From the NCBI GenBank assembly GCA_027619975.1, contig JAQCGX010000009.1, forward strand, positions 5,813 to 69,812: a DNA stretch of 64,000 nt, given 5' to 3'. This DNA comes from Nitrospinota bacterium (GTDB taxonomy: Bacteria > Nitrospinota > Nitrospinia > Nitrospinales > VA-1). Of the stretch, positions 1 through 64,000 are shown piece by piece (the stretch's first letter is position 1; every line of letters begins with the position of its first letter). The position numbers and the translations under genes are program-made. The notes below the pieces were generated by a model, which saw only the letters and a list, made by a program, of their open reading frames with translations, was not told the DNA's origin and did no database searches.

Positions 1-1
1 A

Positions 2-1180
2 CCAGAGCTATACGAAGCCCAACAAAATTTCAAAAATGGAGATTTCAAAGAAGCCGCATCCAATTACCACAGTTTTATTGAAGGCCAACAACCCCAAGCG
101 CCGCTGACTGAACCTCTCGCTCGCGCCTACAATGGACTGGGATGGAGTCAGTTTCAAAAAGGCCAGTACGAACAAGCCCTGGAAAAGTTTAAAAAATCCC
201 GCAAGCACGTCATTTATGAAACGGATGCCATTAAAGGCATCGGTTTTTCAAATTATCATCTGGGTAGATACACCGACGCTTCCTATTTCTTGAAAATAGC
301 CCATGCCGTCTATCCCGAGCAAAAGCAGATCTCCTATAAACTCGACTGGAGCGTGATGCGAAGTTGGGAAAATACCCGAGCGCGGCAATATTATAACCGC
401 GAGTTACAAAAAGATCCTTTGCGGCCCTCGTTATACATGGGGTTGGGATGGCTTCACCTCAAGCAAGACAAACCAGACCTGGCAGTGGAACATTTTTTAA
501 AATCAATCTCCCTGGACCCGGATTCGGCTATTTCGGAAGAGTTTTTCAAATTTCTTGGAAGTCAGCGGTTCGGTTGGCAGGTATATAACCGTCTGGGATG
601 GGCTTTTTATCAACAGGGAGAATTTGAAAAATCCAAGCAAATGTTCCAGACATCTTTGAAAGAGCAACCGCATAAATCGGATTCACACAAGGGGATGGGC
701 TATAGCCTGTTTAGATTGCGAGATTATAAGGCCGCCATCAACTATTTAGAGCAATCCTTGTCAATTAACAGCAAACCCGACCCGATCACTGAGACCATCA
801 GCGATGAAACCGGCAAGCGTCCTTTTAAAACCCAAACCACCGCAAGGACCCGATTGGCACGGGCCTATTTTAACCTGGAGAATTATGCGGAGGCCATACG
901 GCACTATCAACAGTCTTTGCGTCATCACCCGGATCAAGCCGATGCTTATGACGGATTGGGTTGGGTTTATCTGCAGTTGCATCGACTGAACGAGTCCCGA
1001 GCGGCCTTCACCCAGGCTGTGAAATTACAACCCATGAATAGCCAGTCGCATCGAGGGTTGCGGGAAGTTAAACAACTGCAGGCAACCCGGAATATTCGCC
1101 TGAAAAAGCCTGATTTTCTCAAAATTTCTGCAAATAACACCCTGCCCAAAGTGAGTCCAAAATTTCTAAATAACGAGTAA
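2..1180 (+). CDS. TPR repeat protein, 5' end outside window
   Basis: Frame 2 is open from the window edge (PELYEAQQNFKNGDFKEAASNY...) and runs into the 296-aa ORF. It has recurring TPR-like motifs: GLGWSQF, GLGWLHL, RLGWAFY, GMGYSLF, GLGWVYL. Confidence 0.8.
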   Translation, partial: PELYEAQQNFKNGDFKEAASNYHSFIEGQQPQAPLTEPLARAYNGLGWSQFQKGQYEQALEKFKKSRKHVIYETDAIKGIGFSNYHLGRYTDASYFLKIAHAVYPEQKQISYKLDWSVMRSWENTRARQYYNRELQKDPLRPSLYMGLGWLHLKQDKPDLAVEHFLKSISLDPDSAISEEFFKFLGSQRFGWQVYNRLGWAFYQQGEFEKSKQMFQTSLKEQPHKSDSHKGMGYSLFRLRDYKAAINYLEQSLSINSKPDPITETISDETGKRPFKTQTTARTRLARAYFNLENYAEAIRHYQQSLRHHPDQADAYDGLGWVYLQLHRLNESRAAFTQAVKLQPMNSQSHRGLREVKQLQATRNIRLKKPDFLKISANNTLPKVSPKFLNNE

Positions 1181-1331
1181 TATGAATAAAATCAAAACTT
1201 TTTCTTTGACACCCTTCCCAAAGATGGTAAAATTATTCTTAAACCTACATTAAAACAAGCTTGTAGCTTTTCGAATATTGCGCTTTAGGGGGGGGAGGGG
1301 GTTCCTTTCTCTTTTCACAGCCGAGTGGAAG

Positions 1332-1363
1332 TCATGGAGTTGAAGTTTGCTTCAACTCCATGA
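1332..1363. terminator. perfect 14-bp hairpin between convergent genes (possible bidirectional terminator, no U-tract)
   Basis: tcatggagttgaag-tttg-cttcaactccatga lies between the TPR stop (1180) and the acs stop (1423). Confidence 0.3.
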
Positions 1364-1422
1364 TCCTGCAGTGATTACCAGCAAATATTTCCGTCCTGTG
1401 GCTTCCTGTCAGTTTTTTTTGA

Positions 1423-3417
1423 TCATCCAGTCTTTCCATCCTGTTTTAACTTTTGATACGAACTTTTCAATTCCTCAACCACCGAAGGGTCCGCCAAAGT
1501 AGAAACATCGCCCAATTGGTCAGCTTCGTCGGCGGCGATTTTGCGCAGGATGCGACGCATAATTTTTCCGGAACGCGTTTTAGGTAACGCCTGCGCCCAC
1601 TGAATCACATCCGGTGCGGCAATGGGACCGATCTCCTTGCGCACAAAATTTTTGAGTTCCTTTCCAAGTGCATCGTTGTACGCCACCCCATCCATCAACG
1701 AAACATAGGCATAGATGCCCTGCCCTTTGATCTCATGAGGGAAGCCAACCACTGCGGCCTCGGAAACTGCCTTGTGAAGAACCAGTGCCGATTCCACTTC
1801 GGCGGTCCCGATACGATGACCGGACACATTGATCACATCGTCTACACGGCCCGTGATCCAGTAATATCCGTCTTCATCACGCCGACACCCATCGCCAGTA
1901 AAATAATACCCTGGGTAGAGTTTGAAATAAGTTTCTTCAAAGCGATCATGATCTCCATAAATAGTCCGGGCCTGTCCCGGCCAGGGCTCTGAAAGGGCCA
2001 GCACGCCGGAAACGCCGTTGCCCTCTGCCACCTTTCCGGTTTCAGAATTTATAACGGTTGGTTTGACTCCAAAAAATGGAAACGTCGCCGAACCGGGTTT
2101 CAAGGGCGTGCATCCCGGAAGCGGGGTGATTAGAATTCCGCCCGTTTCCGTTTGCCACCAGGTATCGACAATGGGGCATTTTCCGCGCCCGATATTCTTG
2201 TGATACCACCGCCAGGCCTCCGGGTTGATAGGTTCCCCGACCGAACCTAGAATTTTTAACGATGAAAGATCGTAGCGCCCCGGAATTTCTTCGCCATGAG
2301 CCATTAAAGCGCGGATTGCCGTAGGCGCCGTATAGAACTGGGTGACCTTGTATTTGTCCACCACCTCCCAGAAGCGTCCTGCATCGGGATAGGTGGGAAC
2401 GCCTTCAAACATGATCGTCTGAGCCCCATTGGCCAGGGGTCCGTAAATAATATAAGAATGGCCGGTGACCCAACCGATGTCAGCCGTGCACCACCAGACA
2501 TCGCCGTCATGGTAATCAAAAATATATTTATGGGTCAACGCCGTAAAAATCATGTAGCCGCCGACATTATGCTGAACCCCTTTGGGTTTACCCGTAGACC
2601 CTGAGGTATAAAGAAGAAACAACGGATCTTCCGCATCCATCGGTTCGGCGGCGCAAACCGGGGACGCTTCCTGCATCTCGTCATGCCACCAGAAATCCCG
2701 CCCCGGTTTCATCGTGACCGGAATCTCGGAACCGACACGTTCGACGACGATGCATTTAGTAACTTCTATGCCTTTTTGACGGGAAATTTCCATGGCCTCG
2801 TCGGCGTTGGATTTTAGTGGAACGGGTTTGGTCCCGCGAAAGGCTCCGTCGGTTGTTACCAGCAATGCTGATGATGAGTCATGAATTCTTTCACCTAGAG
2901 CCGTCGCCGAGAAACCGCCAAAAACGATGGAATGGACCGCTCCTATCCGGGCGCATGCCAGCATGGCCACCGCCAGTTCCACCACCATCGGCATGTAAAT
3001 GGTGACGCGATCGCCCTTTTTAACTCCGTGCTTTTTGAGCACATTGGCAAATTTACATACCTTCGCGTGCAGTTCTCTATAAGTAAGCGTCTTATCCGTC
3101 CCCGGCTCGTTACCCTCCCATAAGATCGCCGGTTGGTTGCCCTTTTTCTCCAGATGCCGGTCCAGGCAGTTCATAGTGATGTTGGTTTTCCCACCTTTAA
3201 ACCACTCGATGGATATCGGGCCATTTTTTACGTTGTAATTATAATTTCGGACTTGATCCCACTTTTTAAACCAAAAGAATTTTTCCGCCTCTTCAGCCCA
3301 GAACGCGTCAGGGTCATCAATAGACCGTTGATACATTTCCTTATATTGATCCATATTCTGAAAAAAAGCCGCATCGCTGACGGCTTTTGAAGGGGTATAA
3401 ATTTCATTCTCGCTCAT
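1423..3417 (-). CDS. acs: acetyl-CoA synthetase (AMP-forming)
   Basis: 664 aa with the AMP-binding signature [11 protein letters not shown] and C-terminal RSGKIMRR. Length and layout are typical of Acs. Confidence 0.95.
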
Positions 3418-3456
3418 TCCAGGGTCTCCCTAGATAGTAACGGTTATTATTGATTA

Positions 3457-3882
3457 TCATCCAATGGTACGAACCGCCCGGGCCGCTTCGGCCAGAGTCC
3501 ATAACCCATCCGGTTGCGTGTACTCTCCATCCCGTATGTTTAAAACCCAGGTGCGCATCCGCCCCGGGACCTGGTCGGCAATCATGGAAAACCCGCCGCC
3601 AGGGGCAAAACATTCATTAATATGAATGTCCTTGTCAAACCTGTCTTTTATGGCCCAGTCCTTGTCGTAAATGGTAGCAAGCTCATCTCGTGTGGGCAGT
3701 CGCCAGTTTTCATACCCGGCGAATTTTTTTTCGTTGAGTTCCCTGGCGTAATCGGCGCTATCCTGATAATTGATCCATTTTTTCAGATCATTCATGGAGT
3801 CCGTTTTTTTCCACATGAGGTTTTTTTCGGTATCTGTGACTGTGCCATCGCCATTATCAATGAATCGCTTGTTATTGCTCAC
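3457..3882 (-). CDS. DUF1566 (Lcl C-terminal domain) protein
   Basis: 141 aa with the GTVTDTEKNLMWKK ... YENWRLPTRDELATIY pattern characteristic of DUF1566. Confidence 0.6.
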   Translation of the reverse strand: MSNNKRFIDNGDGTVTDTEKNLMWKKTDSMNDLKKWINYQDSADYARELNEKKFAGYENWRLPTRDELATIYDKDWAIKDRFDKDIHINECFAPGGGFSMIADQVPGRMRTWVLNIRDGEYTQPDGLWTLAEAARAVRTIG

Positions 3883-4101
3883 GGAACCTCTTAAATTTTC
3901 AATTTAAATCAATGAAGTTTAATAAAATTGAATGAAATTACCATTTTTCGCTGAGATTTACAAAACTAGATGGACTGCCAGAGGTTATGAAATATTTACG
4001 TTAACCTGAGCGGATGTTGTAATATGAATGAATTATAAGAGAATACAGGGTGCCACCCAAAATCTTTCATCGGATTCCCGTTTTCAAGCCATCTAATCAC
4101 A

Positions 4102-4506
4102 ATGAACTCCTCAAGTACGCCATCCGCAAAAATCTTACTGACCCATTTTCGCTGGACGGTCGATCGGTTTGAAGAAATTCTCAAAAACGAAAAATCCGAC
4201 TATTACCGGGACGCCGCCCTGCAACGCTTCACCTTTACCTGTGATATAGCCCTGAAGTTCATTCGCTCACTGGCCGCCGAACAGGGAACTCCCTGCGAGT
4301 CCTTCCAGCAATGCCTCCAATGGGCCGCGGAAAACCAATGGCTGGCAGAAGATGCGCCCTGGGAAGAGATGGAGACGTCCTTCAATCATGCCTCCCGGAA
4401 ACTTAAAGGGGAGGCAGCCGACCTTGAATACGAAAAGCTGGCGGCATATTGTTTGCTGATGAAGCACCTGTGCGACAAGTTAACCGGAGTTGCCGATAAA
4501 AATTAG
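4102..4506 (+). CDS. HI0074-family nucleotidyltransferase substrate-binding (HEPN-like) protein, orphan
   Basis: 134 aa. YYRDAALQRFTFTCDIALKFIRSL matches the rD..iqRFEft.E..WK core of the family. No MNT partner ORF is adjacent. Confidence 0.6.
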   Translation: MNSSSTPSAKILLTHFRWTVDRFEEILKNEKSDYYRDAALQRFTFTCDIALKFIRSLAAEQGTPCESFQQCLQWAAENQWLAEDAPWEEMETSFNHASRKLKGEAADLEYEKLAAYCLLMKHLCDKLTGVADKN

Positions 4507-4508
4507 CG

Positions 4509-5069
4509 TCAACCCATCATTTTCTTCAAATTTTCAAAAGCTCTTTTCCTGTGGGAAATGGCGTTTTTTTCGGTGGCCGGCATTTCTGCGTAGGTGAGAG
4601 CGTGACCCCCGGGAATGAAAAGCACGTCCCAGCCAAAACCACTGGTTCCGCTCAATTGTGGCGCTATCCTCCCCCGGACCTCGCCCTTGGCGATTTTGAT
4701 GTTTTCACCATCATGGAAGCCGACATAGCACAACGCAAATGCTTCCCTGTTATCAAACGGTTCGAGCATTTTGAGCATCCCCTCACAGCCCACGGTCAAT
4801 TCGAACCATTTTACCAGCGCTCCAGGCAATCCGTTCCAGGCCGAAAATATCAGGCCAGAATCTTCCACCAAAACAGGCCCCTTGACAATCTCGTACGCCT
4901 GGCTCAATTTATGGCGAACAATTGCTTCGGGGTCATGGGTCTGAAGTTCATATAAATCAGGGATATCAACCTGTTGCAGAGATACTCCCAGGATTTCCCC
5001 GGCTTCGCGGACTTTATTAATATTGCCAGTTACAAATTTAATATTTTCAAAAATAGATTGCGAGTTCAT
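4509..5069 (-). CDS. rdgB: non-canonical purine NTP pyrophosphatase (Ham1/RdgB family)
   Basis: 186 aa with the motifs FVTGNINKVREA, VEDSGL, LPGALVKW, FGWDVLF and SHRKRAF. Confidence 0.9.
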   Translation of the reverse strand: MNSQSIFENIKFVTGNINKVREAGEILGVSLQQVDIPDLYELQTHDPEAIVRHKLSQAYEIVKGPVLVEDSGLIFSAWNGLPGALVKWFELTVGCEGMLKMLEPFDNREAFALCYVGFHDGENIKIAKGEVRGRIAPQLSGTSGFGWDVLFIPGGHALTYAEMPATEKNAISHRKRAFENLKKMMG

Positions 5070-5153
5070 AGATTACCTTAGACTTCCTCAGGACTGCCCT
5101 TGCACGTGTCATGGGACTGTGATATAAATCTGGACCTTTCAAATCAATAAATT

Positions 5154-5951
5154 ATGGTTATCAACTTCATGCCCCAGTTTAACATTTCGCGGTTGTTTAT
5201 TTCATTATTCCTGCTCATTTTCACAGCTTCCTGTTCCCAGCATTTTGAAAATAATCTGGATTTCCAGGCCAAAAAGGCCTTGCAGGACCTTATGGTAATT
5301 CAGGAATCCTTCTATGCAGAAAATCAACGCTACGCCCACAATCTGGTTGAGATAGAAAAATATAATTTAAAATACCATAATGGCCTCGTTTATCTTGAAA
5401 TTGAATCGGCAGGTAAGGACCAGTACCGGGCGATCTCACTTCCCGCTGAATCCACTACCGCTCGGGTTTTTGCCTTCGATACCAGTAAGGGGGGCTTCTA
5501 TGAAATGGACGAAATTGAAGTGTCTCAATATGTTTTGGGCGCTTTAAAACATATTCGAAAAGAGCAGTCAGACAAAAGCATCAGCGCCAATGCTTTCTAC
5601 CTTTTGCTTGCCACATTATTCGTTTTAGGCGTTCGCTTGCAAGCCCGCTTTAAGGAATCAAAAAACCAGCCGGTCTTCGCGGCGTTCTACCTGAGCCTGA
5701 TCCCGCTCACCTGGTCATTTTCTGTTTTAAACTATATGTCGAAGGATATTGTCTTCAGCAGTTCTTTAAGCGGAGTCTCAGTCGCGGCTTTTGCCATTGC
5801 TGTTTTGATACTAGTGATCGACGGATGGTGGTTCAAACGGCAAAATATATACGACACATCTGCTTCCCTGTTTAGTTTACTGGCAATGACCTTGATCATT
5901 GCTCTTTTCAGCGGCGGCGTGATGATACATACGTTTCTGGGGTATTCCTGA
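5154..5951 (+). CDS. hypothetical membrane lipoprotein
   Basis: 265 aa with an N-terminal hydrophobic segment ending LIFTASC (lipobox-like). A soluble domain is followed by about 4 predicted TM helices. I recognise no family. Confidence 0.5.
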   Translation: MVINFMPQFNISRLFISLFLLIFTASCSQHFENNLDFQAKKALQDLMVIQESFYAENQRYAHNLVEIEKYNLKYHNGLVYLEIESAGKDQYRAISLPAESTTARVFAFDTSKGGFYEMDEIEVSQYVLGALKHIRKEQSDKSISANAFYLLLATLFVLGVRLQARFKESKNQPVFAAFYLSLIPLTWSFSVLNYMSKDIVFSSSLSGVSVAAFAIAVLILVIDGWWFKRQNIYDTSASLFSLLAMTLIIALFSGGVMIHTFLGYS

Positions 5952-5975
5952 ACTCTAGGCGGGGCGGGACATTTT

Positions 5976-6842
5976 TCAAGCGAAATGAATTGTTACCACA
6001 TGGCTTGAGGAACTTTTGCTTTTCTCATTGGGTTTAGATTTCAGAACAAAATTTTGTCCTTGTTTTATGTTACGCGGTAACACAAACTTTATGGGACCGA
6101 AAACAGAATCCAAGGTCTGCACTTTAGACGATTTAACATTTTCGCGAGGAATATGGAGTTCATAATAGAACCTCGTTTCGTCGGCATTGATGTTTTGTGA
6201 ATTGACCACCTCAATATTCAAAAGAAGGTCTCCCCGTTTTTTTCCAAACAGGCTGGACTCTCCTTTTTCAGGTATGCGTAATGTCATTCGGTTCCAGGTG
6301 CCGGAAGGAATCGTTATCTGAAAGGTTTCTTTTCCTTTACGCATCCGAATGACCCCGCCTTGAGCCGCGGTGTGGGGATGGACCCGAATATTTTTTCGAA
6401 TATCCAGTAAGAAAATTTTTCTATCATATTTTGTTAAGTTTTTCTGAAACTTCTGGACCCACTTGTTCCACAGGTTCCTTTTTCCCCGGGTCTCGACTAA
6501 CCCATCCAATGGACGGACCGGACTACTTTCAATGAAAGGGGATTTATCCAGGCTTGGGGCTTTGGCATCAATAAACGATGGGCTAAAACGAGTAGCAGGG
6601 GAAACCTGGGCATCTTTTTCCTGATGGCTCTCCTGATACTTATAATGTTTTTCCAGGACCTTGAAAGCACTGATGACTTCTTTCAGTTTGTTTTCATAGA
6701 TAAGGTTATTGGGATGCCGATCAGGGTGATACTGTTTAACCAACAAGTGATAGGATTTCCTGACAGCATCCCATTTCTCACGGGGAGATATATTTAAAAC
6801 CCTGAAACACTGCGAGAGTTCCATTGTGGTAAGATAGTTCAT
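5976..6842 (-). CDS. J-domain protein with DnaJ-like C-terminal domain (no zinc finger)
   Basis: 288 aa with an N-terminal J domain (KSYHLLVKQYHPDRHP). The C-terminal half resembles DnaJ/CbpA CTD beta-domains. Confidence 0.75.
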   Translation of the reverse strand: MNYLTTMELSQCFRVLNISPREKWDAVRKSYHLLVKQYHPDRHPNNLIYENKLKEVISAFKVLEKHYKYQESHQEKDAQVSPATRFSPSFIDAKAPSLDKSPFIESSPVRPLDGLVETRGKRNLWNKWVQKFQKNLTKYDRKIFLLDIRKNIRVHPHTAAQGGVIRMRKGKETFQITIPSGTWNRMTLRIPEKGESSLFGKKRGDLLLNIEVVNSQNINADETRFYYELHIPRENVKSSKVQTLDSVFGPIKFVLPRNIKQGQNFVLKSKPNEKSKSSSSHVVTIHFA

Positions 6843-7134
6843 CAGCTCATCCGGAAAACAAGTTTGCGGGTTTTCTTCTTTTGCTTAAAAAAAATACTGA
6901 CTGGCTGGAATTTGTTTATTTGGTTTGATCTGAAAACTACTTGGTGGAAAAAACAAACTTTGGTTTTATCGCAAAAGATTGTCGCGGGCCGCGGATACAG
7001 AAGGAGGGTGGGAATCAAGAAATTTCACCTGTCGGCCTCCTCCAAGAACCTAACGGTTTTATATCCCGAATCGCCCCGCATGGGAACAATCAAAAATTTC
7101 AACCGAATACTACTCCCTTTAATTTGCAATTGAA

Positions 7135-8169
7135 ATGGAAAATTTACTAGGCACTACAGAAAAAAAATTAACTGACTATTTTGTTCAATGGGATGTGAAG
7201 CCTTACCGCGTGCATCAGGTTTTTACCTGGATTTATCATCGTGGAGTGAGAGACTTTGATCTCATGACCAATCTCTCCAAGTCTCTGCGCCAGCTTTTGA
7301 GTGAAAAGTTTTATATTTCCCTGCCTCGCATTCTTAAAAAACTTTCATCCGTGGACGGGACCATAAAATATTTATTTGAACTGGAGGATGGATCCACCAT
7401 AGAAAGCGTTTGGATGCCTTCAGAGCAGAGAAAGACATTGTGTATCTCCACACAGGTTGGGTGCCGATTGGCATGTACCTTTTGCAAAACAGGGACACTT
7501 GGGTTAAAACGTAACCTGACCGCCGATGAGATTATCGGGCAGTTCATAAAAGTAAACGAAGACCTTCCAGAAAAGGACAGGATCACCAACGTGGTCATCA
7601 TGGGAATGGGAGAGCCACTTGATAATTATCAGCCGGTGGTGGATGCGTTGCGGTTGATGGTGTCTCCGCAGGCTCTGAAAATTTCTACGCGGAAAATCAC
7701 TCTTTCGACATCAGGATTGGTCGATAAGATAAGAAATTTCCAGGAAGAAAACATCCATGTGAATCTGGCCATTTCATTGAACGCAACCCTTGATGAAGTG
7801 CGGGATAAAATCATGCCCATCAACAAGAAATATCCCATTGAAGTTTTAATGGACACTCTCAGGAGTTATCCCTTAAAACCCACCCGGATGATTACATTTG
7901 AATATGTTCTCCTGGCTGGTATCAACGATACGGATGAAGATGCGAAGCGCCTGGCCCGGTTACTGAAAGGCATTCCCAGTAAAATTAATCTGATTCCATT
8001 CAACCACTATGAATCCAGTGACTATTATCCGCCGTCTGAGGACAGGATTGCATCGTTCCAGAATTATTTACTATCCAAAAATTATTCGGTTTTTGTTCGA
8101 AAAAACCGCGGAACTGATATTATGGGAGCCTGCGGACAACTTGCCGCCCAAGCTGTGTCCTACGTATAA
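7135..8169 (+). CDS. rlmN: 23S rRNA (adenine2503-C2)/tRNA methyltransferase, radical SAM
   Basis: 344 aa with the radical-SAM cluster CRLACTFC, plus GMGEPLDN and a C-terminal GACGQL motif. Confidence 0.92.
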   Translation: MENLLGTTEKKLTDYFVQWDVKPYRVHQVFTWIYHRGVRDFDLMTNLSKSLRQLLSEKFYISLPRILKKLSSVDGTIKYLFELEDGSTIESVWMPSEQRKTLCISTQVGCRLACTFCKTGTLGLKRNLTADEIIGQFIKVNEDLPEKDRITNVVIMGMGEPLDNYQPVVDALRLMVSPQALKISTRKITLSTSGLVDKIRNFQEENIHVNLAISLNATLDEVRDKIMPINKKYPIEVLMDTLRSYPLKPTRMITFEYVLLAGINDTDEDAKRLARLLKGIPSKINLIPFNHYESSDYYPPSEDRIASFQNYLLSKNYSVFVRKNRGTDIMGACGQLAAQAVSYV

Positions 8170-8199
8170 TTCTTTTAAACCCATTCAATTTTTATTCAG

Positions 8200-8934
8200 A
8201 TGAGCCAACCCCAGCCTGATGCAAGCCTCGATCTTTCGGTGGTCATTCCCATTTACAATGAACGGGAAAATTTAGTAGCCCTGGAAGAAAGGTTAAACGA
8301 AACCCTTCAAAAACTCGATTTCAATTATGAGGTCGTATTTGTAGATGATGGCAGTCTGGACGGCAGTGATGAATTGATCCGCACTCTTCAGAAACACAAT
8401 CCACATTTGCGATTGATCCGGTTTGCAAAGAATTTTGGCCAGTCAGCCGCATTTGTGGCTGGGTTTCGAACCTCTCGCGGTCGAATCATTGTCACGATGG
8501 ATGCTGATCTTCAAAATGATCCAGCGGATATTCCTGCTCTTTTGGAAAAAATCAAGGAATTTGATGTGGTCTGTGGCTGGCGGCACAAACGCAATGATCC
8601 CTGGATAAAAAAAATATCCTCTAAAGTCGCTAATGCAGTGCGCAACCAATTGAGTGACGAAACCATTGCCGACACCGGCTGTTCTCTCAAGGCATTTCGC
8701 AGGGAATGTTTTGATAATATTATTTTGTTTAACGGGATGCATCGCTTCTTCCCGACCCTGATTAAAATGGAAGGCTTCAGTGTCACTCAGGTCAAGGTCA
8801 GCCATCATCCCAGACTTCACGGCAAATCCAAATACAACATCCGCAATCGGCTATGGTCTTCACTGAAGGATCTCTTTGGGGTCCGCTGGTTGAAAAAAAG
8901 GAGATTGAATTACTATGTCATTGAGGAGGAATAG
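8200..8934 (+). CDS. family 2 glycosyltransferase (polyprenyl-phosphate sugar transferase type)
   Basis: 244 aa with LSVVIPIYNE, VFVDDGSLDGS and MDADLQNDP motifs (GT2, ArnC/DPM1-like). Confidence 0.85.
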   Translation: MSQPQPDASLDLSVVIPIYNERENLVALEERLNETLQKLDFNYEVVFVDDGSLDGSDELIRTLQKHNPHLRLIRFAKNFGQSAAFVAGFRTSRGRIIVTMDADLQNDPADIPALLEKIKEFDVVCGWRHKRNDPWIKKISSKVANAVRNQLSDETIADTGCSLKAFRRECFDNIILFNGMHRFFPTLIKMEGFSVTQVKVSHHPRLHGKSKYNIRNRLWSSLKDLFGVRWLKKRRLNYYVIEEE

Positions 8935-9225
8935 ATGACCGCAACTTATTGGCTCGTAGTCGGTTTTATAGGGCAAGCGCTTTTTGCCATGCGGTTTATC
9001 ATCCAATGGATAATTTCAGAAAAGCATGGAGAAAGCATAATCCCCCTGCCCTTCTGGTATTTCAGCATTGGCGGCAGTATCATATTGCTGACCTACTCCA
9101 TACACAAACAGGACCCCGTATTTATTCTCGGGCAGAGTTTGGGATCTGTTATCTATATCCGCAATCTCATTCTGATTTCCCGCAAGAAAAAGGCAATGGC
9201 AAACGCCGAAATCCAAAATGGATAA
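8935..9225 (+). CDS. lipid-A-disaccharide synthase N-terminal domain (LAB_N) membrane protein
   Basis: 96 aa with GFIGQALFAMRFIIQWIISEK ... FWYFSIGGSIILLTY ... YIRNL. The ATG directly follows the GT2 stop. Confidence 0.75.
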   Translation: MTATYWLVVGFIGQALFAMRFIIQWIISEKHGESIIPLPFWYFSIGGSIILLTYSIHKQDPVFILGQSLGSVIYIRNLILISRKKKAMANAEIQNG

Positions 9226-9433
9226 GTTGACCATCCGCATCGTAGGCCTGGCAAGCTTGATATTGGGTGGAGTTTTATTTGTCTTTTCGGTGAAAAGCAT
9301 CGCCGCCGAATGGCCGCAAATATTTGTGGGGCTACTTTCCGTATTATTTTCGGCCATGGGATTTGGGCTTCTTATCATGCCCCTCGACTCTCTGGACAAA
9401 AACAGTCCCGGAGATGACTCGAATACCGGTTAA
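9218..9433 (+). CDS. small hypothetical membrane protein
   Basis: 71 aa with two hydrophobic helices. It overlaps the upstream stop by 8 nt, suggesting an operon. Confidence 0.4.
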   Translation: MDKLTIRIVGLASLILGGVLFVFSVKSIAAEWPQIFVGLLSVLFSAMGFGLLIMPLDSLDKNSPGDDSNTG

Positions 9434-9758
9434 TCCAATTGCAGGCTCGTACTTTTTTCAGACGGTAAGGCCCTGTAATTTCCGTAAACTAACCAATTTC
9501 ATTAGACTTTAATTTCTTGACTTTACAAAAACCCTATGATATTTCTCTACCCTATTTTAATGTGTCCGGTATTTTTTGGGTAAGATTTAAGGGTTTAATT
9601 TTCAATGAGTTACCCTTATTTCATGAACAGAAAAAAACACCATTCGGAGAATAAGGCCTCACAATCAGGGGGTCGAAGTTACCAAATTTTTCTCTGAAAT
9701 ACGTATTGATTTATAACGTGTCAAATTTTCCAATCATCTGGCGTTAGAGGGAGCCCTG

Positions 9759-11867
9759 ATGGACAGTTTTCGGAACCTGAAATACAAGTCATTTTCACTT
9801 AAAGTTCTTTTCGCCCTGATTCTGGTTTACGGACTGGTTCACCTGGCGCCTGAACCTTTTTCGTCGTCCTCAAAATTCAGCTTCGTGGGTGGTCCTGACA
9901 AGGTATTTGCTCAGGAAGAAGATGAGTTTGAAGAAGGCGAGGAAGCCCCTGCTGAAGGCGAGGAAACTGGTGCAGAAGAAGGTTCTACAGATGGTGAAGA
10001 TGCCGCCGTTGCGGGTGAAGAAGAGGAAGATTTATCCTACCTGACAGATATCGGACCCGCTAAAGACCATGAATTTAAACCTTTCTCCTTCATGGGATTT
10101 AGTAACCGCAAGATCACCTGGGTAGCCGCCCAATTACATATTCTGTTTGCCTCGTTCATTCTTGGCTGTCCCATGTTTGTTGTCATCATGGAGGTCATGG
10201 GGGCCCGAAGGACTCAGGGGGTTCGTAAGGCGATCATTCTTTCCAATGTTTTTCTCGGCGTGCTGATCGGCGTTGTTATTGGGATAACCGGAGAAATTAT
10301 CGTCGGTATTCACCATGGCGTTCTCTATGGTCTATGGGCGTGTGCATTTGGCGCATTTATCGTGAGTTTCCTGAACTATTTCCATCGATTGATGGACGTC
10401 AGAGTTTCAGCTCTGGTTGGCGCCGTATTTGGGACACTCATCGCTATTCCACTGACCCCTGTCGAACATATTGAAACATCGGGCATCATCTTAGCCGTCA
10501 TTAATGGCGCGGTGGGTGGCACCCTGGCAAATATGATCATGTTTGCCAAGTCCGACTTCAAGTTTGAGCGGTTGGCTCACGAGATCACCAAAGTCATCGG
10601 CATGTGTTACAGCTTCACCGCTCTCACCGGCGGGTTGTTTCTTTTTGTGATGATCGTGCTCTACCAGGACTTCATCACCTATCTGGTGCAATCCTTCCCG
10701 GTTCTGTTCATGGTGGCCTACCCGACGCTGTTCATCCTGGAAACCATCGTCATGTACATTTACGTGTACTCCTGGGATCCACTCAATCAACAGAATAAGA
10801 AAGGCCGACACATCGTTTGTGGCGTTGTCTTGAATGTTTTAGGTCTGTCTCTGCTTTGTGCGCTCGACGGTCCGGCTACTTTCATGCAGACACCTCCAAA
10901 ACCCCTTGATGAACTGATGAACATCAATGAATGGTCGCGAATCGCCACTTCCACCTGGATGCCGCTCAATTACCATCGTCTGGTGGGCAATGGCACCTTT
11001 GGCGGTTATATGGTCGGCATCATCGGCGCGTACATGTATCTTTGGTCGGATAAAAAGGAAGAAAAGGAATATTACGACTGGGTCGGGTATATCGGCAACA
11101 TCATTGGCGTCGCCATCATGATTCCCCTGCCAGCCATGGGTTATATCTTCGTCCGCGAAATTTACCAATACGATGCCACCATCGGCATGTACATCATGTC
11201 GGACCGGGAATCAATGTTCATGCTCGTGCAGGGTTTACTGGTCGGAACCATGTTCAGCGCCAGTAATATCTATATGTGGGTGAGTATGAAGCGTATTGAA
11301 AATGCACAACGGTTTTTCCCGGCCATGAAGTTCGGATTCATCCTGATTGTCATATCCGCAACCATTTGGTTCACACCCAGGCGCTTCTTTGCCACGATGA
11401 TGCCGGAACCGGGAATGGACCCCAATATGGTGCTACCGGATAACCTGGCGTTCCTGGCTCTCATGATATCCAAGAACACAGCGGCATTTGCCCTGGTCAC
11501 GGTAACTTTCATCAATTACGTCTTTTACACCATTGCCACGAAAACCGGGAAGGTGCATTACGGAAAAATCAACCCGCTGGGAATATATGTTCTGATTTTA
11601 CTCGGATTTGCGGATATCTGGCTGATGAGCTGGATGGGGACCATTCGTGAGCTATCGCGAATGAACTGGCATATCTATAAAGTCTTTAAAGACGTGACGC
11701 CGGAGAAATTTGCCCCATCGCTTGCTGAGTCCGGGTTCCATGTCACCACCATCGTTTGGACGTTTTTTATTATTATGACGGCCACGATCTGGCTTGCCAT
11801 TAAGTACCCAAAAACCAAGAAAACACCGGCAATACCGGCTACAGCTACGCCACAAATGGCTGAATAA
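9759..11867 (+). CDS. cytochrome bd oxidase subunit I (CydA)-like polytopic membrane protein ('bd-like oxidase')
   Basis: 702 aa with many TM helices. The first core helix, WVAAQLHILFASFILGCPMFVVIMEVMG, mirrors the CydA helix-1 pattern (H-x-L-F ... L-G ... I-M-E) that carries the heme-ligand His. After the signal anchor there is an N-terminal acidic tract of about 45 aa. Confidence 0.65.
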   Translation: MDSFRNLKYKSFSLKVLFALILVYGLVHLAPEPFSSSSKFSFVGGPDKVFAQEEDEFEEGEEAPAEGEETGAEEGSTDGEDAAVAGEEEEDLSYLTDIGPAKDHEFKPFSFMGFSNRKITWVAAQLHILFASFILGCPMFVVIMEVMGARRTQGVRKAIILSNVFLGVLIGVVIGITGEIIVGIHHGVLYGLWACAFGAFIVSFLNYFHRLMDVRVSALVGAVFGTLIAIPLTPVEHIETSGIILAVINGAVGGTLANMIMFAKSDFKFERLAHEITKVIGMCYSFTALTGGLFLFVMIVLYQDFITYLVQSFPVLFMVAYPTLFILETIVMYIYVYSWDPLNQQNKKGRHIVCGVVLNVLGLSLLCALDGPATFMQTPPKPLDELMNINEWSRIATSTWMPLNYHRLVGNGTFGGYMVGIIGAYMYLWSDKKEEKEYYDWVGYIGNIIGVAIMIPLPAMGYIFVREIYQYDATIGMYIMSDRESMFMLVQGLLVGTMFSASNIYMWVSMKRIENAQRFFPAMKFGFILIVISATIWFTPRRFFATMMPEPGMDPNMVLPDNLAFLALMISKNTAAFALVTVTFINYVFYTIATKTGKVHYGKINPLGIYVLILLGFADIWLMSWMGTIRELSRMNWHIYKVFKDVTPEKFAPSLAESGFHVTTIVWTFFIIMTATIWLAIKYPKTKKTPAIPATATPQMAE

Positions 11868-11884
11868 CCGTTTAGGAGCAAGGA

Positions 11885-13180
11885 ATGCAGGAAAAAACTT
11901 TTAAACAAAAAGCGACCAAAATTGTACCCATATCTCTGGGTTTAATAGCCGTATTCTGGATTGGCGGGAACGCTATCGGCCTTTCCCCCGCCGTTGTAAA
12001 ACGGTTAGCGGGAATCGTTCTGGTGGCGATGACCTATGCCCTTTTATTGGCTATTCCAAAATCAGAATTTAAGGAAAAGACCTTTTTCCAGAATTTGAAG
12101 TTTAAGATTCCGGTCATCACCATTATTGCAGTCATTATCTGGGTTGTCTCCGGGCAATTTGGTTTTCCCATCTGGTGGCAGATTGAGTTTGTGGCTTTTG
12201 CTTTGGTCGGCCTGACCTATTTCGTGTTGCTGGACTTACGGGCCATGAAACCGGAAAAAGGCCAGGTTCAAACCACGATTCGCCTGATCGGCACGTATGC
12301 ACTACCGTCCATACTTTTTATTGTCATCACCGCCCAGCTCCCCCAGTTCGATCCACAATTTGAGTTGGATAAGCTCAACAAGCCGCCGGTGAAACTATCT
12401 GGCTTGGCAGGCCCTGAAGTCATCGCTGCGGGCCGGGAAGTGTTCGAAAATAACAAATGTTTCAACTGCCATAAAGTTTTCTGGGAAGGCAATTCCGATC
12501 GAGGCCCCAATTTAGGCACCAAGCAAATTGGCCTTTACTCGGATGACTACATTAAAGAACAAATTTTGGAACCCAGAAAAAAACAATCGCCCGGCTTTGA
12601 TGACCCCAAGTCGAAAAAAGCCATGCCGACTTATTATGGGGAGGATCTCAGCGAGGATGAACTGTCCGCTCTTGTGTCTTACTTAAAGACTCTGAGAGAT
12701 CCCACCCATATGCCGGTGGAGGGAAAATTCCCCGATCAATGGACCTGGTGGGACGATGCGACTATAGTTGCCGAAGGCCAGCAGGTTTTTGAGGGAGCCG
12801 AACCCGCAACGGAGGGTCTCAACTGTGCGGTCTGTCATGGTAAAGATGGAACTCCCATGATGACCGGTGCTTTGGACTTCAGAAAAGAAGACAATCCCGA
12901 CACCTTAAAAATGCCCGATAGGCTCCCTGATGTGTTACTCAAAGACTGGCCGGATGCTCTTTGGTACAAAAGGGTCACTCGCGGCGTCGACGCTACGCCT
13001 ATGGCTCCCTGGGGCATGATATTTCAGCATCTGTATTTGTGGAAAGCCGAAGCCTATGCGCGGACATTTCACGATCCTCTGGATAAGAGAGCCGCAAAAC
13101 GGCCTGTTCCACCTGTTCCCACCAAGGAAGAGGTTGAAAGTTGGAAAACGAATGGATTGTTCCTCGATCCGCTTATTTAA
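11885..13180 (+). CDS. membrane-anchored diheme c-type cytochrome
   Basis: 431 aa with about 5 N-terminal TM helices. These are followed by two cytochrome c domains with CFNCH and CAVCH heme motifs. It lies 18 nt downstream of the CydA-like gene. Confidence 0.75.
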   Translation: MQEKTFKQKATKIVPISLGLIAVFWIGGNAIGLSPAVVKRLAGIVLVAMTYALLLAIPKSEFKEKTFFQNLKFKIPVITIIAVIIWVVSGQFGFPIWWQIEFVAFALVGLTYFVLLDLRAMKPEKGQVQTTIRLIGTYALPSILFIVITAQLPQFDPQFELDKLNKPPVKLSGLAGPEVIAAGREVFENNKCFNCHKVFWEGNSDRGPNLGTKQIGLYSDDYIKEQILEPRKKQSPGFDDPKSKKAMPTYYGEDLSEDELSALVSYLKTLRDPTHMPVEGKFPDQWTWWDDATIVAEGQQVFEGAEPATEGLNCAVCHGKDGTPMMTGALDFRKEDNPDTLKMPDRLPDVLLKDWPDALWYKRVTRGVDATPMAPWGMIFQHLYLWKAEAYARTFHDPLDKRAAKRPVPPVPTKEEVESWKTNGLFLDPLI

Positions 13181-13208
13181 TAAAGATATAAGTCTCACTC
13201 GAATCATT

Positions 13209-13240
13209 AGCCGGTTCCTTTATCGGGGCCGGCTTTTTTA
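13209..13240 (+). terminator. rho-independent terminator
   Basis: agccggttcc-tttatc-ggggccggct followed by TTTTTT, 29 nt after the cytochrome c stop. Confidence 0.7.
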
Positions 13241-13321
13241 TTGCTTTAAATCCTTCCTTCGCCGCTTTTCTGTTAAAATATAAAAACCTATAAAGACTTA
13301 AAGACAATTTTGGAGAACTTA

Positions 13322-13801
13322 ATGAGCAAACTTGATGACCTGATAAAAGAAAACCTGACCCCGGATGGAGAGGTTTTAACCCTTAGGGAAAAGTTTTTGG
13401 GTGTACGTGGTTTAATGAAATTAGCCGAACACCCGGCACTGGCTACAGTAAAAAAACTGGTTCTACCCGCAAATCAGGCCAGCGACGAAGGCGCAGAAGC
13501 ATTGGCAAACTCGCCTTACCTGGGAAACTTGGAGCATCTCAATTTAAACCACAATGAAATTGGGGATGACGGTGCCATTGCCCTGGCAAACTCCGATAAA
13601 CTCCCCAAGCTCACAGATTTGTCCATGTTTGGAAATGCTGTTGGCGATGTGGGGGCTAAAGCTTTTGCGGATTCCCCGCACAGCAAAAAATACATCAAGC
13701 TGGATCTCTACAAAAACCAGTTTGGAAGCGAGGGGTACAGAGCCTTAACTGAATCTGAAAATTTAAAAAACTGCGAGGAACTGGAAATCTATCGCGACTA
13801 A
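13322..13801 (+). CDS. leucine-rich repeat protein (ribonuclease-inhibitor-like LRR)
   Basis: About 159 aa from the ATG at 13322 (GGAGA 5 nt upstream). It has repeats of about 28 aa: LxxLxLxxNxIGDxGAxALAxS. Confidence 0.7.
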   Translation: MSKLDDLIKENLTPDGEVLTLREKFLGVRGLMKLAEHPALATVKKLVLPANQASDEGAEALANSPYLGNLEHLNLNHNEIGDDGAIALANSDKLPKLTDLSMFGNAVGDVGAKAFADSPHSKKYIKLDLYKNQFGSEGYRALTESENLKNCEELEIYRD

Positions 13802-13830
13802 GAAGCCAGAGGCATCTACAGTATACGCCC

Positions 13831-14121
13831 TCAATTTCCGCTAGCCGCTTTCCATTGCTCTGGAGTCAAAGTTTTTATCTGCAGGGCGTGGATGAGTTTG
13901 GGAGTCCCGTTGATTTGATCGTCCAGAGCGCTGTATACCAGCCGTCTTTGGTCGATCGCGTTGACGGTTTCAAATTGGGAGGAAACCACGGTCAGGTGAT
14001 AGTGCCCTCCCCCGCCCGCCGCTTTATGGCCGCGATGGAGATAGCTTTCGTCAACAATGGCTACATGCTGGGCTTCCAGTTTTTCCTTCATTATTTTTTC
14101 TATGACTTCAGTGGTATCCAT
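13831..14121 (-). CDS. BolA family protein
   Basis: 96 aa with VDESYLHRGHKAAGGGGHYHLTVVSSQF ... RRLVYSAL, the typical BolA core. Confidence 0.85.
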   Translation of the reverse strand: MDTTEVIEKIMKEKLEAQHVAIVDESYLHRGHKAAGGGGHYHLTVVSSQFETVNAIDQRRLVYSALDDQINGTPKLIHALQIKTLTPEQWKAASGN

Positions 14122-14147
14122 TGATAATTTCCTGAACTTGGTTGGCG

Positions 14148-14363
14148 TTATTTGTCAGAGTCGGAACGCAGTCCGATATCCGGTAAATTGAAAAAACTAT
14201 TGAGAGATTGACCGTATTTGGCATGCACATCATTTTCTTCCTGTTTTACCAGAGGGGTTTTGCATTTTGCGCACACCGGAGTCTGCTCGGCGTTATAACC
14301 CTTAATTCGGTTTTTGACCTGGCAGTTAGGACAAGGTAGAATAATGAAGGTTGAATTTTCCAT
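14148..14363 (-). CDS. small zinc-ribbon protein
   Basis: CPNCQ ... CAKCKTP four-Cys ribbon. The likely start is the ATG at 14363 (MENSTF...), while the ORF track begins at a TTG at 14378. Confidence 0.5.
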   Translation of the reverse strand: MENSTFIILPCPNCQVKNRIKGYNAEQTPVCAKCKTPLVKQEENDVHAKYGQSLNSFFNLPDIGLRSDSDK

Positions 14364-14419
14364 GCTCCATATTAGCAAACTGCCAGATTAAAAAATACTC
14401 TTTCTGAACAAGAAAGGTT

Positions 14420-14698
14420 GTGACAATGACACAATACCAATCTTCCCCATTCCAAGCCATTCCCCTGAAGACAAAAATATCCTTGGCCCTTGGCGCGATA
14501 TTGGTTCTAAGTCTTTTGTTCTTTTTTGCCTTCGCATTTTTTATCATAACAGTTGCTTCGGGGGTGGTTCTGTTTTTCATCAATCTTTTCCAAAGGACCC
14601 AGAAAAATCTCGGTTTCAACCCAAATATGCCCCCAAATCAACCCAGACCCTATCATCGTCCCCCTTCCAAGGATAATGACAACGTGATCGACGTATAG
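14420..14698 (+). CDS. small hypothetical membrane protein with Pro-rich tail
   Basis: 92 aa with two hydrophobic segments. I recognise no family. Confidence 0.35.
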   Translation: MTMTQYQSSPFQAIPLKTKISLALGAILVLSLLFFFAFAFFIITVASGVVLFFINLFQRTQKNLGFNPNMPPNQPRPYHRPPSKDNDNVIDV

Positions 14699-14702
14699 CC
14701 GT

Positions 14703-16097
14703 TTATTTTCTTTTGTATACGTGGGGCGATTTCCCCAAATGGGCTTCTGCGGCCTCTTTCAGCGTTTCTGATAACGTCGGATGCGGATGAATGGAAAAGG
14801 CAATATCCCCGGCCATCGCCCCCATTTCAATGGCTAAAACCGCTTCCCCGATCAATTCTCCGGCTCCGGTTCCAACGATGCCCACTCCAAGAATTTTGTC
14901 TGAATCAGCGGCCAGGATCAGTTTGGTCGATCCATCGGGTCGTCCCAAAGTCTGCGCCCGGCCCGAAGCCCCCCAGGGGAATTTGGCAATTCTAATATCC
15001 TTCCCCTTTTCTTTCGCTTCCATTTCCGTGAGCCCACACCAGGCAATCTCGGGGTCGGTAAATACCACAGCGGGAATGGCCCGGTAATCAAATTTACCCG
15101 GTTGACCGGCAAGGACTTCCACCGCGACATGCGCCTCCGCTGAAGCTTTATGGGCCAGCATGGCCCCACCGATCACATCGCCAATGGCGAAAATTGCGGG
15201 ATCGGCAGTTTTCTGCTGGTCATCTATTTGCACGAATCCTCTGCCATCCATTCTGACCTGGGTATTTTCCAGTCCGATTCCATTGGAATTGGGCTGACGG
15301 CCCACTGAAACCAGAATGCGGTCATAAGTGGCTTCTGTTTTTCCAGTGGAAGATTCCAAAACAACCGTGATGCCTGCCGGAGTCTCTTTTGCATTAATAA
15401 CTTTTGTATCCAGCAAAATATCTGCCAATGTTTTTTTCAGCCTGGCTTGCAGAGGACGAACCAGATCGCGGTCGATTCCTGGAAGAAGCCCGGAGGTCAT
15501 TTCCACAACGGTCACCCGGCTTCCCAAGGCGTCATAAACCGTTCCCATTTCCAGACCGATATACCCGCCGCCGACCACCAAAAGTTTCTTTGGTATTTCA
15601 TATATCTCCAAGGCCGAGGTGGAGTCCATCATCCGAGACCCCAGACCGGAAAATATTTCAGGGATTACAGGCCGCGAACCCGTGGCCAGAATGCAGTGAT
15701 CAAAACTTATTTTTTCTTTTCCGGAAATCTCAAGATTGTGTGAGTCCAGAAACACGCCACGCCCCTGAATAAGGGTGACCCCTCTTTGTTTAGAGAGTGT
15801 CATCAACCCGCCGGTCATTTTTTGGACCACGTCATTTTTCCAGGATTTCAGCTTTTCGAGATCAATTTTTGGTTCACCAAAATCCAGGCCCCAGCCTTTG
15901 GCCTCGTGGGCTTCGTTAATCAACTTGGCAATGTGAAGCAGAGCTTTGGAGGGGATGCAACCGCGGTTAAGACAGACACCGCCGAGGTTTGGGTCTGAAT
16001 CCACCAGCGTCACCTTCATTCCCATATCCGCGGCCAGAAAAGCGGCGGCGTAGCCTCCCGGCCCGGCCCCCAAAACCAAAAGATGTTTTTGATCCAT
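14703..16097 (-). CDS. lpdA: dihydrolipoyl dehydrogenase
   Basis: 464 aa with GAGPGGY, the redox-active GGVCLNRGCIPSK, and a C-terminal HPHPTLSE dimerisation motif. Confidence 0.92.
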   Translation of the reverse strand: MDQKHLLVLGAGPGGYAAAFLAADMGMKVTLVDSDPNLGGVCLNRGCIPSKALLHIAKLINEAHEAKGWGLDFGEPKIDLEKLKSWKNDVVQKMTGGLMTLSKQRGVTLIQGRGVFLDSHNLEISGKEKISFDHCILATGSRPVIPEIFSGLGSRMMDSTSALEIYEIPKKLLVVGGGYIGLEMGTVYDALGSRVTVVEMTSGLLPGIDRDLVRPLQARLKKTLADILLDTKVINAKETPAGITVVLESSTGKTEATYDRILVSVGRQPNSNGIGLENTQVRMDGRGFVQIDDQQKTADPAIFAIGDVIGGAMLAHKASAEAHVAVEVLAGQPGKFDYRAIPAVVFTDPEIAWCGLTEMEAKEKGKDIRIAKFPWGASGRAQTLGRPDGSTKLILAADSDKILGVGIVGTGAGELIGEAVLAIEMGAMAGDIAFSIHPHPTLSETLKEAAEAHLGKSPHVYKRK

Positions 16098-16172
16098 GAA
16101 ATTATCCTTGAAGAATTATTGTCCGGCGGGTTTCAATTTTTATGATTCCTGATGGAGACCGGCAAGAAACGG

Positions 16173-16763
16173 CTATTTATGCCGCTTGCGGCTGAGTTGT
16201 TCCCATTTTTTGGGTTCGGCTTTTTGCTGGGTTTTACGAAGGATAAAATTAAAAATTATTCGGGCATCTTTTTGTTGGGTATGGGTTCCCAGCAAGCGAG
16301 CCACAGTCTCCTTTTCAAAATCAAGAAAAGGTCTCAGCTGACGGCCAACTTTTTTGACGATTTGTAGATTACTCAAATCCGAAGCATTTTCCCGATTAGA
16401 AGTTTTACCTGCATCTGGAATCGAGCGAGGTTGTTGATTGTGCGAACCTTTCAGAGGTAGCGGTGAAACCCGGGGTCGTTGTCCCAGAAAATATGAGATG
16501 GCAAAACCCGCTTCCGTGCGGGTCAACGCTTCGAGATGATCTCGAACCACGTCCCGCAACGGGCCTGAAGAGTGATTATTTTCCATGCCGCAAAGTTTCC
16601 AAAGGTCCCCTCCCGCAGGCTCAAGGATTCCGAGATCCGCGAAATGATGCATAAATGCAAGGACTCCGGGGGCATCCAAATCCGAGGGCGCCAATTCCGA
16701 TTTGAACCAGGCAGACCACTGGTCAAGCTCGTAGGGTTGATCCGCGGCCATATCCAAATTCAT
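16173..16763 (-). CDS. hypothetical protein
   Basis: 196-aa ORF in the same orientation as its neighbours. I recognise no motif. Confidence 0.4.
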   Translation of the reverse strand: MNLDMAADQPYELDQWSAWFKSELAPSDLDAPGVLAFMHHFADLGILEPAGGDLWKLCGMENNHSSGPLRDVVRDHLEALTRTEAGFAISYFLGQRPRVSPLPLKGSHNQQPRSIPDAGKTSNRENASDLSNLQIVKKVGRQLRPFLDFEKETVARLLGTHTQQKDARIIFNFILRKTQQKAEPKKWEQLSRKRHK

Positions 16764-16770
16764 TTCACCT

Positions 16771-17451
16771 TTAAACTCCCTTCAAGCGAAGTTGCGTGTC
16801 TTCTGTAGTCCCGTCGTTTAACCGCTTTTGAAACGTTTCCCGCCAGCTATCCGACAACGCCGCAACCGATAGAATTTCACCAATCCCGTCCCAGTCCTTT
16901 TTGTTCTTATGCATGAGGTCATTGGCGGTTTCAACAGAAATCCCTTTGGGGTCAGCTTGCAAAGGAACAATTTTCTCACCGGCCTCCACCCACCCCGGTT
17001 TGAGGACGCGCAGGTAGTAGCCGCTGAATCCCGTGGTTTGCACCCGGCAGGCCATTCCCTGAAAATCAAATACCTTATTGAGTTTGTGGCAGGGTTGCCG
17101 GGGTTGGGTGCATTGCACCTCCGCTTCGCCAACGCGGAAAACGTCGCCAATATGAACCTCGGTTTCCGTCAACCCGGTCACACTTAAATTTTCACCAAAA
17201 GCCCCGAAACTCAATGCCTGTTTCAACTCCTTTTCCCAGAAAGGATAATGATCAATGCAATAAACGCACACCGCCTTATCGCCGCCCCCATGAAAGCGGT
17301 GATCGGCAACGCCATCGCCCTGAAAACCAAGATTATCGAGAAAAATTTTTCCCTGAACGGGTTTTTTCAGGATTCCAGAGAATATTTTTTTGTCCCCAGA
17401 AACAAGCACATTTCCAGGAACTGCAATATTTATCGATTGAATTGTCGCCAT
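16771..17451 (-). CDS. MOSC domain protein (YiiM-like)
   Basis: The likely start is MATIQSINIA at 17451. Motifs are HGGGDKAVCVY, GAFGENLSVTGL, and CTQPRQPCHKLN with the conserved MOSC Cys. Confidence 0.8.
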   Translation of the reverse strand: MATIQSINIAVPGNVLVSGDKKIFSGILKKPVQGKIFLDNLGFQGDGVADHRFHGGGDKAVCVYCIDHYPFWEKELKQALSFGAFGENLSVTGLTETEVHIGDVFRVGEAEVQCTQPRQPCHKLNKVFDFQGMACRVQTTGFSGYYLRVLKPGWVEAGEKIVPLQADPKGISVETANDLMHKNKKDWDGIGEILSVAALSDSWRETFQKRLNDGTTEDTQLRLKGV

Positions 17452-17853
17452 GAGCCTAATTTTGACATTTAGTTTGGAGATTATAAAAATATTCCCAAAA
17501 GTTGCTCGGTCACACTTTATCAAATTTTCGTAGGCGATGTGATTGAATTTAATTATTGAGAAGGGGAATCAGAGGTGGAGGTTCGGCGAAATAGCTCAAA
17601 CCAACTATTCGAAGTCCTAGAGGAATGGAGCACATTCCTCGCGCTTTCTTTACTTAATTTAACGTCACCCACTTCCAGGGTTGAGGATCTTCCCGAAAAA
17701 ATTGAGTCTGCCTTATTTTTTATCAAATCAATCCGGATTTGCCCGCAACTATAGCATGTTTTCAGTTTTTTAAATTATTGGGGAGAAGTCTTAGGGAGCG
17801 CTTGGTTCATTAACGACTTGTTCAAATGGGCTTTCTCCGGTTTCATTCTAGTT

Positions 17854-17869
17854 TGGTATATTTCTTGCT
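17854..17869 (+). promoter_or_regulatory. candidate sigma-54 (-24/-12) promoter
   Basis: TGGTATATTTCTTGCT has GG and GC elements at the canonical spacing (TGG-N8-TTGC). It sits 75 nt upstream of the transporter start. Confidence 0.4.
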
Positions 17870-17944
17870 TTTAGGGGTTTTGCGCCCTTAGAAACCAGTA
17901 TTCCGAAAAAGAATAAGAAATTTTAATTACAATTCCGGCCAAGA

Positions 17945-19366
17945 ATGGAGAAATTCAGCATGAGCAAACAAGAAAATTGCCACAATGCACTGGGTAACGC
18001 TTTCGATCCCGAGACCCATTTGACGCATGACGGTTCTCATACACCTCAGTCGGAGTGCTTGAATGAGAAGGATTCCTGTGAAAAAGATAACCCTTCCACC
18101 GAAGAGGATATAATCGACCGGGTGGTGGAAAACGCGGTGGTGAGAGCGATCTTTAATAACAATGACGTGTCCCGCAGGTCATTCATGAAGTTGGTGGGCT
18201 CCGGGACCGCGGCGGCGATCATTGCCAGCATATTTCCCTTAGGTGCCGCAAAGGCATTGGCCAAGGAGGGGCTGAAGGGGGGTCTGGAGATGAAAAACCT
18301 TTCACTCGGGTTCATCCCCATCACTTGCGCTACGCCCATCATCATGTCCGAGCCCATGGGATTTTACAAAAAAAACGGGTTGAACGCGAAGGTGCGCCGG
18401 GCCTCAGGGTGGGCCATGGTGCGCGACTGGGCGATCAACAAGGAAGTGCAGGCCGCGCATATGCTGAGCCCGATGCCGTTGTCGATTACCATGGGTGAGG
18501 GATCCAAGAAGGTTCCTTTTTTCATGCCAGCAATAGAAAATATCAACGGTCAGGCGATTACCCTGGCCAACAAGCACAAAGGAGTAAAATCCGCGAAGGA
18601 CATGAAGGGTTTCCGGTTCTGCGTGCCATTTGATTACTCCATGCACAACTTTCTTTTACGCTATTATCTGGCCGAGGGAGGCATCCATCCGGACAAGGAC
18701 GTTCAGATTCGTGTGATTCCGCCGCCGGAGATGGTGGCCAATTTGAAGGCGGGCAACGTGGACGGGTACCTGGCTCCGGAACCGTTCAACCAGCGTGCGG
18801 TGTATGAAAATGCCGGATTCATCTACAAGCTTTCTAAGGAAATCTGGCCGGGGCATCCTTGTTGCGCCTTTGGAATTTCACAAGAGTTCGCCAAGGAGAA
18901 CCCCAACACCTTTTTGGCGCTGTTCCGGTCGATCGTCGAGGCCACGCATTTCGCCTCGAATCCGGCCAACCGGAAAGATATCGCCAAAGCGATCGCTCCA
19001 AAGAATTATTTGAACCAGCCGCTCACCGTTGTCGAACAGGTGTTGACGGGCCGGTATGCCGATGGCTTAGGAAACATTAAGAACGAGCCGGACCGCATCG
19101 ATTTCGATCCTTTCCCCTGGCATTCGATGGCGGTTTGGATTTTGACTCAGATGAAGCGATGGGGCTTCGCCAAGGGCAACATCGATTACAAAAGTGTCGC
19201 TGAGGAGGTTTACCTGGCGGCGGAATGTGACAATATCGCCAAGGAGTTAGGATACGAAACCCATGGTGATACCTATGCAAAGCATGTCCTTATGGGAGGA
19301 AAGGTGTTTGATCCTTCCAAACCGGAAGAATATCTAAAGAGTTTTCCGATTCACAGCATGACATAA
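17945..19366 (+). CDS. NrtA/CmpA/CynA-family ABC transporter substrate-binding protein (nitrate/nitrite/cyanate type), Tat signal
   Basis: 473 aa with a twin-arginine motif SRRSFMKLVGSGTAAAII. That motif is preceded by a Cys/His-containing extension of about 75 aa. Gene order A-B-D-cynS matches known cyanate uptake operons. Confidence 0.8.
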   Translation: MEKFSMSKQENCHNALGNAFDPETHLTHDGSHTPQSECLNEKDSCEKDNPSTEEDIIDRVVENAVVRAIFNNNDVSRRSFMKLVGSGTAAAIIASIFPLGAAKALAKEGLKGGLEMKNLSLGFIPITCATPIIMSEPMGFYKKNGLNAKVRRASGWAMVRDWAINKEVQAAHMLSPMPLSITMGEGSKKVPFFMPAIENINGQAITLANKHKGVKSAKDMKGFRFCVPFDYSMHNFLLRYYLAEGGIHPDKDVQIRVIPPPEMVANLKAGNVDGYLAPEPFNQRAVYENAGFIYKLSKEIWPGHPCCAFGISQEFAKENPNTFLALFRSIVEATHFASNPANRKDIAKAIAPKNYLNQPLTVVEQVLTGRYADGLGNIKNEPDRIDFDPFPWHSMAVWILTQMKRWGFAKGNIDYKSVAEEVYLAAECDNIAKELGYETHGDTYAKHVLMGGKVFDPSKPEEYLKSFPIHSMT

Positions 19367-19390
19367 ACAGTAATAATTTAGGGGTAGAAA

Positions 19391-20296
19391 ATGGCAGAGA
19401 AAATACAGGTCTCCCAAAAAAAAGGTGCGTCCTATGCTTACATGCTGGTCTCCTTGGCGATTCTGGCGTTCTTCATTGGGGTGTGGCATCTAAATACGCT
19501 TACAAAGGAGTTTGTTTCGGCCGGGCTTTCCGAAGATCAACTCACGGTCATGGAGTTTAATGGCGATATCATTCGTACCGAGGATGGCGGTTACGAGAAC
19601 AACCCAGCGAAAACCCAGGGGATCCCCGGCCCCCTTGCTGTTCTGAAATACTCGATCGATCAATTTTCACGCCCGTTCCACAAGAACGGCACCAATGATC
19701 ATGGTATCGGCCATTTGGTCACCTATACCATCAAACGGTTTTTCTCGGGATTTCTGATCGCCTCGGTGATAGGCATTTTCATCGGCGTGATCATCGGTCT
19801 CAATGCCGTGATCTATCAGGCGCTCAATCCGTTTTTTCAAATTCTGAAACCCATTTCTCCGCTGGCCTGGATGCCCCTGTTGCTGTACACGGTTAAGGAT
19901 CCTAAAATCACGGCGATCTTGGTGGTATTCATGGCGGCGATTTGGCCGACCATGGCCAATACCGCCTTTGGCGTTAAGTCGCTCAAGAAAGAGTACCTTC
20001 ATGTCGCCAGCATTTTGCAACTTTCCTGGTTTACCAAGTTGTTCAAGGTCGTCCTGCCCGGCGCGGCGCCGGCCATTGTTGCGGGGTTACGCATTTCGTT
20101 CGGCGCGGCACTGGTAGCCGTGGTGCCGGCGGAAATGCTGTTGGGCGAACTGGGAGTTGGATACCTGACCTGGATCGAGTGGAACAACCTGGACATCTCG
20201 GGGGTTCTCTTTGCCATCGGGGTTATAGGGGTCGTTGGTTGGTCCTTGGACATGCTTTTCAATAGCGTCGCTAATTCATTAACCTATTCGGAATAA
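19391..20296 (+). CDS. NrtB/CynB-type ABC transporter permease
   Basis: 301 aa, polytopic, with an EAA-like loop (TMANTAFGVKSLKKEY). Confidence 0.8.
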   Translation: MAEKIQVSQKKGASYAYMLVSLAILAFFIGVWHLNTLTKEFVSAGLSEDQLTVMEFNGDIIRTEDGGYENNPAKTQGIPGPLAVLKYSIDQFSRPFHKNGTNDHGIGHLVTYTIKRFFSGFLIASVIGIFIGVIIGLNAVIYQALNPFFQILKPISPLAWMPLLLYTVKDPKITAILVVFMAAIWPTMANTAFGVKSLKKEYLHVASILQLSWFTKLFKVVLPGAAPAIVAGLRISFGAALVAVVPAEMLLGELGVGYLTWIEWNNLDISGVLFAIGVIGVVGWSLDMLFNSVANSLTYSE

Positions 20297-20316
20297 CCAA
20301 GGGTAAAAATCGAACC

Positions 20317-21225
20317 ATGAGTTATCTTGAACTTTCAAAAATCTCCAAGTACTTTAACAATCCAGAAGGTGAGGGCGAACCGCTCTGTGTTTTCAAAGAT
20401 GTCGATTTGAAAATCAATGAAAGCGAGTTCATCACCGTTGTCGGTCATTCGGGTTGCGGTAAGAGCACCATGCTCAATATCATCGCGGGACTCGACGAAG
20501 CCTCCGAGGGTGGGGTGATTTTGGAAGGGAGAGAAGTGAACAGCCCTGGGTTGGACCGAAGCGTAGTGTTTCAAAACTTCGCGCTGATCCCGTGGATGAC
20601 GGTTTATCAGAATATCCGCCTAGCCGTGAAGGCCGCCAATCCTGACTGGAACAAGGATAAGATCAGGGAATACTCCTACAAGTACATCGACTTGGTCAAT
20701 CTTCGCCAAGCGGCCAATAAGCGGCCCTCCGCGCTTTCAGGTGGCATGAAACAGCGAGTCGGGCTGGCCAGGGCGTTTTGCATCAACCCCAAGGTCCTGC
20801 TGTTGGACGAACCCTTCGCTCAGATCGACGCCCTCACTCGGGGCGTCATCCAGGATGAACTTGTCGAAATGTGGAATGCCTCGAAAAATACGGTGTTCAT
20901 GGTCACTCATGATGTGGACGAGGCCATTCTTTTAAGCGACCGGGTGGTCTTGATGACGAACGGGCCCAACGCCCGCATCGGAGAAATCATCGAGATCGAT
21001 ATTCCGCGTCCGAGGGAGCGCACGACCATTATCGACCATCCCCACTATTACAAGATCCGGAACCACATCATTCATTTTCTTATAGAACGTTCGCAAAAAA
21101 TGTCCGGAGCCGCCAAATCCGATGCCGATGCCGAGCAGGCACCACCGCCGTCTGAGGGTTCGCGTGTGGTGCATTTTAGGGATGAAGCTTCGGAGTCTGA
21201 ACCCCATCTTCGGGCAATTCAATAA
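20317..21225 (+). CDS. NrtD/CynD-type ABC transporter ATP-binding protein
   Basis: 302 aa with Walker A GHSGCGKST, signature LSGGMKQR and Walker B LLLDEPF. Confidence 0.9.
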   Translation: MSYLELSKISKYFNNPEGEGEPLCVFKDVDLKINESEFITVVGHSGCGKSTMLNIIAGLDEASEGGVILEGREVNSPGLDRSVVFQNFALIPWMTVYQNIRLAVKAANPDWNKDKIREYSYKYIDLVNLRQAANKRPSALSGGMKQRVGLARAFCINPKVLLLDEPFAQIDALTRGVIQDELVEMWNASKNTVFMVTHDVDEAILLSDRVVLMTNGPNARIGEIIEIDIPRPRERTTIIDHPHYYKIRNHIIHFLIERSQKMSGAAKSDADAEQAPPPSEGSRVVHFRDEASESEPHLRAIQ

Positions 21226-21263
21226 GGTTTTAAACGTCATTTTCAATCAAAGGAGACTCACCG

Positions 21264-21716
21264 ATGGATAAAAAAGAACTGGTAAAAAAACTTCTGGAAG
21301 CTAAGGAGAAATCCGGGAAAACCTATGATCAGATCGCGGACAAGCTGGGAGTGGCCAACGGTTACGTGGCACAACTGTTTCAGGCGCAAGCGCAATTGAC
21401 ACCGCCGTTGGACAAGAAACTTAGTAGGGTGGTCCCCGGTTTGACCAAGGACCTGTTGAAGGAAATGTCCAAATGCCCCATGCGGTCCTACAATCCCACG
21501 CTCCTTCAGGAACCGAACGTTTACCGCATGACTGAAGTTTGCCTGCACTATGGCGAAGGCATCAAAGCCGTCATGAACGAGAAATTCGGCGACGGTATCA
21601 TGTCCGCAATCGATTTCCGGCTGACAATTGACAAGGTCAAGGGAGATAAAGGGGAGGATCGCATGGTCGTTACCATGAACGGCAAATTCCTGCCTCACAT
21701 CATCCAAACTATGTAG
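21264..21716 (+). CDS. cynS: cyanase (cyanate hydratase)
   Basis: 150 aa. The C-terminal half, NEKFGDGIMSAIDFRLTIDKV...MVVTMNGKFLPH, closely parallels E. coli CynS ([21 protein letters not shown]...AVITLDGKYLP). Confidence 0.9.
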   Translation: MDKKELVKKLLEAKEKSGKTYDQIADKLGVANGYVAQLFQAQAQLTPPLDKKLSRVVPGLTKDLLKEMSKCPMRSYNPTLLQEPNVYRMTEVCLHYGEGIKAVMNEKFGDGIMSAIDFRLTIDKVKGDKGEDRMVVTMNGKFLPHIIQTM

Positions 21717-21919
21717 GCGACCGCGGGTCTAACGGATTCAACCCTTAGTCGAAGCGGGCGAAAGAAGAAAAAATTCCTCCCCCTGATCCGCTCTCAAAAA
21801 CAGATCAAGATCATATACAAGATTTGGATCAAAAACCCAATGATTGGGGAGGAAAAAATGGGTAGAAAGTCCGTCGCACATTAATATTAGGTCCAGCTGC
21901 ACGCTGGTGGACCCGAGGG

Positions 21920-22030
21920 GGAAAACGTCGCCAATATGAATCTCGGTTTCTGTCAATCCGGTCACACTTAAATTTTCACCAAAAGCACCCGAAACTCAAT
22001 GCCTGTTTCAACTCCTTTTCCCAGAAAGGA
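21920..22030 (-). pseudogene. duplicated internal fragment of the MOSC gene
   Basis: The 111 bp are about 96% identical (3 substitutions, 1 indel) to 17136..17245 in the same orientation. The fragment encodes FWEKELKQALSFG.F..(frame break)..TGLTETE.HIGDVF, and similarity ends abruptly on both sides. Confidence 0.85.
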
Positions 22031-22079
22031 AGAGAGCCGTCTCTAAAAAAAGGTTTGGATTTATTGATGAGGGGAAATG

Positions 22080-22510
22080 CTATATCCAGCTGATTCCGGT
22101 GATAAAATTTCTGGAGCCAGCTTTTAAATTGGGCAGGGAGTATCCTCCTTCCTGCACAAGCATGGAGACAAAGCAAACATCCTTTCTTTCATAAAAAATA
22201 TTCTGGGTACCGTTTCCATGATGATAATCAATGTCCAGAACAGCCACTCGGTTTTCTTTCGATAAATAATGCGCGGCTATGGCGGTACTGTTCAGGTAAC
22301 AAAATCCTCCGAACACTCTTCGCTCGGCATGGTGGCCCGGCGGGCGGCACAGCACATAAACCAGATCCTGGGCCTGATGGAAATTTTTCCTATCTGCGCT
22401 GCATATTCGGGAGAATAAGGAAGAGAATCCTGATATAATTCTAATACCGCGCCCAGTCTTTCTTTGTCCCCGAGCGTCGAGACCTGATACAATCTGCGAA
22501 ACTGAATCAT
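22080..22510 (-). pseudogene. histone deacetylase/acetoin-utilisation (HDAC) family gene remnant
   Basis: One frame reads RPPGHHAERRVFGGFCYLNSTAIAA...LDIDYHHGNGTQNIFY...FVSM, then jumps directly to QEGGYSL. The roughly 130 aa normally between these motifs are missing. The upstream part is in another frame and too short. Confidence 0.65.
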
Positions 22511-22631
22511 GAGTTTTTCCCGTGTGATATTTTTTCTTTCCTAAACAGCGAATAATATAATATCTTCATAGAAACTATCTACAGATAAGATAGTCATGAT
22601 CAATTTCCATATTTCTCAGGTGAAAATATAA

Positions 22632-22976
22632 GTGGAGAGGCAAAAGCCGCAGGACCCGATTAAAAATTCCGCAAAAACCAGTTCCCCCGCAAAAAAAACC
22701 AAACTCACTCCCGTAAGGACCCTCGGCCCTGTTTCGGATCTGGAACGCCATCTCCCTCCGGAATGGTGGAAAGACATTTTCAATTCATTGTATTTGAAAA
22801 CTGACGGCGACGTGGTCGAAAACGATTTGAACACAGTCCGCGATATTGACTGGGTCATCAAAACCACGGGGATTCAACCAACAGACCATATTCTGGACAT
22901 GTGCTGCGGACAGGGACGGCATTCGCTGGAACTTTCTGGCCGGGGTTATCTGAATGTTTCGGGACTGGACCGGTAA
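22632..22976 (+). CDS. class I SAM-dependent methyltransferase, N-terminal part ending at an in-frame TAA
   Basis: Motif I is ILDMCCGQGRHS. The ORF ends ...GLDR-TAA (22974-22976), and the same frame continues as RYLVRLARKRAKRRGLKVQFSEGDA. Confidence 0.6.
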   Translation: MERQKPQDPIKNSAKTSSPAKKTKLTPVRTLGPVSDLERHLPPEWWKDIFNSLYLKTDGDVVENDLNTVRDIDWVIKTTGIQPTDHILDMCCGQGRHSLELSGRGYLNVSGLDR

Positions 22977-23021
22977 CGGTATCTGGTCCGGCTGGCACGC
23001 AAACGGGCCAAACGGCGCGGG

Positions 23022-24569
23022 TTGAAAGTCCAGTTTTCCGAAGGCGACGCACGCAAACTCAGCAGTCTGGAAAGCTCCAAAGACTGCATCATCGTGATGG
23101 GCAATTCATTTGGATATTTTGAGCGTGAAGAAGATGACATTTCAATATTGGAGTCCATCAAGCACAGCCTCAAATCGGAAGGCAGGCTGGTACTCGATAT
23201 CGTCGACGGGGTATGGATGGCAACGAATTTTGAACCCCGGTCCTGGGAGTGGATCGACAAAACCCACTTCGTTAACCGGGAACGGTCCTTGACTCAGGAC
23301 CGAAAGCGCATCATTTCGCGCGAGGTGATCACAAATTCCGAGATCGGCGTCCTGGCCGACCAGTTTTACGCAGAGCGGCTTTACACCTTTGATGAAATCA
23401 CCCAACTTCTTACGAAGCTGGGTTTCACCCACATACAATCCCACGGCAACCTAGTTTCGGAGTCCACGCGCGGACAGGATCTGGGCATGATGGCTAACAG
23501 GCTGTTCATCACCGCCATGGGCCCGGTCAAAATCGCCGCCAAACCCCCGGCAAAAAAAGAAACCCGTCTCGTCACTGTTCTCATGGGGGATCCACGTCTT
23601 CCCGATACCGTTAAAAAAGACGGCAAGTTCAATGAAGAGGACATAGAGACCATCAATATTCTTAAACGCAATCTTGAGAAACTCTCGGAATATAAATTCA
23701 CCTATCTCGACGATCATAAATCAATTATCAAGCAAATCACCAGCAAGTCTCCCGGACTGGTCCTGAATTTGTGCGATGAAGGTTACAACAATGATCCCAC
23801 CAGGGAGTTGCATATCCCCGCCCTTCTGGAACTTTTGGATGTCCCTTATACCGGGGCGGGGCCAGGATGCCTCTGGCTTTGCTACAACAAGGCCAACGTC
23901 AGAGCTCTCGCCCAGAGTCTGGACGTGAGCGTTCCGATGGAAACGTATTTTGACCCTAACGATCATGCGGCCAACCTGCCTTCGTATTTTCCCGCGTTGC
24001 TCAAGCCCAATTGCGGTGACAGCTCAATCGGCATCACCCCTAAAGCAGTGGTTCATAACGCAGAGGAATTGCTCAGTTACCTGGATTATTTACGGGAAAT
24101 CCTTCCGGGCGTTCCCATCCTCATACAGGAATATCTTCAGGGTGCTGAATACAGCGTCAGCCTGATCGGCAATGCAGATAAGTTTGAGGTTCTGCCCATA
24201 CTGGAAGTAGATTACAGCGATTTGCTCCCGAATTTACCGCCGATTTTGTCTTACGATTCCAAATGGCTCCCGGATTCGCCTTACTGGAATCGCATCCATT
24301 ACAAGGAAGCGAAACTGGACGAGGAGAACTATCGCAAGCTGATGAACTTTTCGAGCCGGTTGTTCGAACGATTGGAGTGCAAGGATTATGCCCGCTTCGA
24401 TTACCGCGCCGACGCGGAGGGAAACATCAAACTTCTGGAAGTCAATCCGAACCCGGGCTGGTGCTGGGACGGTAAATTGAACCTCATGGCCGGGTTTGCG
24501 GGTATGGAATACTGGCAACTTCTTGAGATGATTCTCCAGGCCGCGAGAGAAAGAATTGCTGGGAGTTGA
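23022..24569 (+). CDS. methyltransferase C-terminal part fused to a D-Ala-D-Ala-ligase-like ATP-grasp domain
   Basis: It is in the same frame as 22632..22976. The methyltransferase post-motif region is DCIIVMGNSFGYF...EGRLVLDI. The ATP-grasp region follows: LKPNCGDSSIGI, LIQEYLQGAEYSVSLIG, ARFDYR...LLEVNPNPG. Confidence 0.7.
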   Translation: MKVQFSEGDARKLSSLESSKDCIIVMGNSFGYFEREEDDISILESIKHSLKSEGRLVLDIVDGVWMATNFEPRSWEWIDKTHFVNRERSLTQDRKRIISREVITNSEIGVLADQFYAERLYTFDEITQLLTKLGFTHIQSHGNLVSESTRGQDLGMMANRLFITAMGPVKIAAKPPAKKETRLVTVLMGDPRLPDTVKKDGKFNEEDIETINILKRNLEKLSEYKFTYLDDHKSIIKQITSKSPGLVLNLCDEGYNNDPTRELHIPALLELLDVPYTGAGPGCLWLCYNKANVRALAQSLDVSVPMETYFDPNDHAANLPSYFPALLKPNCGDSSIGITPKAVVHNAEELLSYLDYLREILPGVPILIQEYLQGAEYSVSLIGNADKFEVLPILEVDYSDLLPNLPPILSYDSKWLPDSPYWNRIHYKEAKLDEENYRKLMNFSSRLFERLECKDYARFDYRADAEGNIKLLEVNPNPGWCWDGKLNLMAGFAGMEYWQLLEMILQAARERIAGS

Positions 24570-24603
24570 TGTTGACCCGGTATTTTCTCCATAGTGTCGG
24601 AAA

Positions 24604-26100
24604 ATGAGTTTCACTCCCTACCAGCACCTTGAAAAACGTTTCAAACGGGTTGAGGTTCTCCGCAGCATCACTCACCTTTTGCGGTGGGATGCCGAAGTTC
24701 TGATGCCCCTGGGCAGTACAGGCATTCGTGCGGAACAATTGGCGTTGCTGGATACGGAATGCACGGCTATTCTCCTCTCCAAAAAAACTGCCGTGCTCCT
24801 GGATCGGGTCGAGTCCATCACCTATTCCCTGGATGATTGGCAGGAGGCCAATGTCCGGGAAATGCGCCGCCATTGGCAGCACGCCAATGCCATTCCCAAA
24901 CGGCTGACCAACTCCCTGCACCGGGCCACCACCAAAGCTGAGGTGGTCTGGAGACAGGCCTGTCAGGAAAACAACTTCAAAATATTATCTCCACATCTTG
25001 ATAGAGTAGTTGAAATTGTTCGTGAAAAGGCTCACTCGATGGGAGATGCCTTGAACTGTCTGCCTTACGATGCCCTGCTTGAAGAACATGATCCCGGCAG
25101 AAATACGTCCGAAATAGAATCCATATTTCAGCAACTGGGCTTGCACCTGCCACCATTAATCGACCAGATAATAAATAAACAGGCCGCAAATCCCCCGCAA
25201 GTCATTCGTGAAAAAATTTCAAAAGGAAAACAAAAAGACCTCAGCAAGCATCTGATGAAGAAAATGGGTTTCCCTTTTGACAAAGGCAGGCTGGATGAAA
25301 GCCTGCACCCGTTCACCGAAGGCACCTCGGAAGATCTCCGCATCACCTCATTGTTTGCGGAACACGACTTCCTGCCAGGGTTGATGGGGATCCTTCACGA
25401 AACCGGCCATGCCATGTATGATTTTGGATTGCCCTCTAAATGGTTCTTTCAACCGGTGGGTCGCGATCGTGGAATGACCGTGCATGAAAGCCAGGCACTG
25501 CTTCTGGAAATGATGATAGGGCGAACTCAGGAATTTATGATCTTCGCCGCCCCGAGCCTGGTAAAAATTTTTGGAGTTTCCGGGGTTGCCTGGGAACCCG
25601 AAAACCTGTTTCGAATTGCAACCCAGGTAAAAAGAAGTTTTAACCGGATGAACGCAGACGAGGTAACCTATCCCCTGCATATTCTGATGAGATATGAATT
25701 GGAAAAGGAAATATTTTCAGGATCGCTGCGTATAAAGGATTTACCCGAAGCCTGGAATGAAAAATTCAGACAACGGATGGGCATCATTCCCGACAACTGC
25801 AACCAAGGGTGCTTGCAGGATTCACACTGGCCGGCGGGGTATTTCGGGTACTTTTCAACTTATGCCCTGGGAGCCATCATGGCGGCACAGCTTTTCAGCA
25901 CCCTGAAAAAAGAGCAGCCCCATATCATGTCCGAAATTCAACAAGGAACTTTTGAGACCTTATTCAGTTGGTTGAACAGTAAAGTTTATCAGCATGGTGC
26001 AAAATTATCGAGCCAGGAACTCTTGCAACAAGCCACTGGGGAACAATTGAATCCCACCTCATATTTAAAATATTTACGGGAAAAATATCTCGGTGCATAA
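24604..26100 (+). CDS. carboxypeptidase Taq-like M32 metallocarboxypeptidase
   Basis: 498 aa with the HPF motif (SLHPFTEG), the zinc site HETGHAMY, and HESQALLLE. Confidence 0.88.
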   Translation: MSFTPYQHLEKRFKRVEVLRSITHLLRWDAEVLMPLGSTGIRAEQLALLDTECTAILLSKKTAVLLDRVESITYSLDDWQEANVREMRRHWQHANAIPKRLTNSLHRATTKAEVVWRQACQENNFKILSPHLDRVVEIVREKAHSMGDALNCLPYDALLEEHDPGRNTSEIESIFQQLGLHLPPLIDQIINKQAANPPQVIREKISKGKQKDLSKHLMKKMGFPFDKGRLDESLHPFTEGTSEDLRITSLFAEHDFLPGLMGILHETGHAMYDFGLPSKWFFQPVGRDRGMTVHESQALLLEMMIGRTQEFMIFAAPSLVKIFGVSGVAWEPENLFRIATQVKRSFNRMNADEVTYPLHILMRYELEKEIFSGSLRIKDLPEAWNEKFRQRMGIIPDNCNQGCLQDSHWPAGYFGYFSTYALGAIMAAQLFSTLKKEQPHIMSEIQQGTFETLFSWLNSKVYQHGAKLSSQELLQQATGEQLNPTSYLKYLREKYLGA

Positions 26101-26144
26101 AATGATCCCTTTAATATCTTACAAGAATTAAAGATTGGATTATT

Positions 26145-28097
26145 CTATTCGCCCCCACCCATTTCCTGAGGATTGAAAAACTGATAACAGTTTTTTCCCT
26201 GTTTTTTGGCGAGATACAGGGCATCGTCTGCATGTTTTAAAAGGGTGGTGCTGTTTTCCCCATCCCTGGGATAAAGAGCGACCCCCACACTGAGGGTGAT
26301 CCTGAGTTCATGCTCCTGAATATGCAAAGGCTGGCTCACCGCATGCAGGAGCTTTTTTGCCAGTTGGTCGACATCGCTTGGAGAATTGATTTCCGGTAAC
26401 AGGAGAATAAATTCATCGCCTCCCAATCGTGCGACGGTGTCCTGATTACGAAGGCAATTTTTTAATCGTGCCCCGATCCCCTTTAACACCTGATCCCCCA
26501 CTCCATGCCCCAAATTATCATTTATCTTTTTAAAATGATCAAAATCAAGAAATAAAACCGCCAACAGGCTCTGACTGCGTTGCGCCTGGGCCAATGCCAT
26601 TTCGAGTCGGTCATTAAGCAAAATACGATTGGGAAGTCCCGTCAATGCATCGTGATAGGCCATATTCCTGATCAGACCCTCCGTTCGCTTCCGCTCCAAC
26701 TCCGCCCCTGCCCTGGCCGCAAATAGTTTCAGAATAGACAGGGTCCGTTGTCGATCGGCCATGGGTTTTTCGTCCATGATCGACAAATGCCCGATGATCT
26801 TACACTTGGAGTCAAAACAGGGAACCGCCGCATAACTTCTGATGTCTCCGGTTGAGAAACTCAAATGACCATTGAAATTATTCTGTGTGGAATCAGGATT
26901 GAAAGAAACCATTCCTGCCAGCACATCTTCAAAAGGAGTATTTTTAATGGTAAACATTTGATCTCTTAAAAATTCGCCGTCATTCCAACCCGCTACAATA
27001 GAACATTCCGATGAGTTGTAACCCAACATTTCAGACACAAAAACTTTACTAACCCGGAGCGCCGTCGCGAGATGGCTAACAAGGGACTGAAAAAAATCAT
27101 CTCCCACTCGCGAGGAGGTCCCTTCTATAATGGAATGGAAGGCCGTCTCATCATTGTGACGCCGAATCTCACACCCAATATTCGCCGCCACAGCTTTTAA
27201 AAGAGATTCTTCATTCTTGGACCATTTCCTTTCGGATTGAGAATCTCCAAAGGTGATGAATCCCCAAAATGCTTCATCAATAATTACAGGAACCAATGAG
27301 AGCAATGAAATGCCCCGCTGTTGAATAGTTTCCGCAATTTTTTGGGGTAAGTCTTTTACCAGAATTTGAACAAAATTATCCGCCTTCAAAGAATTAAAGC
27401 AGTCTTCCATTTGTAAATTTTGAACCGTTTGGTTATGAAAGGAACCCTCAAGGTTTTCTTTGCGAACGGGCCCCTGATTCCAGAAAAAACATTTTACAAA
27501 TTTTTTCGATCCATTGGCGCCTTCATTACCCTGGTAAATTTCAACAATTTTTACTTTCAATGCCTTACCCAGAATATCCAGAGCTTTTGCAATTGCCTCC
27601 TGATGATTTTTTAAAATCAATAAACAATTTGTAGCGTCTGAAATGGCTTGCAACAACTGGTCCTGTACGCTTAAGGTATTTTCAGCCCTACGGCGCTGGT
27701 CGGCCTCCTCATGAATTCTGAGGGCCTGATGAATCGCATGGGATAAAGATTTAGCAGACAAACTCGACTTTCCAAGGTAATCGGTGGCTCCGGATTTCAT
27801 AACTTCAACGGCTATTTCTTCATCCCCCTGGCCTGTCAGGAAGATAATGGGAAGGGTATAACCCTTTTCCCGGACACTGCGTAGCAACTCCAACCCATTC
27901 TTTTCCCCCAGCCGGAAATCAAAAAAGCAAAAATTATAGTCGTTATTTTCAAGGTGGGATAAAGCATCGGAGGCGGAAGAAGCCCAGTCAAAATGTAGAT
28001 TTGTGGCGGGGAATCCATCTCGAATGAATTCTCTGATCAGGATGACATCGTCTTCATCATCTTCCGCGAGTAATATTTTTAGATTTGGAAACTGCAT
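26145..28097 (-). CDS. response regulator receiver - GAF - GAF - GGDEF diguanylate cyclase
   Basis: 650 aa with an N-terminal REC domain (LLAEDDEDD...IIFLTGQGDE). The central region is GAF-like. The C-terminus carries RLGGDEF. Confidence 0.85.
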   Translation of the reverse strand: MQFPNLKILLAEDDEDDVILIREFIRDGFPATNLHFDWASSASDALSHLENNDYNFCFFDFRLGEKNGLELLRSVREKGYTLPIIFLTGQGDEEIAVEVMKSGATDYLGKSSLSAKSLSHAIHQALRIHEEADQRRRAENTLSVQDQLLQAISDATNCLLILKNHQEAIAKALDILGKALKVKIVEIYQGNEGANGSKKFVKCFFWNQGPVRKENLEGSFHNQTVQNLQMEDCFNSLKADNFVQILVKDLPQKIAETIQQRGISLLSLVPVIIDEAFWGFITFGDSQSERKWSKNEESLLKAVAANIGCEIRRHNDETAFHSIIEGTSSRVGDDFFQSLVSHLATALRVSKVFVSEMLGYNSSECSIVAGWNDGEFLRDQMFTIKNTPFEDVLAGMVSFNPDSTQNNFNGHLSFSTGDIRSYAAVPCFDSKCKIIGHLSIMDEKPMADRQRTLSILKLFAARAGAELERKRTEGLIRNMAYHDALTGLPNRILLNDRLEMALAQAQRSQSLLAVLFLDFDHFKKINDNLGHGVGDQVLKGIGARLKNCLRNQDTVARLGGDEFILLLPEINSPSDVDQLAKKLLHAVSQPLHIQEHELRITLSVGVALYPRDGENSTTLLKHADDALYLAKKQGKNCYQFFNPQEMGGGE

Positions 28098-28247
28098 ATG
28101 TGGGGATATTAAATTTTGAGTTGGAGAGCCTTTCTTTAATGTTAATTACTATTTGAAATAAAATCAATTAATTCCAAAATGATGGAGCCTTTGACAACAA
28201 GCAAAGCAATTGAAAAAACACCACTTGTCTTCTAATTGAGTTTTATT

Positions 28248-29222
28248 TCAAAGCATCCACAAATACATGAAATGCGGGGATAACTTATCCAGATTGAGGC
28301 CCAGGTCGATATTTATTAAATTGACAGTCGGGGACGCAGGCAATGCGGAGTAGACGCTAGACTTGTACTCTCCGGGCCGGTGATAGGTAACCACTTTGAT
28401 TTCGGACACTCCAAGCTCCTTCTTGATGAGATCCAAAGTATCGTCAAGGTAGCCAATTTTATCGATCAACTTTGCATCCAAAGCCTGCTTCGCATTATAG
28501 ACCCTGCCATCTGCAAGCGGTTTCACTTGCGCCAACTCAAGGCCCGGTCGATTCTCGGCGATCACTTCTACAAAACGGTTGTGAAAACTATCGATGGTAA
28601 ACTGAAACAACTTCAATTCTTCTTCAGTCAGAGGACGCAGAGGAGAAAGGAAATCTTTTTTATCACCCGATTTAACGACTTCCCAATCAACGCCAATTTT
28701 TTTCATCAATCCATCAACATTGACCTTCATGGCAATGACCCCGATGCTCCCCGCCAGCGACGTTGGATGCCCCATGATGGTGTCGCCAGCCATCGCAATA
28801 TAGTATCCACCTGAAGCCGCAAGATCGACAATCGATACGTAAACTTTTATTTTTTTCTTTTCTTTAAATCTCTTAATCTCATGATAAATAATATCGCTGG
28901 AAGTCACCGTGCCGCCGGGGCTGTTAATTCGCAAAAGCAGGGCTTTGATATTGTCATCCTCCTCAGCCTTCATCAAACTTTCACGAACTCTTTCAACCAT
29001 TCCCATTTTTATCGGAAATCCCGTGAGAGAGCGCTCCGACTTATTACTTATGAGGCCCTGGATATCCATCAAAAGAACCTTATCGGCCCCCTTGCCCATA
29101 ATGACTTTTTCTTCAAACGGCTTTATTGAGGGGCCCAGATTAAACGACGCGCATCCGCTAGCTGTCATCATCAGCATTAAAATAATAATGTTTTTAAAAC
29201 CCAGCCTCATTGATTTAGCCAC
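28248..29222 (-). CDS. sppA: signal peptide peptidase SppA, 36K type (S49)
   Basis: 324 aa with INSPGGTV, AASGGYYIA, and GSIGV containing the catalytic Ser context. Confidence 0.85.
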   Translation of the reverse strand: MAKSMRLGFKNIIILMLMMTASGCASFNLGPSIKPFEEKVIMGKGADKVLLMDIQGLISNKSERSLTGFPIKMGMVERVRESLMKAEEDDNIKALLLRINSPGGTVTSSDIIYHEIKRFKEKKKIKVYVSIVDLAASGGYYIAMAGDTIMGHPTSLAGSIGVIAMKVNVDGLMKKIGVDWEVVKSGDKKDFLSPLRPLTEEELKLFQFTIDSFHNRFVEVIAENRPGLELAQVKPLADGRVYNAKQALDAKLIDKIGYLDDTLDLIKKELGVSEIKVVTYHRPGEYKSSVYSALPASPTVNLINIDLGLNLDKLSPHFMYLWML

Positions 29223-29243
29223 GCTTCCCTCGATTTAATGGTT

Positions 29244-30161
29244 TTAATTATCTAAAAGACTATAAAAGGGTTTTAAACTTGTTAAAATAATTTCGGCTTC
29301 CTCTTTAGGGTGTTCATCAAACGTTTCTTCGATGCGGCTCCATGTTTTTTGAATGATGTCGTAATTGCGTTGCTCTTTCGGTTTCTGAACAGATTCAGCC
29401 AGTGAATGGAGAGCGTAAATCATTTCCTTCGTTTTAACGGTTTCTTTGGCCACCCGCATTCTCCATGCTTTCCGGGCGACAACATCATGCGATGAGGGAA
29501 TTTGATTTTCCACTTTTTTTGCAAATTTTACCCGTTCGATGATTCCTTCATGCACTCCATTTGTAACAGTCTCATCGATATGATTTTCATTCATTTTGTC
29601 AAACATAATATGGATTTCCTGTAACACTTTTACCAAATGCATTTGATTGAGGGTTTCTCTGTCGATGCCATATTTTTCCTGCAGCTGGTCAGGACTGATC
29701 GAATTTGTGGTTTGCATCTCTACATCCAGAGTTTGAACCAGTTTGTCCATCATAGTCTCAAGATTTTCTTTATGCTTTAATGCCGTTTGTTCAATTCTGG
29801 CTTTAAATTCTTCGCTATTGCCCTTCAGGGTATACAACTGTTGATATTTTGTAACCATTTCCTGAATGATCAAATCCATTTCTTCATTTATTGTAGAAAG
29901 AACACGAATTTTACGATCTTCATTCAGGGTAAGTAGAAATTTAAGTCTGATTTTTTTTTCTATATTTAAAAGTTCCTTCGATATCCCCCGTAGCAATTTT
30001 TCATAAGAAGCATAAAGTTCATCCAGATGTTCTATGGAGTTTTTTTTATTATTTTTAGTTTGACGAATATTTATTTTCTTAGAGCGGACAGAATTTTCCT
30101 GAATCAGGGTAAATAGTTGTTCCCGGCACATTGTGTCAATTTTGGCATCTAGATCCTCCAT
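29244..30161 (-). CDS. hypothetical alpha-helical protein
   Basis: 305-aa charged, helical ORF. I recognise no family. Confidence 0.45.
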   Translation of the reverse strand: MEDLDAKIDTMCREQLFTLIQENSVRSKKINIRQTKNNKKNSIEHLDELYASYEKLLRGISKELLNIEKKIRLKFLLTLNEDRKIRVLSTINEEMDLIIQEMVTKYQQLYTLKGNSEEFKARIEQTALKHKENLETMMDKLVQTLDVEMQTTNSISPDQLQEKYGIDRETLNQMHLVKVLQEIHIMFDKMNENHIDETVTNGVHEGIIERVKFAKKVENQIPSSHDVVARKAWRMRVAKETVKTKEMIYALHSLAESVQKPKEQRNYDIIQKTWSRIEETFDEHPKEEAEIILTSLKPFYSLLDN

Positions 30162-30213
30162 AGGACTCGTTCTTTCTTTCCAGTAAAAATGATATGATTG
30201 GTTATATATCGAA

Positions 30214-31014
30214 TTAATCCGAAGCTGATTTGACGCACCGACACCCTATTCCATAAAAATCCTTGGCATCATTATATCCGTAACGACTGCTCGACCGCAT
30301 ATATCCCGACAGGCTATTCCAGGCGCCACCTCGAATCACATGGTATTTTCCATTCTTAGGGCCTTTGGGGTTTTTGGATGGACTGATCTCGTAGTAATTT
30401 TTATCATACCAATCATATACCCATTCAGCAACATTTCCAGCGAGGTCATAAATATTGTCCGGAGTTTTACCCGCTGGCAGTTCCCCTACCTCCTTAAATA
30501 CCTGCCCTTTCATGACGAAGCAACAACGCCCGAAATTGGCTTTGGAAGGATCTGGGGGTTCATTTCCCCAAGGATAAAGCCGACCTTCCTGGCCTTTAGC
30601 GGCTCTTTCCCACTCCGCTTCCGTAGGAAGTCGTTTTCCTGCCCAGGCACAATAATTTTGACAGCGTTTCCAAGTCAGGCCAAATACAGGTTTATGAGTC
30701 ATATCCGGACGCACCTTTCGTCCATACCAACCCGTGATAGTAGGATGCACCTTGGGTTGATCGTCCATGTAGGCCTCAAAATCTTTGCCCGTCACTTCAT
30801 ATTGATCCATATAATAGGCGTCCAGTGTCACTGAATGAGAGGGACGTTCATCTTTCCGCCCACTCTCCTCCTGGTTCCCCATGATGAATTCTCCAGCGGG
30901 AATCAGAACCATTTTTGACCCTCTTTCAGCCGCCGCTATCAATGGAGCCATTACAAGAGTGATGGCCAGAATTAAACATAAAATTAACATCCGCGGCATG
31001 GGTTCAAACTCCAA
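30214..31014 (-). CDS. formylglycine-generating enzyme (SUMF1/FGE-sulfatase domain) family protein, secreted
   Basis: 266 aa with a signal peptide, MVLIPAGEFIMG, YMDQYEVT, RLPTEAEWERAAKG, GNVAEWVYDWY, VIRGGAW, and GIGCRCV. Confidence 0.85.
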   Translation of the reverse strand: MEFEPMPRMLILCLILAITLVMAPLIAAAERGSKMVLIPAGEFIMGNQEESGRKDERPSHSVTLDAYYMDQYEVTGKDFEAYMDDQPKVHPTITGWYGRKVRPDMTHKPVFGLTWKRCQNYCAWAGKRLPTEAEWERAAKGQEGRLYPWGNEPPDPSKANFGRCCFVMKGQVFKEVGELPAGKTPDNIYDLAGNVAEWVYDWYDKNYYEISPSKNPKGPKNGKYHVIRGGAWNSLSGYMRSSSRYGYNDAKDFYGIGCRCVKSASD

Positions 31015-31165
31015 TTAAAAATATTGTACCTCTCTGGCAGAGGTATTATTATAAACAGTGATATCGCCTTCGTCAGGAGAAAATTTTTTATTATCTCCAG
31101 GGGTGATCTTTACTCCTGATTTATATTTCCCTCTCGGTCAGGCCAACCCTTTTACAGAAACTTTT

Positions 31166-31654
31166 GTGAGACTCATCAAAAAAATTGAAAACATTCTGGG
31201 AAGAATCGAAGCCCTCTCCGTTACATTATTGCTTTCTCTGATGATTCTCTTTTCCTTCACACAGGTCCTTCTACGTAATTTTTTTAATGATGCTATTCTG
31301 TGGGCGGATATTTTTACCAGGCAATTGGTATTATGGGTCGGTTTTTTGGGCGCTTCTCTTGCCGTCCGCGAAAACAAGCATATCTCCATTGATTTCCTCC
31401 CAAATATTCTACCCAAATCCTGGGGGAATTTTATTCAGTTTACCGTCAACCTGACAGCCGGAATTGTCAGCGGTTTTTTGGCCTTTGCAGCCTGGCGGTT
31501 TGTGCAGTTCGAGATGGATGGACAGGCCACGCTTTTCCTCGATACACCTGCATGGGTTTTTCAAGTCATCCTCCCTTACAGCTTTGGAATTATTTCAGTC
31601 CGGTTCCTTCTAAAAACAGTGCAGGTTATCCTATCACCAGAGAAGCCTAATTAA
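31166..31654 (+). CDS. TRAP transporter small permease (DctQ family)
   Basis: It has four hydrophobic helices and LLRNFFNDAILWADIFTRQLVLWVGFLGA. The start is uncertain: GTG at 31166 chosen here, while the ORF track starts at 31058. The stop abuts the dctM ATG. Confidence 0.7.
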   Translation: MRLIKKIENILGRIEALSVTLLLSLMILFSFTQVLLRNFFNDAILWADIFTRQLVLWVGFLGASLAVRENKHISIDFLPNILPKSWGNFIQFTVNLTAGIVSGFLAFAAWRFVQFEMDGQATLFLDTPAWVFQVILPYSFGIISVRFLLKTVQVILSPEKPN

Positions 31655-32929
31655 ATGACCCTTCTCCTTATTGCGAGCATTGTCTTTCTGGCCTTCCTGG
31701 GTACCCCTTTGTATGCCATCCTCGGTCTTGCCGCCCTGCTGGCGTTTCATTCCGCCGAAATTGATCCGGCGGCCATATTTATCGAATTGTACCGGGTGAC
31801 GAGCAATCCCACTCTTGTAGCGATTCCACTATTTACTTTTGCCGGGTTTATCCTTGCCAATGGGAAAACTCCCGACCGGCTGACCCGGCTTTCGCAGGCT
31901 TTTTTGGGCGGACTGACCGGCGGCGTGCCTTTGGTCGTCTTGGTTGCCTGCGCATTTTTTACCGCCTTCACGGGAGCCTCCGGCGTAACCATCATTGCTC
32001 TCGGCGGGCTTCTCTATCCCTTGATGATAAAGGAAATGTACTCAAAGAATTTTTCCCTTGGGTTGATGACTTCCTCCGGGAGTTTGGGTCTTTTATTTCC
32101 GCCCTCCATCCCCTTAATTCTATATGGTCTCATCGCCCAGGTGAGCGTGGATCAATTATTTTTAGCGGGGATCGTTCCCGGTACTTTGATGATTGCCATC
32201 ATCGGCGCTTACAGCATCTTCAAAAGCAAAAGCTTGCAAATTAAGCAAAGGGCGTTCCAGTGGAATGAGGCCATCAGCGCGTTACGCGAAGCCATTTGGG
32301 AAGTCCCCCTGCCATTTATTATTTTATTTGGAATCTATGGGGGCATCATCACCGTGGGAGAAGCGGCGGCGGTCACGGTGGTGTACGTGATTGTCGTAGA
32401 ATCTTTCATCTACAAGGATCTCCATCCCCTCCGCGATCTGCCGCGAATCATGCGGGAGAGCATGGTGCTGGTGGGCTCCATTCTTATTATATTGGGAACC
32501 GCAATGGGGTTCACCAATTACCTGATTGACGAGCAGATTCCCATGCAACTGCTCGACACCATGAAGCTTTACATCCACGACCCCTTGACCTTTCTCATTG
32601 CACTGAATGTGTTTCTGCTGATCGTGGGCTGTATGATGGATATATTTTCAGCCATCATCGTGGTGGTTCCGCTGATCATCCCCATCGCCAAGAATTTTGA
32701 CGTCAATATGATTCATCTGGGAATCATATTTTTGACCAACCTCGAAATCGGATACTCGACGCCACCTGTAGGCATTAATCTGTTCATCGCAGCATCCAGG
32801 TTCCATGAACCCATCGTCAAACTTTATCGAGCCACCCTCCCCTTTCTAGGCCTAAGAATTCTGGGTCTTTTGGCCATCACCTATTTCCCCTTCCTCAGCC
32901 TGTTTCTACTGGATTGGTTTAAAAATTAA
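31655..32929 (+). CDS. TRAP transporter large permease (DctM family)
   Basis: 424 aa, polytopic, with typical DctM length and layout. It directly follows the DctQ-like gene. Confidence 0.85.
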   Translation: MTLLLIASIVFLAFLGTPLYAILGLAALLAFHSAEIDPAAIFIELYRVTSNPTLVAIPLFTFAGFILANGKTPDRLTRLSQAFLGGLTGGVPLVVLVACAFFTAFTGASGVTIIALGGLLYPLMIKEMYSKNFSLGLMTSSGSLGLLFPPSIPLILYGLIAQVSVDQLFLAGIVPGTLMIAIIGAYSIFKSKSLQIKQRAFQWNEAISALREAIWEVPLPFIILFGIYGGIITVGEAAAVTVVYVIVVESFIYKDLHPLRDLPRIMRESMVLVGSILIILGTAMGFTNYLIDEQIPMQLLDTMKLYIHDPLTFLIALNVFLLIVGCMMDIFSAIIVVVPLIIPIAKNFDVNMIHLGIIFLTNLEIGYSTPPVGINLFIAASRFHEPIVKLYRATLPFLGLRILGLLAITYFPFLSLFLLDWFKN

Positions 32930-33144
32930 GAATCGTTTAAAAATTTAAGCTCGGCCCCCTCAGCCAACTTTGCCACAATATCGGGCTACCAATAGGCAAG
33001 CTCTAAACCACCATTTCTAAAGGGTTCTGTTAATCTCGGTTTCTCAAAGGCTTTGATCAATAGATTTGACAAAATTGACTTCACCCGCCAATATTATTAG
33101 TTCCACTCCACTAATATAAAAATCAACGGGATAGATCTAAATCC

Positions 33145-34053
33145 ATGAACCGACGAAGTTTTTTAAAATCAATCGCTGGATTTACGGTTGGAATAGCCGG
33201 AGCTCATCTGGCGCTTCCTATAACAGCAAAATGCAAAATGCTTGCTCCGGTTACGGAAATTGTCGGCAAAACTTTTTTGGATCGACGAATCAAGAATAAT
33301 ATCGCCAAACTGAAACAGGCCAATCCCTGGTTAAAAATCGGAGAAACCCATTGCCATTCCATTTATTCAGACGGTACCTTTACGGTAGATCAGATCATGA
33401 ACCGGGCCGCAAATTTAGGACTGGATTTCTTAATCATCACAGAGCATGTCACGCCCAAATACTTCCCTCTTGAGGATAGCCTGACATCTATCCAGGAGCG
33501 CTGGCGCTGCTGCCAGGAGTGGAAAAATCCGAAACTGTCTCCCATAGATGTATATCCGGCCTTTGAAGTGAGTACGGAGCAGGGTCATTTGATTCTGGTG
33601 ATGGATCAGGATTACCTGAAACCCCATAATCTAAGCGATCTGAGAATTCAATTTTCTTCATGCGAAAAAAAAATGGTTTCCATGGAAAAAGCGGCTAAAA
33701 TGGTTGAGCCATTTGGAGGGGTTTCAATCATTCCCCACCCAGATATTGAACGGAGCTACCCGTTTGGGGTTCCCATCTCGTTTGCAAAGCAAAACCTGAC
33801 GGGATTGGTGGACGCCATTGAAGACATATCAACGGGGCACGGTTTTGATGAAAATTACTCAAAGGAACTCGGAATGGCCTCCATCGGCTCCAGTGACGAC
33901 CATTTCAATCTTATCATTGGAACAACGGTGACCGGGTATGACTCCCGCCGCCACAAAAATTTCCTGTCTGCCGTCAAAGCCCGTGACACCCAGGCCATCA
34001 AAGTGAATGATTCTCTCGATGATCTCATGGACATGGCACGAATAATTTTATGA
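33145..34053 (+). CDS. PHP-domain metal-dependent phosphoesterase with Tat signal
   Basis: 302 aa with MNRRSFLKSIAGFTVGIAGA, the PHP motif ETHCHSIYSDGT, and ITEH and HPD motifs. Confidence 0.65.
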   Translation: MNRRSFLKSIAGFTVGIAGAHLALPITAKCKMLAPVTEIVGKTFLDRRIKNNIAKLKQANPWLKIGETHCHSIYSDGTFTVDQIMNRAANLGLDFLIITEHVTPKYFPLEDSLTSIQERWRCCQEWKNPKLSPIDVYPAFEVSTEQGHLILVMDQDYLKPHNLSDLRIQFSSCEKKMVSMEKAAKMVEPFGGVSIIPHPDIERSYPFGVPISFAKQNLTGLVDAIEDISTGHGFDENYSKELGMASIGSSDDHFNLIIGTTVTGYDSRRHKNFLSAVKARDTQAIKVNDSLDDLMDMARIIL

Positions 34054-34054
34054 A

Positions 34055-34585
34055 ATGACAAAACGGATTTTAAAACCTTCCCCTACTGACCCGATCCGCT
34101 ACACAATTATATCCACCCCATTGGGCTTGACGGGAATTGCAGGTTCCCCTAGAGGGCTTTCAAAAATTATCCTGAAACTGCCCGGCGAATCCGATTTTAA
34201 AAAATATTTACAAAAATCCCACCTGGGCAACTTCGTATCGGACCCACCCTTCTTCGAAAATATAGTAAAACAATTGAATCTATATTTTGCGGGAAAATTG
34301 AAGAGCTTTACCTGCAGGATGGATTTAACCGGCGGCACACCCTTTCAACAAACGGTCTGGCGGCAATTGTCCACCATTCCTTATGGTAAAACTCATAGTT
34401 ACCGCACTCTGGCTGAAGCCATCGCCCACCCACAGGCGTTTCGGGCGGTTGGCAATGCCAATGGGAAAAACCCCTTGCCACTCATCATCCCCTGCCATAG
34501 AGTGATCCGGGAAAATGGAGCGCTGGGAGGATATACCGGAGGATTGTCTATTAAAAAGTTTCTGCTGGATTTAGAAAGTACCTGA
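34055..34585 (+). CDS. ogt: methylated-DNA--protein-cysteine methyltransferase
   Basis: 176 aa with the active site IIPCHRVI, plus TPFQQTVWRQL and YGKTHSYRTLA. Confidence 0.9.
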   Translation: MTKRILKPSPTDPIRYTIISTPLGLTGIAGSPRGLSKIILKLPGESDFKKYLQKSHLGNFVSDPPFFENIVKQLNLYFAGKLKSFTCRMDLTGGTPFQQTVWRQLSTIPYGKTHSYRTLAEAIAHPQAFRAVGNANGKNPLPLIIPCHRVIRENGALGGYTGGLSIKKFLLDLEST

Positions 34586-34586
34586 A

Positions 34587-35345
34587 ATGCCATTATATCG
34601 GACCCGGGGAATCGTTTTACGCAGCTTCAACCTTTCTGAAACGGACAAACTCGTCACGTTCATGACCGAACGTTACGGCAAGATCAAGTGTGTTGCCAAA
34701 GCGGCACGAAAAATCAAAAGCCGACTCATCGGTTCTCTGGAACCGATGTCCTATGTTCACTTGATCTATTTCGGCAAGGAAAATCAGCAACTCCATCGCC
34801 TCAATCAAGCAGATATCATTCTATCCTTCCAAACGGTTCGCGAGGATTTTCTAAAACTGTATACTGGAATCTATATGAATGAGTTGGTGGACTGCATGGC
34901 TCCCGAGGGCCATCAGGAAGTAAACATTTTTAATCTTCTTCTGGATTCGCTGGGAGCCCTGCAAAGCCAGACCAATCTGGAGCCTCTGTGCAGGATGTTT
35001 GAAATACGTCTTTTGTCACTTTCAGGATATCGACCGGAATTAAACCAATGTACAATATGCCGCTCCAAAAGTGTCGATGGATGGATAGGATTCAGCTATA
35101 ACAGACGCGGCATCGTTTGCGCGACCTGTATGAAGACAAATGAATCTGAGATAAAGCTCACGACGGGAACGTTGAATTATTTAAAGAAATTGCTCACTCT
35201 GGATATCAAATGTTCGGGCAGGCTTAAGTTTCCCAAGGGAATGGATGAAGAGATTGAGAAGGTCACTCATCGGCTCATTCGGGCGCATGTTGGGCGAGAA
35301 TTGAAGTCCTATCCCTTCATCAAACAAATGGCTGCAATCGGGTAA
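34587..35345 (+). CDS. recO: DNA repair protein RecO
   Basis: 252 aa with an N-terminal OB fold (RGIVLRSFNLSETDKLVTFMT) and a Cys4 zinc motif (CTIC...CATC). Confidence 0.85.
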   Translation: MPLYRTRGIVLRSFNLSETDKLVTFMTERYGKIKCVAKAARKIKSRLIGSLEPMSYVHLIYFGKENQQLHRLNQADIILSFQTVREDFLKLYTGIYMNELVDCMAPEGHQEVNIFNLLLDSLGALQSQTNLEPLCRMFEIRLLSLSGYRPELNQCTICRSKSVDGWIGFSYNRRGIVCATCMKTNESEIKLTTGTLNYLKKLLTLDIKCSGRLKFPKGMDEEIEKVTHRLIRAHVGRELKSYPFIKQMAAIG

Positions 35346-35368
35346 CCATTTTACTAAAAAGGAACGTC

Positions 35369-35752
35369 ATGGCAAAAGTAATCATCAAAACAGAAAATGC
35401 GCCGGCGGCTATTGGCCCCTACGAACAGGGAATCGCCGCAAATGGTTTTTTATACACTTCCGGGCAAATTGCCCTCGAACCAGGGACAGGAAATTTTCGA
35501 CAAGGTGAAATCGAAGAGGAAACCGAACTGACCATTAAAAATATCCAGGCTATTTTGGAAGCGGGGGGATTGTCACTCAAGCATGTTATCAAGACGACGG
35601 TGTACCTTACGGATCTGAATCATTTCGCCCGGATGAATACGATCTATGAAAACTTTTTCTCCGAGAGCAAACCCGCCCGCGCTTGTGTTCAGGTGGCCGC
35701 CCTTCCCAAAGGGGCCAAAGTTGAAATCGAAGCTATCGCCGTTTCCCACTAA
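35369..35752 (+). CDS. ridA: RidA/YjgF family reactive intermediate deaminase
   Basis: 127 aa with APAAIGPYEQGI, YTSGQI, and PARACVQVAALPKGAKVEIEAIA. Confidence 0.9.
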   Translation: MAKVIIKTENAPAAIGPYEQGIAANGFLYTSGQIALEPGTGNFRQGEIEEETELTIKNIQAILEAGGLSLKHVIKTTVYLTDLNHFARMNTIYENFFSESKPARACVQVAALPKGAKVEIEAIAVSH

Positions 35753-35776
35753 TAGTTCCCAGGAGCTCCTTATTTT

Positions 35777-36025
35777 ATGGCAAAAAAAACAGGACAAAGA
35801 AATTTTTTCCGGGTCATGACCTTGATCGGAGTGGTTGTTATTGGTGGGCTGGGATACAGCTTTTTAGTGGCCGCTCCCAAATTGAATGATTCGGAATACC
35901 ACAAAACTCCTTCATCCACGGAAACCTGTCTTCAATGTCATGTACGAAATGTGGATAAGGCCCCCATCATGCCTCACCGTCCCATGGGTTCCTGCACCTT
36001 CTGTCATCGGCCCAAGGAGCAATAG
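35777..36025 (+). CDS. small membrane-anchored diheme c-type cytochrome
   Basis: 82 aa with one N-terminal TM helix and two CxxCH motifs (CLQCH, CTFCH). Confidence 0.6.
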   Translation: MAKKTGQRNFFRVMTLIGVVVIGGLGYSFLVAAPKLNDSEYHKTPSSTETCLQCHVRNVDKAPIMPHRPMGSCTFCHRPKEQ

Positions 36026-36042
36026 CATTTTCGAAATAAACG

Positions 36043-36065
36043 ACCTCGCCACAAGCGGGCGAGGT
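36043..36065. terminator. hairpin between convergent genes (possible bidirectional terminator)
   Basis: acctcgcc-acaagcg-ggcgaggt lies between the cytochrome stop (36025) and the ugd stop (36130). Confidence 0.35.
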
Positions 36066-36129
36066 GTCCGACAAAGTTATTTTTAATAATGCTTGGCAAA
36101 CCACGGGAGATAAAACCTACTTGTGGGAT

Positions 36130-37512
36130 TTAAAAATGTTGCAGTGGAGGTTTTCCAATCGGAAAAACGTTGAACCCGATTTCATGAAGTTTTTGATGGT
36201 CCAGATGATTTCTTCCGTCAAAAAGAAACGCTGGTTTTTCCATAGAATCAAAAATTTTCTTGTAATCCAGGGTTTTGTACTCCTCCCATGCCGTCATCAG
36301 GGCAATGCAATGAGCGCCTTTGGCCGCTTCGTAAGGATCTTCCACATAATCTATATTATTAAGTCCAGCAAGATCTTTTTTTGCATTTTCCAAAGCGTGC
36401 GGGTCGGTAATACTGAGGTGCGCCTTTTCTTCCACTAATTGCTGGCTTAAGTAAATCGCAGGGGTGTCACGGGTATCTCCGGTATCCGGCTTGAAAGCAA
36501 ATCCAAAGACTGCGATTTTCTTGCCCACCAAAGTATTGAACATGGCTCTGAGTATTCGTTTGACAAACCGTTTGACCTGATAATCATTGATTGATACCAC
36601 CTGCCGCCAGAAATCGGCGATCTCATTCAAGCGATAATATTCGCAAAGATAAACCAGGTTAAGGATATCCTTCCGAAAACACGAACCGCCAAATCCGATT
36701 CCAGCCTGGAGAAATTTTTCGCCGATGCGGCTGTCCTTGCCCACCGCAAAAGCCACTTCACTCACATCCGCTTCTGTAGCTTCACAAATGGCGGAAATAC
36801 TATTGATGGATGATATGCGTTGCGCAAGAAACGCATTGGATACCAATTTAGACAGTTCACTACTCCATAGATTGGTAGTGATTAACTTTTCTTTTGGAAC
36901 CCAGTGGGAATAAATTTTCATCAACTCATCCCTTGCAACTCTTCCCGTTGGAGTATCTTTTGAACCAATCAATACTCTATCCGGATTCTCCATGTCGTTG
37001 ATAGCCGTTCCTTCGGCCATGAATTCCGGATTGGAAAGAATCTCAAAATGCACGGAATTGTTTCCTGAGTGCAAAATCGCTTCCAGTGCTTCTGCGTTGC
37101 GGACAGGAAGGGTGCTTTTTTCTATGACGATTTTGTCGGACTTTGAGTTTTCCTTTATGCGCCGTGCAGTCAGTTCCACGAATTGCAGATCTGCCGCCTT
37201 GCCCGCGCCTTCGCCAAATGTTTTGGTCGGGGTGTTGACCGAAACAAAAATAATATCAGCTTCGGCAATTTCCTTGTCAACTTCGGTGGAAAAAAATAGA
37301 TTTTTCCCTCGTGACTTTAAAACCCGTTCTTTTAAGCCAGGCTCATAAATAGGAAGACTATCTGAGTTCCAGGCATCAATTCGAGGTTTGGCAATATCGA
37401 CGATCGTGACTTTATAATCCGGGCATTTATTGGCGATAATGGTCATCGTTGGACCGCCTACATACCCCGCACCAATGCATACGATTTTCTTGTAAAAATT
37501 ACCATTGCTCAT
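36130..37512 (-). CDS. ugd: UDP-glucose 6-dehydrogenase (long form)
   Basis: 460 aa with [10 protein letters not shown], the catalytic region [10 protein letters not shown], and [15 protein letters not shown]. Confidence 0.92.
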
Positions 37513-37542
37513 CAGCGACCACGTCAGGAAATTTTAAATGGA

Positions 37543-37583
37543 TAAAAAAAAGAGGTCTGACCTTGAAAAAAGGTCAGACCTCA
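37543..37583 (-). terminator. rho-independent terminator of the tetraheme cytochrome gene
   Basis: On the minus strand gaggtctgacc-loop-ggtcagacctc (11-bp stem) is followed by TTTTTTTT. It lies 20 nt past the stop at 37604. Confidence 0.8.
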
Positions 37584-37603
37584 AATTCAGTAAGGAAAAA
37601 TAA

Positions 37604-38440
37604 TCATTCCTTATAATTGTAAGTTTTTGTCTTTGCTGTGTAAGGCATGGATTTAGATTTAAACAAAAGTTTATCCTTCTTTACAGCAAAGTCTTCGATC
37701 AAGAGAGGTTTCTTTTCTGATATAGCCACCTCTTTTTTGCGATCCTTAACTTTTTCAAGCTTTTGGTCCATATTATCTTCGTTCCAGTACTTGTCCTTGT
37801 CGTGAACCTTCAACTTGCGTTCTTCAAAGTTGAACTTATACTTGTCATGGACTTCAGGCTTAAAGGGAGTATTTGGGTGGGTATGACACCGCGTACAGAC
37901 ATTGGCGTAATCCCATCTCTGTCCATACTTTTCAATGTCGGCCTTTTTAAAATCTCCCTTGGTGTTTTTCATGACAACCCGGAACTGGGCTCCGCCGGCA
38001 ACCGAATGACACATTTCACAGCCAACCTGTTCTAAATTTGGTTCATCCGGGTCTATCTTTGTGGCGACTACTTTGCCCTTTTTATTCTTAGTGCCAGCCG
38101 GCTTGAATCCCCCTGCTTGCATATAACCGGTAGTGTGGCATCGCAAACATAGCGGAGTGGTGGTATAGTCCTTTTGCGGGTCCAGCTTGACCCTTTTTTT
38201 AGCTTCTTCACGGACTCCAGGTTTCAGCAGGTTAAAGGTGCCACCATGAGGAGAGTTTTTCCAACCCTGGTAATAGGCGTCGTGGCAACTTCCATTACAT
38301 TTGACAGCTCCCACATAGGATGGCTGCGCAGGGACTTTCTTTTTTTTACTTTTCCCTTTTGCATCCGCTTCTCCGGCCGCACTGATTATCAAGGCAAAAG
38401 AGAGCACAACCAAACTTAAAAACTTTAACGTCTTCCCCAT
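37604..38440 (-). CDS. secreted multiheme cytochrome c (c554-like), four heme motifs
   Basis: The start at 38440 (MGKTLKF) is preceded by GGAGGAG. The protein has a signal peptide. Heme motifs are CNGSCH (CX3CH) plus CLRCH, CEMCH and CTRCH. Confidence 0.75.
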   Translation of the reverse strand: MGKTLKFLSLVVLSFALIISAAGEADAKGKSKKKKVPAQPSYVGAVKCNGSCHDAYYQGWKNSPHGGTFNLLKPGVREEAKKRVKLDPQKDYTTTPLCLRCHTTGYMQAGGFKPAGTKNKKGKVVATKIDPDEPNLEQVGCEMCHSVAGGAQFRVVMKNTKGDFKKADIEKYGQRWDYANVCTRCHTHPNTPFKPEVHDKYKFNFEERKLKVHDKDKYWNEDNMDQKLEKVKDRKKEVAISEKKPLLIEDFAVKKDKLLFKSKSMPYTAKTKTYNYKE

Positions 38441-38611
38441 TATCTCCTCCAATCCACTTTCCAAAAATAATTCCTTTTACAGGTTAACTGTCGAAGAATA
38501 ATATATTTACTTAAAGGGGTCAACCACAATTTAGGTAAGTAATTGTAAATGCTATTTTGACGCCAAATTTCCTGCATCTCATAAAATTTCATTAGAAGGA
38601 AAAATGTTTCC

Positions 38612-39658
38612 ATGAAGTTAACCGATTTCGATTTTGAATTGCCCGAAGAACTGATCGCCCAGCGACCGGCGTTGCGACGAGACCAGTCCAGGCTGATGGT
38701 TGTGAGCCGACAAACGGGCACAGTTATTCACGATGTCTTTAAAAATATATGCAAATACCTGCCCCATCATCCTCTCATGGTATTCAATGATACAAGGGTC
38801 ATTCCAGCAAAAGTATCCGGGTTCAAAAAGAATACTGGCAAGCAAGTAGAAATTATCCTGATCCGTGAGCAGGAACCTGACGTCTGGGATGCCCTGGTAA
38901 AGGGGCTGGGAAAAATGAAACCAGGCGCAGAATTTATCCTTTGCGGAGGAGCCCTCACCGCTATTTTTAAGGGTCGGAATGACAACCGAGGAATGTTCAA
39001 ATTAAACTATAAGGGAGATCTTCGGTCTCTGTTAAACAAATCAGCAAGAATGCCCCTCCCCCCTTATATCCGCCGGGAACCCCATGATAACGAAGAAACC
39101 CGTGAAATGGATGGAGAGCGCTACCAAACCGTTTACGCTGCCAATGAAGGGGCTGTTGCGGCTCCTACGGCGGGATTGCATTTCACCCCTGAGTTGATGG
39201 CAGAAATAGGCGCAGGAAAAGCCGATCTGGCATTTTTAACCCTTCATGTCGGAATCGGGACTTTTTTACCCATTCGCGTTCAGGATGTGCGCGATCATCA
39301 AATGGAGAAGGAACGTTTTATACTCTCAAGAGAGACATGGAATCAAGTCACTGGAGCCAGGAAAAAGGGGCAAAAGGTGCTGGCGGTGGGAACGACGGCA
39401 ACTCGCGTGCTGGAGTCGCTAACCTTTGATGCTCCCACTCAAAAAGAAGTCTCGGGAGAGACTGATATATTTATCTATCCGGGAGTAAAGTTCAAGATGG
39501 TAGACCAGTTATTAACCAATTTTCACTTGCCCAAGTCAACACTCTTCCTACTGGTCTGTGCATTTGCAGGTACAGACCTGATGCGCAAAGCCTATCAAGA
39601 AGCCATCAGCAAACAATATCGGTTTTTCAGCTATGGTGATGCCATGCTGATTCTTTAA
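38612..39658 (+). CDS. queA: S-adenosylmethionine:tRNA ribosyltransferase-isomerase
   Basis: 348 aa with MKLTDFDFELPEELIAQRP, PLPPYI, TAGLHFT and AVGTTATR. Confidence 0.93.
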   Translation: MKLTDFDFELPEELIAQRPALRRDQSRLMVVSRQTGTVIHDVFKNICKYLPHHPLMVFNDTRVIPAKVSGFKKNTGKQVEIILIREQEPDVWDALVKGLGKMKPGAEFILCGGALTAIFKGRNDNRGMFKLNYKGDLRSLLNKSARMPLPPYIRREPHDNEETREMDGERYQTVYAANEGAVAAPTAGLHFTPELMAEIGAGKADLAFLTLHVGIGTFLPIRVQDVRDHQMEKERFILSRETWNQVTGARKKGQKVLAVGTTATRVLESLTFDAPTQKEVSGETDIFIYPGVKFKMVDQLLTNFHLPKSTLFLLVCAFAGTDLMRKAYQEAISKQYRFFSYGDAMLIL

Positions 39659-39698
39659 GATGGCTTCTCCCTACCCCCCTCCCACGACAGAGGTTTTT

Positions 39699-39983
39699 TT
39701 ATTCGTCTTCGTCGTTAACAGCTTGTTTAAAATGCTTTCCTGATTTAAAGCGAACCACTTTTCGTGCGGTAATTTCTGCTTCTTCACCGGTTTTTGGATT
39801 TCGCCCAACGCGGCTGGTTTTAGCTCTGACCTGGAACGTTCCAAATCGGCGCAAAATCACAGGCTCACCATGACCAAGAGATTCTTTGATCAATTCGATT
39901 ACAGTTTCAACAGCCTCTTCTGCTTTAGATCTGGACAAATCTGCCCTGGAAGAAACCTGATTAATAATATCTTGCTTGGTCAT
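39699..39983 (-). CDS. HU/IHF family DNA-binding protein
   Basis: 94 aa with FGTFQVRAKTSRVGRNPKTGEEAEITARKVVRFKSG, the typical HU/IHF arm. The SD GGAGGAG lies upstream. Confidence 0.88.
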   Translation of the reverse strand: MTKQDIINQVSSRADLSRSKAEEAVETVIELIKESLGHGEPVILRRFGTFQVRAKTSRVGRNPKTGEEAEITARKVVRFKSGKHFKQAVNDEDE

Positions 39984-40567
39984 GACTCCTCCTTGCGAAA
40001 AAAAACGATTTTTTAATTTTCTTGAATCACTTATGGCCGAACGGAAAAAAAATATTTTAAAGTTTCAGCGTACTCTGACACTCAAACGGCTATGCTACTT
40101 TTAACCTCTTCGGATAAGTAGCTTCCCCTTGCAATTTACAAGAAAAACAAGAAAAATCTGAGTTCCGAATTCCATCCCGTTTTAAAAAGAACGGAACCTT
40201 ATCAGCAATAGCTTCTTGGCCCCGTCGGCTCGGTTCTGCTTTAAGATTAAATTAAGATGCGATGTAGCTACTTTACCACTTATATTAAAAATATCAATAC
40301 CTTATTGACATTTTTATTCAGTTTTCACCCTACCGATTATTTTTCAAATAATTATCATTAAATTCCTTTAATGAAGTAAACAGAAACTACCCACCCTAAA
40401 GTATTGGTAAACCGTAACTTCTGTTAAAGGCCCTTCAATGATTAACCGTATACAACCATTATACACTAACTATTTGAATTTTAATGAGTTTTTTTGTTTT
40501 TTTTAAATCTAAAGAAAAAGCTATGTGAGGGAAATTTAAAAGATTTTAACGGGGAGAAATTCTGAGA

Positions 40568-40873
40568 TCAGTTATTTTTTTGAGGGAGGGCGGTATTACG
40601 TACAATTTGATAAACGGTCTCTCCTGGTTTGACCCAGTTTAATTTCTCACGAGCGATCTTTTCAATCGCCAGAGAGTTAAACTTCAAGCCTTCTATTTCT
40701 TTGCGGATTTTAAGGTTGTTTTCGTGCAGCGTCTTGTTGCTTTGATTCATTTCCGCCATTTGATCCTGCAACTTAAATACCTGTAAAATGCCTTCATCAT
40801 GAAATACGGCAACCAACACCAACAACGCAAAAAATGAGAAGGTCAGCAATAGAATTTGATGATAACGCGCCAT
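40568..40873 (-). CDS. ftsB: septum formation initiator (FtsB/DivIC family)
   Basis: 101 aa with an N-terminal TM helix, a coiled coil, and IEKIAREKLNWVKPGE. It is immediately downstream of eno, as in many bacteria. Confidence 0.75.
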   Translation of the reverse strand: MARYHQILLLTFSFFALLVLVAVFHDEGILQVFKLQDQMAEMNQSNKTLHENNLKIRKEIEGLKFNSLAIEKIAREKLNWVKPGETVYQIVRNTALPQKNN

Positions 40874-40896
40874 AAGTACCCCTGCTAACCGCTAAA

Positions 40897-42189
<1,293 letters not shown>

Positions 42190-42226
42190 TTATCCCTGTT
42201 GGTTACTCGTATCATAGATTATTACT

Positions 42227-43522
42227 CTATCCCCTGGCCTTTTTCAAAGCAACAAAATTAGCTTCAATTGTTTGATTTATATCATCTTGTGTGTGTACGG
42301 CGGACATAAATCCGGATTCAAACTGTGAAGGAGCAATGTAAATCCCCGCATCCAGCATGGCGTTAAAGTAGCGTTTGAAAAATTCAGTGTCACATGTTTT
42401 TACGGAATGGAAATCAACAATTTCTTCGCTGGTAAAAAACATGGAAAACATGGCCCCCACGCGGGTGAAACGGGCATGAATCCCCAGTTTCTGAACATTA
42501 TCCTTGAACCCGGCGCACAACTTTTCAGATTTTGCTTCGAGATCCTCATAAACCCCTGGAGCGGACAGAAGCTCCAGCATTTTAATGCCTGCGGCCATGG
42601 CCAGAGGATTGCCCGAAAGCGTTCCCGCCTGGTAGATGGAACCCGTTGGGGAAACCTGATCCATGATCTCTTTGGTTCCACCATAGGCTCCCACAGGCAA
42701 TCCACCGCCTATAATTTTCCCCAGACAAGTGAGGTCCGGCAGGATATCGTAAAGCTCCTGAGCCCCTCCCAGGCCCACCCTGAACCCGGAAATCACTTCA
42801 TCAAAAATCAACAGGGTGCCAGAACGACGGGTCACATCGCGGAGGGTTTGCAGAAACCCCGGTTGCGGGGGAACCACTCCCATATTGCCGGCAATCGGCT
42901 CAACAATGATGCAGGCGATTTCATCGCCCTGTTCGGCAAACAGATTGTCCACACTGGAGGAATCATTATAGGGAAGGGTCAAAGTATTTTTGGCGAGATC
43001 AGCCACAATACCCGGACATTCTGGAATTCCCAGAGACATCAGGCCGGAGCCGGCTTTGACCAACATACTGTCGGCATGACCGTGATAACAGCCTTCAAAT
43101 TTCAGAATTTTGTCTCGCCCGGTGATCCCACGGGCCAGGCGAATGGCGCTCATCACGGCTTCCGTACCGGAATTCACCATACGCACCACATCCATGGAAG
43201 GAACCGCCTGCACGACCTTTTCAGCCAAGATGATTTCCAGCTTTGTCGGTGCGCCAAAACTGGTTCCCAACCCCGCCTGATGGCGGATCGCTTCCACAAT
43301 TTCAGGATGGGCGTGGCCAAAAATCAAGGGCCCCCAGGATGAAACATAGTCGATGAACTCACTGCCATCGACATCTGTTATTCGGGCGCCTTGGCCTTTT
43401 TTAATGAACAGGGGATGCCCCCCGACCGCTTTAAACGCACGAACCGGGCTGTTGACGCCTCCTGGCATTACACTCTGGGCGCGCGAAAATAATTCTTCAG
43501 ATTTGGATCGATTCAAAGTCAC
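42227..43522 (-). CDS. hemL: glutamate-1-semialdehyde 2,1-aminomutase
   Basis: 431 aa with GGVNSPVRAF, FDEVISGFRV, and LGKIIGGGLPVGAYGG (PLP Lys). Confidence 0.95.
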   Translation of the reverse strand: MTLNRSKSEELFSRAQSVMPGGVNSPVRAFKAVGGHPLFIKKGQGARITDVDGSEFIDYVSSWGPLIFGHAHPEIVEAIRHQAGLGTSFGAPTKLEIILAEKVVQAVPSMDVVRMVNSGTEAVMSAIRLARGITGRDKILKFEGCYHGHADSMLVKAGSGLMSLGIPECPGIVADLAKNTLTLPYNDSSSVDNLFAEQGDEIACIIVEPIAGNMGVVPPQPGFLQTLRDVTRRSGTLLIFDEVISGFRVGLGGAQELYDILPDLTCLGKIIGGGLPVGAYGGTKEIMDQVSPTGSIYQAGTLSGNPLAMAAGIKMLELLSAPGVYEDLEAKSEKLCAGFKDNVQKLGIHARFTRVGAMFSMFFTSEEIVDFHSVKTCDTEFFKRYFNAMLDAGIYIAPSQFESGFMSAVHTQDDINQTIEANFVALKKARG

Positions 43523-44361
43523 ATCTCAAATAAAATTGATAAATCTTTTTTAAGTTTCTCGGGGATCAGCTTTTTGTCGGTAACAATGGCATGAGTTGCC
43601 GCAGACGCACACGAGCAGGAAGGAGAACCTGTCAAATTTGCCACCAGTTCCTTGACCGCTATCTGGGCTTTTTCCACATTCTCACCCATGATCTGCAAGA
43701 CCGCTTCCAGGGTGACCGGCTCCTCCTCCACCAGCCAGCAATCGAAATCGGTGACCAGAGCCAACGTGGCATAACAGAGCCCCGCTTCGCGCGCCAGTTT
43801 GGCTTCGGTCACGTTGGTCATACCGATGATGTCTACGCCCCATGACCGATACAAATTCGATTCTGCGCGGGTGGAAAATTGTGGACCCTCGATACAAATA
43901 TAAGTGCCGCCTGCATGCACTTCAGTACCGGTTTTTTTTGCGGAATCGGTCAATACCTTGGCGAGGTCCGGGCAAATGGGATCTGCCAGACTCACGTGTC
44001 CCACCAGGCCTTGAGTAAAAAACGTGCTGATTCGGCGGGTCGTCCTATCAATGAATTGATCGGGAACCGAAAAGTGACCCGGCTTTAATTCTTCTTTCAT
44101 GCTACCGACCGCACTCACAGACAGGATGCGCTCCACGCCGATTTTCTTCATGGCAAAAATATTGGCGCGAAAGTTGATCTCAGAAGGTGGAATGAAGTGG
44201 CCCGTCCCGTGGCGGGGCAAAAATGCCAGTCGCACCCCCATCAATTCTCCCAAAATAATATCGTCCGAAGGAGGGCCGTACGGTGTTTCCACCTTTACTT
44301 TTTCCAGAACTTTCAACTCCTTCATGTGATACAGACCGCTCCCGCCTATAATTCCAAGCAT
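43519..44361 (-). CDS. mtnP: S-methyl-5'-thioadenosine phosphorylase
   Basis: 280 aa with IIGGSGLY, FLPRHGTGHFIPPSEINFRANI, and GMTNVTEAKLAREAG. It overlaps the hemL start by 4 nt. Confidence 0.88.
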   Translation of the reverse strand: MLGIIGGSGLYHMKELKVLEKVKVETPYGPPSDDIILGELMGVRLAFLPRHGTGHFIPPSEINFRANIFAMKKIGVERILSVSAVGSMKEELKPGHFSVPDQFIDRTTRRISTFFTQGLVGHVSLADPICPDLAKVLTDSAKKTGTEVHAGGTYICIEGPQFSTRAESNLYRSWGVDIIGMTNVTEAKLAREAGLCYATLALVTDFDCWLVEEEPVTLEAVLQIMGENVEKAQIAVKELVANLTGSPSCSCASAATHAIVTDKKLIPEKLKKDLSILFEM

Positions 44362-44401
44362 TTCGCCTCACTCAAAAAATATTCTTTATATAACGCCGTT
44401 A

Positions 44402-46153
44402 TTAACTGTCATCTTCCTCTGAACTTTGTTTGACCTTGTTCACCTGGCTCAAAAGAAATTTCAATTCAGCGATCTGCTCACCTGCCACCCGTATGGTGGC
44501 TTTTTCTTTGTTCAAACTTTGAATTTTCATGTTCACGTCTTCAGCGATCAGGTTCAGGTTACTCAACCGCTTATCGACATCATTCAACAACCCAATCTTA
44601 TTGTTCAGAATATCAATCTTGATCTCAGCTTCCTCGGTGACCGAGTTCAGCTTGTCTATATTGAGATTGATCTTGTTCATGTTTTCCCGTTCTTTGTCAA
44701 TCCGGTCTTTTTCCGAGTTGACTCGGGCAATGACATTATCCAGTTTAGCCAGAGCCACCTCGGTTTCCCGGACTTTATCTTCACTGGCGACCACCTGTTT
44801 GATCCTTTTTTCCACTTGGGCCGTCAAATTGTTAAGGTGCTCTATCTTCTGTTCCGCTCGGACGATGAGCTCCTCTTTATCGTCCAAAACTTCCTGTCGC
44901 AATTTCAGATCTTTTAAAACATTGTCAAGCTCCGAAAGCTTACTTTCTACAGTCAGAACCTTTAATGTTTCCTGGCTCAGATCTTCCACCTTACTTGCAA
45001 AGTTGCTGGACACCTCTCCCAGCTCTTCCCTAATCTGGCTGATTTGGTTGTTTTCCTCTTTTGCATCCGTAAGGTCTTTAAACCTGGATCGCAATTCAGT
45101 TTCCAATATGCTGTGTTTGGTAGCCAGGCTGTTCATTCTCTTTTCTTGAGCATCAATGGCGGATTTTTCCTTGGCAATGTCCAGAATCTTTTCCTCCACC
45201 GTATTGGACATCGCTTTCAAACTCTCCAGCTTGGTGTCCAATTTGTCCAGAAAATCGATCTTCTTGCTGACTTTGGCGATTTTGATATTGGCTTCTTCGA
45301 TGAAGAAATCCAGTCCATCCACTTTTTTCTCCAGCTTTTCGATCAAGGCCTTTCTTTGCATCTGAGTTTCCATCTTGACATCCAGACTGATGACCATAGA
45401 GCTGAGATCATTGATTTTCTTGTCCACTTGATCTACGAGGTTTTGCTTGCGAATGATCTCATCCATCTGCAGGCGAGTGGATTCGCTGACGGACTCAATT
45501 TGCTGAAGAATGGCGCCGACAGAGTCCAGTTTTTCAATTTCGCCATCCAAACGTTTGACCTTTTGTTCCGCTTCATCGGGCATCTGGTTGAACCGGTTCA
45601 TTTTTTCATTAGCGACATCAATATTTCTCATTTCCTCTTTCAGGAGAATCATTTTGTTGCTCAGATTGTCCATGAGGAAAGAATTCAGCTTGTTGATTTT
45701 TTCTTCCGTTTTTTCGATAACTACTTTCTCATCCAAAATTCGGGAAATTTTAGTCTCGACATCAACGGATAAAGCATCAAGATCTCTCAATCGACCGCTT
45801 ATGCTACGGATCATCTCATTTTTAACGCATATGTTTTTCGATTCTACTTTCAGGTCGCTGATTTCCTGACTGAGCTTGTTTAAAGAATCATGCGTTTCAC
45901 GGACAATGTGGCTCTTCCCCAGCAGGGATTCATAATCATCTTTCACCACTTCCAACGTCCGCTTCAAATCCTCCGTATCTCTTGTGTAATTTTTAATTGC
46001 CTCTTTTTCCTGGAGAATGGTGGCAAAGCGGGAATCGAGTTCCACCAGGGCGGTTTTCATTTCCGACACTTTTAACGAGCCGGTTTTCATCATCTCTTTA
46101 AAACTGACAACTTCATCCACCTTGTCAGACACGCTGTTTAGCATGTTTTCCAA
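44402..46153 (-). CDS. long coiled-coil repeat protein (C-terminal ORF of a probably split gene)
   Basis: 583 aa, extremely K/E/L/N rich, with a recurring K-I-x-x-L-N/D heptad-type pattern. The reading frame stays open upstream of its start (AQTGSINRLENML). Confidence 0.6.
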   Translation of the reverse strand: MENMLNSVSDKVDEVVSFKEMMKTGSLKVSEMKTALVELDSRFATILQEKEAIKNYTRDTEDLKRTLEVVKDDYESLLGKSHIVRETHDSLNKLSQEISDLKVESKNICVKNEMIRSISGRLRDLDALSVDVETKISRILDEKVVIEKTEEKINKLNSFLMDNLSNKMILLKEEMRNIDVANEKMNRFNQMPDEAEQKVKRLDGEIEKLDSVGAILQQIESVSESTRLQMDEIIRKQNLVDQVDKKINDLSSMVISLDVKMETQMQRKALIEKLEKKVDGLDFFIEEANIKIAKVSKKIDFLDKLDTKLESLKAMSNTVEEKILDIAKEKSAIDAQEKRMNSLATKHSILETELRSRFKDLTDAKEENNQISQIREELGEVSSNFASKVEDLSQETLKVLTVESKLSELDNVLKDLKLRQEVLDDKEELIVRAEQKIEHLNNLTAQVEKRIKQVVASEDKVRETEVALAKLDNVIARVNSEKDRIDKERENMNKINLNIDKLNSVTEEAEIKIDILNNKIGLLNDVDKRLSNLNLIAEDVNMKIQSLNKEKATIRVAGEQIAELKFLLSQVNKVKQSSEEDDS

Positions 46154-46697
46154 CCGGTTGATGCTCCCGGTCTGCGCCCTTGATCAGCTTATTTTTATCC
46201 TTGAGCTTTTTGATTTTAGAGTCCATGTCCCAGATGAGGACATTGAGCCGCCCGGCATCATCATTGGCTTTTTCCACAAGCCCTCTTTGCTGATGCAAAC
46301 TTTTGATCTTATGATCGACATGCTCGCTGAGCAAATGCAACTCATCCAACTCCCGCTTCAAGACGTTGTAGTTGGACTCCAGCTCCTTGGAAACCTTCTG
46401 AAAGTCCCTGACCCGCACATCAATGGTTTTGACTTCCTGAAAACGGTCATTAAACATACTGAGTTTATTCAGGGTGTCTGGAACCTGGCTTTCAATTTTT
46501 TCAAAAAAGTGTTTTTTATCCTCCAATTCCTCGCTTTTACGCTCAAAGTATTCCACGAGCAATTGCAGGTTCTTGCGTTCGTGCGCAGCAACCTCCAATA
46601 AACCTTTAAACTCTGTCACATTAAAATTTGCGGGGCTGGCTGGATTTTCCTGGCCGGATGCGCCTTCCGGCCGGTTTTGCTTGGCATCTTCTGACAT
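46125..46697 (-). CDS. coiled-coil protein (N-terminal ORF of the same probable gene)
   Basis: 190 aa with the same composition. It overlaps the next ORF by 29 nt in a different frame, and its last 14 residues break the coiled-coil pattern. Confidence 0.55.
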   Translation of the reverse strand: MSEDAKQNRPEGASGQENPASPANFNVTEFKGLLEVAAHERKNLQLLVEYFERKSEELEDKKHFFEKIESQVPDTLNKLSMFNDRFQEVKTIDVRVRDFQKVSKELESNYNVLKRELDELHLLSEHVDHKIKSLHQQRGLVEKANDDAGRLNVLIWDMDSKIKKLKDKNKLIKGADREHQPVGKHAKQRV

Positions 46698-46855
46698 GGT
46701 TGGATTCCTTGAAGGTAGATTCGAGTCGAGGAAAAATTAAGTGACTTGCTTCAATAAGTGGCTTTTATATATACAATTAGTGCTTGCTTAATGTCAAGAT
46801 TAAGTCAGGCGGGAAAAGGGGATGGCTGCCCCCTGATTTTTTGATTTACAGTGAA

Positions 46856-47878
46856 CTACGGCCGTCCAAGAATCAATTCTACAATTTGAATCGCATTCAG
46901 GGCCGCCCCTTTTCTCAAATTATCCGATACCACCCAGAAGTTGATCGCATTTTCTTTGGAAATATCGTTACGCAACCGGCCCACAAACACAGCGTCTTTT
47001 CCTTCCGCATCAATTGCCAATGGGTACTCGTTTTTTTGCGGGTCATCCACGACACAAATTCCTGGAAAACTGGCCAATAATTTTTTAACGTCTTCAGCCC
47101 GGATGGGTTTTTCGGTTTCGACATTCACGGATTCCGAGTGTGAATAAAAAACGGGAACGCGAACGGTGGTTGGCGAAACCTGAATGGAATCGTCCCCAAG
47201 AATCTTTCTGGTTTCGTTCACCATTTTCATTTCTTCTTTTGTGTAACCGTTCTCCATAAAAACATCTATTTGCGGAATACAGTTAAAACCAATCTGATGG
47301 GGATACACCTGCTTGTCAATTTCCTTGTCATCCAAAATATTCCGGGTTTGTTGCACCAGTTCGGCAATGGCTTTCTGCCCCGAACCGGAAACCGATTGAT
47401 AGGTGGAGACCACCACCCGTTTGATCTGGTATCTGGCATGAATCGGATAAAGCGCGAGGACCATTTGAATCGTTGAACAATTGGGATTAGCGATGATTCC
47501 GGGCTGGTCGCCGATGGCGTGGGGGTTCACTTCTGGAACGACCAGAGGAACGTCCTTATCCATCCGATACGCACTGCTATTATCGACCAAAATGCAACCG
47601 GCTTTGACCGCACTGGGGGCGAACTGCAGGCTGACGGAGGCTCCGGCTGAAAACAGGGCAAAATCCAGACCCGCAAATGAATCTTCCGTCAGCACTTCCA
47701 CTTCGATGGATTGACCGTTAAAGGGCAAAACCTGCCCTGCCGACCGAGCGGAGGCCAAAAGCGATAATCGATCCACCGGAAATTTTCTCTCCTCCAATAT
47801 GGAAATCATTCTTCGCCCAACGGCACCGGTGGCGCCCACCACACCGATGTTATATTTATCTTTTTTCTTAAAAGCCAT
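46856..47878 (-). CDS. asd: aspartate-semialdehyde dehydrogenase
   Basis: The likely start is [21 protein letters not shown] at 47878. It has IANPNCSTI with the catalytic Cys. The start overlaps the leuB stop by 11 nt. Confidence 0.92.
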
Positions 47879-48959
47879 TGCTCTCCATTTCCTTGACCAC
47901 AAGGTCACCCATTTCCGAAGTCCCCACTTCCTTCATTCCCTGGGACATGATATCCGCCGTCCGGTATCCCTGGTTCAAAACCGATTCAACGGCTCTTTCT
48001 ATCCATTGATCGGGTTCCTCCTGATTGAAGGAATATTTAAACATCATCCCGACAGAAAGAATCGTGGCCAGTGGATTGGCTTTGCCCTGCCCTGCAATAT
48101 CCGGGGCACTGCCATGAATGGGCTCATACATCCCGGTGTCTCCACCCACGCTGGCGGAAGGCAGCATTCCTATAGAACCTGTCAGCATAGAGGCTTCGTC
48201 GCTCAAAATATCTCCAAACATGTTGGTGGTGACGATGACATCAAACTGTTTGGGATTGCGAACCAGCTGCATGGCGCAATTATCCACGTACATATGCTGT
48301 AGCTCGACATCCGCATAATCCTTATGGATCTCGGTGACGACTTCACGCCACAATCCGGTGGCTTCCAGGACATTGGCTTTATCCACGGACATGACCTTCT
48401 TATTTCTTTTTTGCGCCACTTCAAAGGCGATGCGGGCGATGCGCTCGATTTCCATTTCGTTGTAAACCAGGGTATTCCTTCCTTCGCGGGTGCCATCGGC
48501 CAGGGTTTGGATGCCCCGTGGCTCGCCAAAGTAAATGCCTCCGGTCAATTCCCGCACCACGAGAATATCCAGCCCTTCCACGACTTCCCGCTTCAAGGTG
48601 GAAGCCTCGACCAGGGCTGGAAATATTTTTGCAGGACGCAGATTGGCATAAAGTTTCAGAGAAGATCGCAGTCCCAGCAAGGCTCTTTCCGGACGCAGGG
48701 AAAAGTCCAGTTTTTCCCATTTGGGTCCCCCCACCGCGCCAAGCAGAACCGCATCTGAATTTTTAGCGGCTGCTAAGGACTCTTCTGGCAATGGGTGACC
48801 GGTAGCCTCGTATCCTGCGCCGCCTACAGGAACAGAGTCCATCTCAATTGTTAAATCCAGCCTGGACTCCAGAATTTTTAAAATTTTTACCGCTTCCCGC
48901 ACGACTTCCGGGCCGATACCATCCCCCGGTAAAAGAGCAATTTTGTATTTTTCCTTCAT
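47868..48959 (-). CDS. leuB: 3-isopropylmalate dehydrogenase
   Basis: 363 aa with [19 protein letters not shown], and [25 protein letters not shown]. Confidence 0.95.
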
Positions 48960-49230
48960 CGGTACAATTCCCCGTCCTTGTTATTGATTGTTTCCTGGGA
49001 TTAAAGGGTTCTCCCCTACCCTCGATCAAGGGTGAATGGCAAGAGTCCTGTCTAACGGCAACCACACTGGCCGTCAAAGGGGGTGAACCCCGGCAAGTAT
49101 AGCGGCATTAAACTCATTGTAAATATTTTTTTTTGCCTTATTATACTCTCCTCGGAGCGTAGTTTTATTGGAAATTTTCACGATTTGAAACCCTTTCCAC
49201 CCCTATAATTTTTCTCCTCCCTCGTCTCCA

Positions 49231-49998
49231 ATGATAAATGGAAAACGCATCGCCGTGGTCATGCCGGCGTATAACGCCGAAAAGACGCTCCTGAAAACCT
49301 ATCAGGAAATTCCCAAAGGCGTGGTGGACGAAGTCATCCTCACCGACGACGCCAGCCAGGACAATACCGTTAAAGTCGCCGAGGAACTCAATATAACCAC
49401 TTTGGCTCATTCTAAAAATATGGGCTATGGGGCCAACCAGAAAACCTGCTATCAGGAAGCTGTTCGCAGAAATTGCGATATCGTCATCATGTTGCACCCG
49501 GACTACCAGTACACGCCGAAACTCATAACGGCCATGGCCTCCATGATCGCTGAGGGAGTGTTCGATGTGGTGATCGGGTCCCGAATCCTCGGGAATAAGG
49601 CAATGGCGGGAGGCATGCCGGTTTACAAATATTTCTCGAACCGATTTTTAACCGGTGTTGAAAACTTTATCATCAATCAGAAATTATCTGAATACCACAC
49701 CGGCTACCGGGCATTCAGCCGGGAAGTATTGACCACTATTCCTCTATTGGAAAATTCGGATGATTTCGTTTTCGACAATGAAATGCTTTTACAAACTTTA
49801 TATTTCGACTTTAACGTCGGGGAAGTCTCCTGCCCCGCTAAGTATTTCGAAGAAGCCTCATCCATCAGTTTTAGAAGAAGCGTTAAATACGGTCTAGAAG
49901 TTCTTAAAACTGCGACAAAATATTTTCTTGCGAAAAGGGGATTGAAATCCTTTCCTATTTTTGACCCCAACGGGCGAAAACTGACAACTGATCTATAA
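49231..49998 (+). CDS. family 2 glycosyltransferase
   Basis: 255 aa with IAVVMPAYNAEKTL, ILTDDASQDNT, and the MLHPDYQY pattern. Confidence 0.8.
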   Translation: MINGKRIAVVMPAYNAEKTLLKTYQEIPKGVVDEVILTDDASQDNTVKVAEELNITTLAHSKNMGYGANQKTCYQEAVRRNCDIVIMLHPDYQYTPKLITAMASMIAEGVFDVVIGSRILGNKAMAGGMPVYKYFSNRFLTGVENFIINQKLSEYHTGYRAFSREVLTTIPLLENSDDFVFDNEMLLQTLYFDFNVGEVSCPAKYFEEASSISFRRSVKYGLEVLKTATKYFLAKRGLKSFPIFDPNGRKLTTDL

Positions 49999-50106
49999 GG
50001 GTAATTTACCAGAAACCAGGAATAATCACGCCCTCCCTGTTCTCCTAGTTATTAAGATAGTCTTCTTTTTAAGTTTCAATATTCAATCTGCAATAAGGTG
50101 AAATTT

Positions 50107-50745
50107 ATGACTAAGTTTTTTTCAAACTCCCGAATCATCCTGCTCGTCTTGTTTTTTTCCACCCTCATGGGCGCAGAAGCCTGGGCTTTTGGTCAATTGA
50201 CGCTGATCGCCAAAACGGAGGACGGCAAAGTCAAAATATCGCTCATTGAAGAAGAGGGCCGTTATTTTGGTGACATCCGGGAAGGCCTCACCGTCCTGAC
50301 ACCCCTACAATTCATCCAGCAACCTAAATATCTAAAAATTGGTATTGGGGAGCAGGACTATACTATTGAGCGCTGGGAACTGGGGAAGTACATCAGTTAT
50401 GGCGGCGTCATTCAGGACGAAAGGGGAATTTCCGCGCAAGCGGAATTTGACGGACCGAAATTGACGATTTCGGGAACCATCGAAGATGAAAGAAATTCCC
50501 TCGTCGATTTTGAAGTCATCGCCAATGATAAAAAGGGTTCTTTGGAATTGCATTGGGGAGCTAAATACCTGTTCCTGAATAAAATCGCCGATAAAAAACC
50601 GGGTGGTTGCCACGGCGGACTGATCAAGGAAGATCTGGCAAAACTGGGCGGCTTCTGGTGTTCCAGTTCAGGAAGCCTGGAAGACGTTTTTTTCACCGAT
50701 CCGGATCAGATTCTTGCGTGGATCGTGGCGTTATTTGTTAAGTAA
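50107..50745 (+). CDS. hypothetical secreted protein
   Basis: It has a signal peptide (ILLVLFFSTLMGAEAWA). I recognise no family. The ORF track start at 50098 is a GTG; the ATG at 50107 is chosen here. Confidence 0.45.
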   Translation: MTKFFSNSRIILLVLFFSTLMGAEAWAFGQLTLIAKTEDGKVKISLIEEEGRYFGDIREGLTVLTPLQFIQQPKYLKIGIGEQDYTIERWELGKYISYGGVIQDERGISAQAEFDGPKLTISGTIEDERNSLVDFEVIANDKKGSLELHWGAKYLFLNKIADKKPGGCHGGLIKEDLAKLGGFWCSSSGSLEDVFFTDPDQILAWIVALFVK

Positions 50746-50796
50746 AGATTAAAATAAAGATCTCTGGCAGTCCGGCTTTTAGGAACTACTCCTTTC

Positions 50797-51543
50797 TTAT
50801 TCCTCATCATAAAAAACCTTGACCAGACAAAGCCCATAAGGTCTGGCTGTGGGTCCGGCATTTTTCCGGTCGCGGGATTCCAGAATGGTTTTGATCTGTT
50901 CGGGTTTGATCTTATTTCGGCCTACTTGCACCAGGGTTCCGACAATATTACGGACCATGTATTTTAGAAATCCGTTGCCATCGCAATGGATAATTATAAA
51001 ATCCCCATCCTGCTCAATATCGATTGAATTGATTTCGCGCACCGGGTTCCTGGCTTCACAGTTGGAGGCCCTAAACGCTGTAAAATCGTGTTTGCCTTCC
51101 AGATAATTTTTCGCCTGGCGCATGGCTTCGATATTTAGGTGATATTGAATGAACAAGCATCGGTTGTGTTGCAGGGCAGAGGGATATTGCCGGTTTAATA
51201 TCGTGTAGCGGTATATTTTTCGTTTGGCTGATCTTTGTGCGTGAAAGGTGTCTGGAACCTCATCCACCTGTTTGATGACGATATCGTGGGGCAACAGACT
51301 ATTAAAGGCCATCAGGAATTGCTGCGCTGTCATCTTTGAAATGGTCTCGAAATGAGCCGCCTGTGCTTCCGCATGAACTCCGGCATCGGTTCTGCCTGAT
51401 CCGATGACCGGCCGTTCTTCGCCGGTTATCTTTTTTAAGCAATTCTGGAGAACTTCCTGAATGGTGATGCCGTTGAGCTGTACCTGCCACCCGTGGTAAC
51501 GGGTCCCGTCATATTCGATGATGAGTTTAAATTTCCTGGTCAA
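50797..51543 (-). CDS. truA: tRNA pseudouridine(38-40) synthase
   Basis: 248 aa with YDGTRYHGWQVQ, GSGRTDAGVHA (catalytic Asp), and GNGFLKYMVRNIVG. Confidence 0.93.
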   Translation of the reverse strand: MTRKFKLIIEYDGTRYHGWQVQLNGITIQEVLQNCLKKITGEERPVIGSGRTDAGVHAEAQAAHFETISKMTAQQFLMAFNSLLPHDIVIKQVDEVPDTFHAQRSAKRKIYRYTILNRQYPSALQHNRCLFIQYHLNIEAMRQAKNYLEGKHDFTAFRASNCEARNPVREINSIDIEQDGDFIIIHCDGNGFLKYMVRNIVGTLVQVGRNKIKPEQIKTILESRDRKNAGPTARPYGLCLVKVFYDEE

Positions 51544-51572
51544 AAATTATTCCTTCCCGGAAAATATGCAAT

Positions 51573-51607
51573 AAAAAACGCGTTACATGCTTCGTAACGC
51601 GTTTTTT
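51573..51607 (-). terminator. rho-independent (bidirectional-looking) terminator of micro-gene copy 1
   Basis: aacgcgttac-atgcttc-gtaacgcgtt is a 10-bp perfect stem flanked by A6 and T6 runs. It ends about 30 nt upstream of the truA start. Confidence 0.75.
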
Positions 51608-51674
51608 CTCTTTTTAAGCCCCGAGGCCAATCCCCACTCGGGTATGTCCAGGATTATAGATGGACTTTTTAATT

Positions 51675-51716
51675 TTATTTTTTAACTCCCTTGAAAGGTG
51701 GACTTGCTTCTACCAT
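51675..51716 (-). CDS. 13-codon micro-ORF MVEASPPFKGVKK
   Basis: The ATG is 5 nt after AGGAGG. The first 9 codons are shared with copy 2, including a synonymous Pro change. Confidence 0.4.
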   Translation of the reverse strand: MVEASPPFKGVKK

Positions 51717-51920
51717 AAGCACCTCCTGCTTCAAGTTTATCCCAAACCCTCAACTCTAATATAGTTCCATTCTGAAATTTGGCAACTTATTTTTCTTACA
51801 AGTTGAAGAAACTTAAAAATACAAATAACTTATTTAAATTCAATATTTTATGTAAATTTCACCTGGAAAAAATGGGTTTAAATTTCCACATCAAAAACAA
51901 TTCTTTCAGAGGGAAATCCT

Positions 51921-52157
51921 AAAAAAAAACGCGCTACCTGCCCGGCAACGCGTTTTTTCTCTTTTTAAGCCCCGAGGCCAATTCCCACTCGGGTATGTCC
52001 AGGATTATAGATGGACCTTTTAATTTTATTTTTTAACTTCTATTTTAATTTTTTACAACCTTGAATGGTGGACTTGCTTCTTCCATAAGCACCTCCTGGT
52101 TCAAGTTAGCCTTAAACTCTTCACTAACCAATATAGTTCTGTCTACCGATTTCGCAA
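51921..52157 (-). repeat. micro-gene module copy 2 (promoter to terminator)
   Basis: It contains -35 TTGCGA (52157-52152), a 16-nt spacer, -10 TATATT (52135-52130) and an AGGAGG SD. These are followed by a 13-codon ORF, a near-identical 3' segment (51955-52035 vs 51601-51680), and a weaker hairpin with A9/T6 runs. Confidence 0.8.
52045..52086 (-). CDS. 13-codon micro-ORF MEEASPPFKVVKN
   Basis: The SD and ATG context match copy 1. An insertion of about 19 nt after codon 9 changes the C-terminus. Confidence 0.4.
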   Translation of the reverse strand: MEEASPPFKVVKN

Positions 52158-52217
52158 CCTTTTTTTATGAAAATAAAATAAAATAATAATCCATATAACA
52201 TAAATATAATCAATATC

Positions 52218-54353
52218 TTAACCCTTAATCATCCGGGAGAATGGCTTTGTGCCCACCAGCATCAAATCGTCTTCGGCACGGGTGATGGCTACGTACAGCA
52301 TATTTCGGCTTTCGGGCCGGGTTTGGGGATAATTTTCCTCGGTAGGCTCGACAATACAGACCGCATCAAACTCCAGGCCCTTCACCTGATGAACATTGGT
52401 GACTATGATTCCGGGCTCAAAGGAAAACTGGTCCCGGTGGCCCAGGCGAAGCCCTTCGGGAATCATTTCATCCAGATCTTCTTTTAACTCCATCGCCTGC
52501 TTGGGAGAACGGCAAATGAGAGCTATCAGCTTGTTGGGTTTACCGGCTTGAACCGTCTCTACCCAATGAGTGATTGTTTCCAGCAGTTCGTCCTTATCTT
52601 CTACGTTTTGAAAGAGCGGTTTCGTCCCCTGCCGACCCTCCACAACTTTATTATCGCCTGCCACTCGGCTGGCGAGCGTCATGATCTGGGCTGTGCACCG
52701 GAAGGAGATTTCCAAACGGATCAAATCGCTTTCCTCAAGGTTCAGACTGTCGATGATTTTTTCCCAGCCGATAAATCGTCTGGCAAATAATATTTTCTGA
52801 CTGACATCGCCAACGATTGTCAAATTGCGCCGGTCCTTGACCGCTTGCACCATGATGGCGAATTCAACGGGGCCAAAATCCTGAGCTTCATCAATAACCA
52901 AATGATCCAGCAAAGTGATCTCATCGTTTTTGCCAGGCAATCCACCGTTTTTAAGCTGGATATTATACAAAATCAAGGACATGTCGAAATAATCGAGGTT
53001 TTTATTTTTGCGATTTTTTTCCGTTCGGTCCCGCAAATATTCCAGGTGGTAATCAAGCTTTTGATCTGGCTTGAGATGAGAGCGCAAATGATCTGAATCG
53101 GCCAACAGATCGTAAATATCGTTTATATAGTCTTCCATTTTGCCCATCAGGGAGCGCAAGGAAATAAGAAGATCATTTTTATCCTTATCGGGTATTTTCG
53201 CGCCCTTGACCTCATGTATAAAGTTTCTGATCCGGGGGAGAACGGCGTCATCCCGCCCCTGGTCCCAATGTTTAATGAGGCTGGTCCAACGGGAAGAATT
53301 CTCTCTAATCCAGTGATCGGTTGTCTGCGTTTGTTTTTTCACCTGCCCGGCAATGGCCGACAGAATTTCTTCTGAGAATTTTATTTTTTCAACAAAATCA
53401 GGGAGCTGGTGGAATTTAAATAATGCCTTCCCCTTGGTTAACCTGCGAATGATCGAAAGCGCCCAACCGTTGAAGGTCGAAGTTTCCACATTATGGATTC
53501 CCATGGAAGGAAGCGTTGAATCCACGTATATCTGCAAAGACTTATTCATCACCAGGACGCGGGTTTTTTCGGGACTGGCAAAAGAATTTTCCTCATGCAG
53601 TAACCAGGCGAGGCGATGCAGGGCGACCGTTGTTTTTCCAGACCCCGCAGAACCTTGAATAATCACCGGACGATCGGGATCGGTGGTGATGAGTTCAAAC
53701 TGATCTTTGGTGATTAGAGACAGTATGTTGGGAAGCTTTTTATCCGAAGAACCGACTTTCCGTGACCGGTGCGCGGCAATTTCCGCATCGACATCCAGTT
53801 TTAGCCACCCGTTATCACTCCAGTGATACACGGCTTCCGGAGTATCTATCTGAACCAGTTTTCCTCCTTCGATCTGATAAGAACGTCGCAACTTGATTTT
53901 ACCGCTACGCTCCCTTTCATTGATTTCCTCGAAAAATTCTTCTCCCTGCTTGTAATTGAAATAGAGAGCGGAGATCGGACCGTTACGCCAATCGACTATC
54001 CCCGATTCAATGTTGCTCTTTTTTCCGATCAGAAAAGCCACTTCCTTACCGTCATCCTCGGAGGTCACCACCCGGCCAAAATAGGGCTCGCGGATCAACT
54101 CTAACAACGTTTGATCGCTTTCCTTGCGAATATCGGAAATCCTATGGGCCACGGCCTCATCTGAAACCAACGGCTGTCTTTCCTCATGATTCCATTCGCC
54201 GACCATTTGTTGCGTCAACTCCCGCGCCAGAATATTGGCTGATATTTTAGAAGCCTGCACCTGAGGGAGTTCCTTGCACAATGATTCTATAGTCCTGCTA
54301 AAAAGAGTTTCCTCTTCTTCAATAAGCTTTTTTTCGTCTTCCGATAGTTCCAT
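52218..54353 (-). CDS. UvrD/Rep-superfamily helicase, HelD/helicase IV-like
   Basis: Walker A is GSAGSGKTTVALHRLAWLL. It also has LVIDEAQDF and VHQVKGLEFDAV, and an N-terminal helical region before the helicase core. The start is either MELSEDEKK at 54353 (AGGAA upstream) or the ATG at 54410. Confidence 0.8.
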   Translation of the reverse strand: MELSEDEKKLIEEEETLFSRTIESLCKELPQVQASKISANILARELTQQMVGEWNHEERQPLVSDEAVAHRISDIRKESDQTLLELIREPYFGRVVTSEDDGKEVAFLIGKKSNIESGIVDWRNGPISALYFNYKQGEEFFEEINERERSGKIKLRRSYQIEGGKLVQIDTPEAVYHWSDNGWLKLDVDAEIAAHRSRKVGSSDKKLPNILSLITKDQFELITTDPDRPVIIQGSAGSGKTTVALHRLAWLLHEENSFASPEKTRVLVMNKSLQIYVDSTLPSMGIHNVETSTFNGWALSIIRRLTKGKALFKFHQLPDFVEKIKFSEEILSAIAGQVKKQTQTTDHWIRENSSRWTSLIKHWDQGRDDAVLPRIRNFIHEVKGAKIPDKDKNDLLISLRSLMGKMEDYINDIYDLLADSDHLRSHLKPDQKLDYHLEYLRDRTEKNRKNKNLDYFDMSLILYNIQLKNGGLPGKNDEITLLDHLVIDEAQDFGPVEFAIMVQAVKDRRNLTIVGDVSQKILFARRFIGWEKIIDSLNLEESDLIRLEISFRCTAQIMTLASRVAGDNKVVEGRQGTKPLFQNVEDKDELLETITHWVETVQAGKPNKLIALICRSPKQAMELKEDLDEMIPEGLRLGHRDQFSFEPGIIVTNVHQVKGLEFDAVCIVEPTEENYPQTRPESRNMLYVAITRAEDDLMLVGTKPFSRMIKG

Positions 54354-54588
54354 TCTAATTCCTGTCACGTGATAGGCAAAAATCCTGTAAATTCCAAGAC
54401 CTGAACCCATTAATGTAGATTAGATACTCCCGTGCGGTCAATGGAAAAGTCGAAATTTTAAGGGTTAGTTTTATCGCCCCCCTATCCTCGAAACTTGCCC
54501 TTTCAAACTCTGCCAGAGTTCTATATGATAAAAGGGAATTTTTGTATGTATTTTAAGCCCAAACACTTATCGCTTTTCAGGAGCAATC

Positions 54589-55479
54589 ATGAAAACCTAT
54601 GAAGATCTGGCGGGAGATGGCGGTTCCAACATCATCAGCCAGGTGGTGTCCCAAAGGGAGAAACTCCGCTCCCGGCTGGACAAAATAAAGCACAAGGTCG
54701 CTTTAATGAGCGGCAAAGGCGGCGTTGGTAAAAGTTCAATAACAGCCAATATTGCCGCTTGTCTTGCAGATCAGGGTCACAGCGTCGGAATTTTAGACGC
54801 GGACCTGAACGGCCCTAGTATCGGTCATCTGCTTGGGGTGGGAAATGAGCGGAAACTTGAAATTGACGAGCAAGGGATTCAACCCGGAGCGGGAGCTATG
54901 GGTATCAAAATCATGTCTATGGATATGCTGGTGGCCAGCCCGGACACTCCGGTTATGTGGACCGAGGATGGAGGAGCCACATCGACTTGGGTCAGTACCA
55001 TGGAATCGACCGCGTTGCGTGAACTTCTGGCCGATACCAACTGGGGAGATCTCGATTATCTATTGATAGACATGCCGCCGGGAAGCGATCGTATCGACAA
55101 TATTCGCGACTTGATTCCTGAGTTGGCTGGTGTGGTCGAAATCACCATCCCTTCTCTGCTTTCTCAGCACATCGTTTCCAAGTCCATCACCAAGAACAAT
55201 ACGATGGGCGTTCCCATCATCGGGCTGATCGAAAACATGGCCACCTACGTGTGCCCGCATTGCGATCAGGAAGGAAAACTGTTTGAGGGCCAGGACGTTG
55301 AAAAGCTGACGGAAAGAAAGGGGATCAACTATATCGGAAAGATTCCTTTCGATACCCGAGTGTCCAGAAAAACAGATTCAGGAACATTATTTTATGCCGA
55401 GAACAAGGATTCCATAACGGGGAAAGCCATCGCCTCGGCAGTCAACTACATAACGAATTTTATAGAAAATAAATCCTAG
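54589..55479 (+). CDS. Mrp/NBP35/ApbC family Fe-S cluster carrier ATPase
   Basis: 296 aa with the deviant Walker A SGKGGVGKSS, DADLNGPS, and the CPHC cluster-binding motif. Confidence 0.88.
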   Translation: MKTYEDLAGDGGSNIISQVVSQREKLRSRLDKIKHKVALMSGKGGVGKSSITANIAACLADQGHSVGILDADLNGPSIGHLLGVGNERKLEIDEQGIQPGAGAMGIKIMSMDMLVASPDTPVMWTEDGGATSTWVSTMESTALRELLADTNWGDLDYLLIDMPPGSDRIDNIRDLIPELAGVVEITIPSLLSQHIVSKSITKNNTMGVPIIGLIENMATYVCPHCDQEGKLFEGQDVEKLTERKGINYIGKIPFDTRVSRKTDSGTLFYAENKDSITGKAIASAVNYITNFIENKS

Positions 55480-55487
55480 GGGGAACG

Positions 55488-55922
55488 ATGAAATTTCTTT
55501 GTATACCTTGCGATGCACAGATGGAAACTCAAACCGACGGCATCATGCCGGATGAGTCTAAAAATCTGTCCATGAAATTTAAGTGCAAAAAATGCGGCCA
55601 TATGATCGCCATGCTGACCAATAAATTTGAAACCGAGTTTGTCAGCAAACTGGGGGTCGAAGTTGGCGGCGCTTCCAGTGTGGGAACGGGACCTCTCAGC
55701 ATGGTTGGCTCGCAACTGGCCCAGGCTAAAAAAGAACTCGATAAGGGCAAACCGGAAGACAATCTCGTGTGGTCGGAGGAAGCTCAGCTACGGATCAAAA
55801 AAGTACCGTTTTTCGTCCGCAACATGGCGAAGAAAACCGTGATCAACTTTGCCCTCGAAAAAGGTGTCACCCTGATCGACGCCAAGTTAATGGATGAAGT
55901 CCGTGAAAAAGTGGGAATGTAA
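55488..55922 (+). CDS. zinc-ribbon + PCP_red (protochlorophyllide-reductase C-terminal-like) domain protein
   Basis: 144 aa with an N-terminal CIPC...CKKC ribbon. The C-terminal WSEEAQLRIKKVPFFVRNMAKKTVINFALEKG resembles the PF08369-type domain. It starts 9 nt after mrp. Confidence 0.6.
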   Translation: MKFLCIPCDAQMETQTDGIMPDESKNLSMKFKCKKCGHMIAMLTNKFETEFVSKLGVEVGGASSVGTGPLSMVGSQLAQAKKELDKGKPEDNLVWSEEAQLRIKKVPFFVRNMAKKTVINFALEKGVTLIDAKLMDEVREKVGM

Positions 55923-55937
55923 CAGCTTACACATGCG

Positions 55938-55982
55938 ACGGTTTCGCCCGGAATTGTAATCAAAACGTCCTGGCGAAACCGT
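55938..55982 (+). terminator. 11-bp hairpin just after the PCP_red gene (no clear U-tract)
   Basis: acggtttcgcc-N23-ggcgaaaccgt starts 16 nt after the stop at 55922. Confidence 0.3.
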
Positions 55983-56159
55983 TACCAGTCCGCGCAGTAT
56001 TTTTTGGGCGACCGATGCAACATTTTTTGCTTGAAGGCATTACAGATGAAAAATAAACCATCGTTCAGCACCTTAGTAAATTCTCTAACAGGTTGCTGAA
56101 AAACTATTTTTGGGACCTTAAAATGTTAATTTCAAGTTTACTGTTAATTTAAGAAAACC

Positions 56160-56189
56160 AGTAGCACAGCCTGGAAAGGCTGTGCTACT
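56160..56189. repeat. REP-like perfect palindrome related to the MITE core
   Basis: agtagcacagcc-TGGAAA-ggctgtgctact is a 12-bp stem. It has the same loop and a near-identical stem to acaggc-TGGAAA-gcctgt inside the elements at 58.7 and 60.8 kb. Confidence 0.4.
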
Positions 56190-56315
56190 TAAAAGCAAAA
56201 ACCTGTAAAACTTAACCCGCTGACGGATTTTTCTCTTTTTCAGCAACCTGCTAATTCCCCTTGTAGTTCATATAATGCCCCCCTTTTTAGTTCCTCTTTA
56301 CAGGGCCATAAAAAA

Positions 56316-56453
56316 ATGGAACCTTTTGCAGGGGCCATCCTTGACCAGGGTCTGGAAAACCTAAGGAACAGTTTGGAACAGGACATTAGAAAAACAGAAA
56401 TAACCGGAACAATCCGAGGAAAAAATACTCTGAGGCGGGACGAGTCCTCGTAA
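56316..56453 (+). CDS. possible 45-aa hydrophilic small protein
   Basis: The ATG ORF (MEPFAGAILDQGLENLRNSLEQDIRK...) has a perfect TATAAT at 56270-56275 upstream and a terminator 25 nt downstream. The SD is weak. Confidence 0.25.
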   Translation: MEPFAGAILDQGLENLRNSLEQDIRKTEITGTIRGKNTLRRDESS

Positions 56454-56477
56454 TATACGGGTTCCATGAAATGAATT

Positions 56478-56510
56478 AGGCGGGGCTTCGTGGCCTCGCC
56501 TTTTTATTTT
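56478..56510 (+). terminator. rho-independent terminator
   Basis: aggcgggg-cttcgtgg-cctcgcct followed by TTTTTATTTT. Confidence 0.6.
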
Positions 56511-56666
56511 ATGAACCTCTTTTCACAGTTGGAACAGCGCAACGCCTTAAAATATGCCATTTAAACACATATGAAATGCACCCTGATGAAACCCTCGCCC
56601 TCTTTACCAATCATTTTAGAAACCGTTCTGAAGGGCTGGCCACGCGCATCATCTACGGCAAAAGGC

Positions 56667-57032
56667 TCAATGCGAGCCTTCCTCCTTCTCGTGCTGAGAC
56701 CCCTCTTCCCTGCCGCTCATCATAGGATTTTCTGCCGGTCGTCCGAGTGATTCATTGGCGTGTTTGAGAGCTTCGTTATAATGCTTCAACGCCTCATTCG
56801 CATGTTTCAGGGATTCTTCGGCGTGCGTTTTCAGTTCTTCGCTGGCATCCGGCATTTTCAAGCTGAATTCCAAATGTTTTACCATCTCTTGAAGGTGGAG
56901 ATAGCCTTCTTCTCCATGACCTAAACCAACGCTGGCGTGAGCTCCCGCTTGCGCCCAACTCATCGACACCACTGATAAGGAAAAAATAATACCCGCTACC
57001 CCAATCAACCCACGTTGCAAAGTTCTATTCAT
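56667..57032 (-). CDS. secreted His-rich small metal-binding protein, SmbP-like
   Basis: 121 aa with a signal peptide ending SWAQA. It has heptad-like repeats: LKTHAEE SLKHANE ALKHYNE ALKHANE SL. This resembles the repeated H-x3-ALKHA pattern of Nitrosomonas SmbP. Confidence 0.5.
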   Translation of the reverse strand: MNRTLQRGLIGVAGIIFSLSVVSMSWAQAGAHASVGLGHGEEGYLHLQEMVKHLEFSLKMPDASEELKTHAEESLKHANEALKHYNEALKHANESLGRPAENPMMSGREEGSQHEKEEGSH

Positions 57033-57434
57033 GATTCATCCCCTGTATAAGGAATATTATGTTTGATTTTAATAACCTTTATTTAACCGCGTTTGAGTCA
57101 TCGTTCGCAAGAGGAAATAATTCAGTGAGAGCCGAGGATTGCATAACGGTTGTATATAAAAATCCTCCCCTCGACCAAAATTGAAATATAACAAACTCTA
57201 ATTTGTTCAATCCCCCCCTTTTTTTAAAGGGGAGACAATAAAGCCCCCTTTTAAAGAAGGGGGTTTGGGGGATTTGGAGCCTACCCCCCTCACCTCAATC
57301 CGTCACTTGGCAAGTGCTCCTTCAAGGGGGTGAGGAAGAAATCCTTAACGATGGCGAGTACTGTCCATAAACCCATTGAACGTTCATATTGAGTCCAGCC
57401 CCAGGCTGGTTGGGTCCAGCGTCACGCTGGGCAA

Positions 57435-57470
57435 CAAAAAAAGCCCCCGGAGAAAAATCTCCAGAGGCTT
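57435..57470 (-). terminator. rho-independent terminator after fliE
   Basis: On the minus strand agcctctggaga-tttt-tctccgggggct (one mismatch) is followed by T8. It begins 26 nt past the fliE stop. Confidence 0.75.
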
Positions 57471-57495
57471 TTTGAATGGTTTCTTTTCAAAAACT

Positions 57496-57816
57496 TTACA
57501 CTTGGGTACGCAATACTTCTTGGTAAGCTTCGACTATTTTGTTGCGCACCTGCATGGTCAATCGAAACGCCAGATCGGCCTTGTTGACGGCGATCATGGT
57601 TTCGGTGATATTCCGGGTCTCACCGGAAACAAAGTCCTTGATAGCCGCATCAGCTTCTTTTTGCAGATTATTCACCTTCTCCAGCGATTGGGTGAGGGTA
57701 TCCGCAAACGAGGGACCGTTCTGCCCGTTTTGAGAATCACTTCGCAGTTCGATCTTGCCGACCGCGCCGGGGCCTTGCAGAGCCTTCAGATTGCTTTGGA
57801 TGGTGATATCTTTCAC
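57496..57816 (-). CDS. fliE: flagellar hook-basal body complex protein FliE
   Basis: 106 aa with SFADTLTQSLEKVNNLQKEADAAIKDFVSGE...MIAVNKADLAFRLTMQVRNKIVEAYQEVL. Confidence 0.88.
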   Translation of the reverse strand: MKDITIQSNLKALQGPGAVGKIELRSDSQNGQNGPSFADTLTQSLEKVNNLQKEADAAIKDFVSGETRNITETMIAVNKADLAFRLTMQVRNKIVEAYQEVLRTQV

Positions 57817-57918
57817 GACTTCTTACCTAATATAAATGGTTGCTACCAAGTTAATCCCTAAACCTGTTTTTGTCAATCTATACCTGTTTCGGCTGTTTCA
57901 CCGAAATCAATTAACTAA

Positions 57919-58344
57919 TTATTGCGACGCCGATTCGGTGATGGCGCTTCTAACTGACGATCCTCGCTTCATCATCATTTGCGTTACCGCATTGAAGTCG
58001 ATCTGGTTCTCTGCCAGCTTAGCCATTTCATAATCGATATTCACATTATTGCCGTTTGATTTTGCCAGGTGCCCCTCTTCATAAGGAAGAGCAGAAATAC
58101 CCTGGACCGCTGTCTTACCCGGCCCGAAGTGTCTCTCATTCGTTGTGCGCAAATTGAGTTGAGAGCTACTGCCGATGGCGTCCCGCAACTGACTTTTAAA
58201 ATCCACATCGTGCGCCTTATAACCGGGAGTGTCCATCTGCGAGATATTATTGGAAATCAGAAGATGTCGACTGGAGTTGAAATCCAGACTCTTTTTCATC
58301 ATTGCAGGAACGGTATCTGAAAATAATAGTTTATCAATCAGCAT
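57919..58344 (-). CDS. flgB: flagellar basal-body rod protein FlgB
   Basis: 141 aa with SRHLLISNNISQMDTPGYKAHDVDF (the FlgB DTPGY signature) and a C-terminal NVNIDYEMAKLAENQIDFNA. Confidence 0.85.
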   Translation of the reverse strand: MLIDKLLFSDTVPAMMKKSLDFNSSRHLLISNNISQMDTPGYKAHDVDFKSQLRDAIGSSSQLNLRTTNERHFGPGKTAVQGISALPYEEGHLAKSNGNNVNIDYEMAKLAENQIDFNAVTQMMMKRGSSVRSAITESASQ

Positions 58345-58379
58345 GGCATCCTCATTATTGTTTAGTCGCTATATACAAA

Positions 58380-58394
58380 GCAAAATACGCGCCA
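58380..58394 (-). promoter_or_regulatory. sigma-54 (-24/-12) promoter of flgB-fliE
   Basis: The minus strand reads TGGCGCGTATTTTGC (TGG-N8-TTGC). The -12 element is about 37 nt upstream of the flgB ATG. Confidence 0.6.
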
Positions 58395-58693
58395 TATCGG
58401 CCGCCACCCTACTTATTTTTTACTAAAAAAATTCATTTGAATATTAACGATTTATATCATGAAATCGGCATTATCGGAACCACGAATTTGCGTGCCACAA
58501 ATTTTTGGGAATTTATTTCCCAACCTCAGGATGATAGAGAGAAATATCTTCCTACCTTGCAATTAAGCGAAATGCATTAACAAAAAAACCTGGTTACCGA
58601 CACCGATTACAAAAATGAAACTTATTAGTTTTGTGAAATTCATCTCTAAGACCGTTAAAGTATCGTATGACTAAAAACCTTGGAGTCACATAA

Positions 58694-58833
58694 GGACACC
58701 TCTAAAAATTAGTTTTTAAGTGGCACGGGCTTTCCAGCCCGTGCGAACAGGCTGGAAAGCCTGTCCCACTATAACAAAGACACTTCTTTGAATTGACGAT
58801 ATAAGAACATTTAGTCAATTTTTAGAGGTGCCC
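58694..58833. mobile_element. MITE-like element, copy A (140 bp)
   Basis: Terminal inverted repeats are GGACACCTCTAAAAATT and AATTTTTAGAGGTGCCC. It is flanked by ATAA on both sides (58690-58693, 58834-58837). The internal double palindrome is cacgggc-TTTCCA-gcccgtg / acaggc-TGGAAA-gcctgt. Confidence 0.75.
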
Positions 58834-59206
58834 ATAATTTCTGGATAAATCCTTACAGCAACCTTCACCCCTTGAAACAGCAATAAATATCCGTATAGCA
58901 AATATTACCTTTACCTTCCCTATAATATCAGCTAAACTGTAACAAATAAAGACTTCCTTACAACCCAGAAAAGTTATTATGGACGAACGGGTAAAAACCC
59001 CTTAGAATGGCAAAAATGAGGACTTTTCCTCGCCGATTACCTGTCTTCTATGACACTATTTCAGTGTTGAATTAAGAAGAAATGATTGCTTGTTCGCTGG
59101 TATTCAGCATATACCAGACCCGAACTTTGGAAACCTTCCCTAACCCACTAAATTTAATTCATTATCTATTGACCCACTTTCAATTAACCCTATTTAGGAG
59201 AAAAAG

Positions 59207-60514
59207 ATGTCCACAGCCACTGCTGCTGAAAAATTTAAGGTAAAAGACCTCTCACTGGCTGAATGGGGCAGGCAGGAGATGATTCTTGCTGAAAAGGAAA
59301 TGCCCGGATTGATGGCCCTGCGCGATAAACACGGAAAATCCAAACCTCTTAAAGGAGCAAGGATTGCGGGCTCTCTGCACATGACCATTCAAACCGCCGT
59401 TCTGATAGAAACCCTGATCGAACTTGGTGCCCAGGTCCGATGGGCATCCTGCAATATTTTTTCTACGCAGGACCACGCTGCAGCGGCAATTGCTAAAGCA
59501 GGTATTCCTGTATTCGCCTGGAAAGGTGAAACCGAAGAAGAGTATTGGTGGTGTACCGGGCAAACCCTGTTGTTTGATAATGGCCAGGGCCCTAACATGA
59601 TCCTAGACGATGGCGGCGATTTGACCTGCTACGTGCATAAAAATCACCCGGAATTTCTCGCCGATCTAAAAGGCGTTACCGAGGAAACCACAACCGGCGT
59701 ACACAACCTATACAAGATGTTGAAGGACGGGTCTCTAAAGCTTCCGGCAATGAACGTCAATGACTCCGTCACCAAATCCAAATTCGACAACCTTTACGGT
59801 TGCCGCGAATCTCTGGCGGATGGCATCAAACGGGCCACAGACATCATGATTGCGGGAAAAGTAGTGGTGATCGCAGGTTATGGGGATGTGGGTAAGGGTT
59901 GCGCCAGGGCCATGCGCGATCTCGGAGCCCGCGTTCTGGTGACGGAAATTGACCCCATTTGCGCCCTGCAAGCCGCCATGGAAGGATACGAAGTGACCAC
60001 CATGGAAGAAGGCGTGAAGGAGGGAAATATTTTCGTCACCACCACTGGCTGTAAAGATATCATCACCATTGGACATATGGAAGCGATGAAAGACGATGCT
60101 ATTGTCTGCAACATCGGTCATTTCGACATTGAGATTCAGGTAGAACAACTGAACAAATTCCCCGGAATCAAAAAAATCGAAATCAAACCGCAGGTGGACA
60201 AATATACCTTTCCGAAGGGGAACAGCATCATCCTGTTGGCCGAAGGAAGACTTGTCAACCTCGGTTGCGCTACCGGACACCCTTCCTTCGTCATGTCCAA
60301 CTCCTTCACCAACCAGGTGCTGGCGCAGATGGAGTTGTACAATAATAAATACGAAGTTGGCGTTTACACCCTTCCAAAAATACTGGACGAGGAAGTCGCC
60401 CGGTTGCATTTGGACAAGCTTGGCGTCAAGTTAACCACCATGACAAAGGAGCAGTCGGAATATTTGAATCTCCCGCTTAAAGGCCCGTACAAACCGGATA
60501 CGTACCGGTACTAG
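59207..60514 (+). CDS. ahcY: adenosylhomocysteinase
   Basis: 435 aa with [23 protein letters not shown], the NAD site [10 protein letters not shown], and [10 protein letters not shown]. Confidence 0.96.
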
Positions 60515-60583
60515 AAATTTGTACTGGGAGTCGCGCTGAGTTTGTCGAAAGCTGACTTTAAATTGAATCTGTTTAATACTAAA

Positions 60584-60612
60584 ACGGCGTTCCTAAGGAG
60601 CGCCGTTTTTTT
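60584..60612 (+). terminator. rho-independent terminator of ahcY
   Basis: acggcgttcc-taa-ggagcgccgt followed by T7. Confidence 0.8.
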
Positions 60613-60686
60613 ATACCTGTTTTCAATCTCCACTTTTTTCAGGTAAAACGGAAATAGCTCTTCCGTATCAAATGCCATTAATATAA

Positions 60687-60862
60687 GGGTACCTCTAAAA
60701 ATTAGTTTTTAAAAGGGAATTGAACATTGTAAAGAGTTTCTTAAATCAGTGGCACGGGCTTTCCAGCCCGTGCGAACAGGCTGGAAAGCCTGTCCCACTA
60801 TAACAAAGACACTTCTTTGAATTGACAATATAAGAACATTTAGTCAATTTTTAGAGGTGCCC
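60687..60862. mobile_element. MITE-like element, copy B (176 bp)
   Basis: It has the same orientation and sequence as copy A, plus a 36-nt internal insertion. The TIRs are GGGTACCTCTAAAAATT and AATTTTTAGAGGTGCCC. ATAA flanks it on both sides (60683-60686, 60863-60866). Confidence 0.75.
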
Positions 60863-60930
60863 ATAAGAATTACTTTTTTTTAATCACTGACAGGAAACAA
60901 CATGGGTCGTCACCTTTGCCAAAGAATATT

Positions 60931-61708
60931 ATGAGTCCGGTCTGGCCGCGACATCATATATTCAAAAAGCGCATTGGGTGGTTCGCCGTTATATTCTTTC
61001 TTACCGTCTCATTTCCGGCACAACCGAAAACTGCAATCATACCGGACATGGTTCTGATCAAAGTAAATTGTTTCACGATGGGAAGCGAGGAGTTCGTGGC
61101 GAGGAACCAGAGCATAAAGTATGCCTCAATTCTTTTTACCTGGGGGTTTACGAAGTCACTCAAAAACAATTCAAGAAAGTCATGGGTTGCAACCCATCTC
61201 ATTTCAAGGGACCCAACCTGCCGGTTGAAAATGTCTCCTGGCCTGAAGCAGACGCCTATTGCCGGACTTTCGCCGGCCCACTTCCAACCGAAGCGGAATG
61301 GAAATATGTTGCCCGGGCGGGCTCTTCCACCGCTTATTCATGGGGCTGGGACATGGACGATACATTCGCCTGGCACCGGGGCAATTCCAAAAATATGACG
61401 CATCCCGTCGGGCAAAAAAAGCGAACTCTGCAGGCATTCACGATATGAACGGCAATGTCTGGGAATGGGTTGGCGACTGGTACCGCGAAGATTATTTTGA
61501 GACGAGCGCCGTAGCCCAACCGGTGGACAACCCGCTGGGCCTAACCACCGGACAATTTGTCATCCTTCGCGGCGGCTCCTTCGAGGATGAAGCATATTTT
61601 CTCAGATCCGCCTCCCGCTACTGGTACCCGCCGACCTTGAAGCACCACAACCTGGGGTTTCGGTGCGCCGCCAACCCCATGGAAATCAAAGAGGGGAATC
61701 TGCAATGA
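60931..61708 (+). pseudogene. FGE/SUMF1-family gene interrupted by two frameshifts
   Basis: The conserved FGE blocks are spread over three frames. These are the signal peptide+MVLIKVNCFTMGSEE, then EEPEHKVCLNSFYLGVYEVT...PLPTEAEWKYVARAG...HPVGQKK, then NSAGIHDMNGNVWEWVGDWY...ILRGGSF...GFRCA. The breaks are near 61095-61102 and in the A7 run 61414-61420. Confidence 0.75.
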
Positions 61709-61973
61709 CCGTCAAAAATGTTTTTTTCCTGACGGCCTTTTTTTAGCCTTCCTTCTGTGTTCACAAGTGGGTTGGGCGGAAACGGAGGAACTTCTGCACA
61801 CGATAACGAGCGGAAAATCCCCCATGCATGACAAAAAATTCAACGCCGCCTATGTAAAAAAGGAGTTCGAAGTGACCCTCGACAAACCAGGTTTTTACGA
61901 TTATTTTTGCGAACTGCATCAGGCCATCATGCGCGGCGTGATCATTGTTGAAGAAGCGGGATCGCCTCCATAA
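61705..61973 (+). pseudogene. small cupredoxin (blue copper) gene with a frameshift in a T7 run
   Basis: The ATG overlaps the FGE stop (ATGA). MTVKNVFFLTAFF stops at TAG after T7 (61738-61744). One extra T would give MTVKNVFFLTAFFLAFLLCSQVGWAETEE...GFYDYFCELHQAIMRGVIIV, with the Cys-x2-His-x3-Met copper-ligand loop. Confidence 0.6.
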
Positions 61974-61994
61974 ACTGCCAATCATAATTCATCA

Positions 61995-62309
61995 TCATTT
62001 TACCTCGCCAATCGCCCTTTGTATCAATTCTGCTGGTGGAACGCCCTTTAGCATCCCATTTTCATCGTATACTCTACATTTTTTGCTATATCCTTCTGAT
62101 GTGGATTCGTGTGTATCATCAATATCTTTTCCGTTTATACGAATGGTTGGGGAACCGGGGAATTTTAACCCTTCTGCCATTGCATCCGATTCGACCTGAA
62201 TCATTTTAACCGGCGATTCAATTCCTTCTTTTCTTAGAATCATTTTAAGAAGATTCAAAGCCGGTTGGTAACTCGCACATCCATCAAAATATAAAAATTC
62301 AATTTTCAT
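61995..62309 (-). CDS. thioredoxin-fold protein (single-Cys, glutaredoxin/DUF2703-like)
   Basis: The likely start is MKIEFLYFDGCASY at 62309, forming an ATGA overlap with the upstream hydrolase stop. It has the FPGSPTIRINGKD motif. Confidence 0.5.
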   Translation of the reverse strand: MKIEFLYFDGCASYQPALNLLKMILRKEGIESPVKMIQVESDAMAEGLKFPGSPTIRINGKDIDDTHESTSEGYSKKCRVYDENGMLKGVPPAELIQRAIGEVK

Positions 62310-63199
62310 TTTTTTAATAAAGGGTGCTCTTGTATAAAATCTTGCATCCAAGGAACAATACGCTCGTGCGCATCTTCCACCACGTAATGACCGGCATCCT
62401 GCAACTCATGCACTTCTGCTTCAGGGAAATATTCCTTCCAGCGCTGTAAAAAATGATCGTTGAAACAGAAATCCTGCTTGCCCCAGATGATCAACATGGG
62501 CCGGTCGTTGAACTGGTGTAAATTTTCCTGGATGGATTTAACGACCGGGTAACTAGGGATTCCCGGATGCATGGGAATATCTTGAATGAACCGTAAAATC
62601 CCAATACGATTGGCATATGTATTATACGGTGCCAGATAACCTTCTCGGACTTTTTCAGTCAATCGTTCGCGGTGTACGCAGGCGCGGGCAAAAGCCCCCC
62701 GCACAAACGCATTGCACAGAAGAATCGCTATCGGGCCCAATACCGGAAGCCGACAGAAATTGATACTTGCGGGAATATGGTCGGACAAAAAGGCGGCGGT
62801 ATTAAAAACAACTATTCGGGCAATTTTTTCAGGATTGCGAACTGCAAACCCCATCCCGATCGCCCCACCCCAGTCGTGCAGAACCAGGGTGATATTTTTT
62901 AATTGCAGGGAATCGACCAGGGTTTCCAGATTTTCAATATGCTGGGAAAGTGTGTAATTGTATTTAAATGGTTTTTCGGAAAATCCGCAACCGATATGAT
63001 CTGGAACCACACAGCGGTATTTATCTCTCAATCCAAGCACCAGATTGCGATAATAAAATGACCACGTGGGATTGCCATGCAACATCAGCAGAACCTCCCC
63101 TTGGCCTTCGTCCAGATAATTGTAACGAAGTGCCCCAAGATTCAGTGACCGGGCCTGAAAAGGATAGAGTTCTTCGAATTGTTGAAACCGGATCACCAC
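62306..63199 (-). CDS. alpha/beta hydrolase, haloalkane-dehalogenase-like (OleB-like)
   Basis: 297 aa with MLHGNPTWSFYYRNL, LVLHDWGGAIG (nucleophile Asp context), and a C-terminal DAGHYVVED. Confidence 0.8.
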   Translation of the reverse strand: MVIRFQQFEELYPFQARSLNLGALRYNYLDEGQGEVLLMLHGNPTWSFYYRNLVLGLRDKYRCVVPDHIGCGFSEKPFKYNYTLSQHIENLETLVDSLQLKNITLVLHDWGGAIGMGFAVRNPEKIARIVVFNTAAFLSDHIPASINFCRLPVLGPIAILLCNAFVRGAFARACVHRERLTEKVREGYLAPYNTYANRIGILRFIQDIPMHPGIPSYPVVKSIQENLHQFNDRPMLIIWGKQDFCFNDHFLQRWKEYFPEAEVHELQDAGHYVVEDAHERIVPWMQDFIQEHPLLKK

Positions 63200-64000
63200 T
63201 CGATACCTAACATGAGGCTATTGAGTCCACTGCCGATCCCCAGAAGAGCCGCGTGACTCCCCTTCTGCAAAACGCCCTGCTCTTCTCCCATTGCCAGGGT
63301 GACGGGAAGCGAGGCAGACCCGGTATTCCCCAACGTTTCCAGGGTGGTGAAATCCTTTGCCAGATCCATTTCAATAGTTTCTAAAAGGAGTTTTCGGTGC
63401 ATCGTTCCGACCTGATGGCAGAACACACGATCCACATCGTCATTTTTCCAGTTCATAGTGCGCTTAAAAGATTGCCAGGTTTCCCCGGCCAAAGCACAGC
63501 CTTCCTTCATCAAAGTCTCGGAATCGGTATCCATTAAAGGGGCCCCTTTAAAACTGCTTCCGCTGCTCTCACTTCCCCTGCACAGATCGTTGAACTGGGT
63601 TGCGGCAAAGGAGACTCCTCCCAACAACCGATGGCCCGTTTGTGATATGTTTTTGTGCGTCAGCAGAACACCAACCGCCGCAGAGCCTATGGTCAGGGAA
63701 GCGAAAGACTTTTTAATATCTTTGCGCGTCACCCCAGGGGTTGAAAGAAGAGTTTCGATGGTGTTGAAAACCAGGGGTCCGCCATTTTCTCCGGCCACCA
63801 CCAATCCTGCCTGAATGTGCCCAAGCTCAATCATATTGGCAATGTGCACCATGCCGTTGAGAACTCCCAAGCAGGCATTGGATATGTCGAATACCTGCGA
63901 TTCTTCTGGTAATCGCAAATTATGGTGGATCAGGGAAGCGGTCGCAGGCTCCAGGAAATCCCTGCAAACCGAACCGCTGATCAGGCACCCGATCAGCGAA
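63193..64000 (-). CDS. FabH-like thiolase (3-oxoacyl-ACP synthase III / OleA-like), 5' end outside window
   Basis: The frame is open to the window edge (...AIGCLISGSVCRDFLEPATASLIHHNLRLPEESQVFDISNACLG with the active-site Cys). It also has HQVGTMH and GNTGSASLP motifs. It overlaps the hydrolase start by 7 nt. Confidence 0.8.
   Translation of the reverse strand, partial: SLIGCLISGSVCRDFLEPATASLIHHNLRLPEESQVFDISNACLGVLNGMVHIANMIELGHIQAGLVVAGENGGPLVFNTIETLLSTPGVTRKDIKKSFASLTIGSAAVGVLLTHKNISQTGHRLLGGVSFAATQFNDLCRGSESSGSSFKGAPLMDTDSETLMKEGCALAGETWQSFKRTMNWKNDDVDRVFCHQVGTMHRKLLLETIEMDLAKDFTTLETLGNTGSASLPVTLAMGEEQGVLQKGSHAALLGIGSGLNSLMLGIEW

Follow-up and report, generated by a model that had tools for sequence, protein, structure and literature searches.

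Two copies of a high-copy MITE that joins IS5-type ends to a core of REP hairpins lie beside the resident ahcY gene of a Nitrospinaceae bacterium

When a gene lies between two near-identical, similarly oriented mobile elements, did the elements carry it to its place or did they arrive beside it? The question is raised by ahcY in the window analysed here, a 64,000-nt stretch of a Nitrospinaceae metagenome-assembled genome (MAG). The gene (59207-60514, plus strand) encodes an S-adenosylhomocysteine hydrolase of 435 aa with the Pfam domains AdoHcyase and AdoHcyase_NAD, and it lies between a 140-nt element (58694-58833) and a 176-nt element (60687-60862), two plus-strand copies of one element in direct orientation. 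A sequence-only reading had regarded the pair as MITE-like and as forming a composite-transposon-like unit around ahcY. We find that ahcY is a resident gene and not cargo, and that the two copies very probably arose as separate, recent insertions, each into an ATAA target beside the gene, of a MITE of about 100 copies with IS5-type ends and a core of REP hairpins.

The two repeats share 119 nt at 99% identity and a further 30 nt at 93%, and their coordinates agree with the earlier description. Their termini are inverted over 20 nt with 90% complementarity; the TIR, which had been put at 14-17 bp, is 17 bp long with the GGG included (GGGCAYCTCTAAAAATT). In copy 1, the left terminal inverted repeat (TIR; GGACACCTCTAAAAATT, 58694-58710, plus strand) agrees with IS5-family ends at 15-17 of 17 positions, and the right one (58817-58833, minus strand) is recognised by the repeat and by its match to the 14-mer CACCTCTAAAAATT, which occurs four times in the window at no more than one mismatch, against an expectation of 0.03. 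The core of copy 1 consists of a first hairpin on the plus strand (58720-58744; GTGG-CACGGGC-TTTCCA-GCCCGTG-C), designed like the REPs around a RAYT gene on contig C18, and a second, inverted one (58745-58769), the minus strand of which reads GTGG-GACAGGC-TTTCCA-GCCTGTTC; the corresponding doublet of copy 2 occupies 60749-60798 (hairpins 60749-60773 and 60774-60798). This double palindrome with complementary loops, already recognised from the letters, folds as single-stranded DNA at -37.4 kcal/mol (z = -7.6). Neither window copy contains a reading frame of at least 70 aa, and an Rfam search of the element returned nothing at threshold; all that appeared, below it, were miRNA models resembling the hairpins.

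Both copies belong to arm subfamily S1 and have core type A, and they differ by a 36-nt segment of the left arm (60712-60747 in copy 2), delimited in an alignment of 66 copies with a boundary that is ambiguous by 1-2 nt. The segment had been interpreted as an insertion in copy 2; because all other copies of S1 and both sister subfamilies carry it, the difference is instead a deletion unique to copy 1, the only 140-nt form in the genome, and copy 2 has the canonical length of 176 nt.

The pair is far from alone in the genome. The 2.9-Mb MAG holds 66 complete copies of 140-222 nt, 55 of its 144 contig ends (38%) stop inside a copy, and the family is estimated to comprise about 95-120 copies; in four runs that contain both ahcY copies, their word depth is 20-50 times that of the flanks. 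A perfect, AT-rich 4-bp target-site duplication (TSD) lies directly outside the GGG...CCC termini in 55 of 65 copies and is imperfect or missing in the other 10; flanks paired at random match in 10% of cases. The duplicated words comprise 17 different 4-mers, led by TTAA (15 copies), TTTA and TTAT (6 each), and TAAA and ATAA (5 each), and 60 of the 66 copies are intergenic. In the window, ATAA stands on each side of each copy (58690-58693 and 58834-58837 around copy 1, 60683-60686 and 60863-60866 around copy 2).

The history of the two insertions is most directly read from a sister strain that is approximately 96% identical (69 differences in 1855 nt) and is represented by 46-kb contigs crossing both sites. 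There, ahcY is found at the same position and both sites are precisely empty, with one ATAA each: at site 1 the contig skips exactly 144 nt (140 + 4, with the five letters CATAA ambiguous), and site 2 reads ATAA-GAATTAC. The sister strain likewise lacks two more copies, both on contig C17, with exact skips of 226 and 225 nt. Since both sites beside ahcY are precisely empty, the two copies are independent and recent insertions; the single ATAA at each empty site bears out the proposed 4-bp duplication, and we infer transposition from this insertion polymorphism.

The two states of the locus are distributed unevenly among the sequencing runs. The sister strain lacks copy 1 in runs X10, X19 and X20, and copy 2 in X19 and X20; the empty sites were seen solely in runs with a lower word share. 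Both copies are in place in four runs from four studies, and in the four best DNA runs the Logan contigs reveal no read that skips either element. Exact-protein look-ups with AhcY, FliE and a 141-aa neighbour retrieved only contigs that hold both elements identically or break inside them, which argues that these contigs derive from the same population.

The same comparison bears on the proposal that the pair is a composite transposon that brought or moved ahcY by means of its outer MITE ends. The direct orientation, the near-identity of the copies and the presence of ATAA at all four flanks would suit such a unit, and there are known cases, the TIME-COMPs (PMC13367494), in which paired MITEs mobilise the genes between them. 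However, the strain in which both sites are empty retains the gene in place, and each copy has a TSD of its own, on the inner side as well. Furthermore, ahcY is single-copy in the genome (one match), and of three other species of the genus that were compared, two retain synteny upstream of it. ATAA is also a common target of the family, accounting for 5 of the 55 perfect TSDs, and two copies would have identical TSDs by chance in about 1 case in 10. Three marks of a composite transposon, namely a duplication at the outer ends only, an empty locus without the gene and the whole unit at other loci or on other replicons, were all absent. We therefore reject the composite unit, whose probability we regard as negligible.

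Other species of the genus add little to the reading of the sites. Orthologues of ahcY in the genus are 90-93% identical, and in the locus comparison with G001, G003 and G004 the gene is 82-84% identical; the empty site is unreadable in these three genomes, where the intergenic DNA is unalignable and downstream synteny is lost. No full-length copy of the element was found in the other species of the genus, three genomes giving no match and two giving short core-like matches. Five exact copies of the 17-nt end occur in the genome of one other species of the genus (G005). Single-ended matches to the 17-mer in other Nitrospinota were considered as possible IS and discarded; no transposase adjoins them, and they belong to different small elements, likewise non-coding, with the same end.

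The sequence-only reading had further suggested that the elements may affect the expression of their neighbours. The intrinsic terminator of ahcY (60581-60613, plus strand; 13-bp stem, 3-nt loop and U7; RNA fold -21 kcal/mol, z = -4.9) lies within the 172 nt between the ahcY stop codon and copy 2, which places copy 2 outside the ahcY transcript; upstream, 373 nt separate the end of copy 1 from the ATG. These positions agree with those described earlier (copy 1 about 370 bp upstream of ahcY, copy 2 behind the terminator); the distance from copy 2 to the decayed FGE gene, given there as about 65 bp, is 53 nt when counted to the first start codon in its broken frame. Co-option of the pair for regulation, as promoter, terminator, RNA-stabilising hairpin or small RNA acting on ahcY, the divergent upstream gene or the FGE pseudogene, would be in keeping with the strong folding of the elements, with the known effects of MITEs and REPs on neighbouring transcripts (PMC10969869) and with RNA contigs matching other copies, which indicate that copies are transcribed in some contexts. 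Nevertheless, both copies are recent and, being missing from the sister strain, not conserved; copy 2 lies beside a gene that is already broken, and reads of ahcY begin no earlier than 59173, downstream of copy 1. The region is no richer in promoter-like and terminator-like sites than shuffled sequence, and the family as a whole shows no orientation bias relative to genes (28 copies co-oriented versus 17 opposed). The RNA data, metatranscriptomes at 2-4x, are too thin for transcript ends, and they contain nothing that links the elements to the ahcY transcript. A regulatory role is, in our judgement, quite improbable, and the suggested effect on the neighbours' expression finds no support. Both copies lie outside the ahcY transcript, and the insertions appear neutral; for ahcY, a resident gene, they are of little consequence.

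If the copies are separate MITE insertions, the question arises of which enzyme moved them. The search for an autonomous partner, recommended by the earlier reading, succeeded in other genomes and not in the organism's own assembly. IS5-family elements of 1271-1293 bp whose ends are identical to the MITE end at 15-17 of 17 positions occur in G078, another Nitrospinaceae genome, and in Alphaproteobacteria. The G078 element is 1276 bp long, with one end identical to that of the MITE at 16 of 17 positions, and its 347-aa transposase scores 291 bits on NF033581; its flank is colinear with contig C28 of the genome studied here (G000), which indicates that the IS resides in genuine Nitrospinaceae DNA. 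Seventy-one related IS copies end in GGGCACCTCTAA(A/G)AAT(T/A/C), and 55 of them have a perfect 4-bp TSD, most commonly TTAA. The ends of the MITE and the length and spectrum of its TSDs thus match those of IS5-family copies. The MITE resembles these IS in the terminal 17 bp and no further, so that simple deletion within such an IS does not account for it.

With these matching ends, the earlier identification of the elements as MITEs is well founded: short non-coding units bounded by TIRs, with a TSD of fixed length and variable sequence, are dispersed in many copies and polymorphic between strains, with precise empty sites.

A transposase of the matching clade was not found in this assembly, whose completeness of 96.6% does not prove its absence from the cell. 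Within this genome, five pairs of ends 1.3-5.7 kb apart were considered as candidates for a longer element of the same type and discarded, since they are due to chance or, on contig C46, to a truncated copy beside a short copy. When the G078 IS was compared with the metagenomes that hold the organism, only fragmentary and diverse relatives appeared, which are not assignable to it. The only IS5-family (DDE_Tnp_1) gene in the assembly is on contig C70. Its intact 310-aa frame after the ATG and its membership of NF033581 would make it a candidate resident source of the enzyme; yet this single-copy gene is only 29-30% identical to the matching clade, and the ends of its IS (GGAGACCTTTGCGTAAGGCA, inside CCTCCCC...) agree with that of the MITE at approximately 9 of 17 positions by manual count. 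Mobilisation by the C70 transposase is accordingly improbable.

The interior of the element points to a second kind of mobile DNA. An ORF on contig C18 is a RAYT (96.5 bits on NF047646, cut-off 80) and is surrounded by REPs of the form GT(A/G)GCACAGGCTTTCCAGCCTGTGC at C18:96, 637 and 692. The core hairpins of the MITE, GTGG-headed, G+C-rich and arranged as an inverted doublet, match these REPs, which suggests that the core may originate from the RAYT system. Across the family we distinguish three arm subfamilies and four core arrangements, all four of which occur in two of the subfamilies and three in the third. These alternative arrangements are compatible with mobilisation by RAYT and do not show it.

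It could be argued that the resident RAYT moved the whole element as a REPIN and that the termini are incidental, given that the core is a doublet of the type flanking the C18 gene and that doublets with the same cassette also occur outside MITE arms. IS200/IS605-type HUH enzymes, however, are not known to produce a target duplication or to need TIRs. The 4-bp TSDs of the family lie directly outside the 17-bp TIRs, both features are shared with IS5-family elements, and the empty sites are exact for units running from TIR to TIR, not for the core. We thus consider this explanation highly improbable.

The separate-insertion reading leads us to the following mechanism. After the split from the sister strain, each copy would have inserted independently into an ATAA. 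An IS5-family DDE transposase (DUF772 plus DDE_Tnp_1, NF033581 type) would bind the two 17-bp ends, and a staggered 4-bp cut in the AT-rich target, followed by gap repair, would generate the TSD. The enzyme would act in trans and, judging by the shared ends, may have been supplied by the IS clade described above. The body is not IS-derived: its two short arms enclose inverted, paired REP hairpins of the genome's RAYT type, so that two kinds of mobile DNA are combined in one chimeric element. In this lineage the family would have expanded in a burst to about 100 copies, with the ahcY pair as bystanders.

A more specific account of this burst is tentative, and we hold it to be possible rather than probable: an element of two layers, in which an IS5-type shell carries a REPIN, was amplified by a non-resident, transient enzyme delivered horizontally, and its core was reshuffled by RAYT. 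The matching IS clade has one copy in Nitrospinaceae, which is compositionally foreign there, and many in marine Alphaproteobacteria; combined with a two-layered element, this distribution would point to a burst driven by a transient enzyme. If so, the pair at ahcY represents two products of that burst.

In the family, an uncultured marine nitrite oxidiser preserves the record of a recent burst specific to its lineage. It accounts for the fragmentation of the MAG, in view of the contig ends that stop in its copies, and provides about 100 strain-resolving insertion markers. It also offers a natural case of a DDE-type MITE with an HUH-type REP-doublet body; its amplification, apparently without a resident cognate transposase, makes the question of the transposase source testable. 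A description of a REPIN within a MITE shell was not found in the literature searched.

Among known systems, the element most resembles prokaryotic MITEs such as Correia/NEMIS, RUP, Nezha, Chunjie and QMITE (PMC10969869, PMC3184786), with which it shares its small non-coding body, 17-bp TIRs, fixed TSD and high copy number, as well as intergenic placement, strong folding, subfamilies, internal deletions and insertion polymorphism between strains. It differs in its sequence, which has no relation to those of the named families, in its REP-doublet centre, and in that the match to the partner IS is confined to the terminal 17 bp. With elements of the IS5 subgroup of the IS5 family (NF033581) it has in common the end GGGCACCTCTAA(A/G)AATT, a 4-bp TSD and AT-rich targets with TTAA commonest; unlike them it encodes nothing, and the resident C70 element belongs to another clade with other ends. 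GTAG-type REPs and REPINs and their RAYTs (PMC2817692, PMC3116915, PMC3733652) share with its core the GTGG/GTAG head, the G+C-rich palindrome and the inverted pairing, but in the MITE the doublet sits inside a TIR-bounded, TSD-carrying unit, which points to a DDE-type route. Finally, as in TIME-COMPs (PMC13367494) and integron mobilization units, two directly oriented MITEs bracket a gene; in contrast to these, each copy at ahcY is bordered by a separate TSD, and a strain with neither copy has the gene as a resident of the locus.

Both sequences flanking ahcY (59207..60514) are copies of one element, as had been proposed from the sequence alone. Copy 1 (58694-58833, 140 nt) and copy 2 (60687-60862, 176 nt), both of arm subfamily S1 and core type A, have common blocks of 119 nt at 99% identity and 30 nt at 93%, and each carries inverted termini with ATAA on either side; the window contains four occurrences of the terminal 14-mer at no more than one mismatch, where chance predicts 0.03. 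The centre of the element is a 52-nt near-palindrome comprising two hairpins with complementary loops, and the 176-nt copy, folded as single-stranded DNA, gives -37.4 kcal/mol (z = -7.6). This is a real MITE pair. The 36-nt difference, which had been taken for an insertion in copy 2, is instead a deletion in copy 1, because the left-arm segment concerned (60712-60747) is present in every other copy of a 66-copy alignment in which copy 1 is the only one of 140 nt.

These 66 complete elements, found by BLAST and a terminus scan, are the genome-wide count for the assembly holding the window (G000:C49:5813-69812; 2.93 Mb, 72 contigs, 47.5% G+C). Measured from one 14-mer terminus to the other, their lengths cluster at ~170 and ~216 nt, or ~176 and ~222 nt with GGG and CCC included. 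Another 55 ends stand alone, each no more than 260 nt from the end of a contig, so that 55 of 144 contig ends (38%) break in the family (for example C5:48-64, C9:49-65 and C49:52-65), which makes it the main cause of the fragmentation of this MAG; the true copy number is roughly 95-120. The alignment resolves three arm subfamilies and four core arrangements, all four occurring in S2 and S3 and three in S1: type A has two REP-like hairpins, type B a single long palindrome, and types C and D add to type A a 46-nt cassette, carried by one hairpin or the other and in opposite orientation.

In 55 of 65 copies GGG...CCC is immediately bracketed by a perfect 4-bp direct repeat, versus 10% in random pairings of the same flanks, which bears out the reading of ATAA as a 4-bp target duplication. 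The duplicated 4-mers vary by copy and are AT-rich (TTAA 15, TTTA 6, TTAT 6, TAAA 5, ATAA 5 and others), so ATAA at both window copies is unremarkable. We considered whether the repeats merely extend the terminal inverted repeats (TIRs); this was rejected, since non-palindromic 4-mers are repeated in direct and not in inverted form, as true duplications are.

The two copies had also been read as a composite-transposon-like unit around ahcY, an idea that failed every defining test. In three long assemblies and several short contigs with identical AhcY or FliE, both copies are present in identical form or the sequence breaks inside them, and in Logan contigs from four studies the unique flanks continue into both elements. 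A 46-kb contig of a sister strain (public runs X19 and X20; 69 differences in 1855 nt, ~96% identity) spans the whole ahcY locus. At site 1 exactly 144 nt (140 + 4) are missing from it, the five letters CATAA fitting either side, and the same empty site occurs in run X10; its sequence at site 2, ATAA-GAATTAC and then a T run, is a precise empty site. The T8 run after copy 2 (60874-60881) is one T shorter there, a homopolymer length polymorphism. ahcY is single-copy in the assembly and resident in the sister strain with one original ATAA per site; thus, copies 1 and 2 are independent, recent insertions beside a resident gene rather than parts of a conserved region. Two more insertions, on contig C17, are also missing from the sister strain, again precisely, with 226 and 225 nt skipped. 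Another C17 copy sits in a variable spot, where the sister strain has 1427 nt of different sequence in place of 341 nt (C17:32914-33256; L197:16914-17256) that include the copy. Elsewhere, a 628-aa ORF whose start resembles a signal peptide lies between a right-truncated copy (C46:24607-24745) and a separate short one that has an internal deletion (C46:26632-26773); a composite was rejected here too, the flanks of the two copies being mismatched.

Among five other species of the genus, three gave no match to the element and two only short core-like matches; one, G005, holds five exact copies of the 17-nt end. A full-length copy, 86% identical, occurs in one genome of another family of the same order. 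The 222-nt copy at C28:106373-106588 corresponds to an intergenic gap of only ~60 nt between the orthologous genes beside an IS in another Nitrospinaceae genome (L116, G078), a further, distant empty site.

An effect of the elements on neighbouring genes is unsupported. Copy 1 stops 373 nt short of the ahcY ATG, and the start of a divergent 141-aa gene is ~350 nt away from this copy; copy 2 stands beyond the ahcY terminator and ahead of an FGE-sulfatase gene (60916-61708). That gene is split in all assemblies, being called as two or three separate pieces in each of the three others of the population, and fits a pseudogene. Promoter-like and terminator-like sites were at chance level in our scan. 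Metatranscriptome cover of ahcY is 2-4x, with the earliest read start at 59173, and RNA contigs matching the element run on into other flanks and so derive from other copies. Of the 66 family members 60 are intergenic, orientation relative to genes is unbiased (28 co-oriented versus 17 opposed), and many copies lie 3-10 nt from a gene 3' end, as expected because the targets contain TAA. Nothing indicates a regulatory role for copies 1 and 2.

The suggestion of an autonomous partner of IS630/Tc1 or IS5 type held in part: IS5-family elements with the same ends exist elsewhere, and none was found in this assembly. Its sole DDE_Tnp_1 gene (C70:64339-65460) encodes an IS5-family transposase with different ends of its own. 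The resident element (C70:64160-65355, ~1.2 kb, 20-bp ends GGAGACCTTTGCGTAAGGCA) appears to occupy the loop of a CCTCCCC/GGGGAGG hairpin, a TTCGTAA repeat standing on either side, and a MITE copy stands 155 nt from it, at the contig end. The exact 17-mer end is patchily distributed, occurring in 21 of 120 Nitrospinota genomes (a reversed control was never found), and in other lineages it is joined to other small bodies. Quite different bodies bear it at L075 (G021:C12:1576554-1576588), L079, L083, L084 and L086, among them one bare 35-nt end-to-end pair and one recurrent one-ended unit, GGGCACCTCTAAAAATTGCTTTTGGCCATGAGC-hairpin-GCGAGTTGCC.

G078 has a 1276-bp unit whose product is a 347-aa transposase (NF033581, 291 bits; DUF772 and DDE_Tnp_1); the right end of the unit, GGGCACCTCTAAAAATA, agrees with the MITE end in 16 of 17 positions. 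The DNA beside the unit is colinear with contig C28 across three ORFs, which places the IS in genuine Nitrospinaceae DNA; the G+C of the IS is 53% versus 41% for the flank. Marine Alphaproteobacteria have relatives of it, 78-93% identical, in multiple copies. The metagenomes that contain our organism also yield relatives of the IS, not assignable to that organism. All 71 IS copies with both ends terminate in GGGCACCTCTAA(A/G)AAT(T/A/C), a few exactly like the MITE; 55 of the 71 have perfect 4-bp duplications, with the same AT-rich spectrum, in which TTAA is again commonest. MITE-IS similarity is limited to the terminal 17 bp, and tblastn against the assembly found no gene of the matching clade, only the C70 gene at 29-30% identity. 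Because ends and duplications match, a link of the MITE to an IS5-type transposase is well supported.

The core points to a second system. The single Y1 transposase of the assembly (C18:~145-608, outside the window) scores 96.5 bits on NF047646, REP-associated tyrosine transposase (RAYT; cut-off 80), and is flanked on both sides by hairpins of the form GT(A/G)G-CACAGGC-TTTCCA-GCCTGTG (GT(A/G)GCACAGGCTTTCCAGCCTGTGC at C18:96, 637 and 692). Both MITE hairpins are identical to these REPs in head and loop, their stems differing by compensatory changes, and this RAYT is likely the home system of the core hairpins. Free REPs and REP doublets, some with the 46-nt cassette, also exist outside MITEs; four doublets with the cassette (GGCGGAATTAAATTCCGC...TTTAAGG.TAGGTC) lack MITE arms and TIRs (C13:18662-18790, C24:21874-21990, C43:22458-22580 and C48:55218-55340), so the cassette-bearing core is also a free unit. 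The head and loop matches and the free doublets argue that the MITE core is a REP doublet of the host RAYT system inside an IS5-type shell. As IS200/IS605-type enzymes leave no target duplication, the whole unit would move by the DDE route.

We regard the family as an ordinary class of element whose chimeric construction is modestly unusual and which recently underwent a burst, and its significance as low to moderate. A non-exhaustive search of the REP and MITE literature turned up no account of a TIR-bounded MITE whose body is a REP doublet. The ahcY-flanking element meets the general definition of prokaryotic MITEs (PMC10969869, PMC3184786), and its core fits GTAG-type REPs, REPINs and RAYTs (PMC2817692, PMC3116915, PMC3733652). 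Composites bounded by MITEs are known (TIME-COMPs, PMC13367494), but the ahcY pair is not of that kind.
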